NCBI GenBank assembly: GCA_013166775.1
Contig: JABLTJ010000002.1
Location: forward strand, 64,001 to 128,000
DNA from: Promethearchaeati archaeon
Lineage (GTDB): Archaea; Asgardarchaeota; Heimdallarchaeia; Heimdallarchaeales; Heimdallarchaeaceae
Reading direction: 5' to 3'
DNA: 64,000 nt
Of this stretch, positions 1 to 64,000 are shown in pieces. The notes under the pieces are model-generated. The model ran no database searches. It was not told where the DNA came from and saw nothing but the letters and a program-made list of their open reading frames with translations. The translations under genes were made by a program, and so were the position numbers. How positions within the stretch are numbered: the first letter of the stretch is position 1; each line of letters begins with the position of its first letter.

Positions 1-2035
1 GTACATAGAAGGTTTGATCTATTAACAAAACATCATGAAAAGATTCTAAAATAGCTTCTGGTTTTCTCTGTATTTCTAGTGCCTTGATATTAGATGATGG
101 AGCTCCATATAGACTACCAAGATTCTTCATTGGAAGAACTGATATAAGTTCTTCAAAGACTTCTTCTGGTTGGACAGTGATTGATTGTTGTTCCCAAATC
201 TTTTCTTTATCAGAGTATTCAATTTTATCTATTAAAGGGAAAATTCTCTTTATTGGAAGCTCTAAAGTTATATCTGCCCAACGATCTGCTTTAGCGAAAT
301 TTACTAGAGTTCTTCTCTTAGCTTTAATTTGAAAGTCTAAATATAAGAAGGGAACATAAGCTAGTTCCAGGCTATCAGTTCCTAAGTAACTGAATTTTCT
401 CTCACCAAAGAATTTGTCTAGTAATTCTTTGAAATCAACGGATTCATATTTTATATGCTGCTCTTTCATCGATTTGATTATATTACTCAAATCAATAGGT
501 TCAATCTCTTCTATTTCTTCTGGTAAAAATACTGTAGGTTTCTCTTCAGAAACAGGTTTTATACCTTCTTCTGTATCAATCGGTGAAGGTTTTATTCCTG
601 CTTGTTGATCAAGCAAACTAGGTGTGCTTGAGATTTTTCTTATTGAAGATAATTCGTTTTCAAGATCTTCTAAATTGAGTTCTTTCTCTATGTCTTCAAA
701 ATCAATAGCATCTATATCGTAATCATAATCCCCTATTTGTTTGCATAATGGAGCAGGTGGATCTTCGTAGAGTTTAGCTACATCTTCATCAGAAAGAGTC
801 TTATGAACAGTGTACAATCTTCGAGTCTTGATATGTACAGGTTTTTCGAAATTGTCTGGTGATAAGACATAGAATTCACCGCTTTTAAAATTCTGAAGCT
901 GATCTACAATGAATCTGGCTTCAGGATAGGCTTGAAGCATCTTATCTACAATTCGTAAATCCTGCGGTGTAACAAATCTTCCAAAAAAGAAAGTACTCAC
1001 CTGCCCAAAGGATTTGTAATCAACATCACTAATATTTTGAGTTGCTACTAACATAGATAATCCATATTTTCTTCCTTGTTTGAAGAGTAGTTGTAGCCAT
1101 TGTTTTGTTGGGGGATTCTTTGGATGTGGAGGGATGAATTGTGGAGGACCTGCTAGTTCATCAATATAGAATACAAGTTGAGGATCCGGTGAAGGATTTG
1201 ACCGAATATAAGTATAGAGATTTTGTGCAAGTGATGTTATGTATAATTCTCTAAGTCGAAGATCCGTTAGCGTATTTAGAAAGATAATTGCTATTCTTGT
1301 TTTTTCAGGATCTGTAGATTTTATCAGTGTTTGAATAGAGAGCTTGGGACCTAAATTAAAAACGAGGGAAGGCGCACCTACATTCACTGATTTTATCCTT
1401 TTTATTAGAGAACTCTTTTCATTTGCTGAGAGAAGTGTTCTGATATTCTCTGGTAAATAAGCAATTTCTGATTGTATTAAATCAATTAACATCTCGAAAT
1501 CTGCTATCAGAATATCTTTTTCCAAACACTGCTCAAATAAAGAAACTAAATAAGCTTTTACTGCACCACCTTTTTCTGTGTTTAGTTTATAACCAAGAAC
1601 GCTAGCGATTGTTGTAGCTATACCATCTATTGCTAGAATTTTCTCTTCTCTATCTAGTTCTTGAGGTGGCATTATAAGAGGATTAATAGATAAAGGGATA
1701 CCTTTTTCTGAAGCAGGGGTAAAAATAACAATCTCAACTTTTTCTTTATACTGATCATAAAACTCTTTAGAGATTCCATAAGGTTTTAGTTTGTCATAAT
1801 CTTCTACCATAACTAAGCTACTTATGTCTCCTTGTGGATCTATGATTATGGCAGGAATATCATTTCGCAGAGCTTCTTCAATTAAAATTTTACATGTAAC
1901 AGTCTTTCCGCTTCCACTCTGACCAAATACACTAATATGCTTGTTCAATGCTTTTAATGGCAGAAACACATTTTCTTTGGTTTCGTTATCTTCACCTATC
2001 AAAAGTGATGAAGAGTGTTTCCCTAAATCTGACAT
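1..2035 (-). CDS. HerA/FtsK-superfamily ATPase (DUF87/DUF853-like), runs off the left edge (>677 aa)
   Basis: Absent from the ORF track. Manual translation from ATG 2035 gives MSDLGKH...HISVFGQSGSGKT (Walker A), IIIDPQGD, LVFYIDE (Walker B) and KQGRKYGLSMLVATQ, all typical HerA-family motifs. Confidence 0.85.
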   Translation of the reverse strand, partial: MSDLGKHSSSLLIGEDNETKENVFLPLKALNKHISVFGQSGSGKTVTCKILIEEALRNDIPAIIIDPQGDISSLVMVEDYDKLKPYGISKEFYDQYKEKVEIVIFTPASEKGIPLSINPLIMPPQELDREEKILAIDGIATTIASVLGYKLNTEKGGAVKAYLVSLFEQCLEKDILIADFEMLIDLIQSEIAYLPENIRTLLSANEKSSLIKRIKSVNVGAPSLVFNLGPKLSIQTLIKSTDPEKTRIAIIFLNTLTDLRLRELYITSLAQNLYTYIRSNPSPDPQLVFYIDELAGPPQFIPPHPKNPPTKQWLQLLFKQGRKYGLSMLVATQNISDVDYKSFGQVSTFFFGRFVTPQDLRIVDKMLQAYPEARFIVDQLQNFKSGEFYVLSPDNFEKPVHIKTRRLYTVHKTLSDEDVAKLYEDPPAPLCKQIGDYDYDIDAIDFEDIEKELNLEDLENELSSIRKISSTPSLLDQQAGIKPSPIDTEEGIKPVSEEKPTVFLPEEIEEIEPIDLSNIIKSMKEQHIKYESVDFKELLDKFFGERKFSYLGTDSLELAYVPFLYLDFQIKAKRRTLVNFAKADRWADITLELPIKRIFPLIDKIEYSDKEKIWEQQSITVQPEEVFEELISVLPMKNLGSLYGAPSSNIKALEIQRKPEAILESFHDVLLIDQTFYV

Positions 2036-2121
2036 ATTCTTCAATTAAAATGAATTATCAAAATATAAAAACTATTGTAAAATGTTCTTAATTAGGGAAA
2101 AAGAAGAAAGGATAGATTAAG

Positions 2122-2475
2122 TTACAATCCTGCAATAAGAAACAATATTCCGCCAATTATAACTAATAGACCGCCGATACCACCACCAACGATACCTAGA
2201 ACAATCAGTAAAATACCGATTACAATATAGTCAAGACCAAATCGTCCGAGTGCTAGTAGAATTGATAAGGCTCCTATAGCAATTAGTATAATAGCAGCAA
2301 TTAAGACGCTAAGTCCTAAATTACCACCTATCCAGTTTGCAGTATTGAAGATATCAAGAACTGATTCAAGGATACCACCTATAGCCATCAAAACTCCGAC
2401 GATTATTTCGATGATTCCACCTATAATACCAAAGATGGAACCCCAATTAGCTAGACTTTTATTTTTCTTTGCCAT
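2122..2475 (-). CDS. small Gly-rich multi-pass membrane protein
   Basis: 117 aa, 3-4 hydrophobic Gly-rich segments; paralog of the adjacent ORF. Confidence 0.75.
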   Translation of the reverse strand: MAKKNKSLANWGSIFGIIGGIIEIIVGVLMAIGGILESVLDIFNTANWIGGNLGLSVLIAAIILIAIGALSILLALGRFGLDYIVIGILLIVLGIVGGGIGGLLVIIGGILFLIAGL

Positions 2476-2579
2476 GGAACAAATTATTACTAGCTATTTT
2501 TAAATTTTAGCTAGCATAAAATAATAAGACAACAAACTGAAGTTTTTGTACATCAAAAAACTTCGCTTTTAATAACTCG

Positions 2580-2963
2580 TTATCTCTTTCTAGTCGAAGC
2601 AATAATGTAAATTATCCCTCCAATTACTAAGAATAAACCAGGAAATCCTAAACCAAAAATACCGATGATAATAAGCATTATTCCTGTTGCTAAATCAGAA
2701 ATTTCTGCGTTTACTAAGATTATTGAAATAGCACCAAATGCTACTCCTAAAATGGCTAATACAAGAATAAAGTTGAATTCTGAAAGATTTTCTAATGCAC
2801 TGAAAACCACAGTTTTAATTACTATATCTCTCGCAATATCTGGTAATATAGAAGTAGTCAAGAAATAATCAATGAAAAGTAATAACCCTCCAAGAACGAA
2901 AAGAATCCCACCTATTAAAGAAAAAGCCTTTGCCCATTTAATCAGTTCTTTCTTGGTTACCAT
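2580..2963 (-). CDS. small multi-pass membrane protein, paralog of 2122..2475
   Basis: Same layout: basic N-terminus, W..F..IGGI, and C-terminal L.IIGGI. Confidence 0.75.
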   Translation of the reverse strand: MVTKKELIKWAKAFSLIGGILFVLGGLLLFIDYFLTTSILPDIARDIVIKTVVFSALENLSEFNFILVLAILGVAFGAISIILVNAEISDLATGIMLIIIGIFGLGFPGLFLVIGGIIYIIASTRKR

Positions 2964-3008
2964 ACAGAATAAATTAATCGTTTATCCTTTTTAAATCATG
3001 GGGTATTT

Positions 3009-3950
3009 TTAGAGAACTTCAGCTCTGGATGTCACAATGTGAGGACTCACACTTTTGTTAAATCTGACTACAACGGAATTTTCATTTGATGTTCTTCTTC
3101 CATGTATTCTAGATATGACACCGATTATTTCCTTTCCTGATTTCATTTGCACTCGAACTCTTTTACCAAGATAACTTGCTAATGGTGCTTCTGTTCTATT
3201 TAAATTAATTATGACGGATCTATTTTTAGTTCTACCAGTTCTATCGTGAACAACGTTTCTCACAACGCCATAAGTTGGAGAAATCTTCACTTTCTTCTTT
3301 GCTTTTTTTGGTGTAGATTTTCTTTTTGGTTTAATCTTAGGAATTGCTCTAGCTCTCTTAATTTCTCTTTGAGTCGAAGGAGTAGCAGCTATTTTTACAT
3401 GCGTTTCCAAAGGTTTGATCACAGGTTTTTCTAAAGGTTTGGTTGCTGGTTTTGCTGTAGGTTTCTTTACAGATGGTCTAGCAGTTGGTTTTACTGGTGG
3501 TTTCTCTGTGACTGCTTTCTTAACTGCAGAAGGTTTGGGAATAGCTTCTTCCAATGAATCTTCTTTAACTGCTGGTTTTTTTGCTGTTGGTTTCTTTGCT
3601 ACTGGTTTTTTTGCTGTTGGTTTCTTTGCTACTGGTTTCTTTGCTGTTGGTTTCTTTGCTGCTGGTTTCTTTGCTGTTGGTTTCTTAGTTGCAGGTTTTG
3701 CAGGAGGTTTGGGAATAGTTTTAGCAGGAGGTTTAGCTACAGATTTCTTTTTAGGAGGAATGATTTTAGCTACTTCTTTTGCAGCTTCAATTATTTTCTC
3801 AGCTGTAGCTTGTCCAATACCTGGAAGTTGTGCCATTTCGTCAGCTTTTGCTTTAGCAATTTTCTCAATAGTATTATAACCACAATCCTCAAGTGTTTTA
3901 GCGACTTTAGATCCTATCCCTTTAATGTTTGATATTTCACTTTCAACCAT
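3009..3950 (-). CDS. HhH domain + Lys/Pro/Ala-rich repeat linker + ribosomal protein eL33 (L35Ae)-like C-terminal domain
   Basis: N-terminal IKGIGSKVA/LPGIGQATA HhH pair. C-terminal YLGKRV...SGKEIIGVISRIHG...VVVRFNKSV matches archaeal L35Ae. ATG 3950 follows an AGGTG SD. Confidence 0.75.
   Translation of the reverse strand: MVESEISNIKGIGSKVAKTLEDCGYNTIEKIAKAKADEMAQLPGIGQATAEKIIEAAKEVAKIIPPKKKSVAKPPAKTIPKPPAKPATKKPTAKKPAAKKPTAKKPVAKKPTAKKPVAKKPTAKKPAVKEDSLEEAIPKPSAVKKAVTEKPPVKPTARPSVKKPTAKPATKPLEKPVIKPLETHVKIAATPSTQREIKRARAIPKIKPKRKSTPKKAKKKVKISPTYGVVRNVVHDRTGRTKNRSVIINLNRTEAPLASYLGKRVRVQMKSGKEIIGVISRIHGRRTSNENSVVVRFNKSVSPHIVTSRAEVL
3570..3690. repeat. coding 15-bp tandem repeat (~8 units) encoding (A/T)KKP(T/A/V)
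   Basis: Visible units such as gctgttggtttcttt / gctactggttttttt. Confidence 0.9.
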
Positions 3951-4122
3951 TAGTTGCACCTTTTTGAATGTCTCAAAGCATTAAATTAGTTTTAAAAGTT
4001 TTTAGATTGCAAAGTTTTTAGAAAGCAGCAATATTAAGAATCAAACTTTATAATCTAGAGGGTTAAATCAGATACAGTAAAATACTCTTTTCCGTTTGAG
4101 TAAATCACTGAGGATTATAGTA

Positions 4123-4755
4123 ATGTCGAAAAAAATTATTCTTACAGGTTTCGAACCTTTTGGTAATTCTGACGTGAATCCCTCAACATTAGCATGTCAA
4201 GCTTTTGATGGAGAGAATATGGAAGATTATTCTATCCAAGCATATGAAATTCCATTAGTATTTAATGAAATAAAAGAAAAAATAGTCTCTTTACTGGAAA
4301 AGAAACCAAATGCTATCATCTGCACAGGACAATCATCTAGAGCTATGCTATCATTGGAAAGAGTAGCTATTAATATCGCAGATGTATCTAGAACAACTTA
4401 TAATTGTGAAACCAAACCAACAGATGAAATTTTAGAGGAAAATGGACCTGCAGGATATTTTACCACCCTCCCAATTAGAAAACTCAAAGAAAATTTGGAG
4501 AACAATAATATTCCTTGTGAAATATCTAATTCTGCGGGAGCTTTTGGTTGTAACCAGATTTTCTATCATCTAATGCATTATCTAGCTGAAAGGGAAATCA
4601 CGATTCCTGCTGGATTCATCCATGTCCCTTCTTTACCGGAACAGGTGATAGGTAAAAGGATATCATCGATGAGTTTGGATATTATCAAAAATGGTTTAAG
4701 AATTATTCTACAAACTTTAATAGATGAATTAGAATCAAATAAACAAAGTGATTAA
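4123..4755 (+). CDS. pcp: pyroglutamyl-peptidase I (C15)
   Basis: ILTGFEPFG, LERVAIN (Glu), AGAFGCN (Cys), GFIHVP (His). ATG 4123 is the preferred start. Confidence 0.95.
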   Translation: MSKKIILTGFEPFGNSDVNPSTLACQAFDGENMEDYSIQAYEIPLVFNEIKEKIVSLLEKKPNAIICTGQSSRAMLSLERVAINIADVSRTTYNCETKPTDEILEENGPAGYFTTLPIRKLKENLENNNIPCEISNSAGAFGCNQIFYHLMHYLAEREITIPAGFIHVPSLPEQVIGKRISSMSLDIIKNGLRIILQTLIDELESNKQSD

Positions 4756-5173
4756 GTTTATGAAGGAACATGAGTTCTTAGCTTTAAAGACACATGAATT
4801 TTTAGAAATGATTGAAGCTATAGCTAGAGAGCGTCAAACATTGAAAATAAAAAGGAGAACAGATGATACAGTAATTCTCACATGCCATTTAGGTATCCCA
4901 ATTTCTCATATACGTTTTAAAACAAAAGAACAAGGGGAGAATCTAATAGTTACAAGAAAAGTAAATCTATTACCTCTCTTTTACTCATCTCTTCCGATTT
5001 TTATTCTGTTAGAAGCTATTATTTTTCTTATCTCTTATTTTAGGAATTTAGACAACATTTTCATTTACATTCTAGTTGCCTTAGCTTGGGTAATTGCAAT
5101 TGGATTTCTAATTTATCAAACATTTGCTGAATTGGAGGAAATATTCCGGAAATTATATAGAATTGAGGTGTAA
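4748..5173 (+). CDS. hypothetical membrane protein (2 C-terminal TM helices)
   Basis: 141-aa ORF overlapping the pcp stop, with two hydrophobic segments. Confidence 0.7.
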   Translation: MIKFMKEHEFLALKTHEFLEMIEAIARERQTLKIKRRTDDTVILTCHLGIPISHIRFKTKEQGENLIVTRKVNLLPLFYSSLPIFILLEAIIFLISYFRNLDNIFIYILVALAWVIAIGFLIYQTFAELEEIFRKLYRIEV

Positions 5174-5176
5174 AAC

Positions 5177-6031
5177 ACGAAGATTGATCTGCATTGTCAT
5201 TCTAATTTTTCAGATGGATTATATAGTCCTAAGAGATTACTAGAGATAGCTGCTAGAGAAGATTTAGATGTATTCTCAATAACAGATCATGATAATGTTA
5301 AAGGGACAAAGATAGCAAAAACAATGTCTGCTGATTATAATTTTCTTTATCTAACAGGTATAGAAATATCTGCAAGGCACGAAGGGCAGAAAATAGAAAT
5401 TTTAGGGTATAATTTTGATCCATCAAATGAAAATCTACAAAAGAAACTCGTTTTTTTGCAGGATGCTAGAAAAGAAAGAATTCATAAAATAATAATCAAA
5501 TTAAATGAAATTGGTGTCAAAATAACTTGGGAAGATGTTGTAGAACAAATAGGAACAGCTGCAAGTCCAGGGAGACCACATTTTGCTAGAGCAATGATGA
5601 AAAAGAAATATGTGACTTCAGTAGCAGAAGCATTTGATCTATTTATTGGAGAAGGAAAACCTGCTTATGTAAAGAGAGTAACAATTACACCTAAAGAAGC
5701 TATTAAATTGATTAATGAAGCAGGAGGTATTGCTGTCATTCCTCACCCTCTATATGTAGAGTATTTAGATTTGAAGAAGTTAAAGGATATATTAGATATG
5801 CTTCTAAATTGGGGATTGCAAGGAGTAGAAGTATATTATAATTACAGAAAGAGTCTATCAAATCTCTCAAATAAACAAGAACAGGAAGCAAATGAATTTT
5901 TACTACAATTCTGTAGAAACAATAATTTACTAGTTACGGGAGGAACAGACTTTCATGGTGATACTGGTAAGATAGGGGAAGTTTCTGTTCCAAATGAAAT
6001 AATAAATAAAATTATCACCTATTTTTCTTGA
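5177..6031 (+). CDS. PHP-domain phosphoesterase (TrpH/YciV family), probable ACG start
   Basis: In-frame extension upstream of the track ORF gives KIDLHCHSNFSDG...ITDHD. Also GIEIS, GRPHFA, IPHP and GGTDFHG. Confidence 0.9.
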   Translation, partial: TKIDLHCHSNFSDGLYSPKRLLEIAAREDLDVFSITDHDNVKGTKIAKTMSADYNFLYLTGIEISARHEGQKIEILGYNFDPSNENLQKKLVFLQDARKERIHKIIIKLNEIGVKITWEDVVEQIGTAASPGRPHFARAMMKKKYVTSVAEAFDLFIGEGKPAYVKRVTITPKEAIKLINEAGGIAVIPHPLYVEYLDLKKLKDILDMLLNWGLQGVEVYYNYRKSLSNLSNKQEQEANEFLLQFCRNNNLLVTGGTDFHGDTGKIGEVSVPNEIINKIITYFS

Positions 6032-6867
6032 GTCTTCAATACATCCAAGAGAAGATCAGGGTTGTCTGTTACAATTCCATCAATTTTCCATTCAATTAGC
6101 TTTCTCATAGTTTCTCTATCATTTATTGTCCAAGAATGAACAGCAATATTTCGATTGTGTGCTCTTTGGATATTCTTTTCAGTCACTATTTTGATAATTC
6201 CAAAATCTATAGGTACCTGTAGAGCACAGAATCGTTTTTTTGTTAATAGTAACAAATGGGTTAAGAAAGCAAGTACTTCTAAGGGTCCAGCACTTGTTGG
6301 AATCTGTTTTACCTTGCTTATTTTCCTGAATCTTTTCAATTGTTTTTGGTGAAATGAACCAACTAACACCCTATTTTCTACATCTGAAGAAACTATAGTT
6401 TCATAAAGAGCCTGAGGTGCAGAAGAGAATCTATCTTTTATATCCATATTAATCCTAATTTTTGGTAATTTCTCAAACAATTCTTCAAGAGAAACTATCT
6501 TGAAACCTTTGTCCCTAAATGGATAGGAATCACTTGTTGGGTCTTTATACCAATATCCTAAATCAAATTCATGTAATTGTTCGTAGGTATACTCAGATAT
6601 AGATCCTTTTCCATTCGTAGTTCGATCCAACGTTTTATCATGAAAAACAATAGGAACTAAATCTTTTGTGATTCTAATATCAGTTTCTAAGGCATCTACA
6701 TCTAAATCATATGCCTCTTTGAATGCTTGAAAGGAGCTTTCTGGAGTAAAAGCGCTTCTTCCTCTATGTGCCATAACAAGTGGTCTATCATTCTTCAGAT
6801 AAGGAATGTTTGTTGTTTGATATACAGGAGAATTCAAAATACTAACCTTCTTTCTCTGTTTCTCCAA
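6019..6867 (-). CDS. glycerophosphodiester phosphodiesterase
   Basis: MAHRG, LETDIR.TKD..PIVFHD..LDRTTNG, WTIND, GIVTD.P. Confidence 0.93.
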   Translation of the reverse strand: MEKQRKKVSILNSPVYQTTNIPYLKNDRPLVMAHRGRSAFTPESSFQAFKEAYDLDVDALETDIRITKDLVPIVFHDKTLDRTTNGKGSISEYTYEQLHEFDLGYWYKDPTSDSYPFRDKGFKIVSLEELFEKLPKIRINMDIKDRFSSAPQALYETIVSSDVENRVLVGSFHQKQLKRFRKISKVKQIPTSAGPLEVLAFLTHLLLLTKKRFCALQVPIDFGIIKIVTEKNIQRAHNRNIAVHSWTINDRETMRKLIEWKIDGIVTDNPDLLLDVLKTQEK

Positions 6868-8278
6868 TCTTGTCTAACACTTTTTTGATTATTAGTAGCA
6901 GTTTCTGCATTGTTTGTTTTCCTATATCAAGAGATTTACCAGGTTCATGAAATAACAAATTTCTTTTGAATCTTATTTCATGGAGAAGAGTTACATCACT
7001 TTTAGAAATAATCTTATTATTTTTTAGTATATCGATTAGTTTTAGAAAGTTGACTTCATCACTCTCAGGTTCAGTGCTAAAATGAGAAAGGGTCCTTCTG
7101 AAAATTGTTTCCAAAGTTCTGTAAATTAGTAAAAATGATAGCGTTTGTTCTTCTGATCGAATCTTTTCCCAATTTTTGATTTTTTCATTGATATAATCAA
7201 TATCTGCCTTGATAGCTTGTTCTTCATCTGTAGTTAAAATATGACTTGAGATTAATTGTAAAAGTGAATCATACTTAAAATGTTGCTCAATTTTATCTTT
7301 TGTCTCATCGGATATCTGTAATTCTTCTAACATTTCTTTGTACAATTCCCACACTGTGGATTTTGCCAAATCTTCACGATAATACCACGAAATTGTTTCT
7401 GTTAGTCTTGTTAAAAGCAGGTTCTTCTTTGCTTCGTTTATTGTTCCAGCTAATTCTCTTTGTGTTCTTCTCACAAATAAATTACTAATCGGAAATTCAG
7501 CGATTGATTTAATTATTAACAATCTTTTCTCTCTCTCTTCTTCAGGTTCATAGTAAATAACCGAAAGTACATTAGGAATTAAGCCACATAATCGTCGGGA
7601 AGAGGAAATACTTAGATATAGACTACAGAGTAAGAGAATGCTGAAAATGCAAATGAAGATTACAATATTCACATTATTCTCTATTTGATCTATTACTATA
7701 AAATCAAGTTTAATAGATGTCCAACGAAGTACAAAAACTAGAATCAGATTAATAAACAGAATTGCTGAAGAAACAATACTGAAAAGATAGAGAGATTCAT
7801 TATATGTAAGAAGACGCTCATTTCTAGTTGTGTGGCATCGATCTACAAAATTCTGCGAGTATTGTTTTTTGGCTTCTTCTGTGATTTTAGGTATTAATTC
7901 TTTTTTAATCTTCGCTTCCAGATTCTTTTTCTCTTTAGAAGGGAGCTTTAACTCCATGTCTGTAAGTGGTACGATTTTCCCACTAAAGCTGAAGCTTCTT
8001 GGCTTAAAGAAAATATTATCCAAATTACTTCTGAGATTTGATTCAATATGATTCTTTACTCGACCACCATTGAAGATTATTTTTGGAGCAATGAGATAAA
8101 GAAAAAGAACAGGAATTATGAAAAAGACGAAGATTAAGAGTGCAGAAAACTGAAAATCTTGATATTTCAAACCTGTATAGATGATATAAACAAATAGCTC
8201 AATTAGGAAAGGCAAAACTAAACCAAAGCTAATTCTTATCAAAAGAGGTTTGAGTGTTGAACCTGAAGAAGTACTCAT
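6842..8278 (-). CDS. 4-TM membrane protein with C-terminal HEPN-like domain
   Basis: Two TM hairpins. C-terminal helical region with YRTLETIFR and an RNLLFH (RNxxxH) motif. Confidence 0.6.
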   Translation of the reverse strand: MSTSSGSTLKPLLIRISFGLVLPFLIELFVYIIYTGLKYQDFQFSALLIFVFFIIPVLFLYLIAPKIIFNGGRVKNHIESNLRSNLDNIFFKPRSFSFSGKIVPLTDMELKLPSKEKKNLEAKIKKELIPKITEEAKKQYSQNFVDRCHTTRNERLLTYNESLYLFSIVSSAILFINLILVFVLRWTSIKLDFIVIDQIENNVNIVIFICIFSILLLCSLYLSISSSRRLCGLIPNVLSVIYYEPEEEREKRLLIIKSIAEFPISNLFVRRTQRELAGTINEAKKNLLLTRLTETISWYYREDLAKSTVWELYKEMLEELQISDETKDKIEQHFKYDSLLQLISSHILTTDEEQAIKADIDYINEKIKNWEKIRSEEQTLSFLLIYRTLETIFRRTLSHFSTEPESDEVNFLKLIDILKNNKIISKSDVTLLHEIRFKRNLLFHEPGKSLDIGKQTMQKLLLIIKKVLDKIGETEKEG

Positions 8279-8427
8279 TAATTATTAATATAATATGAAA
8301 AAATAAACTTATCGAATCCGTTGTTTGCTTAACCATCTCTGTACCTTCTTGAAGATACTTGAAATTAGAGAGATACCTAGAAATTTCTTTTTTAGAGATT
8401 GAATGATTGGTTTTTTAGAAAAAATAT

Positions 8428-9531
8428 CTATAAACACACAATATTATCTTTACTAAGAATTTTCTGAAGTCTGCTGATTTCATCTTCAATCCATCCAACA
8501 TCAGTTTCTTTCATAAGTTGATGAGATTGTAAATCATTCAAAATTAAGAATCTGAATCTATCCAGATTATCTTTTGAGTAAAACTGTGATTCTTCCAACA
8601 GTTGCCTTCTTCCGAAATCAGCAATTATATCTATACTCCAATTCTCTGGAAGGTTTTTAATTTTGCTTTTATTTGATATGAAGAATAAGAGTATCTGGTA
8701 AGCTATGTAGAAATTTCCAGAATTGAAAAACTTCCTACTCAATAATAATACTTGTTGGATTCTAAATTTCGATAACATTTCTCCTTTCTCTTTAATATCT
8801 GTTTTCAGTACTTGTAGGAGAGCAATCATTTTTACAAGATCTTGAGGGTCTAATTCAGATTGAAACTTCAAAGGAACAAATAGATTTTTCATAAGGTTTG
8901 AACCATCAGATTGATGTTTTGTTTTTTCAGATACCCATTCCTTGATGCTATCAGTTGATGAGAGTTTTAGAAATAATTTATCTGAGGAAACTCGGAATAA
9001 GTCATATAAATTCTTACCAGGATTGATTTTTAGTATTTGAATATTAAAACGATTAATCCATTTATCGTAATATCCAATAGAAGGAAGAAAATTACCTTTC
9101 TGTCCTAAGAAAGTACACAAAGAACATTCTTGGATTATCAGTTTCTCAATTTTACTTGCAGATATTTCATGATTATAGGATACAAACAGGATTTTGTCAT
9201 AGATACATGATTTCTGTAATAAATCAAAAACTAAAACTGAAAATGGAGAACTCTTCTTAGATCTTTCAACGTATTTTATAGTAAAACTTTCTTCCTCGTT
9301 TTTGAGACCGTTATTTTCTCTTGAATCCCAATTTTCAGGAATGGAGATTATTAATTCTTTAACAAATTTTTTTAACCGAATAATCTGTTTCAGTAGAATT
9401 TTGTCACCGTTTTTCTGATTATCAAATCCTAGAATTATTCCTGAGATTTCTTGACTCTCTTTTCTCTTTTTTATTTCTTCCTTACCAGCATTTTCGATAA
9501 GCGTTTTTAGAGAATTGTGCATTGTAATCAC
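8428..9531 (-). CDS. hypothetical protein, degenerate MobA-like N-terminal domain
   Basis: ISGIILG...GDKILL...RLKKFVKELIIS resembles MobA but lacks AGGxSxR. Abuts mobB. Confidence 0.45.
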   Translation of the reverse strand: MITMHNSLKTLIENAGKEEIKKRKESQEISGIILGFDNQKNGDKILLKQIIRLKKFVKELIISIPENWDSRENNGLKNEEESFTIKYVERSKKSSPFSVLVFDLLQKSCIYDKILFVSYNHEISASKIEKLIIQECSLCTFLGQKGNFLPSIGYYDKWINRFNIQILKINPGKNLYDLFRVSSDKLFLKLSSTDSIKEWVSEKTKHQSDGSNLMKNLFVPLKFQSELDPQDLVKMIALLQVLKTDIKEKGEMLSKFRIQQVLLLSRKFFNSGNFYIAYQILLFFISNKSKIKNLPENWSIDIIADFGRRQLLEESQFYSKDNLDRFRFLILNDLQSHQLMKETDVGWIEDEISRLQKILSKDNIVCL

Positions 9532-10059
9532 TCAGAAATCATAATCTTGAATTATCTTATTTATTAAAACCTCTTTTTCTTCTATTATTTGAAAATTGTA
9601 TCGTTCATATATTTTTTTTATGATAATTTTGTGCTTACTCAAATTTTCATGAGAACAAAGAAGATACTTTATACCTTCAAAATTAAAAGAATCAAGTTCC
9701 TCAACAATATCATTTGTCCAAATAATGATCTTTGGGAAATTTTCCTCTTTAAAACCCTCAATGAGTACTAAATCTATTTTGAATGAATCTGCTAGATTAT
9801 CAATAATATCCATAATTTCTTTTTCTTTTTCTAGAAAAATTTGAGTAGTATTCTTGAAAGCTACTACAGAGATAACTGAACCCTTTTGGGAAAAAACATC
9901 TGAATCTTTATCAGAAAAAGCATATTCATGTTGTCTTGCAGATTTAAGAGATAAAATCGATACATTTCTTTCAGATAGTTTTTCAATTAATCTAGCAATT
10001 AATACCGTTTTTCCTGATTGTGAATATCCAACAACTTGAAGGAGTTGAGAATCTTTCAT
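9532..10059 (-). CDS. mobB: molybdopterin-guanine dinucleotide biosynthesis protein B
   Basis: VVGYSQSGKT P-loop, KDS..F, DLVLIEGFK...FPKI. Confidence 0.88.
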   Translation of the reverse strand: MKDSQLLQVVGYSQSGKTVLIARLIEKLSERNVSILSLKSARQHEYAFSDKDSDVFSQKGSVISVVAFKNTTQIFLEKEKEIMDIIDNLADSFKIDLVLIEGFKEENFPKIIIWTNDIVEELDSFNFEGIKYLLCSHENLSKHKIIIKKIYERYNFQIIEEKEVLINKIIQDYDF

Positions 10060-10137
10060 TCATTTCTGACTGTGTTCGATTCTCTATAAGTAATTTATGT
10101 ATCAATTATTTGAAAAATGATTAGAGGAGAGTATTTT

Positions 10138-11748
10138 TTATTTCTCCTCTGATTTAGATTTTAATGCTCTAGCTCCATCAATTATTTTTTTTGCAGCTGC
10201 AATACTAATCCCTGGAACTTTGCTTATTTCTTCTGGACTAGTACTAATGATTTCATCAACACTAGTAAAACCCTTATCCTTGAGTAACATCGCTGTCTTA
10301 GCTCCAACTCCCACAATATCTGTAAGTTTAAACTGTGTTTTTTCGACTTCCTCACTTTTAATTTCTTCAACCTCAGTTTGGGATTCTGATTCCTTCTTTA
10401 CATCTTCTGACAGAGATTTTAACGCTCTAGCTCCATAGATTATTTTCTTTGCAGTTGTGATACCAACTCCTGGAACTTTACTCACTTCTTCTAGATTTGC
10501 ATCAACAATATCATCAATTCTAGCATAACCCATATCACTGAGCATCATTGCTGTTCTAGCTCCAACTCCCATGATGTCTGTTACTTTAAAAACTTCTTTT
10601 TCACCTTCCTCATCTTCTATTATTTCAATTTCAAAAGGTAATTCAGATTCTTTCTTTACTGGTTCTTCCTCTTTCTTCTTACTTGGTTTGACCTCATATG
10701 GTATAGGTATCACATCAACCTCAGGATCAATTTTCTTAACTGGAACAGTCTTTATAGTTTCTTTCCCCTTTAACACTTCACTAGGTTTTTGAAGGTGATG
10801 AACTTCGAAAGAATCGATTAATTCTTTTTCTTTAAGATATTCGCTTTGTTTCAGTAAGCTCTCACTAGGAGGAAGAAGTTTTTGATTTTTGACAATTTTT
10901 CCTAAAATTCTAGTTTTTTTTTCTTGTTCTAGTGTATCTTTTACGCGATCTTCCTGTACTTGACTTGGTGTTCTTAATTCTCCTGAGATGATTTCTATTG
11001 TATCCCTCTTCTTGAGATATTCCGAAGGTCGTAGCAAGCTTTCAGAGACTGGTTCGTCTAGGGTACTAGTTTCTTTAGGACTAGTAACTATAGGATCCCC
11101 ACTTATAGTTTTAAATGTAGGGATATAATCTTCATCTATATCAAAAACTGTCTCCTTTTTCTGTAAAGTTTCACTTGGTTTAAGCAGCGTATCATCTGGA
11201 GGTGCTTCTTTTGGTTCAACTTCCTTAACTTCCCTTTTGACAGGTTGTAAAGTTGTTTTTATTGGTGAGCTTATTTCAGTTGGTTTTGTAATCTCACTTG
11301 GTTTTACAAGAGTATCAACTGGACCATCAGCAATTTCAGCAGGAAGACCCTTTGGTTTACTTGGCTCCAATGGATCCCTTATTACTTTAGCTTCTCTTAT
11401 TTTAAGACCTGAAGAATGTAGAGCTACACCTTGACCTAAGCTTCTTACTGTTTCAAGCAATTGATAGAAATTGACATCGGTAATTCCGATATCGGAAAAA
11501 TATTCTGAAAGCCAGTTTGAAAATCTATGAACATTGACTTCAGTTCCCAGCATTTTTTCCCAGAAATTGATTATAGTAGTTGCCAATTGATCAAATGATG
11601 AAAATTTATGTGTCTCGATAACATGCTTTCCATCAAGTAGATCTAAAGATCCATTCATAGCGTCACTAAATTCCTTTTCTTCTGGTTTTATGATTACACT
11701 AAAACGATAACTTCCTATTAAGCTTCTTCGAGTTGGGCGTGAAGACAT
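10138..11748 (-). CDS. protein with globular N-terminus, disordered LxKPSE-repeat region and two C-terminal (HhH)2 domains
   Basis: About 6 LxKPSE-like motifs. Duplicated FK.TDI.GVGA.TA..L...VPG.....AKKII.GARALKS unit. Confidence 0.75.
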   Translation of the reverse strand: MSSRPTRRSLIGSYRFSVIIKPEEKEFSDAMNGSLDLLDGKHVIETHKFSSFDQLATTIINFWEKMLGTEVNVHRFSNWLSEYFSDIGITDVNFYQLLETVRSLGQGVALHSSGLKIREAKVIRDPLEPSKPKGLPAEIADGPVDTLVKPSEITKPTEISSPIKTTLQPVKREVKEVEPKEAPPDDTLLKPSETLQKKETVFDIDEDYIPTFKTISGDPIVTSPKETSTLDEPVSESLLRPSEYLKKRDTIEIISGELRTPSQVQEDRVKDTLEQEKKTRILGKIVKNQKLLPPSESLLKQSEYLKEKELIDSFEVHHLQKPSEVLKGKETIKTVPVKKIDPEVDVIPIPYEVKPSKKKEEEPVKKESELPFEIEIIEDEEGEKEVFKVTDIMGVGARTAMMLSDMGYARIDDIVDANLEEVSKVPGVGITTAKKIIYGARALKSLSEDVKKESESQTEVEEIKSEEVEKTQFKLTDIVGVGAKTAMLLKDKGFTSVDEIISTSPEEISKVPGISIAAAKKIIDGARALKSKSEEK

Positions 11749-11856
11749 TTTCTTTCTGAAAAGTAATTATTTTTAGGCTTAAAAAAACTTACTAGATGAG
11801 CAATCGAAAAAGAATAAAATGAAAAAATAGAAAAAAAGGAGAAAATTGAGTTCTTA

Positions 11857-13353
11857 TCAAGTATCTTCTGCCTTTTTCTCCCATACAGGACGTTCTTCCT
11901 TATCATAGGTTTCCATAACATCTGCAGTAATTTTTGAGAGATTCTTCTGAATATCTTCAGAGATTCTTGTTCTTCTTCCAGTATGTCCTCTAAATGGATC
12001 TGATATATGGAAGAATAGAATTGTCTTATATGCTGTTGAAATTGGTCGTAAAATAGCTGTTGTAGGTAGATATCCGAATAAGAAAAAGACAGCTGCTACT
12101 GCTAGAGAGAACATAACTTTAAAGCTTATACCAGCAATTTCCCCTGCACTAATGCCGAATAAATCTGCTAACCAATAATAACCTAAGAAGAATCCTCCTG
12201 TTGAAAAGACACCAAATGTCATCACTGTAAAAAATCCTTTAGCAATATTCACTCCAGCTTTTCCTATAATAATATCAGCAGCAGAATCAACTGCTAAATC
12301 GGTAGATCTAATCATACTTTTAACAAATCCTTGTTTTTCAACTACGATTATTGTCAAAGTATAGTAATTAAGGAATTTTAGTACCTTCCATAACGCTTTC
12401 AGAAGTAGAATGAATAGGAAGAAGATTACAGTAAGTACTTTTAATGTTATTTTCACTGCTTTATTCTGTTTCCATTTTCCCCAGAATTTCTTCTTTGCGA
12501 AATATTGTACAGTTTTTATAATAGCATCAAAGAATGCCATAAACGTTCCAAATAGGATGATACTTCCTTTTACTTTCCAGATTTCTTTCATTGCGATTCT
12601 TATTGAAGCATCTTTATAATTATTCCATCTCTTGAAGATGCAAATATTTATTGCATCACTGAAATAGAGCATTGTCCAATGTATTGTCAAGTAAATAAAG
12701 ATTATAACGAAAAATACCAAGTATTCTAACCAATCAGATGTTCTACCAGATTGCTCTAACCAAGTATCTAAGTTTGCTCCTGCATAAATTGAACCAGCTA
12801 CTCCTGTTATTGTAGTTACTACAGAGATTACTGAAAAGAATAATACAGGTATCAATGTTCCTTTCTCTTCATTCACAGCTTCATTGCTCATCTCAAATAC
12901 TTTTGAACCAAGAATAATCCTTCTTGCTAGAAGTAGAACAATGACCAATATAAACGCAGCTGGTGCTAAAACTGCTATTCCTATCCATCTTAGATTTCCT
13001 TGATATTGAACAAGTAGAAAAACACCCGCAGCAATTAGTAAGGCTGTCCCTCCAAAAATAACTGTATTAACAAGTTCTGCACCTACATAGCTCATTAACC
13101 ATACTTCTAAATAAGCAATCAGAATTCCTATTACTAATAGAACTACAACTGCTAATATAACCCACCAAATGTAGCTTTCTACAAATGAGTAGGCTACACC
13201 AAATTTCGCAAGTACCCAATCTGTTAAGTTTTGGTTTATTGCAGTCATTTGATAAATAGAGTATGCACCGAATGCATAAGCAGCTAATACTATTAGAAAC
13301 CAAATATAGAAGATTAGACCGAAGTCTCTAACCTTTTGTTCTTCTGTAGCCAT
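11857..13353 (-). CDS. choline-transporter-like (CTL/SLC44/Pns1-like) multi-pass membrane protein
   Basis: About 10 TM. Motifs RRI...FEMSNEAV, GSIILFG, FLNYYTLTIIVVEKQGFVKS and AYKTILF...DP parallel the CTL family. ATG 13353 lies downstream of GGAGG. Confidence 0.6.
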   Translation of the reverse strand: MATEEQKVRDFGLIFYIWFLIVLAAYAFGAYSIYQMTAINQNLTDWVLAKFGVAYSFVESYIWWVILAVVVLLVIGILIAYLEVWLMSYVGAELVNTVIFGGTALLIAAGVFLLVQYQGNLRWIGIAVLAPAAFILVIVLLLARRIILGSKVFEMSNEAVNEEKGTLIPVLFFSVISVVTTITGVAGSIYAGANLDTWLEQSGRTSDWLEYLVFFVIIFIYLTIHWTMLYFSDAINICIFKRWNNYKDASIRIAMKEIWKVKGSIILFGTFMAFFDAIIKTVQYFAKKKFWGKWKQNKAVKITLKVLTVIFFLFILLLKALWKVLKFLNYYTLTIIVVEKQGFVKSMIRSTDLAVDSAADIIIGKAGVNIAKGFFTVMTFGVFSTGGFFLGYYWLADLFGISAGEIAGISFKVMFSLAVAAVFFLFGYLPTTAILRPISTAYKTILFFHISDPFRGHTGRRTRISEDIQKNLSKITADVMETYDKEERPVWEKKAEDT

Positions 13354-13444
13354 GTCTATTATTCTGCTCTCCTCCTTCAAAAATGTTTTCCAATATTATC
13401 TCATGTGGAAGGATTTTAAAGCTGCAATAATAATATTATGTCTT

Positions 13445-14353
13445 GTGAAAGCTGATCTAAATATAATTAGTCACATAGTTCTAGATGACAAAATTTTCTA
13501 TACAGAACATCCTCCTAGAAAAATAACGGAACAATTGGGAGGTCCAGTAGCTTATGCAAGTATGGTAATCCCGCTATTACAGGCAAGCACTCAATGTATT
13601 ACTTCAATTGGAAAAGATTTTCCTGAGGAATATCTGCTTTACCTAAATTCAATTAGAAACTATGGTCTTAAGATAGAGAATTCGGAAAAAACAACTAGAT
13701 TCTTACATGAAATACATCATGATCATCGAACCTTATTTCTAGTAGCACAAGCTAAATCTTTGGATAATTCTTTATTCTTGCTTGAAGGAGGAAAAGCATG
13801 CTTACTTTCTCCAGTTTTTGAGGAAATCTCAAAATCTTCAGTTGAATGGTCACGAGATAATCATGATTGGGTGGGAGTTGATGTACAAGGATTTGTTAGA
13901 AAAAAGGATGAAAATGGCAAGATTTATTCTTATTTCGACCAGAGTTTTTTCAGATACTTAATACAAAAAAACGACTTTGTTAAGTATTCTTTGAACGAAG
14001 CAATGAGTTTTACAAAACAGAAAGCTCACAGAGAGATATTAGATAAATTACCTAAGAATAATGTTCAAATCGTTACTATAGGAAATAAAGGAATCATTTA
14101 CTCTGATAATGGACAGTTCTATAAACTAGATGCACCTACACAAGATATCAAAGATCCTACAGGAGCAGGAGATGTTTTTATTACTGCTTTTCTTATAAAA
14201 TATCTTGAAACAAAAGAAGTTGATTTCTCACTTTCTTTTGGAATGGCTATAGCTGCTGAAAAAGTACATTACGATGAAATACAAATTTTACCCAAGAAGA
14301 ATTATAAATCGATAGCAGAAAAGATTCTCGAATCAAAGAAAGAGATAAGATAA
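13445..14353 (+). CDS. PfkB/ribokinase-family kinase
   Basis: LGGPVAY, VDVQGFVR, VTIGNKG, DPTGAGDVF. GTG 13445 is the likely start, avoiding overlap with the divergent gene. Confidence 0.88.
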   Translation: MKADLNIISHIVLDDKIFYTEHPPRKITEQLGGPVAYASMVIPLLQASTQCITSIGKDFPEEYLLYLNSIRNYGLKIENSEKTTRFLHEIHHDHRTLFLVAQAKSLDNSLFLLEGGKACLLSPVFEEISKSSVEWSRDNHDWVGVDVQGFVRKKDENGKIYSYFDQSFFRYLIQKNDFVKYSLNEAMSFTKQKAHREILDKLPKNNVQIVTIGNKGIIYSDNGQFYKLDAPTQDIKDPTGAGDVFITAFLIKYLETKEVDFSLSFGMAIAAEKVHYDEIQILPKKNYKSIAEKILESKKEIR

Positions 14354-14360
14354 AATCTCA

Positions 14361-14987
14361 TCAAGTGAGTTTAATATCAAGTTTTCCCATACTCTCAGAA
14401 ATAATCTTTCCATAATCCAAATTTTGCTCTTCTTTCAAAATATTCTCTAAATTTGCATTTGTGATTGGATGTTTAGGTCCTAATAAATCGCACACTTCAG
14501 GGCCAGCAGATATATCGAACGTTTTAATCTCTCTTGTTAGAAATATGATTTTCTCTTTATCGAATGTTATCAAAGGTTTCAATACACGGTATCTTGTTGC
14601 TTGTTCAATTACTGAGATATTAGCTAAAGTTTGACTCGATACTTGTCCTAAACTCTCTCCGGTTCCAATATATTCAGCTTTCTCAAGATCAGCTATTTCA
14701 CACCCTAACTTAAGCATAAGTCGTTTCATTAAAACGAAATAATACGAATGCTTACAATCATCCACTAGAGTTTGTAGAGCATCAGCTATATCTATAACAT
14801 ACATTTTCTTCCAATTGAACTTTTCAGAAATGAGCAAACTCTTCTCAATAGATTCTTCTCCTGCAAAATCAGTATTTGAAAAGTGCAGAGGAATTATCTC
14901 GAAACTCTTTTTCTGAAGAAGGTAACCAGCGATACTACTATCAAATCCACCACTTAATAAGAGTACAACTTTGTTAGTAGTCATCAT
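14361..14987 (-). CDS. ThiI-like PP-loop adenylation domain without THUMP
   Basis: LLSGGFDS, TGESLGQVSSQTLANI, VLKPLITFDKEKI; only 208 aa. Confidence 0.85.
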   Translation of the reverse strand: MMTTNKVVLLLSGGFDSSIAGYLLQKKSFEIIPLHFSNTDFAGEESIEKSLLISEKFNWKKMYVIDIADALQTLVDDCKHSYYFVLMKRLMLKLGCEIADLEKAEYIGTGESLGQVSSQTLANISVIEQATRYRVLKPLITFDKEKIIFLTREIKTFDISAGPEVCDLLGPKHPITNANLENILKEEQNLDYGKIISESMGKLDIKLT

Positions 14988-15049
14988 AATGCTGTAAATT
15001 TGGGACTTTTAGAATGTTTAGTTAAGGAAAAATTCTTTAATTTAAAATC

Positions 15050-15475
15050 ATGTTCAGATTTATGGAAATAACTCAATTCTCTACTGAAATGTATAATGAT
15101 GTATTCAAACTATGGAAAGATTCAGGTTTATCTCTTGGTGCTTCCGATACCAAGGATCAAGTAGAAAGATTGAGCGAAATGAATCCTGATTTATTCTTAG
15201 TTGGGATCAAAGATAGTAAAATTATAGCAGTAGTTGCAGGAGCCTTTGATGGGAGAAGAGGTTATGTACATCATTTAACAGTTGATAGTCAATACAGAAG
15301 GAAGGGATATGGAAGAAAAATGATGGAAGAGTTACACAAGCTGTTTTCCGAAAAAAATATAATCAAAGTTCACTTATTTGTTGAAATTGAAAGCGAAGAA
15401 GTGATAGAGTTTTATAAAAAAATCGGTTGGCATGTGCGAGATGATTTAGAGATGATGAGTTTTGTTCCTGAATAA
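15050..15475 (+). CDS. GNAT acetyltransferase (YpeA-like)
   Basis: FDGRRGYVHHLTV...YRRKGYGRKMM, VIEFYKKIGW. Confidence 0.9.
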   Translation: MFRFMEITQFSTEMYNDVFKLWKDSGLSLGASDTKDQVERLSEMNPDLFLVGIKDSKIIAVVAGAFDGRRGYVHHLTVDSQYRRKGYGRKMMEELHKLFSEKNIIKVHLFVEIESEEVIEFYKKIGWHVRDDLEMMSFVPE

Positions 15476-15547
15476 CATTTTTTCTGGGAAATTGAATTAT
15501 CAAATAGTGCATAAATAAAATAGAAAAGAGAAGAAATAATCTTTTTT

Positions 15548-16318
15548 TTAAACTGGTGATATTTCAATATTTAGAACGTCAAGAATTCTTGTCATTTCTT
15601 TAACATCTTCGATTGTTTTTATTCTTAAAGCACTTCTAAACATTGTTGAATTTAATTCAGAGGCAGTTTTGAAAATGTCACGTTTTCTCCAGACATCAAC
15701 TGAGGGATTGTAAAGAAGAATGTACATCACTTTTTTGTCCATATCACAGAGAAGATAAGTGTCTGCATATTCCAATCTTTTTCCTATCATTTCTTTTAAT
15801 GTATTATCTTGGTTCACACCATAAATTCTGGGTATTTTACCTGAAAACATGTCTATCATTCTTGTATACATTTTCTTGATTGAACTTGGATCGATTCCAG
15901 ATTCTCTCTGCAAACCTCTAGCTATCAATGTGAAATATGGTTCTATTAATCCATAACTATCTAGAACTTCTCTTACTGCTATTCCTTCAAATAGGAAATA
16001 AGCTACGCACAATCTATAACCAGAAGCAGCAATTCTTTCATCTGCTGAACTTGTAATTTCTGTTTCAAAAGGTATTGCAATAGCTTTGATATTTTCATGA
16101 TCAGGAACAGGTATTGGACCTAACATTTTTGGATTTTTGGTTCCATCAACTTTTCCGATTGATCCTTTGTTCATCTCAACTAGTGTCATTCCACTCATTA
16201 CTAAAGTTAAGGCTGTATTTTCTTCTACTTCTGAATTGTTAAATAATATCTCGGGACCGTAGTCCTTGAATATACTGAATATCAATTTTGGTTCTTTTGA
16301 AACATTTGGATTTATCAT
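15548..16318 (-). CDS. uDENN/longin-like domain fused to gelsolin-like domain
   Basis: N-terminal LIFSIFKDYGPEIL (NPR2/FLCN-type F..GP). C-terminal PRIYGV...LEYADTYLLCD...VMYI...RKRDIFKTASEL fits the gelsolin-repeat consensus. Confidence 0.6.
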   Translation of the reverse strand: MINPNVSKEPKLIFSIFKDYGPEILFNNSEVEENTALTLVMSGMTLVEMNKGSIGKVDGTKNPKMLGPIPVPDHENIKAIAIPFETEITSSADERIAASGYRLCVAYFLFEGIAVREVLDSYGLIEPYFTLIARGLQRESGIDPSSIKKMYTRMIDMFSGKIPRIYGVNQDNTLKEMIGKRLEYADTYLLCDMDKKVMYILLYNPSVDVWRKRDIFKTASELNSTMFRSALRIKTIEDVKEMTRILDVLNIEISPV

Positions 16319-16329
16319 TTTGGCACTCC

Positions 16330-17325
16330 TTATTGTGTATCTTCTCTACTTGGTTGTTGATCTAATAGAATTGCTATTTCAGGAATCTTGCTGAGAATTT
16401 CGTATTTGACTTGTCGAGGCATTTCCTTTGAAGGATCGCGTTCTTTTTCCTCAACAAAAGCATTTAGAATCTCTTCTGCGAGAGATTGTGCTTTGGATTC
16501 ACTATCATCTCGATCAACAAATAGAACTATACTCCATCCTCCCATCTTGCGGATAACCATCTTTACAACACCAAGTTTCACTACATCCATTACAGAATCA
16601 CTTTCAAAGATGGTTGAAGCCATGATATTAAGCGCACTAATCAACCCCCCAAGTAGAGTACTATCATGTTCTTCGACTGTTTGATCAAATGTATAATCAA
16701 ACGCTGGGACTCCTCCTTCTTGAAGTATTATGACCCTCTTTGGATTAACTTCTTCCCTTAGAGGTGTTCTTCCTGTCATTCTGGAGATTATCCAATCAAA
16801 AGCTGTGTAGAAATTTTCTCCAGTTTTTACACTGACTGGATAAATTGAAACAGAACGATTGATATCTTCCATAATTACTTGAAAAGCTGGATCTTGTAAC
16901 AAATCTGCAAAAGGAACAGCTTCAGCTATATCTGTTTTATTTGCCAAGAAAAGAATAGAAGTTTTTTGTGGTATCTTATCTAGTAAACTAAAAATATACT
17001 CAAAAGATACATCTACGTGTCTAGATGTTTGAGTATCTATAACAAAAACCACTCCATCTATTTCACCTAATATATCTTGGAAATAAGGACTTTCTCTTGC
17101 TGTTTCTTCATCTGCTTCAATAATTGTAAGAATGGACTTACCATAAGTTACATTTATAAAACAAGTTAGTTGTGTTGGTTGCGCGTCTGAAACAGTACCA
17201 TATATCAAACGATTTACAACACTTGATTTACCTGATTTCTCTAATCCTAATATAACTATCTGTGGTTTCTTTCCTTCTTTATTTAGTAGAAGTTTATCCC
17301 TAACGAAAGAAAGATAACTACTCAT
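16330..17325 (-). CDS. Arf/Sar-family GTPase (G3-degenerate) fused to longin domain
   Basis: G1 GLEKSGKS, G2 PT, G4 NKTD, G5 SVK; G3 reads IEADEE. C-terminal VIILQEGGVP...DSTLLGGLISALN longin pattern. Confidence 0.85.
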   Translation of the reverse strand: MSSYLSFVRDKLLLNKEGKKPQIVILGLEKSGKSSVVNRLIYGTVSDAQPTQLTCFINVTYGKSILTIIEADEETARESPYFQDILGEIDGVVFVIDTQTSRHVDVSFEYIFSLLDKIPQKTSILFLANKTDIAEAVPFADLLQDPAFQVIMEDINRSVSIYPVSVKTGENFYTAFDWIISRMTGRTPLREEVNPKRVIILQEGGVPAFDYTFDQTVEEHDSTLLGGLISALNIMASTIFESDSVMDVVKLGVVKMVIRKMGGWSIVLFVDRDDSESKAQSLAEEILNAFVEEKERDPSKEMPRQVKYEILSKIPEIAILLDQQPSREDTQ

Positions 17326-18329
17326 TATCTGCGTCCTCCTTCAACCTCAAGTGGAAACTTACTCTCTAATACTTCACTCAGATTCTTTTGAGCTTCTGTA
17401 GGATTTCGACTGAAATTCTCTAGAATTCTTAATTGAATCTGTTGTGCTCTAGTTACTGGATCAATTGGGTCTATCATAACAGATAAACAGTAAGCTCCAC
17501 GTTTAACATGACTAACATGTTTTTTATAGAGGCTTTCTAGTTTTACAGATTGAATACTTTCTTTTGACTCTATAGCAAAGAGTTTGGTTAATTCCTTGAG
17601 TTTCTTAAAATCATTTGCAACGAGAGCTTGCTCACTTGGTCTACCAAATAAAGCTTCAGAGATAATGTTTCCATCAATATCACTTAAAACTGCTGCACCA
17701 ATCTTGACTTTCCATTGCTGAGCGCCACAAAGCACATCTACAATCCAATCCCATGCGCTATAAACTCCTTGTCCAGTTAAAGCAGACACTTTTTTAATGT
17801 TGAATGGTCTTAAATTTCTGAGAAATTTATCTAATTCAAATGATTCATTAATTTCCGATAATTCCTTTGAATTAGGTAGGTCTCCCTTGTTTGCTAAGAA
17901 TAGTACTGGAGCACTTTGTTTTGCGAAATTTATATAATGCCAGAATGTTTGTTTTGATTCATCAAATCGAGCGTGATCAGCTGAATCTACTAAATAGATT
18001 ACTGCATCAGCTCTCTCAATAAATTTTTTCCATAAACTTAATCTAAATGGTTGATGTCCTCCTAAATCAAAACAAGTAAAATTTAAATCACGATATTGAT
18101 AATTTTCTAAATTGACCCCATAAGTAGGTCTTACAACTATATCATCTTGTTTTAGTAGTTTTTTAACCAAAGATGTTTTTCCTGCTCTTTCTAACCCTAG
18201 CAGAGCAACACTAAATTTATTCCTTCCTACAACTGATTCTTGGCTAGTTTCTACCTTCGTTGGTTGTTCTTGTTGCTCTCTTCTCTTCTTTTCTTCCATT
18301 ATACGTTTTCGAAATTCATAGAAAGACAT
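17325..18329 (-). CDS. Arf/Sar1-like GTPase fused to roadblock-like domain
   Basis: GLERAGKT, PTYG, FDLGGH, VDSADHARFDESK, NKGD, SAL. C-terminal AAVLSDIDGNII. AGGTGA SD; TAATG overlap with the next gene. Confidence 0.9.
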   Translation of the reverse strand: MSFYEFRKRIMEEKKRREQQEQPTKVETSQESVVGRNKFSVALLGLERAGKTSLVKKLLKQDDIVVRPTYGVNLENYQYRDLNFTCFDLGGHQPFRLSLWKKFIERADAVIYLVDSADHARFDESKQTFWHYINFAKQSAPVLFLANKGDLPNSKELSEINESFELDKFLRNLRPFNIKKVSALTGQGVYSAWDWIVDVLCGAQQWKVKIGAAVLSDIDGNIISEALFGRPSEQALVANDFKKLKELTKLFAIESKESIQSVKLESLYKKHVSHVKRGAYCLSVMIDPIDPVTRAQQIQLRILENFSRNPTEAQKNLSEVLESKFPLEVEGGRR

Positions 18330-18510
18330 TCATTCACCTTAATTATCTGCAAGAGTGAGTTTTTTTCTCAGATACCTAATCAGAATTTAGTATCTTAACA
18401 TAGTAATTTAATGTTTCGCTAACTGTAATTTAGTCTAGATAACTAGAACGATTCACGCTTCATTCCATTCTATTTAAACATTAAGATAGTAAAAGCTACG
18501 CTTTCTAATC

Positions 18511-19332
18511 CTAACCTATCCATCTCAAGAAAAAGAACAGTATTGTGATAATTCCAAGTAACAAACACACAATAGCAAAATTATATTTTCTAGCTATAAG
18601 TAGAAAGAGTTCCATTGTCAAATAACCTACAATTGCTGTAATGATAATAGCAATTAATAATTGCCACCACACAAGAGGAAAAACATTACCTCCTTCTATC
18701 ATGATGACAATAAGATTTAGAAAAAAACCTCCCAAAACAGCAGGAATGCTCATGATAAAGCTCCCCTTAATGCTATCTTCTTTTTCCACTGACATGAACA
18801 ATAATCCGCTCATTGTTATACCAGATCTGCTAATACCAGGAATTATGGAAAAACCTTGTAACAGTCCACTGATAGTCATCTCTTTCTTAGAAGTATTCTC
18901 TATCAGTTTTCCTTCTCTATCTTGTCTTTTAGCGTAGTATAGAAGAGCAGCTGTAATTAACAAGGATATTCCAATGATGAGCATAAAATATTCTCCAATT
19001 TGAGAATTGGAACCTAGATGTCGTACCAAGAAATAACAAGGCACACCTGTGATTATTGTGCCTAGAGTACTTAAGAGAATAAACCATCTCCATTTTCTTA
19101 TTGTTTCTTCTTTAACTTGTGGATTAATGTATTGATATATTTCTTTTCGAAACTTTACTACTACAGCAATTAATGTTCCTAAATGCAGCCATAAAGATAT
19201 TTCTAGAGCTTCTTCAGGAGTAATTCCTAGAAAACCTGTTAATAGAGTTATAGTTTGCCCTTCTGAACTTACTGGTAACCATTCCAGAACTCCTTGAAGA
19301 AACGCAAAAGCAATAATAATCCATAGAAGCAT
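18511..19332 (-). CDS. uppP: undecaprenyl/polyprenyl-diphosphate phosphatase (BacA family)
   Basis: QGVLEWLPVSSEG, LHLGT, PGISRSG.T. Confidence 0.93.
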   Translation of the reverse strand: MLLWIIIAFAFLQGVLEWLPVSSEGQTITLLTGFLGITPEEALEISLWLHLGTLIAVVVKFRKEIYQYINPQVKEETIRKWRWFILLSTLGTIITGVPCYFLVRHLGSNSQIGEYFMLIIGISLLITAALLYYAKRQDREGKLIENTSKKEMTISGLLQGFSIIPGISRSGITMSGLLFMSVEKEDSIKGSFIMSIPAVLGGFFLNLIVIMIEGGNVFPLVWWQLLIAIIITAIVGYLTMELFLLIARKYNFAIVCLLLGIITILFFFLRWIG

Positions 19333-19390
19333 CTGTTATTCCTTAAATTGACTATTGTATAAAAAATTATGTAAAAGAGCTTTAGTATTG

Positions 19391-19828
19391 CTATTCTTCA
19401 CTAATTCTCCGGCGAATGTAATTTTCTAGTTTTTCCCCAGCTGGAACTATTTCTATGTCTTCAATTAATTTGTTCTCAATATCACTACCTTCTATCAACA
19501 GAATCCAACCTTCTCCATAGGCATCAGTGTTGATTAAATCAGGTGTTTTTCTTAGTTGATCATTTTTCTCTATAATTATACCAGCAATAGGAGCTCGAAT
19601 TTGTCCAACCCATTTTCCACTTTCATAGGTCCCAATTATCTGGTTTTTTTTCACTCTCTGTCCCTCTTTCATCGTTCGAACAAATTCAATTTTTCCTGCT
19701 CTTTTTGAAGCATAATCGTCTATCCCCAACTGAATGATACTTTCAGATTTTCTTCTAATCCATACATGACCTGGATCTCTTAGAATGTAAAACAAATCAT
19801 CTGGGAAATCGTATTGTTCAATTTTCAT
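19391..19828 (-). CDS. GcvH-like lipoyl carrier protein (LbpA-type)
   Basis: HVW, GIDDYA, ESGKWVG lipoyl-Lys motif, INTDAYGEGWI. Confidence 0.88.
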   Translation of the reverse strand: MKIEQYDFPDDLFYILRDPGHVWIRRKSESIIQLGIDDYASKRAGKIEFVRTMKEGQRVKKNQIIGTYESGKWVGQIRAPIAGIIIEKNDQLRKTPDLINTDAYGEGWILLIEGSDIENKLIEDIEIVPAGEKLENYIRRRISEE

Positions 19829-21237
19829 AACATAAACCTACTTGCTAATTTTAACGCTGTTTTTAAACTAATTACTGGGAACAATTTAAATCTTGGTGGG
19901 ATTACTTTCCCAGGATTACTTATTCCTTTTGGGTCAACTATCTTTTTGAATTCTTTATACTTCTTGTATCGTTCTTTTCCAAAAATAGCTTGATAATATC
20001 CTGAAAACCATAGTCCAGTAGTGTATGGATATCCTTTAACTTTTATCCCTTTGAGTACGTTTTTATACAAATCCAGATTGACTCGAAGCTTCTTAAATGG
20101 ACCTAGTTTTTCTTCGAAATATAGAAACATTAGAAGCGAATAATGAGTTTTACCAATCATTTCTCCCTCAAGATGAATTTGTCCATCAATCTTTGAAGAT
20201 AATTTCTGCAGATATTTGCTACTTGTTTCTATGGGAAGAATTATTTCATTAGTAAGGTAATCCTTATACTCTTTTAACATTGCAAACGTCTTAAAACGAA
20301 TATTCCATATATTGATAATGTATCTCCTGTCTAAAATTTGCCCTCCTGCATTTCTTACTGTTTGGTTGAAGCTGAGATTAAATTCGTTTTCTTCTTCTTC
20401 ATAGCTAATTTCTTTTGAAACAATAATAACATATCTTTCAGGAAGCGAATATCCAAAAGACTGGTTAATCTCTTCAACATGTTTTGGATTAAAGAACCAT
20501 ATAGAATAAGGATCGATTTCGGAAATTTCTTTCAATCCCTTAGCTAATTGTAGTGGTGAATCAAAGGTGCATCCGAACTGTTTTAGAGGAATATCAAATT
20601 TAATTTTTAATTGTATTCTTGTAATTAATCCCAAAGTTCCATTTGAACCAACAAAAAGTTCTAAATCCTCTTTTTCAGTGATCTTCTTTATTTCTCCTGT
20701 TGGTAATACCACATCCAAAGCTAAAATTTGATCTAAAGCTCCTCCATATTTAGCACTACCCACACCATAACCACCATGAGCAATCCAACCGCCAATTGTA
20801 GCAGAATGAAAGCTTGAAGGATATGAGCAAAGAGAGAATCCTTGGAGATTTAGCTTTCTTTGCAGCTCTGAAATCACTGTTGCAGGACTAACTAAAACGG
20901 ATTGATCAAAGGGTTCAATCAACAGCTCACTTTCTAAACCTTTAACGTCGACAATTATACCCCTTTTGTAGGTGACACATCCACCAAAACCTGCTGTTCC
21001 ACCACTTCTTGGAGTGACAGGTACCTTATTTTCCGTCGCAAGCTCGTAGAGCTTTTTCACTTCTTCAGTAGTAGATGGAAGTACTACTGCATCAGCTGTA
21101 TTATTGTAGAATAGCCTTGTGATTGGTGGTAAATCTGCTAAATCTCTAGAATAAATTCGAATAGTCGTTTCATCATCTCTAAAACCTTTTCCTAAGTGTC
21201 GCACGAATTTAGTACGAACTTTATTTTTCAAGGTCAT
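19825..21237 (-). CDS. FAD-linked oxidoreductase (GlcD/D-lactate dehydrogenase, VAO family)
   Basis: PVTPRSGGT, YPSS...ATIGGWIA, GSNGTLGLIT, DPKGISNPGK. Confidence 0.9.
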   Translation of the reverse strand: MTLKNKVRTKFVRHLGKGFRDDETTIRIYSRDLADLPPITRLFYNNTADAVVLPSTTEEVKKLYELATENKVPVTPRSGGTAGFGGCVTYKRGIIVDVKGLESELLIEPFDQSVLVSPATVISELQRKLNLQGFSLCSYPSSFHSATIGGWIAHGGYGVGSAKYGGALDQILALDVVLPTGEIKKITEKEDLELFVGSNGTLGLITRIQLKIKFDIPLKQFGCTFDSPLQLAKGLKEISEIDPYSIWFFNPKHVEEINQSFGYSLPERYVIIVSKEISYEEEENEFNLSFNQTVRNAGGQILDRRYIINIWNIRFKTFAMLKEYKDYLTNEIILPIETSSKYLQKLSSKIDGQIHLEGEMIGKTHYSLLMFLYFEEKLGPFKKLRVNLDLYKNVLKGIKVKGYPYTTGLWFSGYYQAIFGKERYKKYKEFKKIVDPKGISNPGKVIPPRFKLFPVISLKTALKLASRFML

Positions 21238-22430
21238 TTTTTACCCTCCACCATTCGACTGACCAATTCAGCTATATCAATTACTTCAACATCCATTTCT
21301 CTTTGTTTAATTCCTTGTTGAATAGTATCTAAACAAGTTGGACACCCATTAACAACAATGTTAGCTTCTGAATATTGAATTTCAGATATTAGGTGGGAAT
21401 TGACTTGTCCAACTAATTCTTCATCATTTAGTTTTAGTAAACCACCTCCTCCACAACAAAGTGATTCTTCCCTATTAGATGGTAGTTCTTCATATCTGAC
21501 ATTAGGAATGTTTTTGATTACTTCCCTTGGAGCATCACTTAATCCACAATGTCTCACTAGTTCACATGGATCTTTGAATGTTATTTTTTCTTTAATTGGA
21601 TTAATTACTTTCAGTTTCTTTTCTTCGAAAAGTTCATTTGCTAATTCAGAAATATGAACTACTTCGATATCCCACTCTTCACCCAAGACTCTGGGGTAAA
21701 CTATTTTGAAAGCTCTATAACATCCTGCACAAGCTGTAACTACTTTCTTAACACCAAGTTTCTTGAATTGATCTAAGTTATGTTTTGCGAAAGTCTTCCC
21801 AACGGAAAAACCACCAGCTAAGAAAATTGGAGAACCACAACACCTTTCTTCAGTTCCTAAGATAGTGAAGTTTAATTTTGCTTTTCTAAGAATCTTAACA
21901 ACGCTTTCTGCTATACTTCCCATTTTACCAGAATATGAGGCTTGACATCCCACGAAATACGCTAAAGGTGCTTTCTTTTGCGTTCGTCTAGACATATTCA
22001 TACCACTTAATGCTGCCCAAGAAACTCTTTCTTCAGTAGGTAGCCCAAAAATATTAAAGAAATCTTTTACTCTGTTATAGAGAGATAAGAGTTTGGGATT
22101 CCATCTTCCTCTTTTGAATGCTTCTTGTCTTATCTGTTCCCAAACTTTCAACAAAGGAAGATCAACAATACAGATGTCTTCACAAGCACGACATGCAGTA
22201 CAAAGGAATACGCTTTCAAATAGCTGTTTAGAGACGTCGTTTCTCAACTTGTCCTTTATTTCTTCTGAATAATATAGTTTAATCTGATCCAAAATCCCTC
22301 TTGGATGATTAACCTCCCATTTAAGTTCCTTATAGGTCGGACATAATGAACAATAACCACAATATACACATTTTTGTGCTACATCCAATACATCTACTTG
22401 CCAACCTTGTAGAGAACTCATCTGCAACAA
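21234..22430 (-). CDS. Fe-S oxidoreductase with two CCG domains (HdrD/GlcF-like)
   Basis: CVYCGYC..CP, CTACRAC..IC, YFVGC, ERCCG, TACAGC, DPC, LCCGGGG, CPTC. Confidence 0.92.
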   Translation of the reverse strand: MLQMSSLQGWQVDVLDVAQKCVYCGYCSLCPTYKELKWEVNHPRGILDQIKLYYSEEIKDKLRNDVSKQLFESVFLCTACRACEDICIVDLPLLKVWEQIRQEAFKRGRWNPKLLSLYNRVKDFFNIFGLPTEERVSWAALSGMNMSRRTQKKAPLAYFVGCQASYSGKMGSIAESVVKILRKAKLNFTILGTEERCCGSPIFLAGGFSVGKTFAKHNLDQFKKLGVKKVVTACAGCYRAFKIVYPRVLGEEWDIEVVHISELANELFEEKKLKVINPIKEKITFKDPCELVRHCGLSDAPREVIKNIPNVRYEELPSNREESLCCGGGGLLKLNDEELVGQVNSHLISEIQYSEANIVVNGCPTCLDTIQQGIKQREMDVEVIDIAELVSRMVEGKK

Positions 22431-22515
22431 ATAAATGATATTTATATCTCTTTTAATTTCTTGTGGTAAGTTTAATCAAAATTGCATAAACAAATGTCAA
22501 GGGATTTATGACCAA

Positions 22516-23073
22516 TTAAGGCTTATAACGGTTAAAAACGAAGAAATGGAGTTTCTTCTTTATTTTTGATGCAACAACGAAATTCTTTCTAACAGTTGTT
22601 GCAAGTCTTCCTGCTCTCACGAGTTCAATAGGATTTATTTTTCCCTCTTGTTCTATGATTTGTACCATATATGGACTATGTTCCAAACCAGGACCTTTAA
22701 TATATACAGCAAAGTCCACACCGAATTTCAATCCAGGTCTAACAATATAACCTAGGTTCCTTAAATACCTGTAGACGTACATTTTATTTTCAAAATTCAT
22801 ATATTGCTTGTTGCATCTTTCCATGAACACTTTCTTTGTTACTTTTTCTTCCTTTTCGTCAAGTATTGTTAATTTCTTATTCTCAAGAAGATAAAGGCCT
22901 TCAAAGTAAGAAATCTCAGATGGATCTCTGAATTCATCACCAAGGTTGGGTTTTCTTACTCCTATGGGTTTTCCATAGAAACCTGCAGAATAAAGTTCAA
23001 TGCCTTCTTTTATATTCCACACTATCAATCTATTGCCTATCATCTGTGCGGTATATTTTGAAGTCATTTTCAT
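22516..23073 (-). CDS. endA: tRNA-intron endonuclease, catalytic subunit
   Basis: GFYGKP loop, GLKFGVDFAVY..GPGLEHSPY, GRLATTVRK (Tyr/His/Lys triad). Confidence 0.95.
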   Translation of the reverse strand: MKMTSKYTAQMIGNRLIVWNIKEGIELYSAGFYGKPIGVRKPNLGDEFRDPSEISYFEGLYLLENKKLTILDEKEEKVTKKVFMERCNKQYMNFENKMYVYRYLRNLGYIVRPGLKFGVDFAVYIKGPGLEHSPYMVQIIEQEGKINPIELVRAGRLATTVRKNFVVASKIKKKLHFFVFNRYKP

Positions 23074-23198
23074 TCTAATCCGTGAATAATTATATAAATA
23101 ACTTGAGATTGTTAAGAATTTGTATATTTCTATCTGTTTCTGGTTAATACTTTAGATATAATTTTATAGATGTTAATTGTAAATTAATATTGAATTAT

Positions 23199-24605
23199 AT
23201 GATTATCTCAACAGGGATAAACGAATTAGATAAAATGATAGATGGAGGGTTAAGAACAAGTTACTGTTATGCAATTAAAGGAACAGCAGGTGCAGGAAAA
23301 ACTGTTCTCTCATTGTTTATTACACACGGTGCATTGCAAAAAGATATACCAGTTTTATTTATTTCCACAGAAGTCGAGTCTGATAAAATAGTCGAATACG
23401 GAAAATCCTTTGGAATGGATTTACAATCCTTCATAAAAAGTGGTCAATTAAGCGTAGAAAAAATGACACTAAAACCCCAAGGAGTCAATCTTGTTCAAAC
23501 TGAAAGATTTGACCTTTCAGGAATAATAGCTAGAACTAAAGCAAAATTACAAAAAATCAATGCTAAATTAGTTATTTTTGATTCTATCACTGCATTCTTT
23601 GCTGAGTTTCAATATGAGAAAACTGCAAGAAGCAATTTTATGGATTTTATTAGGGAAATCACAAATGAAGATACAGTACTTATATTCACAGCTGAATCAC
23701 AAGTTGCTGAAGAATATGCTACTCTTGAAGAATTTTTAGTAGATGGTGTAATTAAAATCAGAACTGAACTTAAGAATAATCAACTTATCAAAAAAATATC
23801 TGTCCCCAAACTCAGATCTGCTCAACCAACTCATTTTGAAAATAGATTTATTATAGATAAAAAAGGTGTAACCATTTTCCGTTCAGAACATCCTCCAATA
23901 TCATTAATTGAAGAAGAGAAAACAGGAATAGGAAGACTAGATGAATTATTAGGAGGAGGTATCCCAACTGGGAGTGTCATCCTTATTGAGGTGGATGGAG
24001 AAACAAATTACTTCCCCTTATTCTTAACTTCTATGTATCATCATCTAAGTGAAAATAAAGGAGTTATTATTCATTCCAATGTTCACATGTATTCTTCCAA
24101 AATCGTGGAGGAGTTTAAAAGATCGAAAAGTGATATTACTTCCCATCTTAATGAAGGGAATGTAGTTTTCATTGACAAATATAATCGCTCGGTTACAGCA
24201 GTAGAAGCAAGAGAAATGAGTCAATTAATGACAACTGATGATATGATCTCAGTGACAGTTGAATTAATGGAAGCATTTGCACAAGCAAAACAAAAAGTTG
24301 TTTTATTTGGTGATTTAACAGATGATGCAAACATCCTATCTGAATCTGATTTCCTACGTTATTTTGCTCTCCAATCTTTCAACATCAAAGAAAGAAGAGC
24401 AATTGCTTATTCGTTTATCAACTTTAATGCAATAAGTAGGGAAATTCTTGCTAGATTGCGAACCACAGCTGACATAATCATTAGATTCTCTAGAGTAGAG
24501 TATAATCATTATATAGAATGTTTGAAGAGCTCAACAGGTGCTACATTCTTACCTAAGATCGTAAAATTCAACGATACAGTCCCGCTAATTGAAATTATTG
24601 GTTAG
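23199..24605 (+). CDS. KaiC/RAD55-family ATPase with two RecA domains, the second degenerate
   Basis: STGINELDKMIDGG...GTAGAGKT...IFDSIT...EEFLVDG...KLR. The second repeat TGIGRLDELLGGGIP lacks Walker A GKT. Confidence 0.9.
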   Translation: MIISTGINELDKMIDGGLRTSYCYAIKGTAGAGKTVLSLFITHGALQKDIPVLFISTEVESDKIVEYGKSFGMDLQSFIKSGQLSVEKMTLKPQGVNLVQTERFDLSGIIARTKAKLQKINAKLVIFDSITAFFAEFQYEKTARSNFMDFIREITNEDTVLIFTAESQVAEEYATLEEFLVDGVIKIRTELKNNQLIKKISVPKLRSAQPTHFENRFIIDKKGVTIFRSEHPPISLIEEEKTGIGRLDELLGGGIPTGSVILIEVDGETNYFPLFLTSMYHHLSENKGVIIHSNVHMYSSKIVEEFKRSKSDITSHLNEGNVVFIDKYNRSVTAVEAREMSQLMTTDDMISVTVELMEAFAQAKQKVVLFGDLTDDANILSESDFLRYFALQSFNIKERRAIAYSFINFNAISREILARLRTTADIIIRFSRVEYNHYIECLKSSTGATFLPKIVKFNDTVPLIEIIG

Positions 24606-24614
24606 GTAGATAAA

Positions 24615-24881
24615 ATGGAACTAAAAGTAATGTTCTTCACAAGTCCAACATGTGGTTGGTGTCCATTTGTTGAAGGAATATTAAAGAAAATAATCGATGA
24701 AGTAAGCCATCTGACTTTGGAGATTATTGATATTTCTAAAGAAGTAGATAAAGCTGAAGAATATGAAATAGTTGCCATACCAACTATCATTCTTCCAAAT
24801 AACCAAAGAATTATTGGAGGAGCTGACGAAGCTTTTATTCGAGAACAACTAAATTTCTTTGTGTTTATGGGACAAAGTTAA
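24615..24881 (+). CDS. thioredoxin-family protein
   Basis: FTSPTCGWCP, AEEYEIVAIPT. Confidence 0.9.
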   Translation: MELKVMFFTSPTCGWCPFVEGILKKIIDEVSHLTLEIIDISKEVDKAEEYEIVAIPTIILPNNQRIIGGADEAFIREQLNFFVFMGQS

Positions 24882-24905
24882 AAAAATCTGCAACTTACTT
24901 CCTTT

Positions 24906-26261
24906 ATGAATAATTCCGATGAAGTGCTAGAGAAACTACTTGGAAAGAGCTTCACTCAAAATACAATTTTACACAGAATTAAAGACTTATGTCTTTTGGG
25001 AAGTAGATTTTCAGGTACAGAGAGTGAGAAAAATGCTCAACAGTATATGATTGATTTTCTTTCTGAATTGAATGTTAGTAAACAGGAGTATGAATTCGAA
25101 TACCAAGGTTGGTGGAGAGGAGCGTGTAATTTCTATATAAGAACTGATGCGAAAAGAGAATTTCCTGCTATTTCTTTAGTTCTAGCACCTTCAACTCCAG
25201 ATGAAGGAACTAAAGGAAGAATCATAGATTGTGGAGGAGGGTCGGTAACAGAAATGAACCGATTGAAGGAAATTATACCTGGAAATATCGCAATGGTTCA
25301 TTCTGGGAATACTGAGGAAGGTTGGTTGCATAGAAGGATAAAATATGCAAATGCGTACAAGTTCGGTGCGAGTGGATTCATATTTGCAAATCATAATCCA
25401 GGTCAATTATTTCCAACTGGAAGTGTTAGATCAAATCGAATAGGTGAGATACCAGCAATTGGAATATCAAAAGAATCTTACGAATACATAAAAGAAATGA
25501 TGAATAGATATGAAGATGTAACAGGAAAAATAACAGTTTACAACAATTATGAAAATACAACTTCTAAACATATTATTTGGGAAATACCAGGAGTACAAAA
25601 GGACGAAGTAATTATTATTGGTGGTCACTATGATGGTCATGATATTGCTCAAGGAGCAACAGATAATGCTGCGTCTATAGCTGTTTTATTAGAACTAACA
25701 AAATTGATGGTTGAGAATAATTATGTTCCTTATAGGACAATTCGATTTATTGCCTTTGCAGTAGAAGAATTCGGTGTAGTGGGTTCGAACATTCTTGTCA
25801 ATGATAAAGGAGTGAAAAACATTGTTGCTATGATTAATTTCGATGGTTTAGTAGGTCACATCCCCAAGCATATTGCTTGTAATGGATATGAGGAACTGTA
25901 CAAAGCAATGTTGAAATTAAAAGAGGAATTACTCTATGAGCCAAAAATTTCAAAGAGTATTATTACAGCAAGCGATAATTTTCCATATATGTGCAAAGGA
26001 ATACCAAATTTCTGTGTATATGGAGAGAAACCTGACCCAAGAGCTGGAAGAGGATATGGTCATACATCTGCAGACACCTTTGATAAGATTTCCAAAGTAG
26101 ATGCGAAACTGTCACTAGCTTTTGCATTAGTATTCATTGATAAATTTAGTAAGTTAGCTGAATTACCAAAGAGATTATCAGATTCCGAAGTAGTGAAAAT
26201 ACTTAGAGATGCTAAATTGGAAGAGAATCTGAAATTACTAGAAAAATGGCCTTTCAAGTAA
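24906..26261 (+). CDS. M28 metallopeptidase with PA domain
   Basis: GGHYD, GATDNAAS, AVEEFG, NFD, SDNFPY, HTSADTFDK. Confidence 0.93.
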   Translation: MNNSDEVLEKLLGKSFTQNTILHRIKDLCLLGSRFSGTESEKNAQQYMIDFLSELNVSKQEYEFEYQGWWRGACNFYIRTDAKREFPAISLVLAPSTPDEGTKGRIIDCGGGSVTEMNRLKEIIPGNIAMVHSGNTEEGWLHRRIKYANAYKFGASGFIFANHNPGQLFPTGSVRSNRIGEIPAIGISKESYEYIKEMMNRYEDVTGKITVYNNYENTTSKHIIWEIPGVQKDEVIIIGGHYDGHDIAQGATDNAASIAVLLELTKLMVENNYVPYRTIRFIAFAVEEFGVVGSNILVNDKGVKNIVAMINFDGLVGHIPKHIACNGYEELYKAMLKLKEELLYEPKISKSIITASDNFPYMCKGIPNFCVYGEKPDPRAGRGYGHTSADTFDKISKVDAKLSLAFALVFIDKFSKLAELPKRLSDSEVVKILRDAKLEENLKLLEKWPFK

Positions 26262-26276
26262 ACTTCAGAACAAAAA

Positions 26277-26892
26277 CTATTTTTTCTTCTTTCTTCTCGG
26301 AAAAAATCTTTCCCTCTTTCTTCATATATTCTCTATATTCATCTCCAAATTCTTCTAGAAGAATCTCTTCTTCATTTTTTGTTGTTATAACATATCCAGG
26401 AATACCTAGCAATAGGACAAGTAGATAAGGGGAATGTGTTACAAGTGGGAGACCAATAAAACAAACAATAGACATAGTATATTCAGGATGACGAACGATA
26501 GCTTATCCCCACTTTGTAACTAGTTTTGAACTATCTATAGCCAGATAAGCACTTCTCCCAATTCTTCCAAATGAAGCGATGATAATTCCAATAGTCATCA
26601 AAAACATTCCAATTAATACCAAAACAACTTGAGCTATAAATGGGAGGTAAATTGTAAGAAATAGGACTTTTCTGGTTTAGTATAGAATAGGTGCAATGAA
26701 AATATATACCCAAAAGAAAACTGTTGGGAAAAAGACAAAAATCCCTTCAAGAATAGATTTGAAAGATGCATTGGGGTATGAAGCTTTACCCTTCTTAATC
26801 AGCATATAAATGTCGAAAGGAATGTGAGTAAGAATATAAACACTAAGAAAACTAATTAGAAATTTGTGTATTAAATCACCAATATAAACCAT
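26277..26892 (-). pseudogene. disrupted isoprenylcysteine carboxyl methyltransferase/PEMT-family gene
   Basis: One frame: ...APILY*TRKV...KLVTKWG*AIVRHPEY...EEEILLEEFGDEYREYMKK. In-frame TAA at 26677-79 and 26503-05. A +1 slip near the end hides GRFFPRRKKKK*. Confidence 0.85.
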
Positions 26893-26959
26893 ATAATCAC
26901 AAATTCTAATTTATTATAGAGCAGATTTAGTGTTGTAATTGAGGAAAAAAAAAGAAAAA

Positions 26960-28771
26960 TTATTTATTAACTTTTCTCGACACATATACTGATACTATTC
27001 CAGAGAACATGAATATTATTAAAAGAACATTACTATACTCAGAAATTGTTGAAAAATAACCTGCTTCTTCCATTAATGTAGTAGCTAGACTTATATCATA
27101 AGTATAGGGAGTAAGGCTATTATCAAAATCTACGCAGCCATCAGGCATTGTACTTACAGCAGGAAATCCCAATCCGTTTAAAATATCATCAACAATTGTT
27201 TGACGAGGAATACAGTGACTTATTGCATGTCTAACTTTCTTAGCTGCTTCTGGTGTTCCAACTGGAGTAAGTTCACCTGTACCTAGTACAGGATGTTTCA
27301 TGTTAATTGATAATTCTCCGTGCCTAAGATTTGTAACAAGAACACCTTCAATTCCAGTAACACCTTCAAAATCTGTCCAATCTGGGAAGAATTGAGCATC
27401 CATAATGTCTATTGTTCCATCAATTAATGAAGCAACAGCTGAATCTTTACCTGAAATGAATGCTAGATAGAATTCATCTAAATCTACTGGGTCTCCAAGC
27501 CAATATGGATTAGGTTCTAGCTTTACTACACTATTTACTATATCAAAAGCTGTAAGCATCATTGGACCACAAGATTTGACAAGTGCAGCACCATCGCCGT
27601 TAACATCTGCAACGCTGAAAGGCATGATATCAAGAATACCCCATCCACGAGCATTAATACGAGGTTCAACATCACTTTTATCAAGAATTGGAATGTTATA
27701 CAAATATTCCCAGAAATTGTAAATGCCTGTCATTTCAAAGGTAACATTTCCACCAGCTACATTGCCAGTATCTGCGTCAACTGCAATAGAAGAGTTGTCA
27801 CCAAACCAATATACCATGGTTGAATAATCTGCTGAACCAGATAATGGTGTCATATGCATTTGGTAGCTGTAAACAATATCCTCAGGAATGACTTCTTCTC
27901 CATCACTGAATTTAGCTAGTGGGTCTAGTTTCATTTCAACGGTTTGTGTTCCTGCAACAAGATTGAATTCAGTATACAGAGATTCTGCAACTTCTGGTTC
28001 CCAGCCATGGGTTCCTTGAGCTCGTTTTAATGGACAGCCATAAACTTGACTCATCCATTGTTTATCGTAAAATGATTCAGCTCCGAAGATGTTTGGTTCG
28101 CTCAAATCAGAAGGGATTCCATATTTGATTATATTATCATCTGGGTCATCCCAGTACTCGATACGGTAATTGGAAGTAGATAGTAACAAATTATCGATTC
28201 CTGTAAGTCCTTCTTTGAATCCAAAGAGATCACCGCGGTAGATTATTCCAATAGCTGGAAGATCTTCATAGATTATTGCTTGTAGTTGATGAGAGTTACT
28301 CATTCTCTCAGTAAAATCAACAGAGGTAAGATATTGCTCAAATATTGCATCATATGTTGGATTTGAATATTGGTAATAGTTGTCGCCAAGAGGGATTATA
28401 GCTGTGGTTTCATACATACTCGCTAAATCTCCATCTAAATCCCAAAGCCATCCTACAAAGAGGACATCATATCCACCATCTTCAAATGTTGGAATATGAT
28501 CATATTCGACACCAACTGGATAAGCCCAAGTTCGTGGAGCGATGTTGCCCCAACCTGTTAAGTCTTCGAAAGAAACATTTATTCCAATTTTAGCTATTTC
28601 TTGTTCAATTAAATTAGCCCATTGAATTCTAGCTGGATTAGTATTTGGTGTTAAGAAATTTATATAAATGACTGGATCTGGATTTTGACCTTGTACTCCT
28701 AACAAGAAGTTTGGTGTAAGTAAAATCAATATTAAAATGAATATATCGAATTTTGTTTTCATTTTTATCAC
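26960..28771 (-). CDS. family-5 (peptide/nickel) ABC substrate-binding protein, circularly permuted, C-terminal membrane anchor
   Basis: Signal peptide; FSDG..V.PEDIVYSY, SCGPM, VRHAISHCIPR, YD...A..LMEEAG, YSNPTYD; TM plus basic tail. Confidence 0.9.
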   Translation of the reverse strand: MIKMKTKFDIFILILILLTPNFLLGVQGQNPDPVIYINFLTPNTNPARIQWANLIEQEIAKIGINVSFEDLTGWGNIAPRTWAYPVGVEYDHIPTFEDGGYDVLFVGWLWDLDGDLASMYETTAIIPLGDNYYQYSNPTYDAIFEQYLTSVDFTERMSNSHQLQAIIYEDLPAIGIIYRGDLFGFKEGLTGIDNLLLSTSNYRIEYWDDPDDNIIKYGIPSDLSEPNIFGAESFYDKQWMSQVYGCPLKRAQGTHGWEPEVAESLYTEFNLVAGTQTVEMKLDPLAKFSDGEEVIPEDIVYSYQMHMTPLSGSADYSTMVYWFGDNSSIAVDADTGNVAGGNVTFEMTGIYNFWEYLYNIPILDKSDVEPRINARGWGILDIMPFSVADVNGDGAALVKSCGPMMLTAFDIVNSVVKLEPNPYWLGDPVDLDEFYLAFISGKDSAVASLIDGTIDIMDAQFFPDWTDFEGVTGIEGVLVTNLRHGELSINMKHPVLGTGELTPVGTPEAAKKVRHAISHCIPRQTIVDDILNGLGFPAVSTMPDGCVDFDNSLTPYTYDISLATTLMEEAGYFSTISEYSNVLLIIFMFSGIVSVYVSRKVNK

Positions 28772-28875
28772 TTTTTAATTAATCAAATCAAATCTTGATA
28801 GAATAAAAATAAAAAGCTTTTGCATTATATTTATAAAGTGAATATTTTAATGAAATACTAAAATAAATAATTCGA

Positions 28876-29976
28876 TTAAATCAATTTAAACAGGTTAACT
28901 TTTCTTGAAAATGCTCTTTTGAACATCCATCTTATTAAATTTTTTGGACGTTTGGAAATCTCTGAAGCTTTTCTTGGAATTAAACTCATTGCATCCTTTG
29001 GACATACAATTGCACATACACCACACCCCACACATTTATCATTAGAAACGCACTTTCTATCATCAACTTCCAGTGCATTAAACTGACATCGAGCTATACA
29101 TTTTCCACAACCTATGCAATCTTCTTCGTTAATTGAGATTCTGTAATCAGATTTAACAAAAGCGTGAGGTTGATTCCATTCTGTTAATCCTCTAAGGACA
29201 CCACAACAGCATGTGCAACAATTGCAAATATATTTATGGCCTAATTCTACATTCATTGATGTATGGATAAGACCTGCTTCTTCCGTTTCTTTGAGGATTT
29301 CTAGAGATCTTTCCTTTGTAATTGGTTCTGTTCTAATGCTATTCTCGTAGGCATTCTCTCGACTTGAAAAAGTCATACAAACCTTTGTAGGATACTTACA
29401 AGGATTCTCTCTTATCATTTCCTGTTGTACTTTGCAGATACAGTCTCTTATTCCCCAGCTTTTTGCGTCTCTCACAATGTTCTCTGCTTCATCATAAGTA
29501 TGGATTTCAAGCTCTGTTTTTATCACTCTCTTAACTGGTACAACTCTTTGAATGGGAGGAGTTGATGAAAATAAGACTTCCCCTTGAGTTTTTTGGACAT
29601 AATCTTCGAACAGCTGTGCAAATTCAGAATCCATTCTGTGAATCTGTTCTTCATAAATTCCAACAACAAACGGTAGCACACCGTATTTCTTTTTACCTTT
29701 AGATCTTCGAATATGAATTTGCCCTTTCTCTTTCATGATTTTGAGCTTTGCTGCTAGTTTTTTAATAGGAATCTTCAATCGCTTGGACATTTTCTCAACT
29801 GTTTCTCCTGAAAGCTTCATCTTACTGGCAAGTTCAGCTTCATCAGGTTCAAAAATCCATTGTAAAAGTTTCAAGTGGGTACCATCTTCTACAGTAGCGA
29901 ATCCATTAGGAATTCTATTGAGTGTCTTAGATAATTCATGGTAAGGGTCGTAAGTCCTCTTCACAGCTTTAGTCAA
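28876..29976 (-). CDS. 4Fe-4S dicluster protein with N-terminal HTH-like region
   Basis: CICK, ICNCCTCCCG, CIGCGKC..RC, CVGCGVC..VCP; TTG start. Confidence 0.88.
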   Translation of the reverse strand: MTKAVKRTYDPYHELSKTLNRIPNGFATVEDGTHLKLLQWIFEPDEAELASKMKLSGETVEKMSKRLKIPIKKLAAKLKIMKEKGQIHIRRSKGKKKYGVLPFVVGIYEEQIHRMDSEFAQLFEDYVQKTQGEVLFSSTPPIQRVVPVKRVIKTELEIHTYDEAENIVRDAKSWGIRDCICKVQQEMIRENPCKYPTKVCMTFSSRENAYENSIRTEPITKERSLEILKETEEAGLIHTSMNVELGHKYICNCCTCCCGVLRGLTEWNQPHAFVKSDYRISINEEDCIGCGKCIARCQFNALEVDDRKCVSNDKCVGCGVCAIVCPKDAMSLIPRKASEISKRPKNLIRWMFKRAFSRKVNLFKLI

Positions 29977-30059
29977 TATATCCGCGTCCTGATTTATTGA
30001 GTTGTGGAAAGCTTACTAAAAAAGATTCACTTGAAACAAATAAAGAAAAAGCTTGGAAT

Positions 30060-31898
30060 TTATTTCTTTCTTCTAGAAAAAATGACTAGCATTGTAATAA
30101 ATGAACAACCTAGAAGAGAGAATATTGTGCTAAAGGTAATAAGCAATTCTTTTTGTTCTTCTTTTAAAATTTGGTAGTTTTCGAATGGATTGAAGGGAAA
30201 ATCGGAAAGACCTCCATCTGACATAAAATCACTAGCTAACTCAATATCAAAACGACGAGGTTCTAAATATTCACTAAAGCCAACACATCCATCTGGTATA
30301 CTTGTTACCCCTGGTATTGCATTATCTTTAATCAATACGTCACTTATATATTGCCTTGGAATGGCATGACTAATACCTTTTCTTATCAATTTAGCAGCTT
30401 CAGGTGTTCCTATTGGTGTCAACTCACCGGTGCCTAACACCGGATGTTTCATGTTTACTGCAATAATTTCTGTAAAAAACGATTTGCTATAAACTGGAAT
30501 CATGTCACTGATATTTTCAATATCTGAGTATTTTAAGTAGTATTTTGAGTCTATTATATCAACCTGGTTATCTATAAATTTCTGTAAGACTAGGTTTTTA
30601 TCCTGGATTCTTAAGAAATTTATTTCATCAAAATGAGGGGTAGGACCAAACCAAAATTCATTAGGTATTAATCTCACCGTTTGATCACTTTGGTTATAAT
30701 CCTTCATTTTAAACGGCCCACAAGAAGTAACAAGTGAATCATTTATATCAACCGAAAAGGGTGCATCATTAAAGATATCATAACCATATAAACTGACAAG
30801 AGGTTCTATTTCACTCTTATCAATAATACCAAATGACAATAGTTTGAGGTGGTGACTATAAGGTTGTGATACAAGGAATTCAACTCTATCTACATCTTTG
30901 ATACTTATTGAAGAATTTGATAGGAACCAATCTGTAAGGTAATCGTAAGCAGAGGAATTAACATCTGGAGTTAGGTGAAGCTGGTAAGTATAAACTATAT
31001 CTTCAGCAAGAACTGATTCTCCATTACTAAATGTCGCATTTGAGTTTATATCTACTGTTAAATTAATTATATTACTTGGTTTAAGGATAGCAGAATAATT
31101 TTGAGCTATTACAGGTTCCCAGTTATGATGTCCTTGTCCTCTTTGAAACAAGGAAGCATATACACATTGTGACCAAAGAGCATCAGAGTTTATTGGATCA
31201 TTAAACTGATCATATTCGATTCTGAAACAATTAAAGTTTGAGAATTCATCTGGTTGTGAGTAAATTAGTTTACTATCAGTACTACTATTCCAATATTCCG
31301 ATCTATGATTTCTTTTCAGTAACAATGTTGGATCAACATTGTAGGATTCATTCCTATAGCAGAACATCTCTTTGAGATAGGAGATCGAGATATCAGGTTG
31401 ATCTTCAAAAAGAAATTTTTGGAGAATTTCTGCACGATTTAACTGTTCAAAAGGTTCCAATTCTTCAATAAATGCATTTAGTACTGCATCATATGTTGGA
31501 TTGCTATACTGATAGAAATTGTCTCCATCAGGTGTTATAGCTGCTGTATCATATAATCCTTGTATGTTTAAATCTAAACCCCATTCTTTTCCTAGAAAAA
31601 TGATATCATATCCACCATTTTGATATATTGGAATATAATCATAATCAATCATCGGATAAGACCAAGTTCTTTGAGAAATATCACTCTTAGATTTTACATC
31701 AAAATTTGTAACACCAACTCCTATATTTTCAAATATCTCAGTTAGATACGATGCTATTTCTATTCGGTCCCTACTATCTTCTAAAACCAGAATACTAATT
31801 GAAAATGCTGTCTCCTGTTTGTAATTTTGAGTTAGTGTAATTGTTGGTCCAATTAAGAATGAGATAATGAAAATAATCACAAGCGTTTTCTTATTCAT
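30060..31898 (-). CDS. family-5 ABC substrate-binding protein, circularly permuted paralog
   Basis: Shares GDN.YQYSNPTYDA and NMKHPVLGTGELTP.GTPEAAK with 26960..28771; C-terminal TM. Confidence 0.9.
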   Translation of the reverse strand: MNKKTLVIIFIISFLIGPTITLTQNYKQETAFSISILVLEDSRDRIEIASYLTEIFENIGVGVTNFDVKSKSDISQRTWSYPMIDYDYIPIYQNGGYDIIFLGKEWGLDLNIQGLYDTAAITPDGDNFYQYSNPTYDAVLNAFIEELEPFEQLNRAEILQKFLFEDQPDISISYLKEMFCYRNESYNVDPTLLLKRNHRSEYWNSSTDSKLIYSQPDEFSNFNCFRIEYDQFNDPINSDALWSQCVYASLFQRGQGHHNWEPVIAQNYSAILKPSNIINLTVDINSNATFSNGESVLAEDIVYTYQLHLTPDVNSSAYDYLTDWFLSNSSISIKDVDRVEFLVSQPYSHHLKLLSFGIIDKSEIEPLVSLYGYDIFNDAPFSVDINDSLVTSCGPFKMKDYNQSDQTVRLIPNEFWFGPTPHFDEINFLRIQDKNLVLQKFIDNQVDIIDSKYYLKYSDIENISDMIPVYSKSFFTEIIAVNMKHPVLGTGELTPIGTPEAAKLIRKGISHAIPRQYISDVLIKDNAIPGVTSIPDGCVGFSEYLEPRRFDIELASDFMSDGGLSDFPFNPFENYQILKEEQKELLITFSTIFSLLGCSFITMLVIFSRRKK

Positions 31899-32797
31899 TT
31901 TCTACCCTCCACAATTCTTTTCTTTCTAGAGATTAAAGAAAAAGGTATTATTACAACTGCATTTAATGTAGCTAGTATAATACTGTAAATTTTCATCTTT
32001 CTAATTCTTTGTTCTTGCCTAATAAGTGTTTTATCGAATTTCATTCCTACATAATCTTCTTCGATATATTCATTGTCCCAGAACCATATGTAAGAAGTTG
32101 AATTCAGATTTTCAATAATCTGAAGTTTTTGAGAAAGGGTTCCTTCGGAATTATCTATTACTCTTTCTGGTTGGTATCCTTCTATTCTGAATTCTACTCT
32201 TTCAGTTATATTACCTTTCCAGGATCTTCCCGTACCAACATCATAGACATAATAAAATTCATCATTGCTAGTATTCCAGCTATATTCAACAGAAGTAAAC
32301 GTTCCTCCTTCAAAAGTAATATTAGAAAGAATGAAATCTCTTTCATAATAGTTTATCAGATATCTATTCCACTGAAAAAAAACATTATCAGTTATCTCAG
32401 TAAAATTATGCTGTATTTCACGTCCATTTACTTTAACCAATAAAGAATCAACAAAACCTTGATCAACACCATAAAAAGGTGCTGCAATTGTCAGAGTTAT
32501 AGTTTCGTGTGGATTGTAAAATTTATAGGAACCTAGAAAACTTACTTCAAATAATTCTTGATGAATACCTTTAGATGGATTTGATTTAATTGTCATTTTT
32601 ACATCTGCGTTTTTCATTGAAATATTATAATTGGTCTTACTTGGGATAATACCTCCCATCGTTAATCCATTATAATAATAATAAGATACATAAATTGGAT
32701 TAGCTGCTGATTTGTTCATAGGTAAGGTGATACTTCCAGTTAGAAATAATAGGATAATCAACATTATTCTTTTATTATGAGTAGAAATTACAGACAT
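31895..32797 (-). CDS. secreted membrane-anchored protein (DUF4424-like)
   Basis: Signal peptide, Y.FYN, VKVNG, YVYDVGTGRSWKGNI, C-terminal TM plus RKKR. Confidence 0.6.
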   Translation of the reverse strand: MSVISTHNKRIMLIILLFLTGSITLPMNKSAANPIYVSYYYYNGLTMGGIIPSKTNYNISMKNADVKMTIKSNPSKGIHQELFEVSFLGSYKFYNPHETITLTIAAPFYGVDQGFVDSLLVKVNGREIQHNFTEITDNVFFQWNRYLINYYERDFILSNITFEGGTFTSVEYSWNTSNDEFYYVYDVGTGRSWKGNITERVEFRIEGYQPERVIDNSEGTLSQKLQIIENLNSTSYIWFWDNEYIEEDYVGMKFDKTLIRQEQRIRKMKIYSIILATLNAVVIIPFSLISRKKRIVEGRK

Positions 32798-32943
32798 ATC
32801 CCATATACTATAGTTTCAAACCCTTAAATTATTTTCTAGTATGTTTCAAGGATTGGAATTATATCTTTTTTGCATTTTACCAGAAAAGAGAATAGTCAGA
32901 CACTAGTAATTCAGTTATTAGAACCAAAATATCCTAATTCTAA

Positions 32944-33393
32944 TCATGCTCCAATTCTTTCTTGTTTTTCTAGATTTTTCAGTATATTTGCAATATTTTC
33001 TTCGATTTCGTCGATTTCAGTAGGTGAAAAACCTTCATAGTAAATACTACTCATTTCTAATACTATCTTAAAATATCTTTCAAAATCTTGTTGAAATTTG
33101 TCCAACAGTTTTATCAGATGCTTTCTTCTATCTTTCTTCGAAGGAACTCTTTTTACAAGTTTTTTACTTTCAAGTTTATCTATAACTACTGTTAATGTTG
33201 AATTGCTTAATGAAGTTCGATCCGATAATTCTTGCATAGAGATTAAATCTTGCTCTTTAAGTGCAAACAAAACCCGACCTTGTGACGGATTTAAATCGGC
33301 TAAATCATTTTCCCTTAATTTTCTTTGAAACAATCTATCAGAAATCTGGTGGATTTGAGCGATATTTAATCCTATTTTCGAAGGTTTTTTCAT
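32944..33393 (-). CDS. MarR-family transcriptional regulator
   Basis: LNPSQGRVL, STLTVVIDKLESKKLVKR.PS..DRR. Confidence 0.93.
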   Translation of the reverse strand: MKKPSKIGLNIAQIHQISDRLFQRKLRENDLADLNPSQGRVLFALKEQDLISMQELSDRTSLSNSTLTVVIDKLESKKLVKRVPSKKDRRKHLIKLLDKFQQDFERYFKIVLEMSSIYYEGFSPTEIDEIEENIANILKNLEKQERIGA

Positions 33394-33426
33394 CTATGAA
33401 TCCACCTATTCAGACACAAATAAATC

Positions 33427-33455
33427 TTTCGAATGCGTAATTTACGGTTTCGAAA
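33427..33455. promoter_or_regulatory. inverted repeat, probable MarR operator, next to a TATA-like box
   Basis: tttcgaatgcgtaa-t-ttacggtttcgaaa (12/14 arm match) between divergent genes, followed by tttttaaa. Confidence 0.65.
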
Positions 33456-33497
33456 TATTTTTAAACTTCCAATTAATTTTATTTTGGGTGAATCTAA

Positions 33498-34346
33498 ATT
33501 ACTAATATACTAGTTACTGGCGCTACAGGTAATGTAGGTAGGGAAGTAATCAAATTTCTAATAGATGAAGATGTAACTGTTTTTGCAGCTGATATCAATC
33601 CGGAAATTGTTAAAATACGATTTGGTGATGACGTTCAATTTCGCAAACTTGACTTTTATGATCCCACAACTTTTGAATCAAGTCTGGAAGGTATGGGTCG
33701 AGTTTTCCTAATGCGACCTCCGCAAATAGGCAAAGTAAAGAAATACATGTTCCCATTTATAGATTTAATCAAAAAGAAAGGGATAAAACATGTTGTAACT
33801 CTTTCAATAGCTGATGCAATGCCTTTTGTTCCCCATTATAAAATAGAAAAATATCTCGAGAAATCAAAAATAATCTACACACATATTCGAGCAGGATACT
33901 TCATGCAGAATCTGTCAACAACACACAAAGAAGTTATTCAGAAAGAAAAAGACATTTTCATTCCTGCTGGAGATGGAAAGATTAGTTTCACTGACGCAAG
34001 AGATATTGCAGAGGTTGCTGCTACCATATTGATGAAAGGAACACATAAAAACCGTACACTCAAAATTACTGGAGATGCTGCACATAATTTCTATGAAGTA
34101 GCAGAGAAAATGTCCTCAATAACAAATCAACCCATTAAGTATAGTAATCCTACAGGAAAAGAATTTAAGAAAAAAATGCTGAGTTACAAATTTGACAAAG
34201 GAATGGTCAGAATAATGGGTTTTATTTATTCTGCCATAAAAAATCATAAATCTGACAAAACTTATCCCGACTTCAAGAAACTATTAAAGAAAGATCCTAT
34301 AACTATTGACCAGTACATTGAGGATTATGCTGAGAATTGGTTATAA
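33498..34346 (+). CDS. NmrA/atypical SDR NAD(P)H-binding protein, probable ATT start
   Basis: The in-frame extension (I/M)TNILVTGATGNVG supplies the Rossmann motif missing from the track ORF. Also HY.IE, YFMQN, DARDIAEVAA. Confidence 0.88.
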   Translation: MTNILVTGATGNVGREVIKFLIDEDVTVFAADINPEIVKIRFGDDVQFRKLDFYDPTTFESSLEGMGRVFLMRPPQIGKVKKYMFPFIDLIKKKGIKHVVTLSIADAMPFVPHYKIEKYLEKSKIIYTHIRAGYFMQNLSTTHKEVIQKEKDIFIPAGDGKISFTDARDIAEVAATILMKGTHKNRTLKITGDAAHNFYEVAEKMSSITNQPIKYSNPTGKEFKKKMLSYKFDKGMVRIMGFIYSAIKNHKSDKTYPDFKKLLKKDPITIDQYIEDYAENWL

Positions 34347-34358
34347 AGTACAGAAACA

Positions 34359-35879
34359 TTACAATTTTTTCAGTACTTCATTAGCACATTGCCAACCAGA
34401 CCAAATTGTAGATGAGTATCCACCTCCAGGAAAAGTCCAAGCAGATGCGAAGTACAGATTTTTGACTGGTGATTTGTTTTTCAATCTCATCATACCAGAT
34501 TGTTTAGGAGTATAGGCAAATCCTAGAAAAGTTCCATTTGGATTAAGGGTATATTCCACTTTTGTTCTAGGTGTTGAAACATAATAGTAATCGATATGAC
34601 CTACCATATCTGGCATTAGTTTGTATAAACGATCAATGAACATATGTGCAACTTCTTTCTTCTTTGCAGTATATTCTGCTTTGCTCAAACCCCCCCAGTT
34701 TTCAATATAGTCCACAACGCTGATTACGCCGATACTACGCCCAGAACTAGCAAGCATTGAATCGATTTGGCTAAAATCAACAAAAATGAAATTTCGTTTC
34801 TCATAATCTCCTTTATGATTATCTGCTATTTGATGGAGACTAATAATACTTGGGTCATTCACTACTGTAGTATAACTAGTATTTCCAATTTCTATTGGAG
34901 GTTTATTGAAACCAAGGTAGATGTTAAGTATTGAATGACCTACATCTAGTTTATTAATTTGCTCTCTGAATTTCTTGTGACGCTTTCCTTGTAATAGCTC
35001 ATTTGCAACCTGAGGGACAGGTGCATTTGCGATGATAATTTTTCCACTAATTTTGTGAATTTTTTTGTCGCTTTCTTTTTTAGATATATACTCAACTCCA
35101 CAAGCTTTTCCTCTTTCAACTACAATTCTTGTGACTACTCTATCAAACAGAAAGGTTCCACCATGTTGTTTGATGAATTTTACAAGACCGTAACTAAATT
35201 TGATCGAACCACCTTTAATATAGTGAGTTCCACCCTTAAAGCGTGTTGAGAGTGCGATTGCATAAATTATAGCAGATAGTTTGTAAGGATCGTCTCCATA
35301 GTATTGAATAGTACCTGCTAATGCAAGTTTAAGATCTTCATTATTAAAATGTGAATCAAATAGATCTCCAGCTGTCTTTCCTCCCCATCTAGGAATACTT
35401 GGAAAAATCATAGGCACAAATGGACCAATTATTCCTTGCATGAACTTAGACCTTGGTATATTGTGAGTGTCCTTTGTTATTGCATTTATTGTTTTGAAAA
35501 ATTTCTTTATTGATTTCTCTTCATCAGGAAACCATTCAACTAGTTTCTCTATTGCTTGTTCTTCGTTATCAGGAATCGTAAAATCCTTTCTTTCATTATA
35601 AAATTTGTAAAAACCAGTTAATATCTTCTCAAATTCTATGTTGAAGAATATGTCTAAATCTTCAAAAACTTCTATCTTTGGATCTTTTTCATATAATCCA
35701 TCCATTGCATGAAGACCAAAGTCAATCATATAATCATCGGAAAGTTTAAGACAAGAAGCATAACCACCTGGAGTTGATTCTTGTTCTATTAGCAGAACCT
35801 TCTTCCCTTCTTTTGTTAATTTAGCTCCAGCAATGAGTCCTCCTATACCTGTTCCAATAATAATGGCATCATAATCCAT
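34359..35879 (-). CDS. phytoene desaturase/retinol saturase-family FAD oxidoreductase
   Basis: IIGTGIGGL..., PGGY, STPRT, NLYFASAWTFPGGG. Confidence 0.88.
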   Translation of the reverse strand: MDYDAIIIGTGIGGLIAGAKLTKEGKKVLLIEQESTPGGYASCLKLSDDYMIDFGLHAMDGLYEKDPKIEVFEDLDIFFNIEFEKILTGFYKFYNERKDFTIPDNEEQAIEKLVEWFPDEEKSIKKFFKTINAITKDTHNIPRSKFMQGIIGPFVPMIFPSIPRWGGKTAGDLFDSHFNNEDLKLALAGTIQYYGDDPYKLSAIIYAIALSTRFKGGTHYIKGGSIKFSYGLVKFIKQHGGTFLFDRVVTRIVVERGKACGVEYISKKESDKKIHKISGKIIIANAPVPQVANELLQGKRHKKFREQINKLDVGHSILNIYLGFNKPPIEIGNTSYTTVVNDPSIISLHQIADNHKGDYEKRNFIFVDFSQIDSMLASSGRSIGVISVVDYIENWGGLSKAEYTAKKKEVAHMFIDRLYKLMPDMVGHIDYYYVSTPRTKVEYTLNPNGTFLGFAYTPKQSGMMRLKNKSPVKNLYFASAWTFPGGGYSSTIWSGWQCANEVLKKL

Positions 35880-36005
35880 ATCGTATATTTGAAGAGAGCA
35901 TTTATTATCTTTTTGTAGAGGAGTAGCAAAGGGAATCTAGAACCAATTTCCAGTATCAATGTATTTACGTAAAAATAAATAAAGAATTACGAAACAAAGT
36001 CATAT

Positions 36006-37094
36006 ATGAAAATTTCTTACCTTCCATCTGATTATATAATCAATGGTTTAAGAAACCTTGAAGAGATTCAGAGAAAAGAATCAAGTTTCTTCTTAAGAGC
36101 AGTTAGAATCGAGAATGATTCATCAAACAAGATTAAGCTAACACAATACCAATTTGATATTCAAAGAAATTCTGAAACATTGAAATCAATAATGTATAAT
36201 GAGAAGATGATTCAGAAGAAAGCAGAGGATGTAAGTAAACTAATTGAAGCACTACCACATCCTGATTTAGCTAAGTTTTTCCTAGGTACAGCAGAATTTT
36301 GGAACAAAGATAAACTTTCACTAAATGACCTAGAACAAGACCAAGAAACAGGATTAATATTAGAGTATTTTGAATACATGGATAGAGAACCGGTAGATCA
36401 GCTTAAATTCACTGTTTATTATATAGAGAATGATGAACAGAAAAAAGAAGCAATCATAATCCCTATACAGCACTATGAATGTAAGAATGAGTACATTCTC
36501 CCTCTTAGAGGAGCATGGATACCAGCCAATCCCTTCGACAATCCATATGAGCATAGAAGAATGCATTCACAAGAGTTTGGTTTTGATTTAATAAAAGTAG
36601 ATAAAGAAATGAATCTGAGTTCCAGCTCAGGAAGGGAAAATGAATCACATATCTTTTATGGTGAACAAGTAATTGCAATAGCGGATGGAGTAGTGGTAGA
36701 TACTTTTGATCAGCTACCTGATAATCCCGCAGCTGGTAAGTTATTACCTGAAGAGGATTTAGGAAAAATAATCATGGAATCAGGATATCTTCCTGTTGCA
36801 GCAGGAAACTATGTTGTGATTGAACATCTTGAAGATGAATTTTCTTTTTATGCTCATTTGATACCAGAATCCTTGAAAGTCAAAATCGGAGATAAAGTCA
36901 AACAAGGTCAATGTATAGGTCTTCTTGGTAATTCAGGAAACTCTTCAGCACCTCATCTACATTTCCAACTAATGCAGGGCTCGAATCCATTAACAGCAAG
37001 AGGGTTACCATGTAAGTTTAACAATCTCACTGGTTTAGAAGGAGAAAAAGTAGAACTGGTTGACAAGAATTTCTCTATCATCTATGCAAAGTAA
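36006..37094 (+). CDS. M23-family metallopeptidase
   Basis: H...FGFD, GNYVVIEH, YAHL, GNSGNSSAPHLHFQ. Confidence 0.9.
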   Translation: MKISYLPSDYIINGLRNLEEIQRKESSFFLRAVRIENDSSNKIKLTQYQFDIQRNSETLKSIMYNEKMIQKKAEDVSKLIEALPHPDLAKFFLGTAEFWNKDKLSLNDLEQDQETGLILEYFEYMDREPVDQLKFTVYYIENDEQKKEAIIIPIQHYECKNEYILPLRGAWIPANPFDNPYEHRRMHSQEFGFDLIKVDKEMNLSSSSGRENESHIFYGEQVIAIADGVVVDTFDQLPDNPAAGKLLPEEDLGKIIMESGYLPVAAGNYVVIEHLEDEFSFYAHLIPESLKVKIGDKVKQGQCIGLLGNSGNSSAPHLHFQLMQGSNPLTARGLPCKFNNLTGLEGEKVELVDKNFSIIYAK

Positions 37095-37392
37095 TGAAAT
37101 CTTAATTATTATAATACACATTTTCCCTTTTCATTACGATGCAAGGCATCCTTCCTAATAGTAAGGTGCCCAATCCAAGAAGGTGAGGTTACTGTTCTGC
37201 TAAGCTTGAGTATTCATGACACTATCTTATAAGAAGGAGACTTTAAAACAAAGTAACGGTTAAACAGAAAAAATCCTATCTAGAACGCTGAACCTGCAGA
37301 ATCTTCATTCGACTTTTTAAACGCTTGTTTATTCAAGTTTTAGACTAACGTAAATATTTTATAAGTGAATTACAACACGTTGATTGTAGAAA

Positions 37393-38622
37393 ATGAGCGT
37401 TGACAGAGAAGGTTTAGAATCCAAAGTAGCCATATTGGGACTCTCACAATCTGGAAAAACTTCCATCAGACAAGTAATTTTTGAAGGATTTGCTCCAGAA
37501 TCCACATCGCAGAATCCAGCAACAGTCAGAATTAACAGGAAGTTGTTCAATCTCGCAGGAAGTTCCATAAACTTATTTGATGTAGGAGGGCAGAGCGCTT
37601 ATCTAAATGAAGTCTTTCAACAGTATCAAGAAAGAACTTTTTCTGATGTGAAAGCAGTTATCTTTGTTGTAGATGTATCTGATGCTGCTAACATAATGAG
37701 ATCTAAATATTATTTTGATCTAACAGTTGAGAATGTCAAAGAGATAAGCAGAACTGCTAAGATATATGTCTTTGCTCACAAAATGGATGTTGTACCTGTC
37801 AATAAAAGACAAGCAGTACTTCAATCCATTAAAGATATCTTTGAAATCGATAATATGGAAAATGCAGAGATTTATGGTACCTCAATCTTTGAAGATACGC
37901 TCTGGGATGCGATGCAGAAGATTCTTGCTTTGGTTTATCCTAAGGATGATAGCAAAACATTAGAAATCAAAGATGTTGTAGGGGCATATGATTTATCATT
38001 TTTAGCTGTATCAACAACTCATGGTCTTGTCCTTTATTCCCAACCAGAAGCTCTTGCAGGAGTAAATTATGAGAGGTTGAGGAATGAGTTGTCCAACACA
38101 TTTTTCCCTGGAATGGTAATGGATTATGCAATTTTCTCATTGGGAAACTTTTGTGTTTTTATGAGGGAAATTGATAATGATTTAGTACTTACTTCAGTTT
38201 TTGAACACGGTCCTGATCTGGGTGATACTCGTAGTAAATTCCTAGAACTTAGTGGAAAGATAATGCAAATCTTCCAACCTGATGAATTAATAGGACAAGC
38301 AAAGGCAAAGATGAAATCAACTCTATCAAAATACTTAGAAAATAACAAAGTAAGAGAGATAGCTACTCTTGAACGAAGGTTCGATGTTAAAGTGAATGTC
38401 AAGTGTGATATTTGTGGAAAACAAGTTCAAAAATCGATTCTAGATGTAGCTGTAGAAAATTCTGAAAAACTTGAAAGAGGAATAAAAATTACTGCAGGAT
38501 TTGGAGTAACAACAATTGAGATGTATCCTATACATGAATGTATAGAAGGAATGAGAGAAATTCCAGTTTTCCTAGATAGTGATCTTGAATATAGAAGATA
38601 TGATAACAGTAGACCAATCTGA
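37393..38622 (+). CDS. Rag/Gtr-like GTPase + roadblock-like domain + putative Zn-binding C-terminal domain
   Basis: GLSQSGKTSIRQVIF, ATV, DVGGQ, HKMD (Rag-type G4); LAVSTTHGLVL; CDIC...HEC. Confidence 0.88.
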   Translation: MSVDREGLESKVAILGLSQSGKTSIRQVIFEGFAPESTSQNPATVRINRKLFNLAGSSINLFDVGGQSAYLNEVFQQYQERTFSDVKAVIFVVDVSDAANIMRSKYYFDLTVENVKEISRTAKIYVFAHKMDVVPVNKRQAVLQSIKDIFEIDNMENAEIYGTSIFEDTLWDAMQKILALVYPKDDSKTLEIKDVVGAYDLSFLAVSTTHGLVLYSQPEALAGVNYERLRNELSNTFFPGMVMDYAIFSLGNFCVFMREIDNDLVLTSVFEHGPDLGDTRSKFLELSGKIMQIFQPDELIGQAKAKMKSTLSKYLENNKVREIATLERRFDVKVNVKCDICGKQVQKSILDVAVENSEKLERGIKITAGFGVTTIEMYPIHECIEGMREIPVFLDSDLEYRRYDNSRPI

Positions 38623-40470
38623 TTATTCTTCTTGTTCTTCTGTTTCTTTAATTTCTTTATTATTTGTCGCTCCTTTTGTTAAGAAATCTGACATACTTTT
38701 GATTGCTTCCTTTGAAAAAATGCCTTCAGGAACTTCATCTTTTGTTTTCATTAAGAAACTAGCAAAACCTTTGATATCATTTGCGTCGAATTCGATTTGA
38801 GCAGAAGCTTCTTCAGATACTGCTGCGATTTCTTGTGCTGGTTCCTCTTCTGAAGTAACTTCCATTTCTCCATTTACAAATGTTCCAGTTTCTTGTATCA
38901 GCTCTTCAGTTACTTCTGATTTTCCTTCTAAAACAGTTTCCACTTCACCTGGATCAGGAATTTCTAGAATCTCACTCAGACCAGCAGCTAGTTCTCCTTT
39001 AAGCTCAGAATCTACTGGTTTATCAGATGCAATCTTTGGAACTGAATCAGGAACTGCAACTGGCTCTATTACTTTTGGAGGAGCAGGTGTTTCTACTTCT
39101 TTAGCAGGTTCAGAAAAAGGTTCTGGTTTGACTTCAACTTGAATTTCAGGAATAATCTCAGGAGCTTCTTCAGTGGAAGTTTCTTCAACAAACTCTAGAG
39201 AAGTTTCAGCCATAATTTCTACAGGAGTCTCCTCAAGGGGTATGTCTTCTGTTGATTCTACTTGTGCTACTTCTATTGGAATTACTGCAGGAGTTGGTGC
39301 TTCTGTAGCAACTTCAGCTAATGTCTCAACAGCAGCTTCAACAGGTGCTGCAACTGCAGGAGGTTTCTCTATTTTTGTCTCAATTTCCCCTGTTGATTGA
39401 GCAAATTTGAATATTAGTTCATAGAGAATTTCCTTTTTCTGATCTGTAATCTCCGAAAATGATGTGACTAGAAGAAAATTGGTTGCTAGATTAAAGATCA
39501 TTCCGTGTACAGTTCGATCTGCAGAAGAAATAATACTTCCAGTAGAATCAATATCATCTCCTAAATCCTTTATCTGATTTTTAAGGTGATGTAGTCCAAT
39601 TAGATAGTCCATTGATTTTTCGATGTTCACATTAGACTGCGAGGAAGCTCCGATAATTGGAGAATAGGTTGCTTTATCAATTAAAACCATTTCGACAATG
39701 TCATATTCAGTAAGATCAAACTCTAAATCTAATTTGCCAAAAGTTGGAAGAATAGGTTCAGGTTCTGGATTCAAGAACTCTCTTAACTGTTTTATTCTAG
39801 GATCTTCTTGATGTTCCATAACATAGCTTTGGAATTCATTGCTTTGTTCAACTGCTTCACCAACATTTGATACTAACTCGAATCTTCTAGTGTCAATACC
39901 AGATTCTTTCATAACGGTGAACATTAAATCTTTGAGACTTTCATAATAGTAAATACTAGTATTCTCAAATTCTATCTCGAAACGAGGATCATCGAACAGT
40001 TCTCGAATATGTTGATGAATTACTACCATTCTTTCAGGAGTAACTAAATCCACCTTATGACAGAGAACGGTAATATGGCCTTCAGGATTCTCTTTGACAT
40101 ATTGACGAATAGTAAAACTAAATCTTCTTTCTGATTCTTCAAAAAGTTCAGGTTGAGTGACATCAACAACCCATACTAGAAGTTTCACATTGGAAAAAAC
40201 AAGATGTCTAAAATGCGTAACAGCTTCATTCCAGTAGCTCTCTTGTCCTCCAGAATCGATAACTAAACTCTTTTTTTCCTCATCAATAAAGTGACGTTGA
40301 TAATGAACTGTAGCCATATAATCTTCTGCATCAGCAGGTTTTTTATCGAAAAAGACAACATCTTTTATTGCTGTCTTCCCTGCTGACTGTAAACCCATGA
40401 GAAGGATTTTATCCTCTACAGCAGGTGCATCTGATTTATCTTTGTATAATTCATCGAATAAGTAGGACAC
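38623..40470 (-). CDS. Rag/Gtr-like GTPase + roadblock/longin-like domain + acidic Pro/Glu tail
   Basis: KILLMGLQSAGKT, ATV, DSGGQ, FSNV..LVWV.DV, HKVD; about 200-aa E/P/A-rich tail; GTG start. Confidence 0.88.
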   Translation of the reverse strand: MSYLFDELYKDKSDAPAVEDKILLMGLQSAGKTAIKDVVFFDKKPADAEDYMATVHYQRHFIDEEKKSLVIDSGGQESYWNEAVTHFRHLVFSNVKLLVWVVDVTQPELFEESERRFSFTIRQYVKENPEGHITVLCHKVDLVTPERMVVIHQHIRELFDDPRFEIEFENTSIYYYESLKDLMFTVMKESGIDTRRFELVSNVGEAVEQSNEFQSYVMEHQEDPRIKQLREFLNPEPEPILPTFGKLDLEFDLTEYDIVEMVLIDKATYSPIIGASSQSNVNIEKSMDYLIGLHHLKNQIKDLGDDIDSTGSIISSADRTVHGMIFNLATNFLLVTSFSEITDQKKEILYELIFKFAQSTGEIETKIEKPPAVAAPVEAAVETLAEVATEAPTPAVIPIEVAQVESTEDIPLEETPVEIMAETSLEFVEETSTEEAPEIIPEIQVEVKPEPFSEPAKEVETPAPPKVIEPVAVPDSVPKIASDKPVDSELKGELAAGLSEILEIPDPGEVETVLEGKSEVTEELIQETGTFVNGEMEVTSEEEPAQEIAAVSEEASAQIEFDANDIKGFASFLMKTKDEVPEGIFSKEAIKSMSDFLTKGATNNKEIKETEEQEE

Positions 40471-40578
40471 GATTACGACCCCTAGTACTGTCTAATATAA
40501 AGATGTCTGTGTAATACTAAAGCAAAATTTTACATATCAATATATCGATACTGACTAATGAAAAAGAGGAGAAAAGGA

Positions 40579-43500
40579 TTACTCAGGTTGAGTTTCTTCC
40601 AATTCTTGAGCTGCTAACATAATCATTACTGATTTCTTTCTTACTACCTCAAGCTTTTCTTTAATCTCTGGAAGTTCTTTTTTAGCTTTAAGATCCTTAA
40701 TCAAATCATCAACTTCATCATAAAGAAAATCTTGGTAATTCAGAAGGAAATTACCAAAATCGCTGTCAGCTAAAACTATAAGTGAAAGATTCTCAAACCC
40801 ACCACGAGCAGCTTCATTTGAGAGTTGAATTCCATGAATAAAGCCTATCATCTTTTCTCTTGGAAGAACTATTGAACCAGTTCTTCTCCCAGCATCATGT
40901 TCTTCAAAACCAAGTGAGGAATATGCTTGGTCAGCTATCTTGAGCAAGAAATTCTCAACATCAATTTGCATCCTATTCTTATATCTAGCAATGTTTAGAG
41001 AGTGTTCTTCCAGAAGAGGTGTTGGACCCTTTCTTTGATCGAAAATAGTTAGTATTACACCAGGAGATACAATTGAATAGTTTAAAGCTATATCTTCGTC
41101 CGTTAGGTTTGACAATAGTTCTTCAAATTCTTTTGGACGAGTTACTTTGTAAACTATGAAAGCTATTAAAGCAACAGCAAGAACACTACCTCCAATTATT
41201 AGGTAAAGCATCCAACTTGGGAAACCAGGTGGTACAATTCGAATCACTTTTTCTTCAAGTTCAAAACTACTTGAGGATCTGATATTATCACCATCAAATG
41301 TTGCATTAATCATTACATAATCAATTTCAGGAGACATAGTAAACACGACAGTTGCAGAACCTGAGAAATCTGTTGTTTTATTTAGTATAACATAAGTAGT
41401 ATAATTTGTTGGAATTAATCCTTGAACTCCTGACGTTTGATCGTAACTATATGAATAGATGTAGAAATGGATTTCTTGTATTGGTACTCCTGTGTCATTT
41501 TCATATGTTAAAATACCTGTTATTGCTAGTTGTGTACCTTCTAGTACTGTGAAATTAGAAACCTGTATATCTAGGTACAAAGGTAAAGGTAATACTTCAA
41601 ATTCGAATGTCAAGTTTCCTTCAGCAATTGCGTAATAGAATTTGCTTTCTACATAAATATCGAAGGAGTAATTTCCTTTTGGAAGTGCGTATGTAGAATA
41701 ATTGAACCAGTATGTTGAAGTACCAGAAATATTATAGAACATAGTCGATACAGAGTTGACTTCAACATAATCAATCGATATATTTTGTCCAAGATGATCT
41801 TTTAGATTAAGATAAACAGTTACATCTTCACCATAATACACTGAAAATCTACTCTCATCTAGTATAGACAAATCTGCTATTTTTTTGTCAACAATAAGAT
41901 TTACTCTTATTGTTCTGCTTCCCCCAGCTAGTGTATAAAACTCAATGTCAACGAAAGTCACATTACCATTTGTAATATTAGTACACTCTATCTCACAGTA
42001 GTAAATTGTACTGTCTTGTTTAGTTATATCTACTTTAAAATTATAAGATTCTTGATGATGTCTTGTATATAAATCTGTTATTTCTATTTGATTAACTGTA
42101 TCTGTTACATTTACAATAAAATAAACAATGTCTGAGTAATTTGTTTGAACCGAATAAATATCATTTATCCATTCTTTTTCCGTTGGATCTATATATTTAA
42201 TATCAATGTCAGCAACTTTGATGTAGAAGGTTGCTGATGCTTTATTTGGTGCTAAACCTATTGCATCATCAAATAAATTAATTTGTAAAGTGTGATTTCC
42301 ATCTACTGGTTTTACTTTGAAAATCCATGAATCTGCTTCTCTTAATTCATCAGTTTCATCATCATCCCATTTATAGTAGAATCTAGCTAAATCTTGATTT
42401 ACAGAACTATTGTACCATATTGGTGTGTTCCCTGTAAAAATATAACTCCCCCCATTGATTAATTCTGTTAACACTCCGCTTTCATTTAGATACAATTTTA
42501 TTATAGGTGCTTCAAAATCAGTAAGAAAATCAAAAATATAGGTTGCTGAACTACCTAAAACATCAGTTGCTTCTATAACCACTGATGCAGTTTCGTTATG
42601 ATCATAAAAATTCTGAGGATTTGGTAGAAAACTTATCTCGAAATCAGTTAGTGGTACATTATCATTCCACCAGTTTTTCGTAAGATCAGAATCCCAATAA
42701 TATCGTATTTCACTTACAGTTAATAGATATTCATCATAAACACTGAAACCAAAAATTGTACCTCCATTCACCGTAGTATTCTCTGGAAAAGATGAGAGTG
42801 AGATAATAGGAGCATCTGAATCAATTGTCAGTATTCTCGAAAACGCTTGAAAATTCCCAAGACTATCATTAACAAAAATGTAGAGTAAAGCAGTTCCATC
42901 AGGTTGGCTTAAAATAAATTCATCTGTAAATTGTATTAGTGATGAACCATTCCATGCATAATAACTGAAAACGGAATTATCATCATCAGTAATGTCAATT
43001 TGAATTGTAGCATCTGAAGGAATGTATATATTTCCATCTATCGAAGTATAATCTACTTCCAGAGGGATAGTTACATCTATTGTTGGTTTTGTTGTATCTA
43101 TAATGAAAACTAATAATTTAACTTCAAAATTTCCTGCAATATCTAGAGCATATATACAGAATTCATGTTTTCCATCAGCAAGAGTGATTAGGTTAAATTG
43201 GTAGGGATAGATTAATGTTTGATTTGCTTTTTCATCAATTGAGTATAATACTATCAAATCACTTGAAAGAATATAATTATCAGTTATTGTAAAGATGAAT
43301 ATTGTATCAGTCGTGAATCTTGTATTATTATAAATTAAAATACTATTATCAATATTGGGAGCTGTTTGATCAACAGTGAGATTAAAGAAAAATATGTGTT
43401 CGACATCAAAAACATCAGAACAAAAAACTGTTAAGTTATGAAAACCAGGAGTAGAAGGAAGTGCATCAACTCCAGTCAAAGTTAATTGACCAGCGATTAT

Positions 43501-45354
43501 ATCTCCGTCTTCTCTTATTCCACCATCCCAGATATAACTAATAGTTCCGTTGCTTTTTTGTACATTAATTATTACTTCTTCACCACCAAGATAATAGGAA
43601 TTGTTTCTTAATTCAGCTAATTCAACCAAAAATACGTTAGGATCAGTATAGAATTGAAACATTACATTAGTTAAATGTTCATAATTATCATATGCAGAAA
43701 TGTACAAATAATGATTTCCTTCAGCCGAAGGTAAGCTTGTTTGGTATATTTTTCCTTGTGCAGGAAGCCAAGGAGCATCTCCATCTGAATCCCAATGAAA
43801 ATTTACATTATTGATTCCTAAATCATCATCTATCTCTACTTCAATTATTTTCCCTGGAGCATACGTTGAACCATCAATCACATTATAAAGAATAACCGTA
43901 GGAAAATCAGAATCAAAAGTAAATTGATAGAAGAAGGTTTCAGTTGAATAGAAATCAATTATCCTCAAGGTAATATTATGTAATCCTGAAAAACTAGGAT
44001 TTGTTATGTCATATGGACTACTTAATAGATACCACATTCCATTATTGTCCCACATATACTCGACCGTATCAACGCTAAATGCCGTGAAATTTAATATTGA
44101 TCCTCCCCCAATCGTTGAACCATTTATAGGAGAATTCAGTACTAAATTCGTAGTCGATGCATCATAACCAAATCGATAAAATTCTGTTCTTGTATTGCCA
44201 AAAACAGGATCAATAGCTTCAGTCTCCAAATCATGCCAACCATGCACAGAAGGCAGATTTATTGTTGTTTGATTTTCAAAAGGTATCCAACTCCCCCCAT
44301 CCCATCTGTAAGAGCTAGTAGAGCCATCAGTAACATCAATAGTCATTTCTTGAGCTGTTTGATATACTGTCTCATTTGATGCACCTAAAAGATTAATATC
44401 TGGAATTCTTTTGGATCTCATGTAAAGCTGAATTCCAGTCATTCTAGTTACATTATTTATCGTGTATGTATTACTATAGATATCATCATTAATGGTCCAT
44501 GTTGTTGAACTTGTAGTACCATCATAAGGATAACCTGTCATATGCAAAAAAGAACCTGTAGAAGGTACTGAACTGAAACTTAATTGTATATCCCATCTTA
44601 ATCTATATCCTGCTGGTATTGTAGTTGTAGAAATTGTGTCTGAAAAAGTTCTATATCCAGTCCACATACTTATTGGGTAAGTCTGAGTTCTCGATGCAAT
44701 TAATTGTGGATTGAGAGGATCAGCTGGATTAAATAAGTATAATAGCACTCTATAACCTATAGTAACAGCTTCAGAAAAAACTGCAGAATCATTAACAGTT
44801 AACCATGACCACCAATGAACTTTGCCTGAAATTTCATAATCCTCAGTAAAAACAGGACTATATATTTTAGAAGGCTCATTAGGATAACCTTGTTCTCTTA
44901 AATAGAACCAATTGGTATCATTAGGCCAAGTTTTAGGTACAGAACTAAGAGCTCTCCAGTAAAACTCTTTGTTTAGGGTACCATCATTCTTAATCTCATC
45001 ATATGGTACCCATTCTACAATGTTTCGTCTTCCATATGGATCTTCCCCAGAAGGATCTGTTATTAGGGTTTCACCTACTCGTGATTCACCATAGATATAG
45101 CCAGTACCTCCAGGAAAGAAAGCGAAAGTTTCGAAATCACCAAGAGTTTCAGATTTTGTTACAGGATCATTATAAGGTGTATCACTTCTTGCGTCTGAAT
45201 TCTTTGTATTGTCATTCATTTCTAAGGATTTATCAAGTTTTCTTGTATCATTTTTTTCTTTATAATCTATATCCAAAAGACGGTTAATAACTAGTGTATT
45301 TAAGCATAAAATTATCAAGAATGTTCCAAACAATTGGTGGTTTTTATTTTTCAT
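40579..45354 (-). CDS. giant single-pass surface protein: Ig-like repeats + cytoplasmic folliculin/uDENN-type longin domain
   Basis: N-terminal hydrophobic segment, repeated YxWD..G.H.L...D..P units, TM WMLYLIIGG..., cytoplasmic IFDQRKGP...HGIQLSNEAARGG. Confidence 0.85.
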   Translation of the reverse strand: MKNKNHQLFGTFLIILCLNTLVINRLLDIDYKEKNDTRKLDKSLEMNDNTKNSDARSDTPYNDPVTKSETLGDFETFAFFPGGTGYIYGESRVGETLITDPSGEDPYGRRNIVEWVPYDEIKNDGTLNKEFYWRALSSVPKTWPNDTNWFYLREQGYPNEPSKIYSPVFTEDYEISGKVHWWSWLTVNDSAVFSEAVTIGYRVLLYLFNPADPLNPQLIASRTQTYPISMWTGYRTFSDTISTTTIPAGYRLRWDIQLSFSSVPSTGSFLHMTGYPYDGTTSSTTWTINDDIYSNTYTINNVTRMTGIQLYMRSKRIPDINLLGASNETVYQTAQEMTIDVTDGSTSSYRWDGGSWIPFENQTTINLPSVHGWHDLETEAIDPVFGNTRTEFYRFGYDASTTNLVLNSPINGSTIGGGSILNFTAFSVDTVEYMWDNNGMWYLLSSPYDITNPSFSGLHNITLRIIDFYSTETFFYQFTFDSDFPTVILYNVIDGSTYAPGKIIEVEIDDDLGINNVNFHWDSDGDAPWLPAQGKIYQTSLPSAEGNHYLYISAYDNYEHLTNVMFQFYTDPNVFLVELAELRNNSYYLGGEEVIINVQKSNGTISYIWDGGIREDGDIIAGQLTLTGVDALPSTPGFHNLTVFCSDVFDVEHIFFFNLTVDQTAPNIDNSILIYNNTRFTTDTIFIFTITDNYILSSDLIVLYSIDEKANQTLIYPYQFNLITLADGKHEFCIYALDIAGNFEVKLLVFIIDTTKPTIDVTIPLEVDYTSIDGNIYIPSDATIQIDITDDDNSVFSYYAWNGSSLIQFTDEFILSQPDGTALLYIFVNDSLGNFQAFSRILTIDSDAPIISLSSFPENTTVNGGTIFGFSVYDEYLLTVSEIRYYWDSDLTKNWWNDNVPLTDFEISFLPNPQNFYDHNETASVVIEATDVLGSSATYIFDFLTDFEAPIIKLYLNESGVLTELINGGSYIFTGNTPIWYNSSVNQDLARFYYKWDDDETDELREADSWIFKVKPVDGNHTLQINLFDDAIGLAPNKASATFYIKVADIDIKYIDPTEKEWINDIYSVQTNYSDIVYFIVNVTDTVNQIEITDLYTRHHQESYNFKVDITKQDSTIYYCEIECTNITNGNVTFVDIEFYTLAGGSRTIRVNLIVDKKIADLSILDESRFSVYYGEDVTVYLNLKDHLGQNISIDYVEVNSVSTMFYNISGTSTYWFNYSTYALPKGNYSFDIYVESKFYYAIAEGNLTFEFEVLPLPLYLDIQVSNFTVLEGTQLAITGILTYENDTGVPIQEIHFYIYSYSYDQTSGVQGLIPTNYTTYVILNKTTDFSGSATVVFTMSPEIDYVMINATFDGDNIRSSSSFELEEKVIRIVPPGFPSWMLYLIIGGSVLAVALIAFIVYKVTRPKEFEELLSNLTDEDIALNYSIVSPGVILTIFDQRKGPTPLLEEHSLNIARYKNRMQIDVENFLLKIADQAYSSLGFEEHDAGRRTGSIVLPREKMIGFIHGIQLSNEAARGGFENLSLIVLADSDFGNFLLNYQDFLYDEVDDLIKDLKAKKELPEIKEKLEVVRKKSVMIMLAAQELEETQPE

Positions 45355-45375
45355 ATTCTTCCTCTTCTTCTTGTT

Positions 45376-48300
45376 TTAATTTTCCATTTTTTGCGCAGCT
45401 AACATAATTTGGACAGATTTCTTTCTGATTTTTATCAGAATTTCATTTATCTCAGTTAGTTCTTTCTTCGATTTAAGAGCAGAATTTAGCAAATCTGCTT
45501 CATCATAAATATATTCTTGGTAGTTTAATAGATAAGTTCCAAAATCAGTATCAGCTAAAACTATAAGGGACAGATTTTCAAATCCTCCTCGTGCAGCTTC
45601 ATTTGGGAGTTGAATACCATGAACCCATCCAATCATTTTTTCACCAGGCAAAACTATAGATCCCACTCTTCTTCCAACATCATGCTCTTCAAAACCTAAG
45701 GAACTATATGCTTGATCTGATATTTTAAGTAGGAAGTTTTCTATTCCCATTCTTAACCTAATACTGTATTTTTCAAATTTCAAGCTATGATCCATTACTA
45801 AAGGTACAGGACCTTTCTTCTGATCAAAGATAGATAAAACTGCACCTGGTGAGATAATTGAATAATTTTCTTCAACTTCTTCATCAGTAATCTCTTCTAG
45901 GAATTTTTGGAATGGTTTTCTTCGTGTTACTTTATATACAATTATAGAAATAATTAATGCAAGAGCTAAACTTCCACCAATAATAATGTATAATAGCCAA
46001 GAAGGTAAACCGGGAGGAGGGGTTGTAAAAACTGGTGCCTCAAGAGCAGAATTTATTATTCCATAATAATCATCTCCAGAGTAACTAACTTCAATATCAA
46101 CATAATCTATATCAGCACTCATCGAGAAAGCCTTTTGGAAATAACCTTCAAAATCAGTAGTTACTGTAAAAACTTCTAGATCATCATAATTAGCGGTATC
46201 GAAAGCATATACTCTTTTTCCATTTTCCTTTAATTTAATATAAATTGTAATTTCAATCTCTGCTAAACTTATTGGGGTTCCATTAAGTAATGTTAGTTGT
46301 CCAGTTATAATTAATTGAGCTTCTTCTATAATTTCATGTTCTGAAACTTCAATTGTTAACATAGTTTCGAGAGGATTTATTTCAATATCAATGATACTCT
46401 CCCCTATAAAGAAATTTGATTCAACGTAAATTACAAGAGAATAATTTCCTTTTCCTTGAAACATTACAGAGGAGATATTGAATTGATAGAACCTATCAGG
46501 AAGCTCTGTAAAGTTAAAAATATGGGTATCTCCATCAATAATAATCATGATAATTCTTTCATTTTCACCCACATTATTTTCCAGTTTCATTACAATAGTG
46601 ATATTTTCTTCGTATGTGACCTCTTGAATACTTCTGGAATCTATTGAAAGGCTTCCTTCTTTCTTTTCAATATCTAGATATATTCTAATGAGCTGTTTAC
46701 TTTCTTCAAATTTGTAGAATTGAATCTCAATTTCTGTTAGTAAACCTTTAGTTACATTTGTTGCAATAATCAGAATCTCATATGTTATGTTATCTAATTT
46801 GATAATTTCAACAGAGAGGTTTAATTTCATATCTTTTATTATTTTATATTGAAGTCCAAGTATTTCTAATCCATATGTTGCATCAGTTATATTTAGTACA
46901 AAACTTACATTATTACCGTATATCAAATTTGTTGAATTTTCATATGCATACAGGGTTTCAATAAAATCGTTTGATTTTGAGAAATTCAAAACTATGTTAT
47001 CTACGAAAAAGTAGAAGGTTTGTGTAACTTGATTAGGAAATAATCCCACAGAGTCATCAGTTAGAATGACAGTCAAATTATGGAAACCATCGATTAGAGG
47101 AGTTTCTAACGTCCAACTTTCACTTTCATTTAAAATTTGGATATTCTCACTATAGCCATCCCAATAATATTCGAAAGAAACTAAATCATCATTCACAGAA
47201 GCGTTATATACAATCTGAATTCCACTTTTGACATAATAAACACCTGAAGCATCAACCCATTTATCTTTAGCTGGATTAAAAATAGCTAGGTCGACTATTG
47301 GAGCTTCAATGTCAATCAAAAACAGAAAAGTATAGGTAAAATTATTTCCAACTATATCTTCAATATAAACAGAGAATTTCGCTGTAGTATCGTGTTGATA
47401 AACAGGGAGAACACTTATGCTAAGATCGTTTATTGGGGAAGTAAACCAAAATCCAGTAAGTTTATCCCAAGAATAGCTAACCTCGTCAATAGTTAAATCT
47501 GAATAATCTTCAATTTCAAACTCAAGTAGAGTTTCATAATTTATTTTAGTGGTTACATTTTCATAGTTAAGTAGAGTTATACTAGGAATTGTTCCATCTA
47601 TTATAAGATTAAACTGAATACTACGAGCATTACCTAAAGAATCTATAGCTCTAATATGGAGGATACTATTTTCGTCAGAATAAGCCAAATAAAAATGATA
47701 GCTAAAATCAATATATGGAGGATCACCCCATGCATATTCTGTTGTTACTAAGGGATCATCATCTACGATAGTAACTATTACTTCTGCATTAAAAGGAACA
47801 TATTTATTACCATCAATGGTTACAAAATCAACTAAATCTGGTATTGATACAATTATTATTGGTTTTGTTGTATCTACAACAAAAACAAGAAATTTCTCAT
47901 CTATATTTCCTGCTATATCAATTACTTTGATGTTTAAATAATGCGTGCCATCTTCTAAGTAAATCAATGCGTATTGATAAGGCTCATTTAGGAGCCTATT
48001 TGCTTTACCATCTATTGAATACAATACAGTCAAATCAGATCCAGAAACATAATTATCTGTGATATTAAAAATAAATATTTGATCAGTTAGGAATCTGCTG
48101 TTATTATAGATAGAAATATCAGAATCAATCACTGGTGCTTCTAGATCTACAATGAGAATGAAATAAAGTATATATTGAACATCTGAAGAGTCGTAAGTTA
48201 TTATTGTAAGATTGTGAGAACCTGCAGTTAAAGGAATACCTTCTGAACCTTCTAATGTAAGTGTTGAACTGAAAATTGAACCTTCTTCTTCTATCCCACT

Positions 48301-50133
48301 ATCCCAAATATAAGAAACTGTACCATTACTTTTTTGGATAGTTACCTTAACAGTTTCTCCTCCTTGATAGTATGAATTATTTGTCAATTCTTGTAGCTCG
48401 ACAAGAAATACATTACTATCTGCATAAAAGTAGAAAACCGTACTATTAACTTGGTTTAAAATATCAGAAGCATATACATACAAATAATGATTACCATCAG
48501 TGATTGGTATATTGGTTCTGTATATATTTCCAAATTCAGGATTCCATGTAGAATTTGAATGAGAATCCCAGTGATATTTAACATTTTTAATACCTGAAGA
48601 ATCAGAAATCTCAACATCAATTGTTTTTAATGGAGCATAAGTTGATCCATTAACAACGTTATCAAGTAGAATAGATGGTATATCGGAATCAAATGTAAAA
48701 TAATAGATGTAAATATCACTAGAATAGAAATCCGTAGTTCTTATCGTCAAGTTGTGTTCTAATTCAAACACTGGGGCTAGTATATCATAAGGAGATAATA
48801 GAGGGATCTGTGTTTCGCTACTATCCCACTCGTATGTAACAGTATCCACAGCATAAGCTGAAAAATTTAGATAAGTTCCAGCTTCAACCGTTGATCCATT
48901 TGAATATGGTTCATGTAGTTCTAAGTTTATAATTGAAGCATCATAACCGAATTGATAATAAGCTGTTCGTGTATTATTATACACTGGATCACTGGCAACA
49001 ATTTCTAAATCATGCCAACCAGCAGTTGTTGGAAGTGTAATTAGTGTTGAATTATCAAAAACATTCCAAATTCCACTATCCCACCTGTACTTACTTATTG
49101 AACCATCAGTGACATCAATAGTCATTTCTTGAGCATTCTGGTATACAGTGTTATTCATAGCATTATATAAATCGATATCCGGAGTATTGTTTTCATGCAT
49201 ATAAAGTTGAACACCAAGAATTCCATCTACATTATATATAGTGTAACTATTGGAATGAATACCATCATTAATGTTCCAATCCATGTTTGTTCCTGAGATC
49301 CCTGAATCAGAATATTGTCCATCTTGTATTATGTTCAAAGTACAATGACCTTGTGTTGCTCCTACATCACTATATGCATACTCATATGTTAATTTGAATC
49401 TATCACCTGCGGGAACAGTATACGATGTTAGCGTGCTATTTGTTTCTAACCATTCCCAATACTCTGTATCGGTTGGAGTATTAATCTTCGGTAATAGATA
49501 TGCAACTGAAGTTATTTCTGTAGAAATATTCGTACTAGAATGATAGTGCCAGAGAATGATTTTTAATGTTATATCTATTGAGTTAAAATATGAATCATAG
49601 GGATCGTCGTTTAAATCTCTGTGCATATTAAAGATATAATGAACTTTATCTTCTATAGTTGTGTCATAATCTAAAACTGGACTGTACATAATTGATTTTA
49701 AACCTGAAGCCCAATAATCAACTCCAAAATAATAAGCATCATTTTCAGAAGGTACTGGAGCATAGGTTATATCTCCAACTCCAAATCTTTTAGTATTTAT
49801 ATCCCAAGCATCATGCCCAAGAATACTATCATAAGCTGTCCACTGATAACCTGATCCATTTGCATCCAGTTGAGAAGTGAATGTCTTATAGCTGAAGAAA
49901 GATTGTGTTTTAAAATCTCCTTCAATTACCTCTTGACGAATTTTATTCTTTGCTCCTTCTTCAATAGAATTATCATTTCTATTATCTATTTTTTCTAGAT
50001 TAGTATCTGAGGAATAATCTAGAAAATCACTCATTTGCTGCTCTTCTGGCATTGAAAGTTGATAAAACACTAATGAATTAATAAACACGAATATTAGCAT
50101 AAATGATAATGCTCTACTAGTATACAACTCCAT
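45376..50133 (-). CDS. giant single-pass surface protein, tandem paralog of 40579..45354
   Basis: Same architecture; cytoplasmic IFDQKKGP...HGIQLPNEAARGG. Confidence 0.85.
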   Translation of the reverse strand: MELYTSRALSFMLIFVFINSLVFYQLSMPEEQQMSDFLDYSSDTNLEKIDNRNDNSIEEGAKNKIRQEVIEGDFKTQSFFSYKTFTSQLDANGSGYQWTAYDSILGHDAWDINTKRFGVGDITYAPVPSENDAYYFGVDYWASGLKSIMYSPVLDYDTTIEDKVHYIFNMHRDLNDDPYDSYFNSIDITLKIILWHYHSSTNISTEITSVAYLLPKINTPTDTEYWEWLETNSTLTSYTVPAGDRFKLTYEYAYSDVGATQGHCTLNIIQDGQYSDSGISGTNMDWNINDGIHSNSYTIYNVDGILGVQLYMHENNTPDIDLYNAMNNTVYQNAQEMTIDVTDGSISKYRWDSGIWNVFDNSTLITLPTTAGWHDLEIVASDPVYNNTRTAYYQFGYDASIINLELHEPYSNGSTVEAGTYLNFSAYAVDTVTYEWDSSETQIPLLSPYDILAPVFELEHNLTIRTTDFYSSDIYIYYFTFDSDIPSILLDNVVNGSTYAPLKTIDVEISDSSGIKNVKYHWDSHSNSTWNPEFGNIYRTNIPITDGNHYLYVYASDILNQVNSTVFYFYADSNVFLVELQELTNNSYYQGGETVKVTIQKSNGTVSYIWDSGIEEEGSIFSSTLTLEGSEGIPLTAGSHNLTIITYDSSDVQYILYFILIVDLEAPVIDSDISIYNNSRFLTDQIFIFNITDNYVSGSDLTVLYSIDGKANRLLNEPYQYALIYLEDGTHYLNIKVIDIAGNIDEKFLVFVVDTTKPIIIVSIPDLVDFVTIDGNKYVPFNAEVIVTIVDDDPLVTTEYAWGDPPYIDFSYHFYLAYSDENSILHIRAIDSLGNARSIQFNLIIDGTIPSITLLNYENVTTKINYETLLEFEIEDYSDLTIDEVSYSWDKLTGFWFTSPINDLSISVLPVYQHDTTAKFSVYIEDIVGNNFTYTFLFLIDIEAPIVDLAIFNPAKDKWVDASGVYYVKSGIQIVYNASVNDDLVSFEYYWDGYSENIQILNESESWTLETPLIDGFHNLTVILTDDSVGLFPNQVTQTFYFFVDNIVLNFSKSNDFIETLYAYENSTNLIYGNNVSFVLNITDATYGLEILGLQYKIIKDMKLNLSVEIIKLDNITYEILIIATNVTKGLLTEIEIQFYKFEESKQLIRIYLDIEKKEGSLSIDSRSIQEVTYEENITIVMKLENNVGENERIIMIIIDGDTHIFNFTELPDRFYQFNISSVMFQGKGNYSLVIYVESNFFIGESIIDIEINPLETMLTIEVSEHEIIEEAQLIITGQLTLLNGTPISLAEIEITIYIKLKENGKRVYAFDTANYDDLEVFTVTTDFEGYFQKAFSMSADIDYVDIEVSYSGDDYYGIINSALEAPVFTTPPPGLPSWLLYIIIGGSLALALIISIIVYKVTRRKPFQKFLEEITDEEVEENYSIISPGAVLSIFDQKKGPVPLVMDHSLKFEKYSIRLRMGIENFLLKISDQAYSSLGFEEHDVGRRVGSIVLPGEKMIGWVHGIQLPNEAARGGFENLSLIVLADTDFGTYLLNYQEYIYDEADLLNSALKSKKELTEINEILIKIRKKSVQIMLAAQKMEN

Positions 50134-50309
50134 TTAGACCATCAAATCTTTCTAGTTTTAATCTTATACTTTGAAGCTTACAGTTGAAGAAACTTCCAAT
50201 TGATTTCTAATAAAGTTTCTTTCACATGCAATATTACCACTTATTATAAATAATGCATTAGTTTTAAGCTTCTCTTCTACTATTTGTGTAATATGAATAT
50301 AATCGTGAT

Positions 50310-51086
50310 TTAGATAAATGAATCTTCATTTTCTTGATTGATTATTTTTTGCTCAATCTTAGCAACTTGATCTCTGCTGTTAATATAATCAATAAGCTCA
50401 AACGAATGAAAGAAAGAATTCAAAACGGTATCTTGAAGGTTATCTAATCCTTCTCTTGTAGTGTTTGAAATCTTAACTGAATGAATTCTATCTGAACCTA
50501 TTTTAATCCCTATTCTATCTTCAATACTTTTGAGAAGATATCTTTTACCTTCTTCAATCATACTATCATTTGTAGTAACAAATAATCCGTGATCTAAATG
50601 AGTTCCAAGAAGAATAATGCTAGTAAGATCTGAAATTAGTTCATGTTCGATAGCTCTATTTAACCAATATTCTAAATTCTGAAAAGATTTGACATCTGCT
50701 AAATTATATGTCATAATAAGAATAACCACATCATTAATGCTTCTCACATTACGATACATATCTACAGCATCCTCAAATGCTAATCCTTCCCCTATTTCAG
50801 ATCTACCCTTTTGTCCAGGCAGAATAAACAATTGAGAGCTAATCGTAACTTTATATTTCTCAATGTTTGAATACAATATGAAGTAATCAAATTCCAGATT
50901 AACTGATTTGGATAGGTTCGTACAATCAGTTGTGTCGTAAAAATGCCCCTTCTTGTATTGAGCTAAATTCAAGGCAGTATGAGTTTTACCTGTATGACCA
51001 TCACCAATGAAGACTACTCCTCCTGTGCAAGTGATATCTGTTTCTCTACAGATTAAGAGTCTATTCTTTGGTGAATCAAACCTCAT
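50310..51086 (-). CDS. atypical Ras-superfamily small GTPase
   Basis: G1 GDGHTGKT, G3-like FILPGQ, Y.L.D.KSFQNLEYWL (Rab-like), G4-like GTHLD, G5 ISN...EG. Confidence 0.75.
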   Translation of the reverse strand: MRFDSPKNRLLICRETDITCTGGVVFIGDGHTGKTHTALNLAQYKKGHFYDTTDCTNLSKSVNLEFDYFILYSNIEKYKVTISSQLFILPGQKGRSEIGEGLAFEDAVDMYRNVRSINDVVILIMTYNLADVKSFQNLEYWLNRAIEHELISDLTSIILLGTHLDHGLFVTTNDSMIEEGKRYLLKSIEDRIGIKIGSDRIHSVKISNTTREGLDNLQDTVLNSFFHSFELIDYINSRDQVAKIEQKIINQENEDSFI

Positions 51087-51190
51087 AAACGATGCCTGCC
51101 TTAGATGGTTATGTATTAAAGCTATATTAGTGAAAATAAATTATAAAACTATCTTTAGTGCAACTCGTAAAGAATAGCAATTCGTGATGA

Positions 51191-54160
51191 TTAGTAGTAT
51201 GTTTCTTTCTTCCTTATGAACATCTTATAAACTTCTAGGGTAACCAAAGGTAGAGCTATAGCTACTAATAATATGATCCAGTCTACTACTCCTAATGCTA
51301 CAAATTCTACCCTAAAACCTAACAGATTATTCGCAAGGTTTTGTAGAGGAACAACGTAGATTAATAGAATATGAATAAGAGGAACTATCATTACTAGAAT
51401 AAATACTAACCATTTCCAATCTTCCTTGAAGGATTTGAAAACTGATTTATTCAACCTACGAAGACTAAAGACTACTAGACTTTCTGAAATAACCAATATT
51501 GTTACAAGCATCGTTCGTGCCTTTGCATGTGACCAGTTAATTGGAGAGGAAGCAGTTGCATTAATATCACCTAATAGAATCAAATCAATTCCTGATTGAT
51601 TGAACTCTGTTATAGGTATAATACCACGATATGTTAAGAAGTAAACCAGAAAACCAGCAAAGGCTAAAACTAAAGCTAGTATAACAAGAGCCCAAACATA
51701 TCTTTTATTGAATATTTCTTCATCATCTCTTGGGGGATATTCCATTATTTCCTTAGAAATACTATCGAAGATGAATGCTAAGGGGGGTATAAGATGAGCT
51801 GAAGAGAAAATATACACTCTCTGGAAATCATTCACGAAATGAAATCCTGGAATAAATGAAGTTGAGAAGTAGAGAATTGCTTCAGCAATATTAAGTGTAA
51901 TGTAGAAGAAGATCATAACCCTTATCCTGTCAAATAAACCTCGACCTTCTCTTATCCCTAGAACAGTGCTTGTAAAACTATCATCTGAGATGATGACATC
52001 AGAAGCTTGTTTAGCTACTTCAGTTCCTTCAATCCCCATGCATATTCCTACATCTGCATTAGTTAATGCAAGTGAATCATTTACTCCATCTCCGCACATT
52101 GCTATTATTTTGTTTATTTTTTGATATCTTTCTACAATTACTTGTTTATGTTGAGGTGATACACGAGCGAAAATTCTTGTATTGTAAAAATCAGTTTCTG
52201 TTAGATCTTTTATCTTATTTCCTTCTACTACTAGTTCTTCCCCTTGAATTAACCCAACTTCTTTTGCTATAGCTTTTCCAGTAAGTGGACTATCTCCTGT
52301 TATCATAATGGTTGTTACTCCTGCCCTCACACAGTCTTCTACAGCGCTTTTTACTCCGTATCTTGGTGGATCTAGCATACATACAAAACCATTGTAAATC
52401 ATTTCCTTTTCTGTTTCATCTCTATCATGGTCAAGCAACACATCTCTTGACATTGGTCGAACAGCTAAAGAAATAACTCTATATCCTTGTGATGCAAAAT
52501 CACTGACATACTTGTTGATTAAATTGATATCGTTTTCTTCTAGAGGTTTGTGATCAAAAGGACTCCCAATATGCGAACATAGAGGTAGAACTGTTTCTGT
52601 TGCCCCTTTACAGAACATGGAAAAACCTCTCTCATCTTGGAATGTTCTACTCATTCTCTTAAGAGTGGAATCAAAGTTGAATTCCATTACATATCCATAA
52701 TTTTCTCTTATCTCCTTCTCATTCAAACCTGATTTGTTGAACAGTGCAAGAAAGGCTCCATCTGTTGGATCTCCTGTAGTTTTCCATGAAATCTGATGAT
52801 GAGGTTCAAACACTTCTTCAACTATTAGATGAGCATTATTGTTCAACATTCCTCCAACTAGTAAAAACTCTAAAATTGAATCTTTCGCGAAGGGTTTTAT
52901 GTTATCAGGAATCATCATATCTTCAGGTATTTCAGTTGTATCTTTACCTATAGGAAAAATTGCACCTTGATCACTAAAACCTACACCTGATACGCCATAA
53001 AAATACTCAGTATCCCACACCTTTTGTATTGTCATCTGATTAGTGGTGATTGTTCCTGTTTTATCAGAACACAAAATTGAGCACCTCCCTAGAGTTTCAA
53101 CAGCTGATAGATTTCTGATAATGACTCTATCTTTTGCCATTGATAAGACTCCAGTTAGCAGAATTAAAGTTGTCAAGAGAGGGATACTGATTGGCATGAT
53201 AGCCATTGATGTTGTGATGGAATTAATTGCATCATCTATATAAAGCATATCTGTTCGGTTGTTAACAGCAAAATGGATTATAGCCTTATAAGTTAAAGAA
53301 ACAACTAAAAATACAACTACAGCAAAACCCAGCCATTTTGCTAGTCGATTCACTTTTGTTCGAATTGGTATTTCGTTGCTTCCTATTTCTTGTAGCTCTG
53401 TTGATAATCTGCCGATTTCTGTATAGAGACCTGTATTAACTACAATTGCATTTGCTCTTCCTGCTTCAATAAAAGTACCAGTATAGAGCATATTTACTCT
53501 CTGTGAGATTGGAGTATCTTCATCTATAGTTTTTGTAGGTTCATTTGACTTTTCAACTGCTACTGATTCTCCAGTTAGGGCTGATTCATTGACCAGACAA
53601 TTACTTGAATAGATAATTCGAGAATCAGATGGAACTCTATCTCCTTGATCGAGTTCGATTAAATCTCCTGGGACTAATACTGCTGCACCTAGAGTTTCAG
53701 GTACTCCATCTCTAATAACAGTTGAAGTTGGTGCTGAAAGCTTATGAAGAGCATCTAATTTGAATTGAGCCCTTATTTGTTGGAATATCGTAAAAACAAT
53801 ATTTACGCCTATAATGGCCATCCAGAAACCTATTTGGCTCCACACATCAGAAGAAGGGATTTTCATAACAAAAGTTTTAATCAAACCTAAAATCACCATC
53901 AGTATTGAGACGATTAAATAGATATTAATCAGCCAATTCAGCAATGGAGCTATGTAAACATCCCAGACTGAACCTTTGATTTTAGGAAGAACGTTTTCTC
54001 CGTAGTTTACTAATCTACTATCAGCTTCTTCTTTTTTCAAGCCAAACCTGACATCAGTGTCCAATTCATCACAAATCTCGTCTATTGTTCTATTATGAGG
54101 GCAGAGATTTTTTTGTGTGATCTTCTCTTCAGATTTGGTTTCTCTTTTCATTCTTGTCAA
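51191..54160 (-). CDS. P-type ATPase (P2A-like scaffold) with non-canonical ion-binding residues
   Basis: LTGES, CSDKTGT, KGA.E, DPPR, MITGD, GDGVND; about 10 TM; M4 reads MPISIP. Confidence 0.93.
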   Translation of the reverse strand: MTRMKRETKSEEKITQKNLCPHNRTIDEICDELDTDVRFGLKKEEADSRLVNYGENVLPKIKGSVWDVYIAPLLNWLINIYLIVSILMVILGLIKTFVMKIPSSDVWSQIGFWMAIIGVNIVFTIFQQIRAQFKLDALHKLSAPTSTVIRDGVPETLGAAVLVPGDLIELDQGDRVPSDSRIIYSSNCLVNESALTGESVAVEKSNEPTKTIDEDTPISQRVNMLYTGTFIEAGRANAIVVNTGLYTEIGRLSTELQEIGSNEIPIRTKVNRLAKWLGFAVVVFLVVSLTYKAIIHFAVNNRTDMLYIDDAINSITTSMAIMPISIPLLTTLILLTGVLSMAKDRVIIRNLSAVETLGRCSILCSDKTGTITTNQMTIQKVWDTEYFYGVSGVGFSDQGAIFPIGKDTTEIPEDMMIPDNIKPFAKDSILEFLLVGGMLNNNAHLIVEEVFEPHHQISWKTTGDPTDGAFLALFNKSGLNEKEIRENYGYVMEFNFDSTLKRMSRTFQDERGFSMFCKGATETVLPLCSHIGSPFDHKPLEENDINLINKYVSDFASQGYRVISLAVRPMSRDVLLDHDRDETEKEMIYNGFVCMLDPPRYGVKSAVEDCVRAGVTTIMITGDSPLTGKAIAKEVGLIQGEELVVEGNKIKDLTETDFYNTRIFARVSPQHKQVIVERYQKINKIIAMCGDGVNDSLALTNADVGICMGIEGTEVAKQASDVIISDDSFTSTVLGIREGRGLFDRIRVMIFFYITLNIAEAILYFSTSFIPGFHFVNDFQRVYIFSSAHLIPPLAFIFDSISKEIMEYPPRDDEEIFNKRYVWALVILALVLAFAGFLVYFLTYRGIIPITEFNQSGIDLILLGDINATASSPINWSHAKARTMLVTILVISESLVVFSLRRLNKSVFKSFKEDWKWLVFILVMIVPLIHILLIYVVPLQNLANNLLGFRVEFVALGVVDWIILLVAIALPLVTLEVYKMFIRKKETYY

Positions 54161-54346
54161 CCAGTCTCTTAATTACAGATTGTATAAATTTTTCTAATAT
54201 AAAATTTTAACTCAAGAAGGATATGCAATTGTACAATATTATTAATTCTAGTTATGAAAACCTAAAAGATACAAGAAGAAAGTTTAATAAAATAAGAGAA
54301 AAAGGTATCTTACGAAAGAAGTTACAAATATCAACAAGTGAGTACG

Positions 54347-55132
54347 ATGAGTCAACAACCCACAGGTCCTCCCGCTGGTCCTCCACGAGGTCCAATGTTT
54401 ATGAGAGACGAATATCAGAACTTAATTGATGAATTTACTAAAGATATAAAAACAGAGTTGAAAAATGAAGTACTAAGCTTACTCTTAGTAGGTAGTGTTG
54501 TTACACAAGAGCATATTGCAGGAGAATCAGATTGTGATTTTATTATTATTCTTAAAGATAAGGCATCTGGAGAAAAACTACAAGAATCAATGGAAAAAAT
54601 AAGCAAAATAGTATTCAAATATCTTGAAGATCCTTTGTACAGCTCCATTTTAGATGTTGAAGTTCTTGGAGATGATGAAATACCAAAGCAGGGAGAGGGT
54701 TCTGAATATCCATGGACTAAAATATTGGTTGCTCAAAGAGGAAAGGCACTAATTGGAGATAATCCTTTTGCTAAACTTAAGGTAGATGAAGGTCAGATAA
54801 AAGAAGCAGCAAAAGAGATGGCAAGAGTTTTTCTAGAACAAATGGAAGAAATTCCTACACTTGAAGAAGTAGATGATTATGATAAACTATATCTTACTGT
54901 CGAAGCAGTATTAGGCTGTGGGTGTGCTTTTCTCTACTATAATGGAGAAAAAGAGTTCTATAGAAGCTCAGCAATTATCTTGTTCGAAGATAAGTATCAA
55001 GATAAAATTAACATTGAACCTCTCCAAACAAGTCACAGATTAAGACTTGCTGCTAAATCTATTGAAACAAAAAATTTCATCCCTAACTCATTAGCTTTCT
55101 GTAAAGAAGTTAATAAAATACTTAATGCATAA
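54347..55132 (+). CDS. Pol-beta-type nucleotidyltransferase domain + helical C-terminal domain
   Basis: LVGSV.....GESDCDFIII motif; ATG 54347. Confidence 0.75.
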   Translation: MSQQPTGPPAGPPRGPMFMRDEYQNLIDEFTKDIKTELKNEVLSLLLVGSVVTQEHIAGESDCDFIIILKDKASGEKLQESMEKISKIVFKYLEDPLYSSILDVEVLGDDEIPKQGEGSEYPWTKILVAQRGKALIGDNPFAKLKVDEGQIKEAAKEMARVFLEQMEEIPTLEEVDDYDKLYLTVEAVLGCGCAFLYYNGEKEFYRSSAIILFEDKYQDKINIEPLQTSHRLRLAAKSIETKNFIPNSLAFCKEVNKILNA

Positions 55133-55145
55133 ACGAGGTTATTGA

Positions 55146-55802
55146 ATGTCATTAAAAACTAGTATTGATATTCTGGTTCAGAATATCGAGAGATCTTTAA
55201 TTTTAATGCTTGGTGAATCAGGTACTGCTAAAGAAGAAATAGCTTTTCGTTTCCTTGAAGATGGTTTAGCAAAAAAAGAGACAGTACTAGTGGTGCTATT
55301 TTCGCATTCTTCTTTTGATTATTTAGAGGAATTGAAAAAACGAGAGATTGCTGTTGATAAATATCTCAAAGATGGAACACTGAATTTCATTGATGCTATT
55401 TCTTTTAGATCTATTCCTAAAGAAAAACCACCGAATACAATTATATTAGAAAATGCAAGTGATTTACTTGCTCTTTCAATAAACCTGAATGACATTTCTC
55501 TGAAAACTACTAAGTTACGAATTATCTTTGATCAGCTATCGCTCATCGCATTATATAATTCTGCAATGCAAGTAGTTAATTTCTTACAATCTTTAGCTGC
55601 TAGAGTAAGACAAAGGAACCAAAGTGCTCTAATGCTACTAGACACAGGAGTAATCGATGATCAAACTGAAAAAACACTTCATACAATTGTTGATATGGTA
55701 GTAGAAACAAAGAGAACAGAAGAACCTTCTGGGGTTCAGCAACTTGTCAGAATCAAATTTGCAAAACATAAATATGAACCCAGATGGGTGCAAGTAGTAT
55801 AA
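55146..55802 (+). CDS. single-domain RAD55/KaiC-like protein with degenerate Walker A
   Basis: GESGTAKE, FIDA.S, RIIFDQLS, IVDMVVE. Confidence 0.8.
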   Translation: MSLKTSIDILVQNIERSLILMLGESGTAKEEIAFRFLEDGLAKKETVLVVLFSHSSFDYLEELKKREIAVDKYLKDGTLNFIDAISFRSIPKEKPPNTIILENASDLLALSINLNDISLKTTKLRIIFDQLSLIALYNSAMQVVNFLQSLAARVRQRNQSALMLLDTGVIDDQTEKTLHTIVDMVVETKRTEEPSGVQQLVRIKFAKHKYEPRWVQVV

Positions 55803-56097
55803 CAAAAATAAGAGGGAGAAAAACATTCATTCATCACATAAATGAGATTCAAGAAAAAACTAGAACCTAATTTCTTCCCCATGAAGAATTATTAATAGAA
55901 TCTAAATTTTTCATGAGGAAAATCAAAATTCTTGAAGTTCTATTCAAGAGACATGAAATAGTTTCAGAAAATATATTTATTGTAAAAAATACTAATTCAG
56001 AATAATTTACTCGAACATCTCTGCTATAGGAAAATTTATTTTCTTAGTAGCGAAAGTTTTTTTATTCAGATTGAGTATACTATGTATTTGGAGTATT

Positions 56098-58596
56098 ATG
56101 AAATGGACAATATTAAATGTCTTGCTCATTATAGTTATCATAACTACTTTATACCACCCATTCTCTCAAATAATAGAGAATGATATGCCTGAGGGGCCGG
56201 AATTATCTAATACCAGAACTAAGGAGCAGTCTAATGTAATTAAAGTGGATTATATTACACAATATGAGGATTATTACAGTAATATACACAAACAACCCAA
56301 TTCATTTCAAAATATTGGAGAACCTCGTTCTGTTCAATTTTTATGGCAAAATTCTGAACAATTTCTGAATTTATTTAATCAGACAGACATTATTATTTCT
56401 GATAAAGAAGAAATGATGTATAGAGAAATATTGAATTTTTCACATATTGGAGCTCTTCCTATTATAAGTGCTGTCGAAGATTATGACCCAATCCTGTCTC
56501 CTGAAATAAATTATATCCAAAAAAGTGAGACTCTATACATGGGATTTCAAATAAATGGTTCACAAGTTGTTAAAATTAATGGATTTTGGATTTATCTTCG
56601 TGGGGAATCAGAAGGTATAATTAGATTTCAACTGTATCCTGCAAAACCTGGTGTTGAAGCAGTTACTCTTCCAAATACTACATCACCTTTAACTCAAGAA
56701 ATCGATACTCCAATATCACCAAATATTCTATTAGGAGAAGAAAGATGGATTTGGTTAGGGATAGATGAAACATTAATCCTTGATCCACTTGACACTTATG
56801 CAAATACATTTTATATTGGAATCAGTAGACCTGATCAAGATTCCTCAAAAATTAACTGGGTATGTTGTTCTGATAATTCATGGCCCGATGATAATGATGA
56901 AGGGGATGCATATGCATATACATTTGATCTCACTTATCTACAAAAAGATTTCTTTCTTAATTATTCTATTTCACCAGTATTAGATCATCCCTATCCAACA
57001 GATATCAATTTAAAGGTAAACAATACTGCAATCTCTAATCAATTAACGCCAGGAATAGGGAGATGGGATAGTGATGAATTAGTCCCTGCAATTAATATGA
57101 CAAATAATAAAATCTCTTTATCAATAACATATTCATGGCCTGATTTCTATCAATGGCAAATTAATTATGATGTTATATGGTATGGATTTTTCTACGAAAA
57201 TAGTATGGCTGATACAGAATATCAAGTATCGGTTGATCAATCCACTTCTGATTGGAGTATCTCATTTGTAGCAGATTATCCTAGTAATTCAGAAAATCAG
57301 ATGATGAATGTTAGCATAGAAAAAGAATGGACGGTTTTGTCTGTATATAGAAATACGATAAATCACACTTATTGTACGGAATCTCCTTGCAACCTATTGA
57401 TTCAGGAAGCAAGTGATGGTGTATGGGAGATTAATTGTATTTCTCAAAACAAAATTATTGAAATAGATATCTTGGATATAAAAAACAAACCAATCATTGA
57501 ATCATACTATGATGAAGTAGTAAAAATCTGCGGTAAAATCTTAGAGCCAAATGGGGAGAAAGTATCAAGTGGACGAAGCAGTCTTTATATTTATGATCCT
57601 AATGAAGTAGAAAAATATTGTGAATTAGATTGTCTGATTGATAATTCTTCTGAATACTCAGTAATTTTCTTATGGGATATCCATTCAGAATTTCAAATTG
57701 AAGGAAATTTTATAATCAATTTAATCTGGTCTAACGGAACAGAAGCAGGAATTACGAACGCCAATATTTTTATAAAAATCCCAATTCCACCCTTAAAAAG
57801 GATTTTTACTTATCTAGGTTGGTCAGGTTTAGGTGTGTTAGTCTCAGTTAGTGTACTATTTTTGATTAGACAAAGGTATTATGTCCCACAAAAAAGAGCA
57901 CATCTTCTTCGGTTGAAGACAATGATGTATGAATATCAAGATTCGATAAAATTAACTCGATTGTTAATTATTCATAAGCAATCCGGTTTATGTTTTCTGG
58001 ATCCAATGGCTGATGAAAAGAAAATTGATGCAAATCTTATGGCGGGTTTACTTCACGCCTTTTCATCTTTTGGAGGTAGTCTTTTAGAAGAACATTCTTT
58101 TATTATGGAAAAAGAAGGAGAGACTATTCTTCAACATATGAACTACAAAGACCATCATATTGTAATGTTTGATGGTCAAATTACTCGAATTGCTGCTATT
58201 TATACTAGTATTCCAAGTGAGAATATAAAGAATCAACTAAATGAATTTTCAAAGATTTTCGAAGAGCAATTTTACAATGAACTAACTAATTGGACAGGGG
58301 ACTTAGATAAATTTTCATATTCTATAAATCTTATTGAAAAGATTTTTGCTCTTTCATTTATTTTACCACACAAAGTAAAACTAATAGATTTAGATGAAAT
58401 TAATCTTAACAAATTGGAAAAGAAAATTTATAATTACAGTTCGAAACTAAAGGAAACTAAAAATTATTTTTATTTGGAAGATCTTCTTAATAATTACAAT
58501 GATAAAAAAGAAAAAAAAGTTCTATATGCATTAGAAGCGATTATCTCTCTACGGCAGAAGGGAATCCTCTTCTCATATAATATTGAAAAAGAATAA
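56098..58596 (+). CDS. single-pass surface protein with cytoplasmic longin + winged-helix-like domain
   Basis: Signal peptide, beta-rich ectodomain, TM YLGWSGLGVLV..., then LLIIHKQSGLC...DANLMAGLLHAFSSFG longin pattern and C-terminal AIISLRQKGIL. Confidence 0.75.
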   Translation: MKWTILNVLLIIVIITTLYHPFSQIIENDMPEGPELSNTRTKEQSNVIKVDYITQYEDYYSNIHKQPNSFQNIGEPRSVQFLWQNSEQFLNLFNQTDIIISDKEEMMYREILNFSHIGALPIISAVEDYDPILSPEINYIQKSETLYMGFQINGSQVVKINGFWIYLRGESEGIIRFQLYPAKPGVEAVTLPNTTSPLTQEIDTPISPNILLGEERWIWLGIDETLILDPLDTYANTFYIGISRPDQDSSKINWVCCSDNSWPDDNDEGDAYAYTFDLTYLQKDFFLNYSISPVLDHPYPTDINLKVNNTAISNQLTPGIGRWDSDELVPAINMTNNKISLSITYSWPDFYQWQINYDVIWYGFFYENSMADTEYQVSVDQSTSDWSISFVADYPSNSENQMMNVSIEKEWTVLSVYRNTINHTYCTESPCNLLIQEASDGVWEINCISQNKIIEIDILDIKNKPIIESYYDEVVKICGKILEPNGEKVSSGRSSLYIYDPNEVEKYCELDCLIDNSSEYSVIFLWDIHSEFQIEGNFIINLIWSNGTEAGITNANIFIKIPIPPLKRIFTYLGWSGLGVLVSVSVLFLIRQRYYVPQKRAHLLRLKTMMYEYQDSIKLTRLLIIHKQSGLCFLDPMADEKKIDANLMAGLLHAFSSFGGSLLEEHSFIMEKEGETILQHMNYKDHHIVMFDGQITRIAAIYTSIPSENIKNQLNEFSKIFEEQFYNELTNWTGDLDKFSYSINLIEKIFALSFILPHKVKLIDLDEINLNKLEKKIYNYSSKLKETKNYFYLEDLLNNYNDKKEKKVLYALEAIISLRQKGILFSYNIEKE

Positions 58597-58786
58597 AGAA
58601 ATTCATACTCTACAAAAACTTAAAAAATAATATTTAGTGATTTCGGTTCTCCGCAGTTTAAGAAGTTATGATTTTTCAAAAGAATTGTTTAATGATGAAT
58701 TAGTTTAGGTTTAGCAATATTATTCAGTTTTCTGAGAGAGATGGAATTTTTTATTGCTTTGAACTGCAGATAATATTTTCAAATAA

Positions 58787-59800
58787 TTATTTTTTGATGT
58801 ATCTAAAATATACTAAACAAGCTATAGTTACAATAAATAAACTACTTCCGATTATAATGGCTGTCACTATCCACCCTTCTCCTGTAACTTCCTCAGGATT
58901 GGATAAAGCCAAGAGATTATACTCAATCATGTCAATATATGTGCTGATATCATTAATTCCTAAGAGTGGAGTTAATTTAGCTAGTTTTGCATTAGTATCA
59001 CGAGCAATCTGTATTATCATTTTCTCTTCGATTTGAGGTTGAGTAATTATGATGGAAACATTCTCTGCAATCATTGTATCAATTATTTCTCCTATATGTT
59101 GAGCTGAAGGTTCAGATCCCTCATGTTCCTCAATAACACCTACTCTTTCAATCCCTAATAAATCTAGAAGATACATAAAGGAAGGATGGTGAACTACAAC
59201 TTTCAAACCTTCAAATTGATTTTCGTTATCAATCATTGTGATTAAATCATCTAATTCAGATAGATAATCATCTCTGTTTGATTCATATTCAGCTTGATGT
59301 TCAAAATCTAATAAGATTACTTCATTTGTTATTTTTTGCACAAAGGTTTTCGTTATAATTGGACTCATCCATAGATGTGGATTTGGATCACTTGTTACAG
59401 GATCTATTGTCATCATTTCATCGGTTGCTAAATATAATACATTTAAATTATGATTATCTGGTAAAACCTGCTCAGCCCAAGGTTCTAATCCTTCTACTCC
59501 AAAAATGATGAAGAGATCAGAATTTTCTATCATATGAATATCGCTTCCTAATAATTCAAATGTATGAGGATCTTCACCTCCAGTCACAACTGAAGTTGGA
59601 ATAAATAATCCTTCACCAATCTCTCCTACCCAGTCAGCAATAATTGATATTGAGGTTACAACTTTGATTTCCCCAGAAAGTTGTTTAGAGATTATTGAAC
59701 CATCAATTGAATTTGATATAGGACTGCTTAGAAAAGCAAATGAAGATAGTAAAATAAGAAAAAACACTAGATTTTGATTCTTCCTTGTTGGATACTTCAT
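58787..59800 (-). CDS. znuA: Zn/Mn ABC substrate-binding protein (ZnuA-like), C-terminal anchor
   Basis: EDPHTFE, NPHLWMSP, VHHPSF.Y, EPSAQH. Confidence 0.9.
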   Translation of the reverse strand: MKYPTRKNQNLVFFLILLSSFAFLSSPISNSIDGSIISKQLSGEIKVVTSISIIADWVGEIGEGLFIPTSVVTGGEDPHTFELLGSDIHMIENSDLFIIFGVEGLEPWAEQVLPDNHNLNVLYLATDEMMTIDPVTSDPNPHLWMSPIITKTFVQKITNEVILLDFEHQAEYESNRDDYLSELDDLITMIDNENQFEGLKVVVHHPSFMYLLDLLGIERVGVIEEHEGSEPSAQHIGEIIDTMIAENVSIIITQPQIEEKMIIQIARDTNAKLAKLTPLLGINDISTYIDMIEYNLLALSNPEEVTGEGWIVTAIIIGSSLFIVTIACLVYFRYIKK

Positions 59801-59884
59801 CTTAAATAGATAACATGGAACACATTTATTATTTTTTGTAAATGCACAAAAAAGATATAGAGCTAAAAGATAAATGATATTTGT

Positions 59885-60904
59885 ATGTCATCATTTCTTG
59901 ATTTCTTCTTAGCGATTGGAGAAGGTTTCATGCTTAAAGCTTTAGCAACAGCATTAATTATAGGAGTTTTGGGAGGAACAATAGGTGTCTTTGTTCTCCT
60001 AAAAGGGATGGTTTTCTTGGGGGAAGCAATCGCTCATTCAGCATTCGCAGGAGCTGCCTTAGGAATTCTACTTGGGATTGACCCTTTAATTACAATAATC
60101 GCATTTGGATTACTAGCCTCTCTTGGTGTCGGTTATGTGAATGAGAAGAAAGTAATGAAAGATGAGGTCATTATCGGAATCGTATTTACAAGTTTCATGG
60201 CTCTCGCGATTCTATTCATAGGTCTGATGCCATTCTATTCCACAAATGTAACTTCGATTCTATTTGGGAATATCTTCTCTGTTTCAAGTGAAAATCTAAT
60301 AATTCTAGTTTTCCTAGCTGCAGCAGTTCTCCTAATATTATTCGGATTGAAGAAGGAGCTATATTTCATGACCTTTAATCCTGAAATGGCTTCTATAGTA
60401 GGTATTCCTGTAAAATTCATAAATTATCTGTTTCTAGCTCTTATGGCTATTACCATAGATATATCCCTTCAAGCAGTAGGAGCAATTCTTGTGTTTGCTA
60501 TGATTATCACTCCAGCAGCAGCTGCTTATCAATGGACCTTTAAACTCAAAAAAATGTTATTTTTGGCAAGTCTTTTTGGAGTTCTTTCTGGTTTCATTGG
60601 TGTATTTTTCTCTTACATCTGGGACTTCCCATCAGGATCAACAATTGTTGGAGTTGCCACATTAATATTCATAGTATCTTTTATTGCATCCCCTAAAAGA
60701 AGAAAATCAGGAACAGGTCATGTAGTAGCAGATTGTGAGTATTGCTCAAGAACTATAGATGGGAGACAATACTGTATTGAAGAAAACTGTGTAGCACAAG
60801 ATATACCTCATAAACACGATGAGAAAGGATTGATTATTTACAAAACTGATCTACATAAGAAGAAGATTCCTTCAAAGCATAAGCATGAGGAGGAGGGGGA
60901 TTAA
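59885..60904 (+). CDS. znuB: Zn/Mn ABC permease (ZnuB-like) with Cys/His-rich tail
   Basis: GEAIAHSAFAG, LFGNI, VGAILV.A..ITPAAAA, PSG.TIV. Confidence 0.92.
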   Translation: MSSFLDFFLAIGEGFMLKALATALIIGVLGGTIGVFVLLKGMVFLGEAIAHSAFAGAALGILLGIDPLITIIAFGLLASLGVGYVNEKKVMKDEVIIGIVFTSFMALAILFIGLMPFYSTNVTSILFGNIFSVSSENLIILVFLAAAVLLILFGLKKELYFMTFNPEMASIVGIPVKFINYLFLALMAITIDISLQAVGAILVFAMIITPAAAAYQWTFKLKKMLFLASLFGVLSGFIGVFFSYIWDFPSGSTIVGVATLIFIVSFIASPKRRKSGTGHVVADCEYCSRTIDGRQYCIEENCVAQDIPHKHDEKGLIIYKTDLHKKKIPSKHKHEEEGD

Positions 60905-60905
60905 A

Positions 60906-61646
60906 TTGAATTCAAAATCAACAAAAGATATTATCATCTGTTTGAAAGATGTTAATGTAGTATACGGTAATTTAGCAGTTCTTTATGATATCAATTTTGA
61001 TGTTCATAAAGGAGATTTCATAGGAATTTGTGGTCCTAATGGATCTGGAAAAACAACACTTCTAAAAACTATGATTGGGTTGATTGAACCAATCACAGGA
61101 GATGTAAAGCTTTTTGGAAAAGATGTAAAAAATAATATCCCTAAGGAAACAAGATTTAGATTTGGTTATGTTCCTCAAATCACAGAGATTGATCGTAATT
61201 TTCCAGCGTTAGTAAGAGACGTTGTAGAAATGGGCAGATATGCAAAAGCAGGATTAGTAAAATCCCTTACTAAAGAAGATAAAGAAAAAGCTATGAATGC
61301 TTTAGAACTAGTAGAGATGGATTATGCAGCAGATAGACCTATTGGTCATCTCAGTGGAGGACAACAGCAACGAGTTTTAATTGCACAAGCTCTGGCAGCT
61401 GAAGCTGAAGTCTTACTACTGGATGAATTTGATGCGTCACTTGATTTTAGGATGTCTGAAGAGATTATGGAACTCTTAGATTATCTGAAATTCACTCATA
61501 AAATAACTATTGTTACAGTTGGTCATAATTTAGAACTATTGAGAGCTTATTGTAATAGGATTGTTTGTATAAACAAAATGATAGCTTTTGATGGTGAACC
61601 AAAAGATTCAGAATTAGATTCAGCAATTAACAGAATTTTTCATTAG
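60906..61646 (+). CDS. znuC: Zn/Mn ABC ATP-binding protein (ZnuC-like)
   Basis: GPNGSGKTT, GYVPQ, LSGGQQQR, LLLDE; TTG 60906 after a G-rich SD. Confidence 0.92.
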   Translation: MNSKSTKDIIICLKDVNVVYGNLAVLYDINFDVHKGDFIGICGPNGSGKTTLLKTMIGLIEPITGDVKLFGKDVKNNIPKETRFRFGYVPQITEIDRNFPALVRDVVEMGRYAKAGLVKSLTKEDKEKAMNALELVEMDYAADRPIGHLSGGQQQRVLIAQALAAEAEVLLLDEFDASLDFRMSEEIMELLDYLKFTHKITIVTVGHNLELLRAYCNRIVCINKMIAFDGEPKDSELDSAINRIFH

Positions 61647-61710
61647 AGGTATATTATCTCAATTAAAAAGTAATAGGGAATAATTGAACCTCAAGAGTTT
61701 ATTGTGGTTA

Positions 61711-62016
61711 CTATTTCGCTGTTTTTCGTTTAAGAACTATATCGATAGTCGAAACTGTTTTCATTCCATATTCGCCTTCAAGTTCTTCAGAACCGATATT
61801 TACTGTATCAATTTCAATGATCTCAGGTAAGAATCTTCTAGATGAAATTTCAGCAACGTCTACCGCTTTACTAATAGATCTGCCACGAGCACGAATAGTA
61901 CAAACGTTTTCCCCCTTGTTGAAGATTGTGACAATAACAAGGCAATAGTTCATTGTACCTTTTCTACCGATGTAGACAGCATTTTTCTCTTCTTTAGACA
62001 TGTTGTTCTTCTCCAT
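61711..62016 (-). CDS. albA: DNA/RNA-binding protein Alba
   Basis: VYIGRKGTMNY, ARGRSISKAVDVAEI, VSTIDIVL. Confidence 0.95.
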   Translation of the reverse strand: MEKNNMSKEEKNAVYIGRKGTMNYCLVIVTIFNKGENVCTIRARGRSISKAVDVAEISSRRFLPEIIEIDTVNIGSEELEGEYGMKTVSTIDIVLKRKTAK

Positions 62017-62131
62017 TTTTTGAAAGAGGTAAATGACATAATAGTATCTACTCTTTTAAATCTTATTTTTCAATATAAAGTTTAAAAGAAAAAACTGTTG
62101 TCTAATAAAATGAAAGATATAGTATTTCTTT

Positions 62132-63145
62132 TTATTTTTGTTTAATTCTCTTTATCTTACGCTCTTTGAATGATTCTTCAAAATCTTGGTAATATAGTGA
62201 TTCTTCATAATCATAAGTGTATTCTCTATCTTTAGGAACAATTATTCGAATAGCATCATCAATTCTTTCCATTTCTGCTCTCAAACCTGTCTCATTGAAA
62301 ACTTCTCCTTCTGAAGTCCAACAAAGAGGTTCTTCATCTGTTTCTACAACAAGCTTCTTTCCTCTAGAAAGCCAAATTCCTCTCATACCAACATGATTTC
62401 CAGAACTAGCTTTTAGTAGCATCTTTAATCTTCTTAATCCACGCATTCCATGAGCTATAACTATTCCCAGATCTTTGTTTTTTTGAGAGAAATAAGGATT
62501 ACCTGGAAGGACTTCATATCCAGCAATAACATCACCTACAGCTGCAAAAGCATTTGTTAAATCTTCAATTCTTATAGGTTCTTTGTCATCTATGGTTATT
62601 GTACCTGCTAGATTCTTAAACTTAAGAACATATTTTACTGCAAGATAGTTGTATTTTATAACTCCTACTTTCATCCATTTCATTTCAGATTGAGAGGCTG
62701 CTGCAGCTTTTGCTGTAAATCCTCCATCAGCCATATCTAAAGCATAATAGCTATAATCGCCTGTACATTTAATTGCGGGAAAATTACCTACGTGACCCTC
62801 TGCAAATATTTCCAAACTGCTTTCTAAGTCGTATGGAATGGAGTGAGTTCTATGAATATCACACATAGAACCAGCAGATAGTAATCCTAGCGTTACATCA
62901 GGATGGTTTACAACAACATCTCCTATGTTCGTTGCTGTTCCATCTCCTCCGAGAGCTACAATAGTCCTGTATCCTTCACTGATTGCTTTTAAAGCAAGGT
63001 CAACTTCATGACGAGGTTTTTCAGTAAGTATATATTCAAAATCCCCAACATAGCTTCTTGTAATATTAAGAATCTTTTCTAAATTCTTCCCTAATCTTCC
63101 AGAATTGGCATTTGGGTTAATAATAACAAAAGGTTCCTTGCTCAT
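62132..63145 (-). CDS. diacylglycerol/lipid kinase-family protein
   Basis: IINPNANSG, LGGDGT, AGS.CD, EGE. Confidence 0.88.
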   Translation of the reverse strand: MSKEPFVIINPNANSGRLGKNLEKILNITRSYVGDFEYILTEKPRHEVDLALKAISEGYRTIVALGGDGTATNIGDVVVNHPDVTLGLLSAGSMCDIHRTHSIPYDLESSLEIFAEGHVGNFPAIKCTGDYSYYALDMADGGFTAKAAAASQSEMKWMKVGVIKYNYLAVKYVLKFKNLAGTITIDDKEPIRIEDLTNAFAAVGDVIAGYEVLPGNPYFSQKNKDLGIVIAHGMRGLRRLKMLLKASSGNHVGMRGIWLSRGKKLVVETDEEPLCWTSEGEVFNETGLRAEMERIDDAIRIIVPKDREYTYDYEESLYYQDFEESFKERKIKRIKQK

Positions 63146-63247
63146 TGATTGTAGAATTTTTGGCTTATTTATAAAATTAGTCTACTTTTGAACTAAAAAC
63201 TTATTTCATTGAATTACACAAGAAATAGATAGGTTTTAAAATCTGGG

Positions 63248-63589
63248 GTGACTAAGAAGAATAGTGATAAAATGATTTGTCCCAAATGTGGAACTGTAAA
63301 TGCTGATAATGCAAGATTTTGCGGAAAATGTGGTAGAGAACTAGATGTTCAACCAGAGCAACCAGCTCAACAGCAAGTAGAACAAAAAAAATCTAGAAAA
63401 TTTGTCAGATGCGCAAATGATAAACAACTCGGAGGAATATGTTCAGGTTTTGCCAAATATATTGATGCTGATGTCAGTTTAGTGAGAATTTTAACTCTCG
63501 TTAGTTTTCTAATATCTGGATCATTTACTTTCTGGGCTTATATTCTCTGCTGGATTATTGTGCCAGAAGAGGAATGTGATCAAAGATAA
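63248..63589 (+). CDS. zinc-ribbon + PspC domain membrane protein
   Basis: CPKCG..N...ARFCGKCG; R...DKQLGGICSGFAKY.D.DVSLVR...YI..WII.PEE. Confidence 0.9.
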   Translation: MTKKNSDKMICPKCGTVNADNARFCGKCGRELDVQPEQPAQQQVEQKKSRKFVRCANDKQLGGICSGFAKYIDADVSLVRILTLVSFLISGSFTFWAYILCWIIVPEEECDQR

Positions 63590-63597
63590 GCCCTTCC

Positions 63598-64000
63598 TTA
63601 TTTTTCTTTGAAAAATTCTTCTAATTTACTATCTTTTGATCGTTTAATTAATGGAAAGATTTCTTCCCACTTAATCACCTTAAATACAAGTTTATGATTA
63701 GTTAAATATTCCGAGACCTTTACAGGAAAATCTGGAGCAACTAATATTCCCTTAACTTCCTTTTTTTCTTTTTCTTGAAAAAATTCGATATAACGCTTTA
63801 ATTGATGAGCATCTTGAGGTGTAGCTTTTCGTTTCTTTACTTCAACTATTGTTTCTCCTTCTTTTCCAATCCCGCGTATGTCAACTGGACCAACATCTGT
63901 GTTATATTCAGTTTTAAGAACCTGAAAACCAGGTTCGATAAGTTCGGGATTAGAAACTAGATACTTAACTAAATCACTCTCATCACCATAGATTTCCAAT
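63598..64000 (-). CDS. nucS: endonuclease NucS/EndoMS, C-terminal part (runs off the right edge)
   Basis: ESDL...NPELIEPGF...EY.T.VGPVDI...VEVKKR...QLKRY...GILVAP. Confidence 0.88.
   Translation of the reverse strand, partial: LEIYGDESDLVKYLVSNPELIEPGFQVLKTEYNTDVGPVDIRGIGKEGETIVEVKKRKATPQDAHQLKRYIEFFQEKEKKEVKGILVAPDFPVKVSEYLTNHKLVFKVIKWEEIFPLIKRSKDSKLEEFFKEK

Follow-up and report, generated by a model that had tools for sequence, protein, structure and literature searches.

A longin–gelsolin protein encoded beside an Arf/Rag-like GTPase pair is a candidate GTPase-activating protein in Heimdallarchaeia

The window analysed here, a stretch of 64,000 nucleotides from a member of the Heimdallarchaeaceae, carries three consecutive genes on one strand, termed G1, G2 and LG (Table 1). 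G1 and G2 are joined by a TAATG overlap with GGAGGA upstream, while G2 and LG are separated by a gap of 11 nt; the ATG start codon of LG is preceded, 7 nt upstream, by a Shine–Dalgarno sequence, GGAGTG. The LG open reading frame is real and, as judged from the layout of these junctions, the gene is translationally coupled to, and co-transcribed with, G1 and G2. The listed sequencing runs that carry the operon are all marine-sediment DNA runs, with no RNA run among them. LG has no family match in Pfam (E <= 1) or NCBIfam. Its 42 homologues are all from Asgard archaea and all labelled ‘hypothetical protein’, and the family is present in 80 of the 82 genomes of the class Heimdallarchaeia. Conservation is counted below either over 20 close homologues or over 36 sequences across the wider family. 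An AF2 model of the protein (pLDDT 81.7, pTM 0.72) consists of two domains. A sequence-only reading of the locus had described LG as a longin–gelsolin fusion with two candidate arginine fingers, and the strings on which it relied, D93-E-R95 and R232-I-K-T-I-E237-D-V-K-E-M-T-R244, are present in the protein with that numbering.

Table 1. Genes, domains and motifs of the G1–G2–LG locus, numbered by position in the window
Feature	Position	Strand	Basis
G1, 334-aa Arf/Sar-like GTPase with roadblock-type C-terminal domain	17325..18329	-	Pfam Arf 8e-39
G2, 331-aa Arf-like GTPase with degenerate switch II and roadblock C-terminal domain	16330..17325	-	Pfam Arf 5e-18
LG gene, 256-aa longin and gelsolin-like protein, candidate GAP subunit	15548..16318	-	ORF, homologues, AF2 model
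Longin (uDENN) domain, FLCN/NPRL2/SMCR8 type, aa 9-161	15836..16294	-	VIA-align, Atlas neighbours
G21-P22 ‘GP motif’, N-terminus of longin strand 2	16253..16258	-	36/36 sequences
G67-P68-x-P70, start of longin strand 3	16109..16120	-	G67, P68 and P70 each 36/36
D93-E94-R95 loop between longin strands 4 and 5	16034..16042	-	Conservation and AF2 model
Gelsolin-like domain, aa 162-256	15551..15835	-	VIA, family profile, hhalign
R244, proposed Sec23-like finger, unconserved	15587..15589	-	R in 14/36

G1 retains all of the G motifs, has a DLGGH sequence with an invariant histidine (His92) and carries a conserved N-terminal segment, MSFYEFRKRI. G2 keeps the P-loop (GLEKSGKS) and NKTD and has lost DxxG, with EADEE in its place. 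The two proteins are paralogous across both the G domain and the C-terminal domain (CTD; hhalign probability 99.8% over 267 columns). The modelled CTD of G2 matches MglB (Z 13.2), a Loki roadblock protein (Z 12.3) and, at Z 8.8, the CTD of RagA and LokiRagO; an Atlas feature search with this domain gave sub-threshold leads only, with roadblock/LAMTOR2 at a score of 0.85. G1 and G2 share the architecture of Rag GTPases, a G domain followed by a roadblock CTD, which for G1 follows from the homology of its CTD to that of G2. As a tandem paralogous pair of this build they compare most closely with Rag/Gtr heterodimers, a Rag-like operon pair of Loki (PMC10933270) and MglA–MglB, and the CTD (as modelled for G2) is nearest to MglB and roadblock proteins at Z 12–13. 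Unlike the Rag/Gtr pairs, however, G1 and G2 score as Arf: in Pfam their G domains fall outside the Gtr1_RagA family, for which the values (9e-6 for G1 and 2.5e-4 for G2) are far weaker than those for Arf. They also differ in that one switch II is degenerate and in that a longin–gelsolin protein is encoded as the third gene of the operon. The GTPase with the DLGGH sequence had been taken to adjoin LG, but the G2 gene lies between them.

The gene order G1–G2–LG is kept in two families of Heimdallarchaeia, f1 and f7 (loci L042-44, L056 and L064). Paralogous LG genes are found beside true Gtr1_RagA genes (L052, L055, L061, L066, L074 and L075; Pfam E 1e-32 to 1e-36), and in one complete genome five of the six best Rag-family genes lie no more than 3 kb from an LG-family gene. 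A GTPase gene is absent from the surrounding 5 kb in roughly half of the LG paralogue groups. There is a single LG copy in the operon, and tandem LG-like genes occur at one of the paralogue loci (L066).

The N-terminal half of LG is a longin (uDENN) domain, as first proposed from sequence and now borne out by the AF2 model, Foldseek and VIA. Its closest structural neighbours are Lst4/FNIP, FLCN, NPRL2 and C9orf72/SMCR8 (Z 9–11.5): by VIA-align, Z is 11.5 against the longin domain of Lst4, 10.6 against FLCN (8dhb_J/6nzd_H), 9.4 against C9orf72 and 9.2 against NPRL2, and the Folliculin, NPR2 and C9orf72 families of Pfam are found among its Atlas neighbours. A roadblock-longin protein of Loki (8yqg; Z 11.4) and TRAPP subunits (Z 8.0) are matched as well. 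By sequence, LG has no match to the Folliculin, NPR2 and SMCR8 models of Pfam (E <= 1), nor to FLCN/NPRL2/SMCR8-type proteins in the PDB (E <= 10). The longin-only paralogues of the same genome (L002, L003 and L055 type) do not match Pfam Folliculin or NPR2 either, and therefore do not connect LG by sequence to the families of eukaryotes. G67-P68-x-P70 is the second invariant motif of the domain.

The GP motif lies in a strand which spans residues 21–27 in the AF2 model. In the loop that joins strand 4 to strand 5, D93 is found in all 36 sequences; R95, the first of the two proposed fingers, is conserved in 35 of the 36 and in 20 of 20 close homologues. Offsets of the aligned ranges in VIA, as distinct from superposed residues, are compatible with a location of R95 near R78 of NPRL2. 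Offsets of the same kind are compatible with a location of the GP motif near the 10–16 loop of FLCN, which touches RagC in the active complex (PMC9473554). Because this comparison rests on aligned ranges, and not on residue-level superposition, R95 is best described as a candidate arginine finger, putatively matching NPRL2 R78 and FLCN R164. [quoted passage not shown]

The C-terminal domain, of about 95 residues, was rightly called gelsolin-like, a description upheld by the AF2 model, Foldseek, VIA and profile comparison; the gelsolin fold is a mixed sheet packed between one long and one short helix. With VIA, aa 160-256 match adseverin (Z 9.8), the G2 segment of gelsolin (Z 9.5), Thor ProGel (7c2f_B; Z 9.4, rmsd 2.8, 86 of 88 residues), Loki 2DGel (Z 8.2, 25% identity) and the gelsolin domain of Sec23a (Z 7.9, 89 aa). 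In a PDB sequence search, the broader LG family profile matches 7c2f_B over the whole domain with an E of 0.001, while a narrower alignment of close homologues gave a chance match only; hhalign links the domain to the genome’s own ProGel-like gelsolin (L007) with a probability of 79% and an E of 1.6e-5. The domain is nearer to the actin-type gelsolins, above all Asgard ProGel, than to the gelsolin domain of Sec23, which speaks against a Sec23 origin. Pfam Gelsolin does not match it, so its membership of the gelsolins is remote. Positions R164, E176, N223, E241 and L246 are conserved in the family, and in the profile alignment with 7c2f_B the ‘W-x-G’ that usually follows the central gelsolin strand is replaced. 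The fold is shared with the Asgard gelsolins (Thor ProGel, Loki/Thor 2DGel) at Z 8.2–9.4 and at most 25% identity, but unlike them the LG domain forms a fusion with a longin domain, is linked to GTPases and is missed by Pfam Gelsolin.

A partial equivalent of the DENN or TINI region was weighed as another description of this domain, since, in Foldseek and Atlas, the alignments to NPRL2 and C9orf72 extend beyond the longin domain. When the alignment is extended into the DENN region of C9orf72, Z is 8.4–8.9, compared to 9.4 for the longin domain alone. With no gain in rigid-body Z, and with gelsolin matches that are both stronger and backed by sequence, this description was rejected in favour of the gelsolin fold.

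A complex of G1, G2, LG and two GTP was modelled, giving ipSAE values of 0.48, 0.48 and 0.44 against 0.01 for the best control; when an unrelated protein was put in place of G1 the value was 0.00. The runs share 59% or more of their contacts, the pLDDT of the partners is 76 or higher, and the overall grade is ‘weak support’. The ipSAE mark used is passed by 58 of 80 solved complexes and by 2 of 110 mismatched pairs, but passes at 0.60 or below comprise just 7 of the 80 solved complexes and both of the mismatches. The modelling is not counted here as evidence for binding among the three proteins.

Taken together, LG is on balance probably a regulatory third subunit of the module, serving as an R95-dependent GAP for the G1–G2 pair. 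This is the best reading of the locus because of the longin–gelsolin architecture, the presence of R95 and the GP motif, and the tight and conserved link to Arf/Sar-like and Rag-type GTPases. G1 and G2 in all likelihood form a dimer by way of their roadblock domains, as would be expected from their Rag-type architecture. G1, with all G motifs and a histidine of the Sar1/SRbeta type in DLGGH, would be the catalytically competent switch, and G2 probably a non-switching partner given its loss of DxxG. The longin domain of LG may then dock on a G domain, with G1 as the most likely target, so that Arg95, next to Gly21-Pro22, would enter the nucleotide pocket and speed up GTP hydrolysis. The gelsolin-like domain, which stands where eukaryotic longin GAPs have a DENN domain, would supply no catalytic arginine and act as an accessory module, either in dimerisation or scaffolding or as a link to actin. 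An arginine-finger mechanism is established for SMCR8 R147 on ARF1 and for FLCN R164 on RagC. Eukaryotic longin GAPs function as heterodimers of two longin proteins; with a single LG gene, a homodimer or some other partner has to be assumed. Longin GAPs serve both Arf GTPases, in the case of C9orf72–SMCR8, and Rag GTPases (PMC8213707).

The second proposed finger concerns the gelsolin-like domain. In Sec23, R722 is the residue inserted into Sar1, and R244 of LG was suggested to act in the same way, in a protein ancestral to the Sar1–Sec23 pair. The fold does match the Sec23a gelsolin domain, G1 has the DLGGH sequence of Sar1, and Asgard Sec23-like proteins have been reported without a gelsolin domain (PMC11914678). 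However, arginine occupies the position in only 14 of the 36 family sequences and 12 of the 20 close homologues, with K, P, T, Q, A, D, H, N or G in the others. In three homologues from the Heimdallarchaeaceae with 63–71% identity to LG it is D, H or Q; one of these three is from Heimdallarchaeum endolithica, and that lineage also yielded the three-gene operon (L042-L044). Nor is the R-x4-E-x6-R spacing, described as identical to that of Sec23, a feature of the family, with R at position 232 in 18/36 and E at position 237 in 9/36. There is no invariant arginine after residue 213, and R244 is placed by the AF2 model in a short C-terminal helix (239–248). Because neither R244 nor the motif is conserved, a Sec23-like finger is rejected, and the reading as a whole is highly improbable; the domain is closer to actin-type gelsolins, and LG, a two-domain protein, has none of the other Sec23 domains, namely the trunk, Zn-finger, beta-barrel and helical domains. 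Sec23 and LG are alike in that both have a gelsolin-like domain in a protein tied to a Sar1-like GTPase, genetically in the case of LG, but in LG it is the longin domain that holds the candidate catalytic arginine. LG as a precursor of the Sar1–Sec23 pair is speculation. Of the minimal GAP envisaged by the sequence-only reading, a GAP role is kept as the probable reading, on the strength of R95, the GP motif and the GTPase linkage, and the finger in the gelsolin domain falls.

Longin and roadblock regulators are mostly guanine nucleotide exchange factors (GEFs) or scaffolds, as exemplified by Ragulator, Mon1–Ccz1, TRAPP and DENN-type proteins. LG might accordingly be a GEF, or a scaffold specific for one nucleotide state of G1–G2, with D93 and R95 as structural or interface residues; the conservation of D93-x-R95 could indeed be structural. 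Linkage to GTPase genes does not tell which kind of regulator LG is, and TRAPP and the Loki roadblock-longin dimer are among the matches of its longin domain. This is unlikely, though by no means far-fetched: FLCN, FNIP, NPRL2 and C9orf72 are closer in structure than TRAPP or Mon1, and the GP motif and loop arginine are, in the main text of PMC12290439, reported in GAP longins and missing from GEF-type longins. Alternatively, LG may be mainly an effector or adaptor, its longin domain reading the nucleotide state of G1–G2 and its gelsolin-like domain binding and regulating Asgard actin. Homology to ProGel, an actin-binding protein solved with actin, and to the genome’s own gelsolin points in this direction. 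Against it, the domain is divergent, with no Pfam Gelsolin match and a replaced ‘W-x-G’, and there is no actin gene in the operon, so that this role as the main one is quite doubtful; it could nonetheless coexist with GAP activity.

As an R95-dependent GAP, LG would resemble FLCN–FNIP, NPRL2–NPRL3 of GATOR1 and C9orf72–SMCR8, with which it shares the longin fold, the GP motif of strand 2, a conserved loop arginine and, in its case genetically, a tie to a pair of Arf/Rag-type GTPases with a G domain and a roadblock domain. It departs from them in having a gelsolin-like domain in place of DENN (FLCN, FNIP, SMCR8, C9orf72) or TINI/CTD (NPRL2), and in being a putative GAP of just 256 residues, encoded by one gene and without a Pfam-level sequence match. 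Fifteen sequences of Asgard ‘FLCN/SMCR8-type longin’ proteins are given in PMC12290439 (Traffic 2025), whose main text raises the question of whether ArfR or Rag GTPases partner the Asgard longins with GP motif and arginine finger. A gelsolin-like domain, operons and gene neighbourhoods, all of which are features of LG, go unmentioned in that main text. A broader proposal is that the lysosomal longin GAPs of eukaryotes (FLCN, NPRL2 and SMCR8) had an archaeal ancestor of the kind seen in the LG family, at work in a minimal operon module of ‘Rag/Arf pair + GAP’, the gelsolin-like domain coupling the GTPase cycle to actin or forming a pool for later Sec23-type recruitment beside a Sar1-type GTPase. 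This extended scenario is a long shot.

Arf-, Rag- and Rab-like GTPases abound in Asgard archaea, and no native regulators are known for them. A structure search for an Asgard Arf GAP found no credible candidate (PMC11914678). LG is a testable candidate for a native archaeal GAP, and the question of the partner GTPases finds a concrete answer in genetic linkage, open to experiment, at the G1–G2–LG operon and the paralogous loci; the three-protein set is compact enough, at 334, 331 and 256 aa, to be expressed and assayed. Should the GAP reading prove false, the LG family would still be a signature of Heimdallarchaeia, widespread in the class and unannotated. If LG does have R95-dependent GAP activity, the longin GAPs FLCN, GATOR1 and C9orf72 would use a mechanism older than eukaryotes, one already tied to GTPase pairs of Rag architecture, and the longin–gelsolin fusion would hint at an ancient link between GTPases and actin.

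LG, the 256-residue longin and gelsolin-like protein, is encoded on the minus strand by the last of three tightly coupled genes (see table); the Heimdallarchaeaceae genome comes from marine sediment, and the window has a GC content of about 32%. The two preceding genes encode the Arf/Sar-like GTPases G1 and G2. Their reading frames overlap at TAATG, which is preceded by GGAGGA, while 11 nt separate the G2 stop from the start of LG; GGAGTG lies 7 nt before that start. LG has no match among Pfam and NCBIfam models. Homologues from an exhaustive HMMER search, clustered at 50%, have 42 representatives, of which about 20 are full length. Those with names come from Heimdallarchaeota, Kariarchaeaceae, Hodarchaeales, Wukong-, Odin- and Thorarchaeota; every representative carries the annotation 'hypothetical protein'.

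Coordinates of the LG operon and of other features, in the window or in fetched loci (L-numbers)
Feature	Position	Strand	Description
G1	17325-18329	-	334 aa
G2	16330-17325	-	331 aa
LG	15548-16318	-	256 aa; third gene of run
G67-P68-x-P70 of LG	16109-16120	-	opens longin strand 3
Long ORF pair	40579-50133	-	adjacent, very long; 1591 and 1585 aa
Receiver-longin protein	L005:1027-1881		own genome, contig C65; 284 aa
Gelsolin-type protein	L007:1507-2388		own genome; 293 aa; Thor ProGel 4e-7, Loki 2DGel 2e-5
Gelsolin-type protein	L008:1108-1740		own genome; 210 aa
Five-gene run with LG paralogue	L052:3021-7419		another Heimdallarchaeia family; also L050, L054, L075
G2 orthologue	L056:3928-4893		another family; DLGQD
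Tandem LG-like genes with Rag-family genes	L066:4968-10728		LG-like genes of 347 and 346 aa

G1 matches Arf (8e-39) and carries the motifs GLERAGKT (P-loop), DLGGH, NKGD and SAL. The histidine of DLGGH, His92, is invariant in 17 of 17 sequences; histidine in place of the catalytic glutamine is typical of Sar1 and SRbeta. The N-terminal segment MSFYEFRKRI is conserved, with S2, F3 and R7 invariant, and is followed by a basic stretch; it could form an Arf/Sar-type amphipathic membrane anchor. G2 matches Arf less strongly (5e-18); it keeps the P-loop and NKTD, and in Heimdallarchaeaceae has EADEE at the place of DxxG, where DLGQD stands in its orthologue from another family. G2 gives the appearance of a GTPase on the way to becoming a pseudo-GTPase partner. 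The two proteins are paralogues, both in the G domain and in a C-terminal domain some 130 residues long (hhalign 99.8%, 267 columns). In G2 this domain was modelled (pLDDT 70.6) as a roadblock fold, matching MglB (Z 13.2), a Loki roadblock protein (Z 12.3), LAMTOR subunits (Z 11-12), and the C-terminal domain of RagA and a Loki RagA-like GTPase (Z 8.8). On this evidence both proteins combine a Rag architecture with Arf/Sar-like G domains. An operon of a Rag-like gene pair, with dimerisation predicted through the roadblock domains, is known from Loki strain MK-D1 (PMC10933270).

The sequence-only reading of LG as a longin/uDENN domain joined to a gelsolin-like one is borne out by an AlphaFold2 model (pLDDT 81.7, pTM 0.72), by VIA-align and by profile matches. 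The model was built from the close alignment, A1, of 20 homologues. Residues 9-161 form a longin fold, with strands at 11-18, 21-27, 66-71, 74-87 and 101-111 and the usual helices. In VIA-align its top match is Lst4 of K. lactis, which is orthologous to FNIP (Z 11.5). Next come the longin of a roadblock-longin protein from Lokiarchaea (Z 11.4) and FLCN, as seen in the lysosomal folliculin complex and in the active one (Z 10.6), then C9orf72 (Z 9.4) and NPRL2 (Z 9.2); TRAPP longins score lower (Z 8.0). Searched by shape, the ESM Atlas gave archaeal clusters with some members assigned to Pfam Folliculin or NPR2, as well as eukaryotic NPRL2 and C9orf72 clusters.

Residues 160-256 form the gelsolin-like domain, which matches adseverin (Z 9.8), gelsolin G2 (Z 9.5), Thorarchaeal ProGel (7c2f_B; Z 9.4, 86 of 88 residues, rmsd 2.8), Loki 2DGel (Z 8.2, 25% identity) and the gelsolin domain of Sec23a (Z 7.9). 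The wider-family profile, A5, matches full-length ProGel (E 0.001), and within the same genome the family profile picks up two ORFs of gelsolin type, one of which matches ProGel at 4e-7 and the C-terminal domain of LG with an hhalign probability of 79% (E 1.6e-5). These profile matches argue for more than a resemblance of fold. Pfam recognises neither the L007 nor the L008 gelsolin-type protein.

Of the 82 genomes in the window's class (families f1-f7), 80 have the family, and a single genome can hold as many as 6-7 copies; elsewhere in the phylum only 8 of 317 genomes have it. Neighbourhoods were taken from 34 loci by genome coordinates and from three metagenome contigs of two distant homologues, and their ORFs were scanned with G-domain and LG HMMs. 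The order G1-G2-LG recurs in f1 (L042-44) and f7 (L056, L064); in f7 a Rab-like gene follows. In L009 and L010, which hold a 40%-identical homologue and whose contigs end just upstream of LG, LG is followed by a 178-aa Arf/Ras-type GTPase. In f5 (L050, L052, L054, L075) the order is Rag, degenerate Rag, LG, Rag; in L061, from another family, LG lies between a Rab-like and a Rag gene; and in L055, L066 and L074 Rag genes adjoin LG-like genes some 346 aa long. The Rag neighbours are Gtr1_RagA by Pfam (3e-35, 9e-34, 1.5e-32, 2e-36). In a complete genome of 4.9 Mb, an LG-family gene lies no more than 3 kb away from five of the six best Gtr1_RagA genes. A GTPase is directly adjacent in roughly 4-5 of about 11 LG paralogue groups, the remaining groups having no GTPase gene within 5 kb. 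Because paralogue groups are related and not independent, the association is strong but qualitative, and carries no formal statistic.

The L052 run opens with a Gtr1_RagA GTPase (334 aa) and a degenerate Rag-like protein (285-305 aa) that lacks a P-loop; LG (265 aa), another Gtr1_RagA GTPase (309 aa) and a 184-aa protein without a family follow. In L066 each tandem gene has an extra C-terminal stretch of about 100 aa, and the two adjoin two Rag-family genes, one of 739 aa; the layout recalls an FLCN-FNIP-like pair with a Rag pair. In the L005 protein a response-regulator receiver domain (aa 7-109; Pfam 4e-16) is joined to a longin of LG type (aa ~159-277; family profile E 5.5e-7), and the protein may bridge two-component signalling and longin regulators.

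Conservation was counted over 36 aligned family sequences, with identity as low as 18%. G21-P22 and G67-P68-x-P70 in the longin domain, D93 in a longin loop, and E176 are present in all 36, and R95, in the same loop as D93, in 35. In the model strand 2 opens exactly at G21-P22, and D-x-R95 lies in the loop joining strands 4 and 5. According to a 2025 survey, a GP motif at this position adjoins an arginine finger, the two being common to FLCN, NPRL2, SMCR8/C9orf72 and one class of Asgard longins; FNIP2, NPRL3, TRAPP, adaptin and DENND longins lack the pair (PMC12290439). By aligned range (model from residue 9, FLCN from residue 2), the GP motif falls near the FLCN 10-16 loop, which touches RagC in the active complex (PMC9473554); R95 falls near NPRL2 R78 (model 7-162, NPRL2 5-145). 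From aligned ranges, rather than residue-level superposition, we infer that these are equivalent sites. G67-P68-x-P70 is as conserved as the GP motif; to our knowledge no counterpart has been described.

LG is best read as the regulatory subunit, of GAP type, of a GTPase module in which G1 and G2 would form a roadblock dimer. The arginine finger would be R95, and GP would belong to the catalytic pocket, the mechanism working as SMCR8 R147 does on ARF1 (PMC8213707) and FLCN R164 on RagC (PMC9473554). As G2 lacks DxxG, G1 is the likely substrate. Complex prediction of G1, G2 and LG with two GTP, using our own alignments, gave ipSAE values of 0.48, 0.48 and 0.44 against 0.01, 0.00 and 0.00 for controls; the prediction tool grades this as weak support and lists no contacts, and we do not count it as evidence. 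The gelsolin-homologous domain would take the place of the DENN domain; it has no conserved arginine, and might serve in dimerisation, GTPase contact or actin binding.

That LG is instead a GEF or scaffold, the commoner function of longins, is improbable though worth keeping in mind; somewhat less probable still is an actin-linked effector, a role that could coexist with GAP activity. The sequence-only reading had proposed R244 as a second finger, likened to Sec23 Arg722 through an R-x4-E-x6-R motif of identical spacing. Its residues are correctly numbered (D93-E-R95; R232, E237, R244). Only 14 of the 36 sequences have R244, however, with R232 in 18 and E237 in 9, and three Heimdallarchaeaceae homologues of 63-71% identity have D, H or Q in place of R244. 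One of these is from Heimdallarchaeum endolithica, in whose lineage the G1-G2-LG operon was also recovered. Neither the Sec23-type finger nor the motif is thus a family feature, and LG is not a Sec23 relative; with the conservation data against it, a Sec23-like mechanism was rejected as highly implausible.

Asgard longins of FLCN/SMCR8 type with GP and an arginine finger have already been described, in a survey that left their partners open and mentioned neither gelsolin nor gene context (PMC12290439), and no convincing native Arf GAP was found in Asgard proteomes (PMC11914678). LG is a longin GAP candidate at the level of mechanism; it is no demonstrated member of the sequence families of FLCN or NPRL2. 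What appears to be new is the longin plus gelsolin-like architecture as a defined, class-wide family, and its recurrent coupling in operons to GTPase pairs, Arf/Sar-like as well as Rag-type.

Follow-up and report, generated by a model that had tools for sequence, protein, structure and literature searches.

A two-domain Arf-like GTPase with histidine in place of the catalytic glutamine heads a conserved three-gene operon in Heimdallarchaeia

Introduction

Sar1, the COPII GTPase of eukaryotes, is a single-domain Arf-family protein of about 190 aa with an N-terminal helix that is not myristoylated. Its G3 motif, FDLGGH, has histidine at the position of the catalytic glutamine of Arf1 and Arl3, which are likewise single-domain proteins. 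Its switch I reads PTxHPT and its G4 GNKID, a loop of 8-11 residues precedes strand beta6, and the spacing from the G3 residue to a conserved tryptophan is 6, as it is in Arf1 and Arl3. It works with Sec12 and with Sec23/24, a gelsolin domain of which supplies an arginine finger. SRbeta, another Arf-family protein with a G3 histidine, has the G3 motif D-x-P-G-H and binds the longin-like SRX. Published ArfR trees suggest that SRbeta groups with Arf and ArfR.

The Asgard ArfR proteins (HodArfR1, 8OUK/8OUL; GerdArfR1, 8OUM; Vargova et al., bioRxiv 10.1101/2024.02.28.582541) are of Heimdallarchaeial origin and have an N-terminal helix, a single domain, a G3 glutamine and a spacing of 6, and they group with eukaryotic Arf and Sar1. 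In the Rag/Gtr proteins and the Asgard Rag-like GTPases (RagA/C; LokiRagM, 9M28; LokiRagO, 8YL2), the G domain is followed by a domain of the roadblock/longin type. Rag/Gtr proteins form obligate paralogue dimers through these C-terminal domains, and an operon pair of Rag-like GTPases has been described in MK-D1 (Tran et al., 2024, PMC10933270). Asgard 'GAP longins' carrying a GP motif have also been described, and their partner is an open question in that work (PMC12290439).

Here, we analyze P0001, encoded in a 64,000-nt stretch of a Heimdallarchaeaceae genome (the window). It shares with Sar1 an Arf-family G domain, the FDLGGH motif and an N-terminal helix that is not myristoylated, and for both a GAP is expected in trans. 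We consider it likely that P0001 is the catalytically competent partner in a three-gene GTPase module conserved in Heimdallarchaeia, that it belongs to an archaeal two-domain Arf-like radiation outside the ArfR/Arf/Sar1 crown, and that its histidine, His92, is homoplastic.

Results and Discussion

P0001 joins an intact Arf-type G domain to a longin-like domain

The gene and its parts are as follows.

17325..18329, minus strand: P0001, a 334-aa His-type Arf-like GTPase (ORF list and translation; Pfam Arf); stop codon TAA at 17325-17327
18270..18323, minus strand: N-terminal predicted helix, residues 3-20, SFYEFRKRIMEE... (AF2 model)
17730..18224, minus strand: G domain, residues 36-200 (Pfam Arf over 36-198)
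18174..18197, minus strand: G1/P-loop GLERAGKT, residues 45-52 (G45, L46, E47, A49, G50, K51 and T52 invariant)
18054..18071, minus strand: G3 FDLGGH, residues 87-92 (sequence read; D88, G90, G91 and H92 invariant)
18030..18053, minus strand: switch II QPFRLSLW, residues 93-100, with a one-residue insertion relative to Arf, Arl, ArfR and Sar1 (spacing count and alignment)
17952..17993, minus strand: LVDSADHARFDESK, residues 113-126, from strand beta4 to helix alpha3 (sequence read)
17880..17891, minus strand: G4 NKGD, residues 147-150 (N147, K148 and D150 invariant)
17349..17717, minus strand: C-terminal domain, residues 205-327, longin-like, of the longin/roadblock superfamily (AF2, structure alignments, conserved columns)

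The Pfam Arf model (PF00025) matches residues 36-198 at 8.1e-39 and 133.3 bits, well above its curated cut-off of 22.3, and the G1-G5 set is intact (GLERAGKT, T69, DLGGH, NKGD, SAL). An initial sequence-only reading had proposed an archaeal Arf-related GTPase, and the 133-bit Arf match in a Heimdallarchaeaceae genome bears this out. Orthologues are present in 28 of the 28 genomes of the same family. In structure comparisons by VIA, the G domain was closest to Arf1 (Z 19.6) and HodArfR1 (19.1), followed by Sar1 (17.6) and SRbeta (15.4), and the best Foldseek matches of P0001 were 8ouk, Arl3 and 8oum. Asgard ArfR proteins are among the best matches of the G domain in structure as well as in sequence; unlike them, P0001 has a second domain, a histidine and a longer switch II.

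The C-terminal domain of about 130 aa, which Sar1 lacks, is modeled by AF2 in the order beta-beta-alpha-beta-beta-beta-alpha-alpha (pLDDT about 72-89) and has conserved D290-P291...R294 and, at its C-terminus, an FPL[DE] motif. Pfam returned no match in this domain of P0001 or in those of P0002, P0046, P0047 and P0051, and in NCBIfam the generic small_GTP model was the sole match. Its position behind the G domain, seen in the AF2 model and in the structure alignments, gives P0001 the Rag/Gtr architecture: the RagA chains 6u62_B and 6ces_A align to it over its full length (about 310 columns; Foldseek), and LokiRagM 9m28_A aligns with residues 37-290 (VIA). By sequence, however, the G domain is of the Arf type, the Gtr1_RagA model (PF04670) scoring 25.7 bits, just above its cut-off of 22 and far below the 133 of Arf, and the C-terminal domain has the strand and helix order of longins rather than the roadblock order of Rag. 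Among the groupings of Asgard GTPases, the older 'ArfL' is probably the one to which P0001 belongs.

The N-terminal helix begins with S2, F3, E5, F6 and R7, which are invariant across orthologues, and is followed by a low-complexity K/E/Q linker at residues 21-35 (pLDDT below 50 at 21-34). Its hydrophobic moment of 0.47 is average, the genome median being 0.45, so we do not claim it as a membrane-binding amphipathic helix.

The operon is conserved in two families and is always led by the His-type gene

Two further genes follow P0001 on the same strand.

16330..17325, minus strand: P0002, a paralogous pseudo-GTPase of 331 aa with the two-domain build of P0001 (Pfam Arf 5.4e-18)
15548..16318, minus strand: P0003, a longin protein of 256 aa (AF2 model, VIA, Foldseek, invariant columns)

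The ATG of P0002 overlaps the stop codon of P0001 (TAATG). P0002 reads IIEADEE instead of a G3 motif, and hhalign pairs it with the P0001 family over both domains (probability 99.9, 276 columns), placing an invariant Glu74 opposite His92. The longin domain of P0003 resembles FLCN, Lst4 and NPRL-type GAP subunits: VIA aligned it with the Loki longin 8yqg_B (Z 12.0), Lst4 (10.7), an FLCN complex (10.6) and 8fw5_B (9.4), and Foldseek matched it to GATOR1, SEA and FLCN. Its GP motif (G21-P22) is invariant and fits the GAP-longin signature (PMC12290439). Arginines R95, R102 and R116 of P0003 are invariant as well. The C-terminal domain of P0003 is weakly gelsolin-like, Thor ProGel 7c2f_D aligning with residues 163-251 at Z 6.2. 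For the P0001/P0002 pair, P0003 is a candidate regulator or GAP. Sar1 works with Sec23/24 and Sec12, and no Sec23- or Sec12-like gene was found within the operon.

The order P0001-P0002-P0003 is kept at 15 of 15 loci of the same family, this one included, and at all seven loci of a sister family. What is new here is that the His-type gene heads the operon at every one of these 22 loci, followed by the pseudo-GTPase paralogue and the FLCN/NPRL2-like longin protein. Identity between the two families is only about 38-40%, and the operon copies of both have His92 without exception. In the sister family, the operon copy carries histidine and a solitary duplicate outside the operon carries glutamine in six of six genomes.

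Two adjacent paralogues together with an FLCN/NPRL2-like longin protein as candidate GAP also recall Rag-like systems. The module differs from Rag in that its catalytic residue is a histidine and one partner, P0002, is a pseudo-GTPase without DxxG. Rag/Gtr proteins are obligate dimers; P0001 and P0002, encoded by adjacent, translationally coupled genes and alike in architecture, may pair likewise. A complex prediction for their C-terminal domains gave no answer (score 0.01, mark 0.32) and is no evidence either way.

The histidine is conserved in P0001 and has been gained repeatedly in the archaeal radiation

The sequence-only reading had pointed to FDLGGH with histidine for the catalytic glutamine, and the motif stands at residues 87-92 of a frame open for 334 aa. 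It is not a chance string, given the Pfam Arf match of 8.1e-39, the intact motifs and its conservation across orthologues: every one of the 38 orthologous sequences or fragments spanning this position has D-x-GGH, and the 16 full-length orthologues, at identities down to 68%, all keep His92. The His92 codon is CAT (18054-18056); glutamine and histidine codons differ in one third-position base (CAR/CAY).

Beyond the orthologues, the histidine state requires 13 changes on the maximum-likelihood tree, glutamine and histidine having been exchanged at least 12-13 times in the archaeal radiation, and a tree with all histidine sequences in one clade was rejected (dlnL 321.6, AU p=0.0005). Together with the switch II indel and the profile scores given below, the trees indicate that His92 is a homoplastic replacement, gained independently of the Sar1 histidine. 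Three sister pairs differ in this state only (P0100 and C16 of the same genome as P0001, P0138 and C97b of that genome, and P0072 and P0087).

So many exchanges, each a single-base change, together with such sister pairs, could also mean that the histidine is a near-neutral flip and that P0001 works no differently from the Gln-type Arf-like GTPases of Asgard archaea, or that it renders the protein an essentially non-hydrolyzing, nucleotide-bound scaffold. We consider this reading improbable. His92 is invariant at 22 of 22 operon loci in families that have diverged to about 38-40% identity, and the duplicate outside the operon has glutamine in every one of the six genomes; the two observations argue for selection on the residue in the operon context. 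The association does not extend over the whole radiation, and a strict link between histidine and operon at that scale was dropped: P0075 and the C16 paralogue are solitary and nevertheless of the His type, so histidine does not require the operon.

The P0001 clade lies apart from Sar1

A maximum-likelihood tree was built from 105 G domains, including 15 verified Sar1 sequences, with SRbeta and the full set of Arl paralogues outside the sample. In it, Sar1 (100/100) falls inside a 97/88 clade of 44 rows with eukaryotic Arf/Arl and the canonical Asgard ArfR proteins, among them the three canonical ArfRs of the genome that encodes P0001. P0001 lies outside this clade, in a 99/90 clade of its own with P0046 (His) and P0047 (Gln, from a Heimdallarchaeota MAG), a group of archaeal two-domain GTPases in which histidine and glutamine are mixed. 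The sequence-only reading had taken FDLGGH as a Sar1-like signature, had named such a phylogeny as its check, to be refuted by nesting among Gln-containing Asgard GTPases far from Sar1, and had flagged convergence as possible. On the maximum-likelihood tree the refuting outcome is the one obtained: a special relationship to Sar1 is not supported, P0001 nesting with a Gln-containing relative and being separated from Sar1 by the 97/88 branch, and convergence is the reading favored by the tree, the switch II indel and the profile scores.

The indel concerns the spacing from the G3 residue to the conserved tryptophan, which is 7 in the P0001 clade and in 43 of 58 other archaeal-type rows, His and Gln types alike. 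It is 6 in 42 of the 44 crown rows and in 49 of 49 Sar1 sequences, a count that is partly circular and not independent, since the Sar1 references were retrieved from metagenomes with a degenerate DNA pattern that fixed the FDLGGH-to-WK spacing. Independent support for the difference comes from the Arf, Arl and ArfR rows, which likewise have 6. The recovered sequences were verified against the PDB and scored 190-413 bits to Sar1 chains and at most 96 bits to Arf. Among profiles, P0001 scored highest with an archaeal fused group built without its own clade (197 bits), followed by Arf/Arl (147), ArfR (134) and, last, Sar1 (90). Its best 60 PDB matches were all Arf, Arl or ArfR and included no Sar1, the highest pairwise scores to eukaryotic proteins being those to Arl3 and Arf1 (87-98 bits, against 57-73 for Sar1). 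Word-index homologue searches returned neither Sar1 nor SRbeta, and no Sar1 in giant viruses was reported in the literature checked.

Motifs other than G3 are also Arf/Arl-like, with PTYGVN in switch I, ANKGD at G4 and SALTGQG at G5 (CSALTGEG in Arl3), and P0001 lacks the Sar1 loop insertion. The segment LVDSADHARFDESK, read earlier as a second Sar1 signature, is indeed present, and over residues 84-130 identity is slightly higher to Sar1 (20-21/46) than to Arl3 and Arf1 (17-18/46). However, the segment is not Sar1-specific, because Arl3 reads VIDSADRKRFEE here and His119 varies among orthologues (H/E/T/N), L113, V114, D115, S116, A117 and D118 being invariant. When the entire G domain is compared, Arf/Arl come first, at 33-36% against 29-30% for Sar1.

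P0001 could still be a true sister or precursor of Sar1 in archaea, its histidine inherited and Sar1 having arisen by loss of the C-terminal domain. The identical FDLGGH and the same catalytic residue would suit this, as would the local identity over residues 84-130 and the weak gelsolin-like domain of P0003, which recalls the Sec23 domain that supplies the Sar1 arginine finger. The backbone of the tree is weakly resolved, with support below 80 on 32 of 102 branches, and uniting the 8-row P0001 clade with Sar1 costs 29.7 lnL and is formally unrejected by the AU test (p=0.092). Sar1 sisterhood is therefore disfavored short of formal rejection, and we rate it as very unlikely: the tree places Sar1 across the 97/88 branch, P0001 and Sar1 differ in the switch II indel, P0001 scores lower with the Sar1 profile than with the other three, its switch I, G4 and G5 resemble those of Arf and it has no Sar1 loop, the histidine is demonstrably homoplastic with a glutamine in the sister P0047, and the gelsolin match (Z 6.2) is to the actin-binding ProGel rather than to Sec23. 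Kinship with SRbeta, whose longin-like partner would here be either joined to the GTPase or supplied by an operon gene, is less likely still. In its favor, P0001 reaches 37.9 bits with the SRPRB model (PF09439; cut-off 25), SRbeta chains match it with Z 15.4 and 14.8, one longin-type domain is fused in P0001 with another in the operon, and the longin matches of P0003 include the SRP receptor chain 6frk_y (Z 6.8). Against it, the Arf profile reaches 133 bits to 38 for SRPRB, the structural Z is below those of Arf and Sar1, the N-terminus is charged and has no transmembrane anchor, and the motif is DLGGH rather than D-x-P-G-H.

A proposed mechanism for the module

As a catalytically competent member of the three-gene module, P0001 would bind and hydrolyze GTP, and His92 would position the attacking water as the Sar1 histidine does. 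Hydrolysis would be slow in P0001 alone and could be stimulated in trans by P0003, the probably co-transcribed FLCN/NPRL2-like protein with the GP motif. The C-terminal domain of P0001 may also mediate pairing with P0002, the neighboring pseudo-GTPase, in the manner of a Rag heterodimer. More speculatively, the histidine could be the mark of an operon-locked lineage rather than a neutral flip, the His-type GTPase, the pseudo-GTPase and the GP-motif longin having co-evolved in at least two Heimdallarchaeial families. The module would then be a Rag-like switch native to archaea, its catalytic site adapted to a longin GAP acting in trans. We find this last proposal possible, if on balance doubtful. 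If it were true, P0001 would be the first genomically defined client of the Asgard 'GAP longins' (PMC12290439), and the sister family would provide a natural His/Gln experiment, because its duplicate outside the operon carries glutamine.

These results remove a tempting false lead, as neither an archaeal Sar1 nor a COPII switch can be inferred from a Sar1-type histidine in an Asgard GTPase: the G3 histidine arose repeatedly among archaeal Arf-like GTPases, and the closest relatives of Arf and Sar1 in this genome are three ordinary Gln-type ArfRs. They also define a small, conserved and testable module of a His-type GTPase, a pseudo-GTPase and an FLCN/NPRL2-like longin protein, which could reveal how GAPs of the longin type and Rag-like GTPase pairs operated before eukaryotes, and whether histidine or glutamine matters in GAP-dependent hydrolysis.

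The operon leader

Upstream of P0001, the sequence contains the following elements, of which GGTGA would serve as a ribosome-binding site and the box as part of a promoter.

18330..18510, minus strand: AT-rich intergenic leader of 181 nt, upstream of the operon (sequence read)
18334-18338, in the operon leader: GGTGA, Shine-Dalgarno-like (sequence read)
18471-18478, in the operon leader: TTTAAATA box (sequence read)

Results

Residues 36-198 of P0001, a 334-aa Arf-like GTPase, match Pfam Arf at 8.1e-39 and carry a complete set of G motifs, namely GLERAGKT (45-52), Thr69 in switch I, FDLGGH (87-92), NKGD (147-150) and SAL (182-184). The sequence-only reading took FDLGGH and a second motif, LVDSADHARFDESK, for Sar1-like signatures, and both can be read in the ORF:

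17325-18329, minus strand: P0001, ORF and translation, 334 aa
18054-18056, minus strand: CAT codon of His92, at the position of the Arf catalytic Gln
17952-17993, minus strand: second motif LVDSADHARFDESK, residues 113-126
16330-17325, minus strand: P0002, pseudo-GTPase
15548-16318, minus strand: P0003, longin protein

The histidine is conserved and suggestive of function: His92 is unchanged in 16 full-length orthologues with identity down to 68%, and D-x-GGH occurs in 38/38 orthologous sequences or fragments spanning the site. His119, in the second motif, varies (H/E/T/N). All named orthologues in the homologue search came from Heimdallarchaeaceae or Heimdallarchaeota MAGs, and 28 of 28 genomes of the window's own family (Heimdallarchaeaceae) proved, when searched in full, to encode an orthologue of at least 68% identity.

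Since word-index homologue searches named Arl3, Arf1 and Arl2 among their matches but never Sar1, metagenome contigs were scanned for Sar1 references using a degenerate nucleotide pattern that encodes FDLGGH-x6-WK-x45-GNKID. The scan yielded 49 full-length intronless ORFs with lengths of 187-235 aa (<200 aa in 46 cases), two of which were compared with the PDB; one was essentially vertebrate SAR1B (413 bits), and a divergent one scored 209 bits to Sar1 versus 96 to Arf. The best 60 PDB matches of P0001 comprised only Arf, Arl and Asgard Arf-related GTPases (ArfR) at 104-83 bits, with Sar1 in 0 of 60, and direct scores were 87-98 bits to Arf/Arl3 versus 57-73 to Sar1. Against group profile HMMs built without its own clade, the G domain scored 197 bits with the archaeal fused (two-domain Arf-like) group, 147 with Arf/Arl, 134 with ArfR and 90 with Sar1.

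A maximum-likelihood tree of 105 G domains and 167 columns was built with IQ-TREE (LG+C20+F+G4 PMSF), with three Ras-like GTPases from the genome of P0001 serving as root. Sar1 was monophyletic (100/100). In agreement with published ArfR trees, it fell within a clade of 44 rows (97/88) that also contains eukaryotic Arf/Arl and three canonical single-domain ArfRs from the P0001 genome. P0001 lay outside it, in an 8-row clade (99/90) of orthologues, the archaeal GTPase P0075 (His) and the pair P0046 (His) and P0047 (Gln, from a Heimdallarchaeota MAG); neighbouring branches are archaeal two-domain GTPases with His and Gln intermixed. A special relationship to Sar1 is not borne out by this phylogeny. 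The His state needed 13 changes on the tree, Sar1 included, and a constraint uniting all His-bearing rows cost 321.6 lnL and was rejected (AU p=0.0005). The main caveat is the constraint uniting only the P0001 clade and Sar1, which cost 29.7 lnL and is disfavoured but formally not rejected (AU p=0.092). Gln and His codons lie a single third-position base apart, which fits frequent switching between the two residues. The three canonical ArfR genes (C76:86291-86857, C105:804-1358 and C47:16126-16689) encode DVAGQ proteins of 184-188 aa with N-terminal MSxF... helices; they, and not the His-type gene P0001, are the own-genome companions of Arf, Arl and Sar1 in the tree.

Other characters also separate P0001 from Sar1. 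Switch II spacing, from the G3 residue to the conserved Trp, is 7 in P0001, P0046, P0047, P0051, P0075 and own-genome paralogues, as in 43 of 58 other archaeal-type rows of both His and Gln types; the value for Arf, Arl, ArfR and Sar1 is 6, the Sar1 count being constrained by the search pattern and the others free of it. Switch I reads PTYGVN in P0001, PTIGFN in Arf and PTLHPT in Sar1, and G4 reads ANKGD, ANKQD and GNKID, respectively; G5 is SALTGQG in P0001 and SALTGEG in Arl3, and the Sar1 loop of 8-11 residues is without counterpart in P0001. Likeness to Sar1 holds locally, over residues 84-130 (identity 20-21/46 versus 17-18/46 to Arl3/Arf1), but not over the whole G domain (29-30% versus 33-36%, with 41-44% to P0046/P0047). 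Nor is the second motif diagnostic, as VDSADxxRFxE is matched equally well by Arl3 (VIDSADRKRFEE).

In the AlphaFold2 model of P0001 (mean pLDDT 72), a helix at the N-terminus (3-20) is followed by a disordered linker rich in K, E and Q, then by the G domain and finally by a C-terminal domain (~205-327), which had no match in a Pfam search and whose modelled order, beta-beta-alpha-beta-beta-beta-alpha-alpha, is longin-like. By Foldseek and VIA-align, the structures nearest the G domain were Arf1, Arf6, Arl8 and Asgard HodArfR1 (Z 19-19.6), with Sar1 (17.6) and SRbeta (15.4) below Arf/ArfR, and full-length alignments were to RagA chains and the Lokiarchaeal Rag-like GTPase 9m28. The build is Rag-like and two-domain; fusions of an Arf-annotated G domain to longin or roadblock domains, structurally Rag-like, are already known from Asgard genomes (PMC10933270; PMC11914678). 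PDB 9m28, 8yl2 and 8yqg hold solved Lokiarchaeal Rag-like GTPases (LokiRagM, LokiRagO) and a Roadblock-Longin protein. The N-terminal helix is conserved and of average hydrophobic moment, and membrane binding is therefore only a possibility.

P0002 is translationally coupled to P0001, whose stop overlaps its ATG (TAATG). This 331-aa protein is a paralogue of P0001 across both G and C-terminal domains (hhalign prob 99.9, 276 columns). It keeps the P-loop (G1) in 5 of 5 sequences compared and NKxD only in own-family orthologues, where N129 is invariant (the sister-family copy reads NQKQ); DxxG is replaced by a conserved acidic stretch, D72-x-E74, in which invariant Glu74 aligns with His92 of P0001.

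P0003 (256 aa) had no Pfam match and adopts a longin-domain fold by structure comparison. Its VIA Z scores were 12.0 to a Lokiarchaeal longin, 10.7 to Lst4, 10.6 to an FLCN-complex chain and 9.4 to GATOR1 chain 8fw5_B; its best Foldseek matches were GATOR1 and SEA subunits, and towards its C-terminus there is a weak likeness to a gelsolin domain from Thorarchaeota (Z 6.2). Invariant Gly21-Pro22, between longin strands 1 and 2, matches the GP motif, reported to be specific to GAP-type longins (FLCN, NPRL2, SMCR8, C9orf72) and some Heimdallarchaeial longins, the client GTPase of the latter being an open question (PMC12290439). Invariant arginines include R95, R102 and R116. P0003 is an FLCN/NPRL2-like longin protein co-conserved with P0001.

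The operon is strongly conserved: P0001, P0002 and P0003 or their homologues are collinear in 15/15 own-family loci examined, which comprise the window itself, L153-155 and L160-170 (a contig end truncates one of them). The same arrangement occurs in 7/7 loci from a sister family within this class, in which lead-gene identity falls to only 37-40%. In six sister-family genomes with two paralogues, the operon copy has DLGGH (6/6) and the solitary copy D[LI]GGQ (6/6). The two are sisters in the tree (100/95), and the Gln copy therefore arose most simply by duplication out of the operon. Restriction of His to the operon across the radiation is ruled out by two solitary genes, P0075 and a second own-genome FDLGGH paralogue (C16:92762-93715, plus strand, outside the window). 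The latter encodes a 317-aa Arf-like GTPase with a C-terminal domain, and its tree sister, P0100, carries Gln. The sister-family operon has a fourth gene directly downstream of the P0003 homologue (L152:8513-8893, L171:6511-7038, also L175, L177 and L181), absent from the window and own family, for a small Ras/Roc-like GTPase of ~175 aa (126 aa as called in L152).

Discussion

By descent, P0001 belongs with archaeal Arf-like GTPases of Rag-like build rather than with Sar1, and its histidine is convergent with that of Sar1. Judged from the sequence, its nucleotide-binding site is of Arf type and intact, and the His at the catalytic position is strictly conserved. In Sar1, the G3 His orients the attacking water, as established for Sar1 and Sec23. 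By analogy, P0001 could be the hydrolysing subunit, with His92 acting likewise; its basal hydrolysis may be slow and stimulated in trans by an arginine from P0003. Pairing of P0001 with P0002 would run through the C-terminal domains, in the manner of RagA/RagC or of the operon-encoded MK-D1 GTPase pair modelled by Tran et al. (PMC10933270).

Novelty overall is modest. His-type catalytic sites did not come up in the Asgard Arf literature searched, and their tight link to a pseudo-GTPase/longin operon appears undescribed. Gene order flanking the operon is also conserved (window 18511-22430 and 11857-15475; L154, L155), with an HdrD-like CCG protein, an FAD oxidase, a GcvH-like protein and BacA upstream, and an acetyltransferase, a ThiI-like protein, a PfkB kinase and a choline-transporter-like (PF04515) protein downstream.
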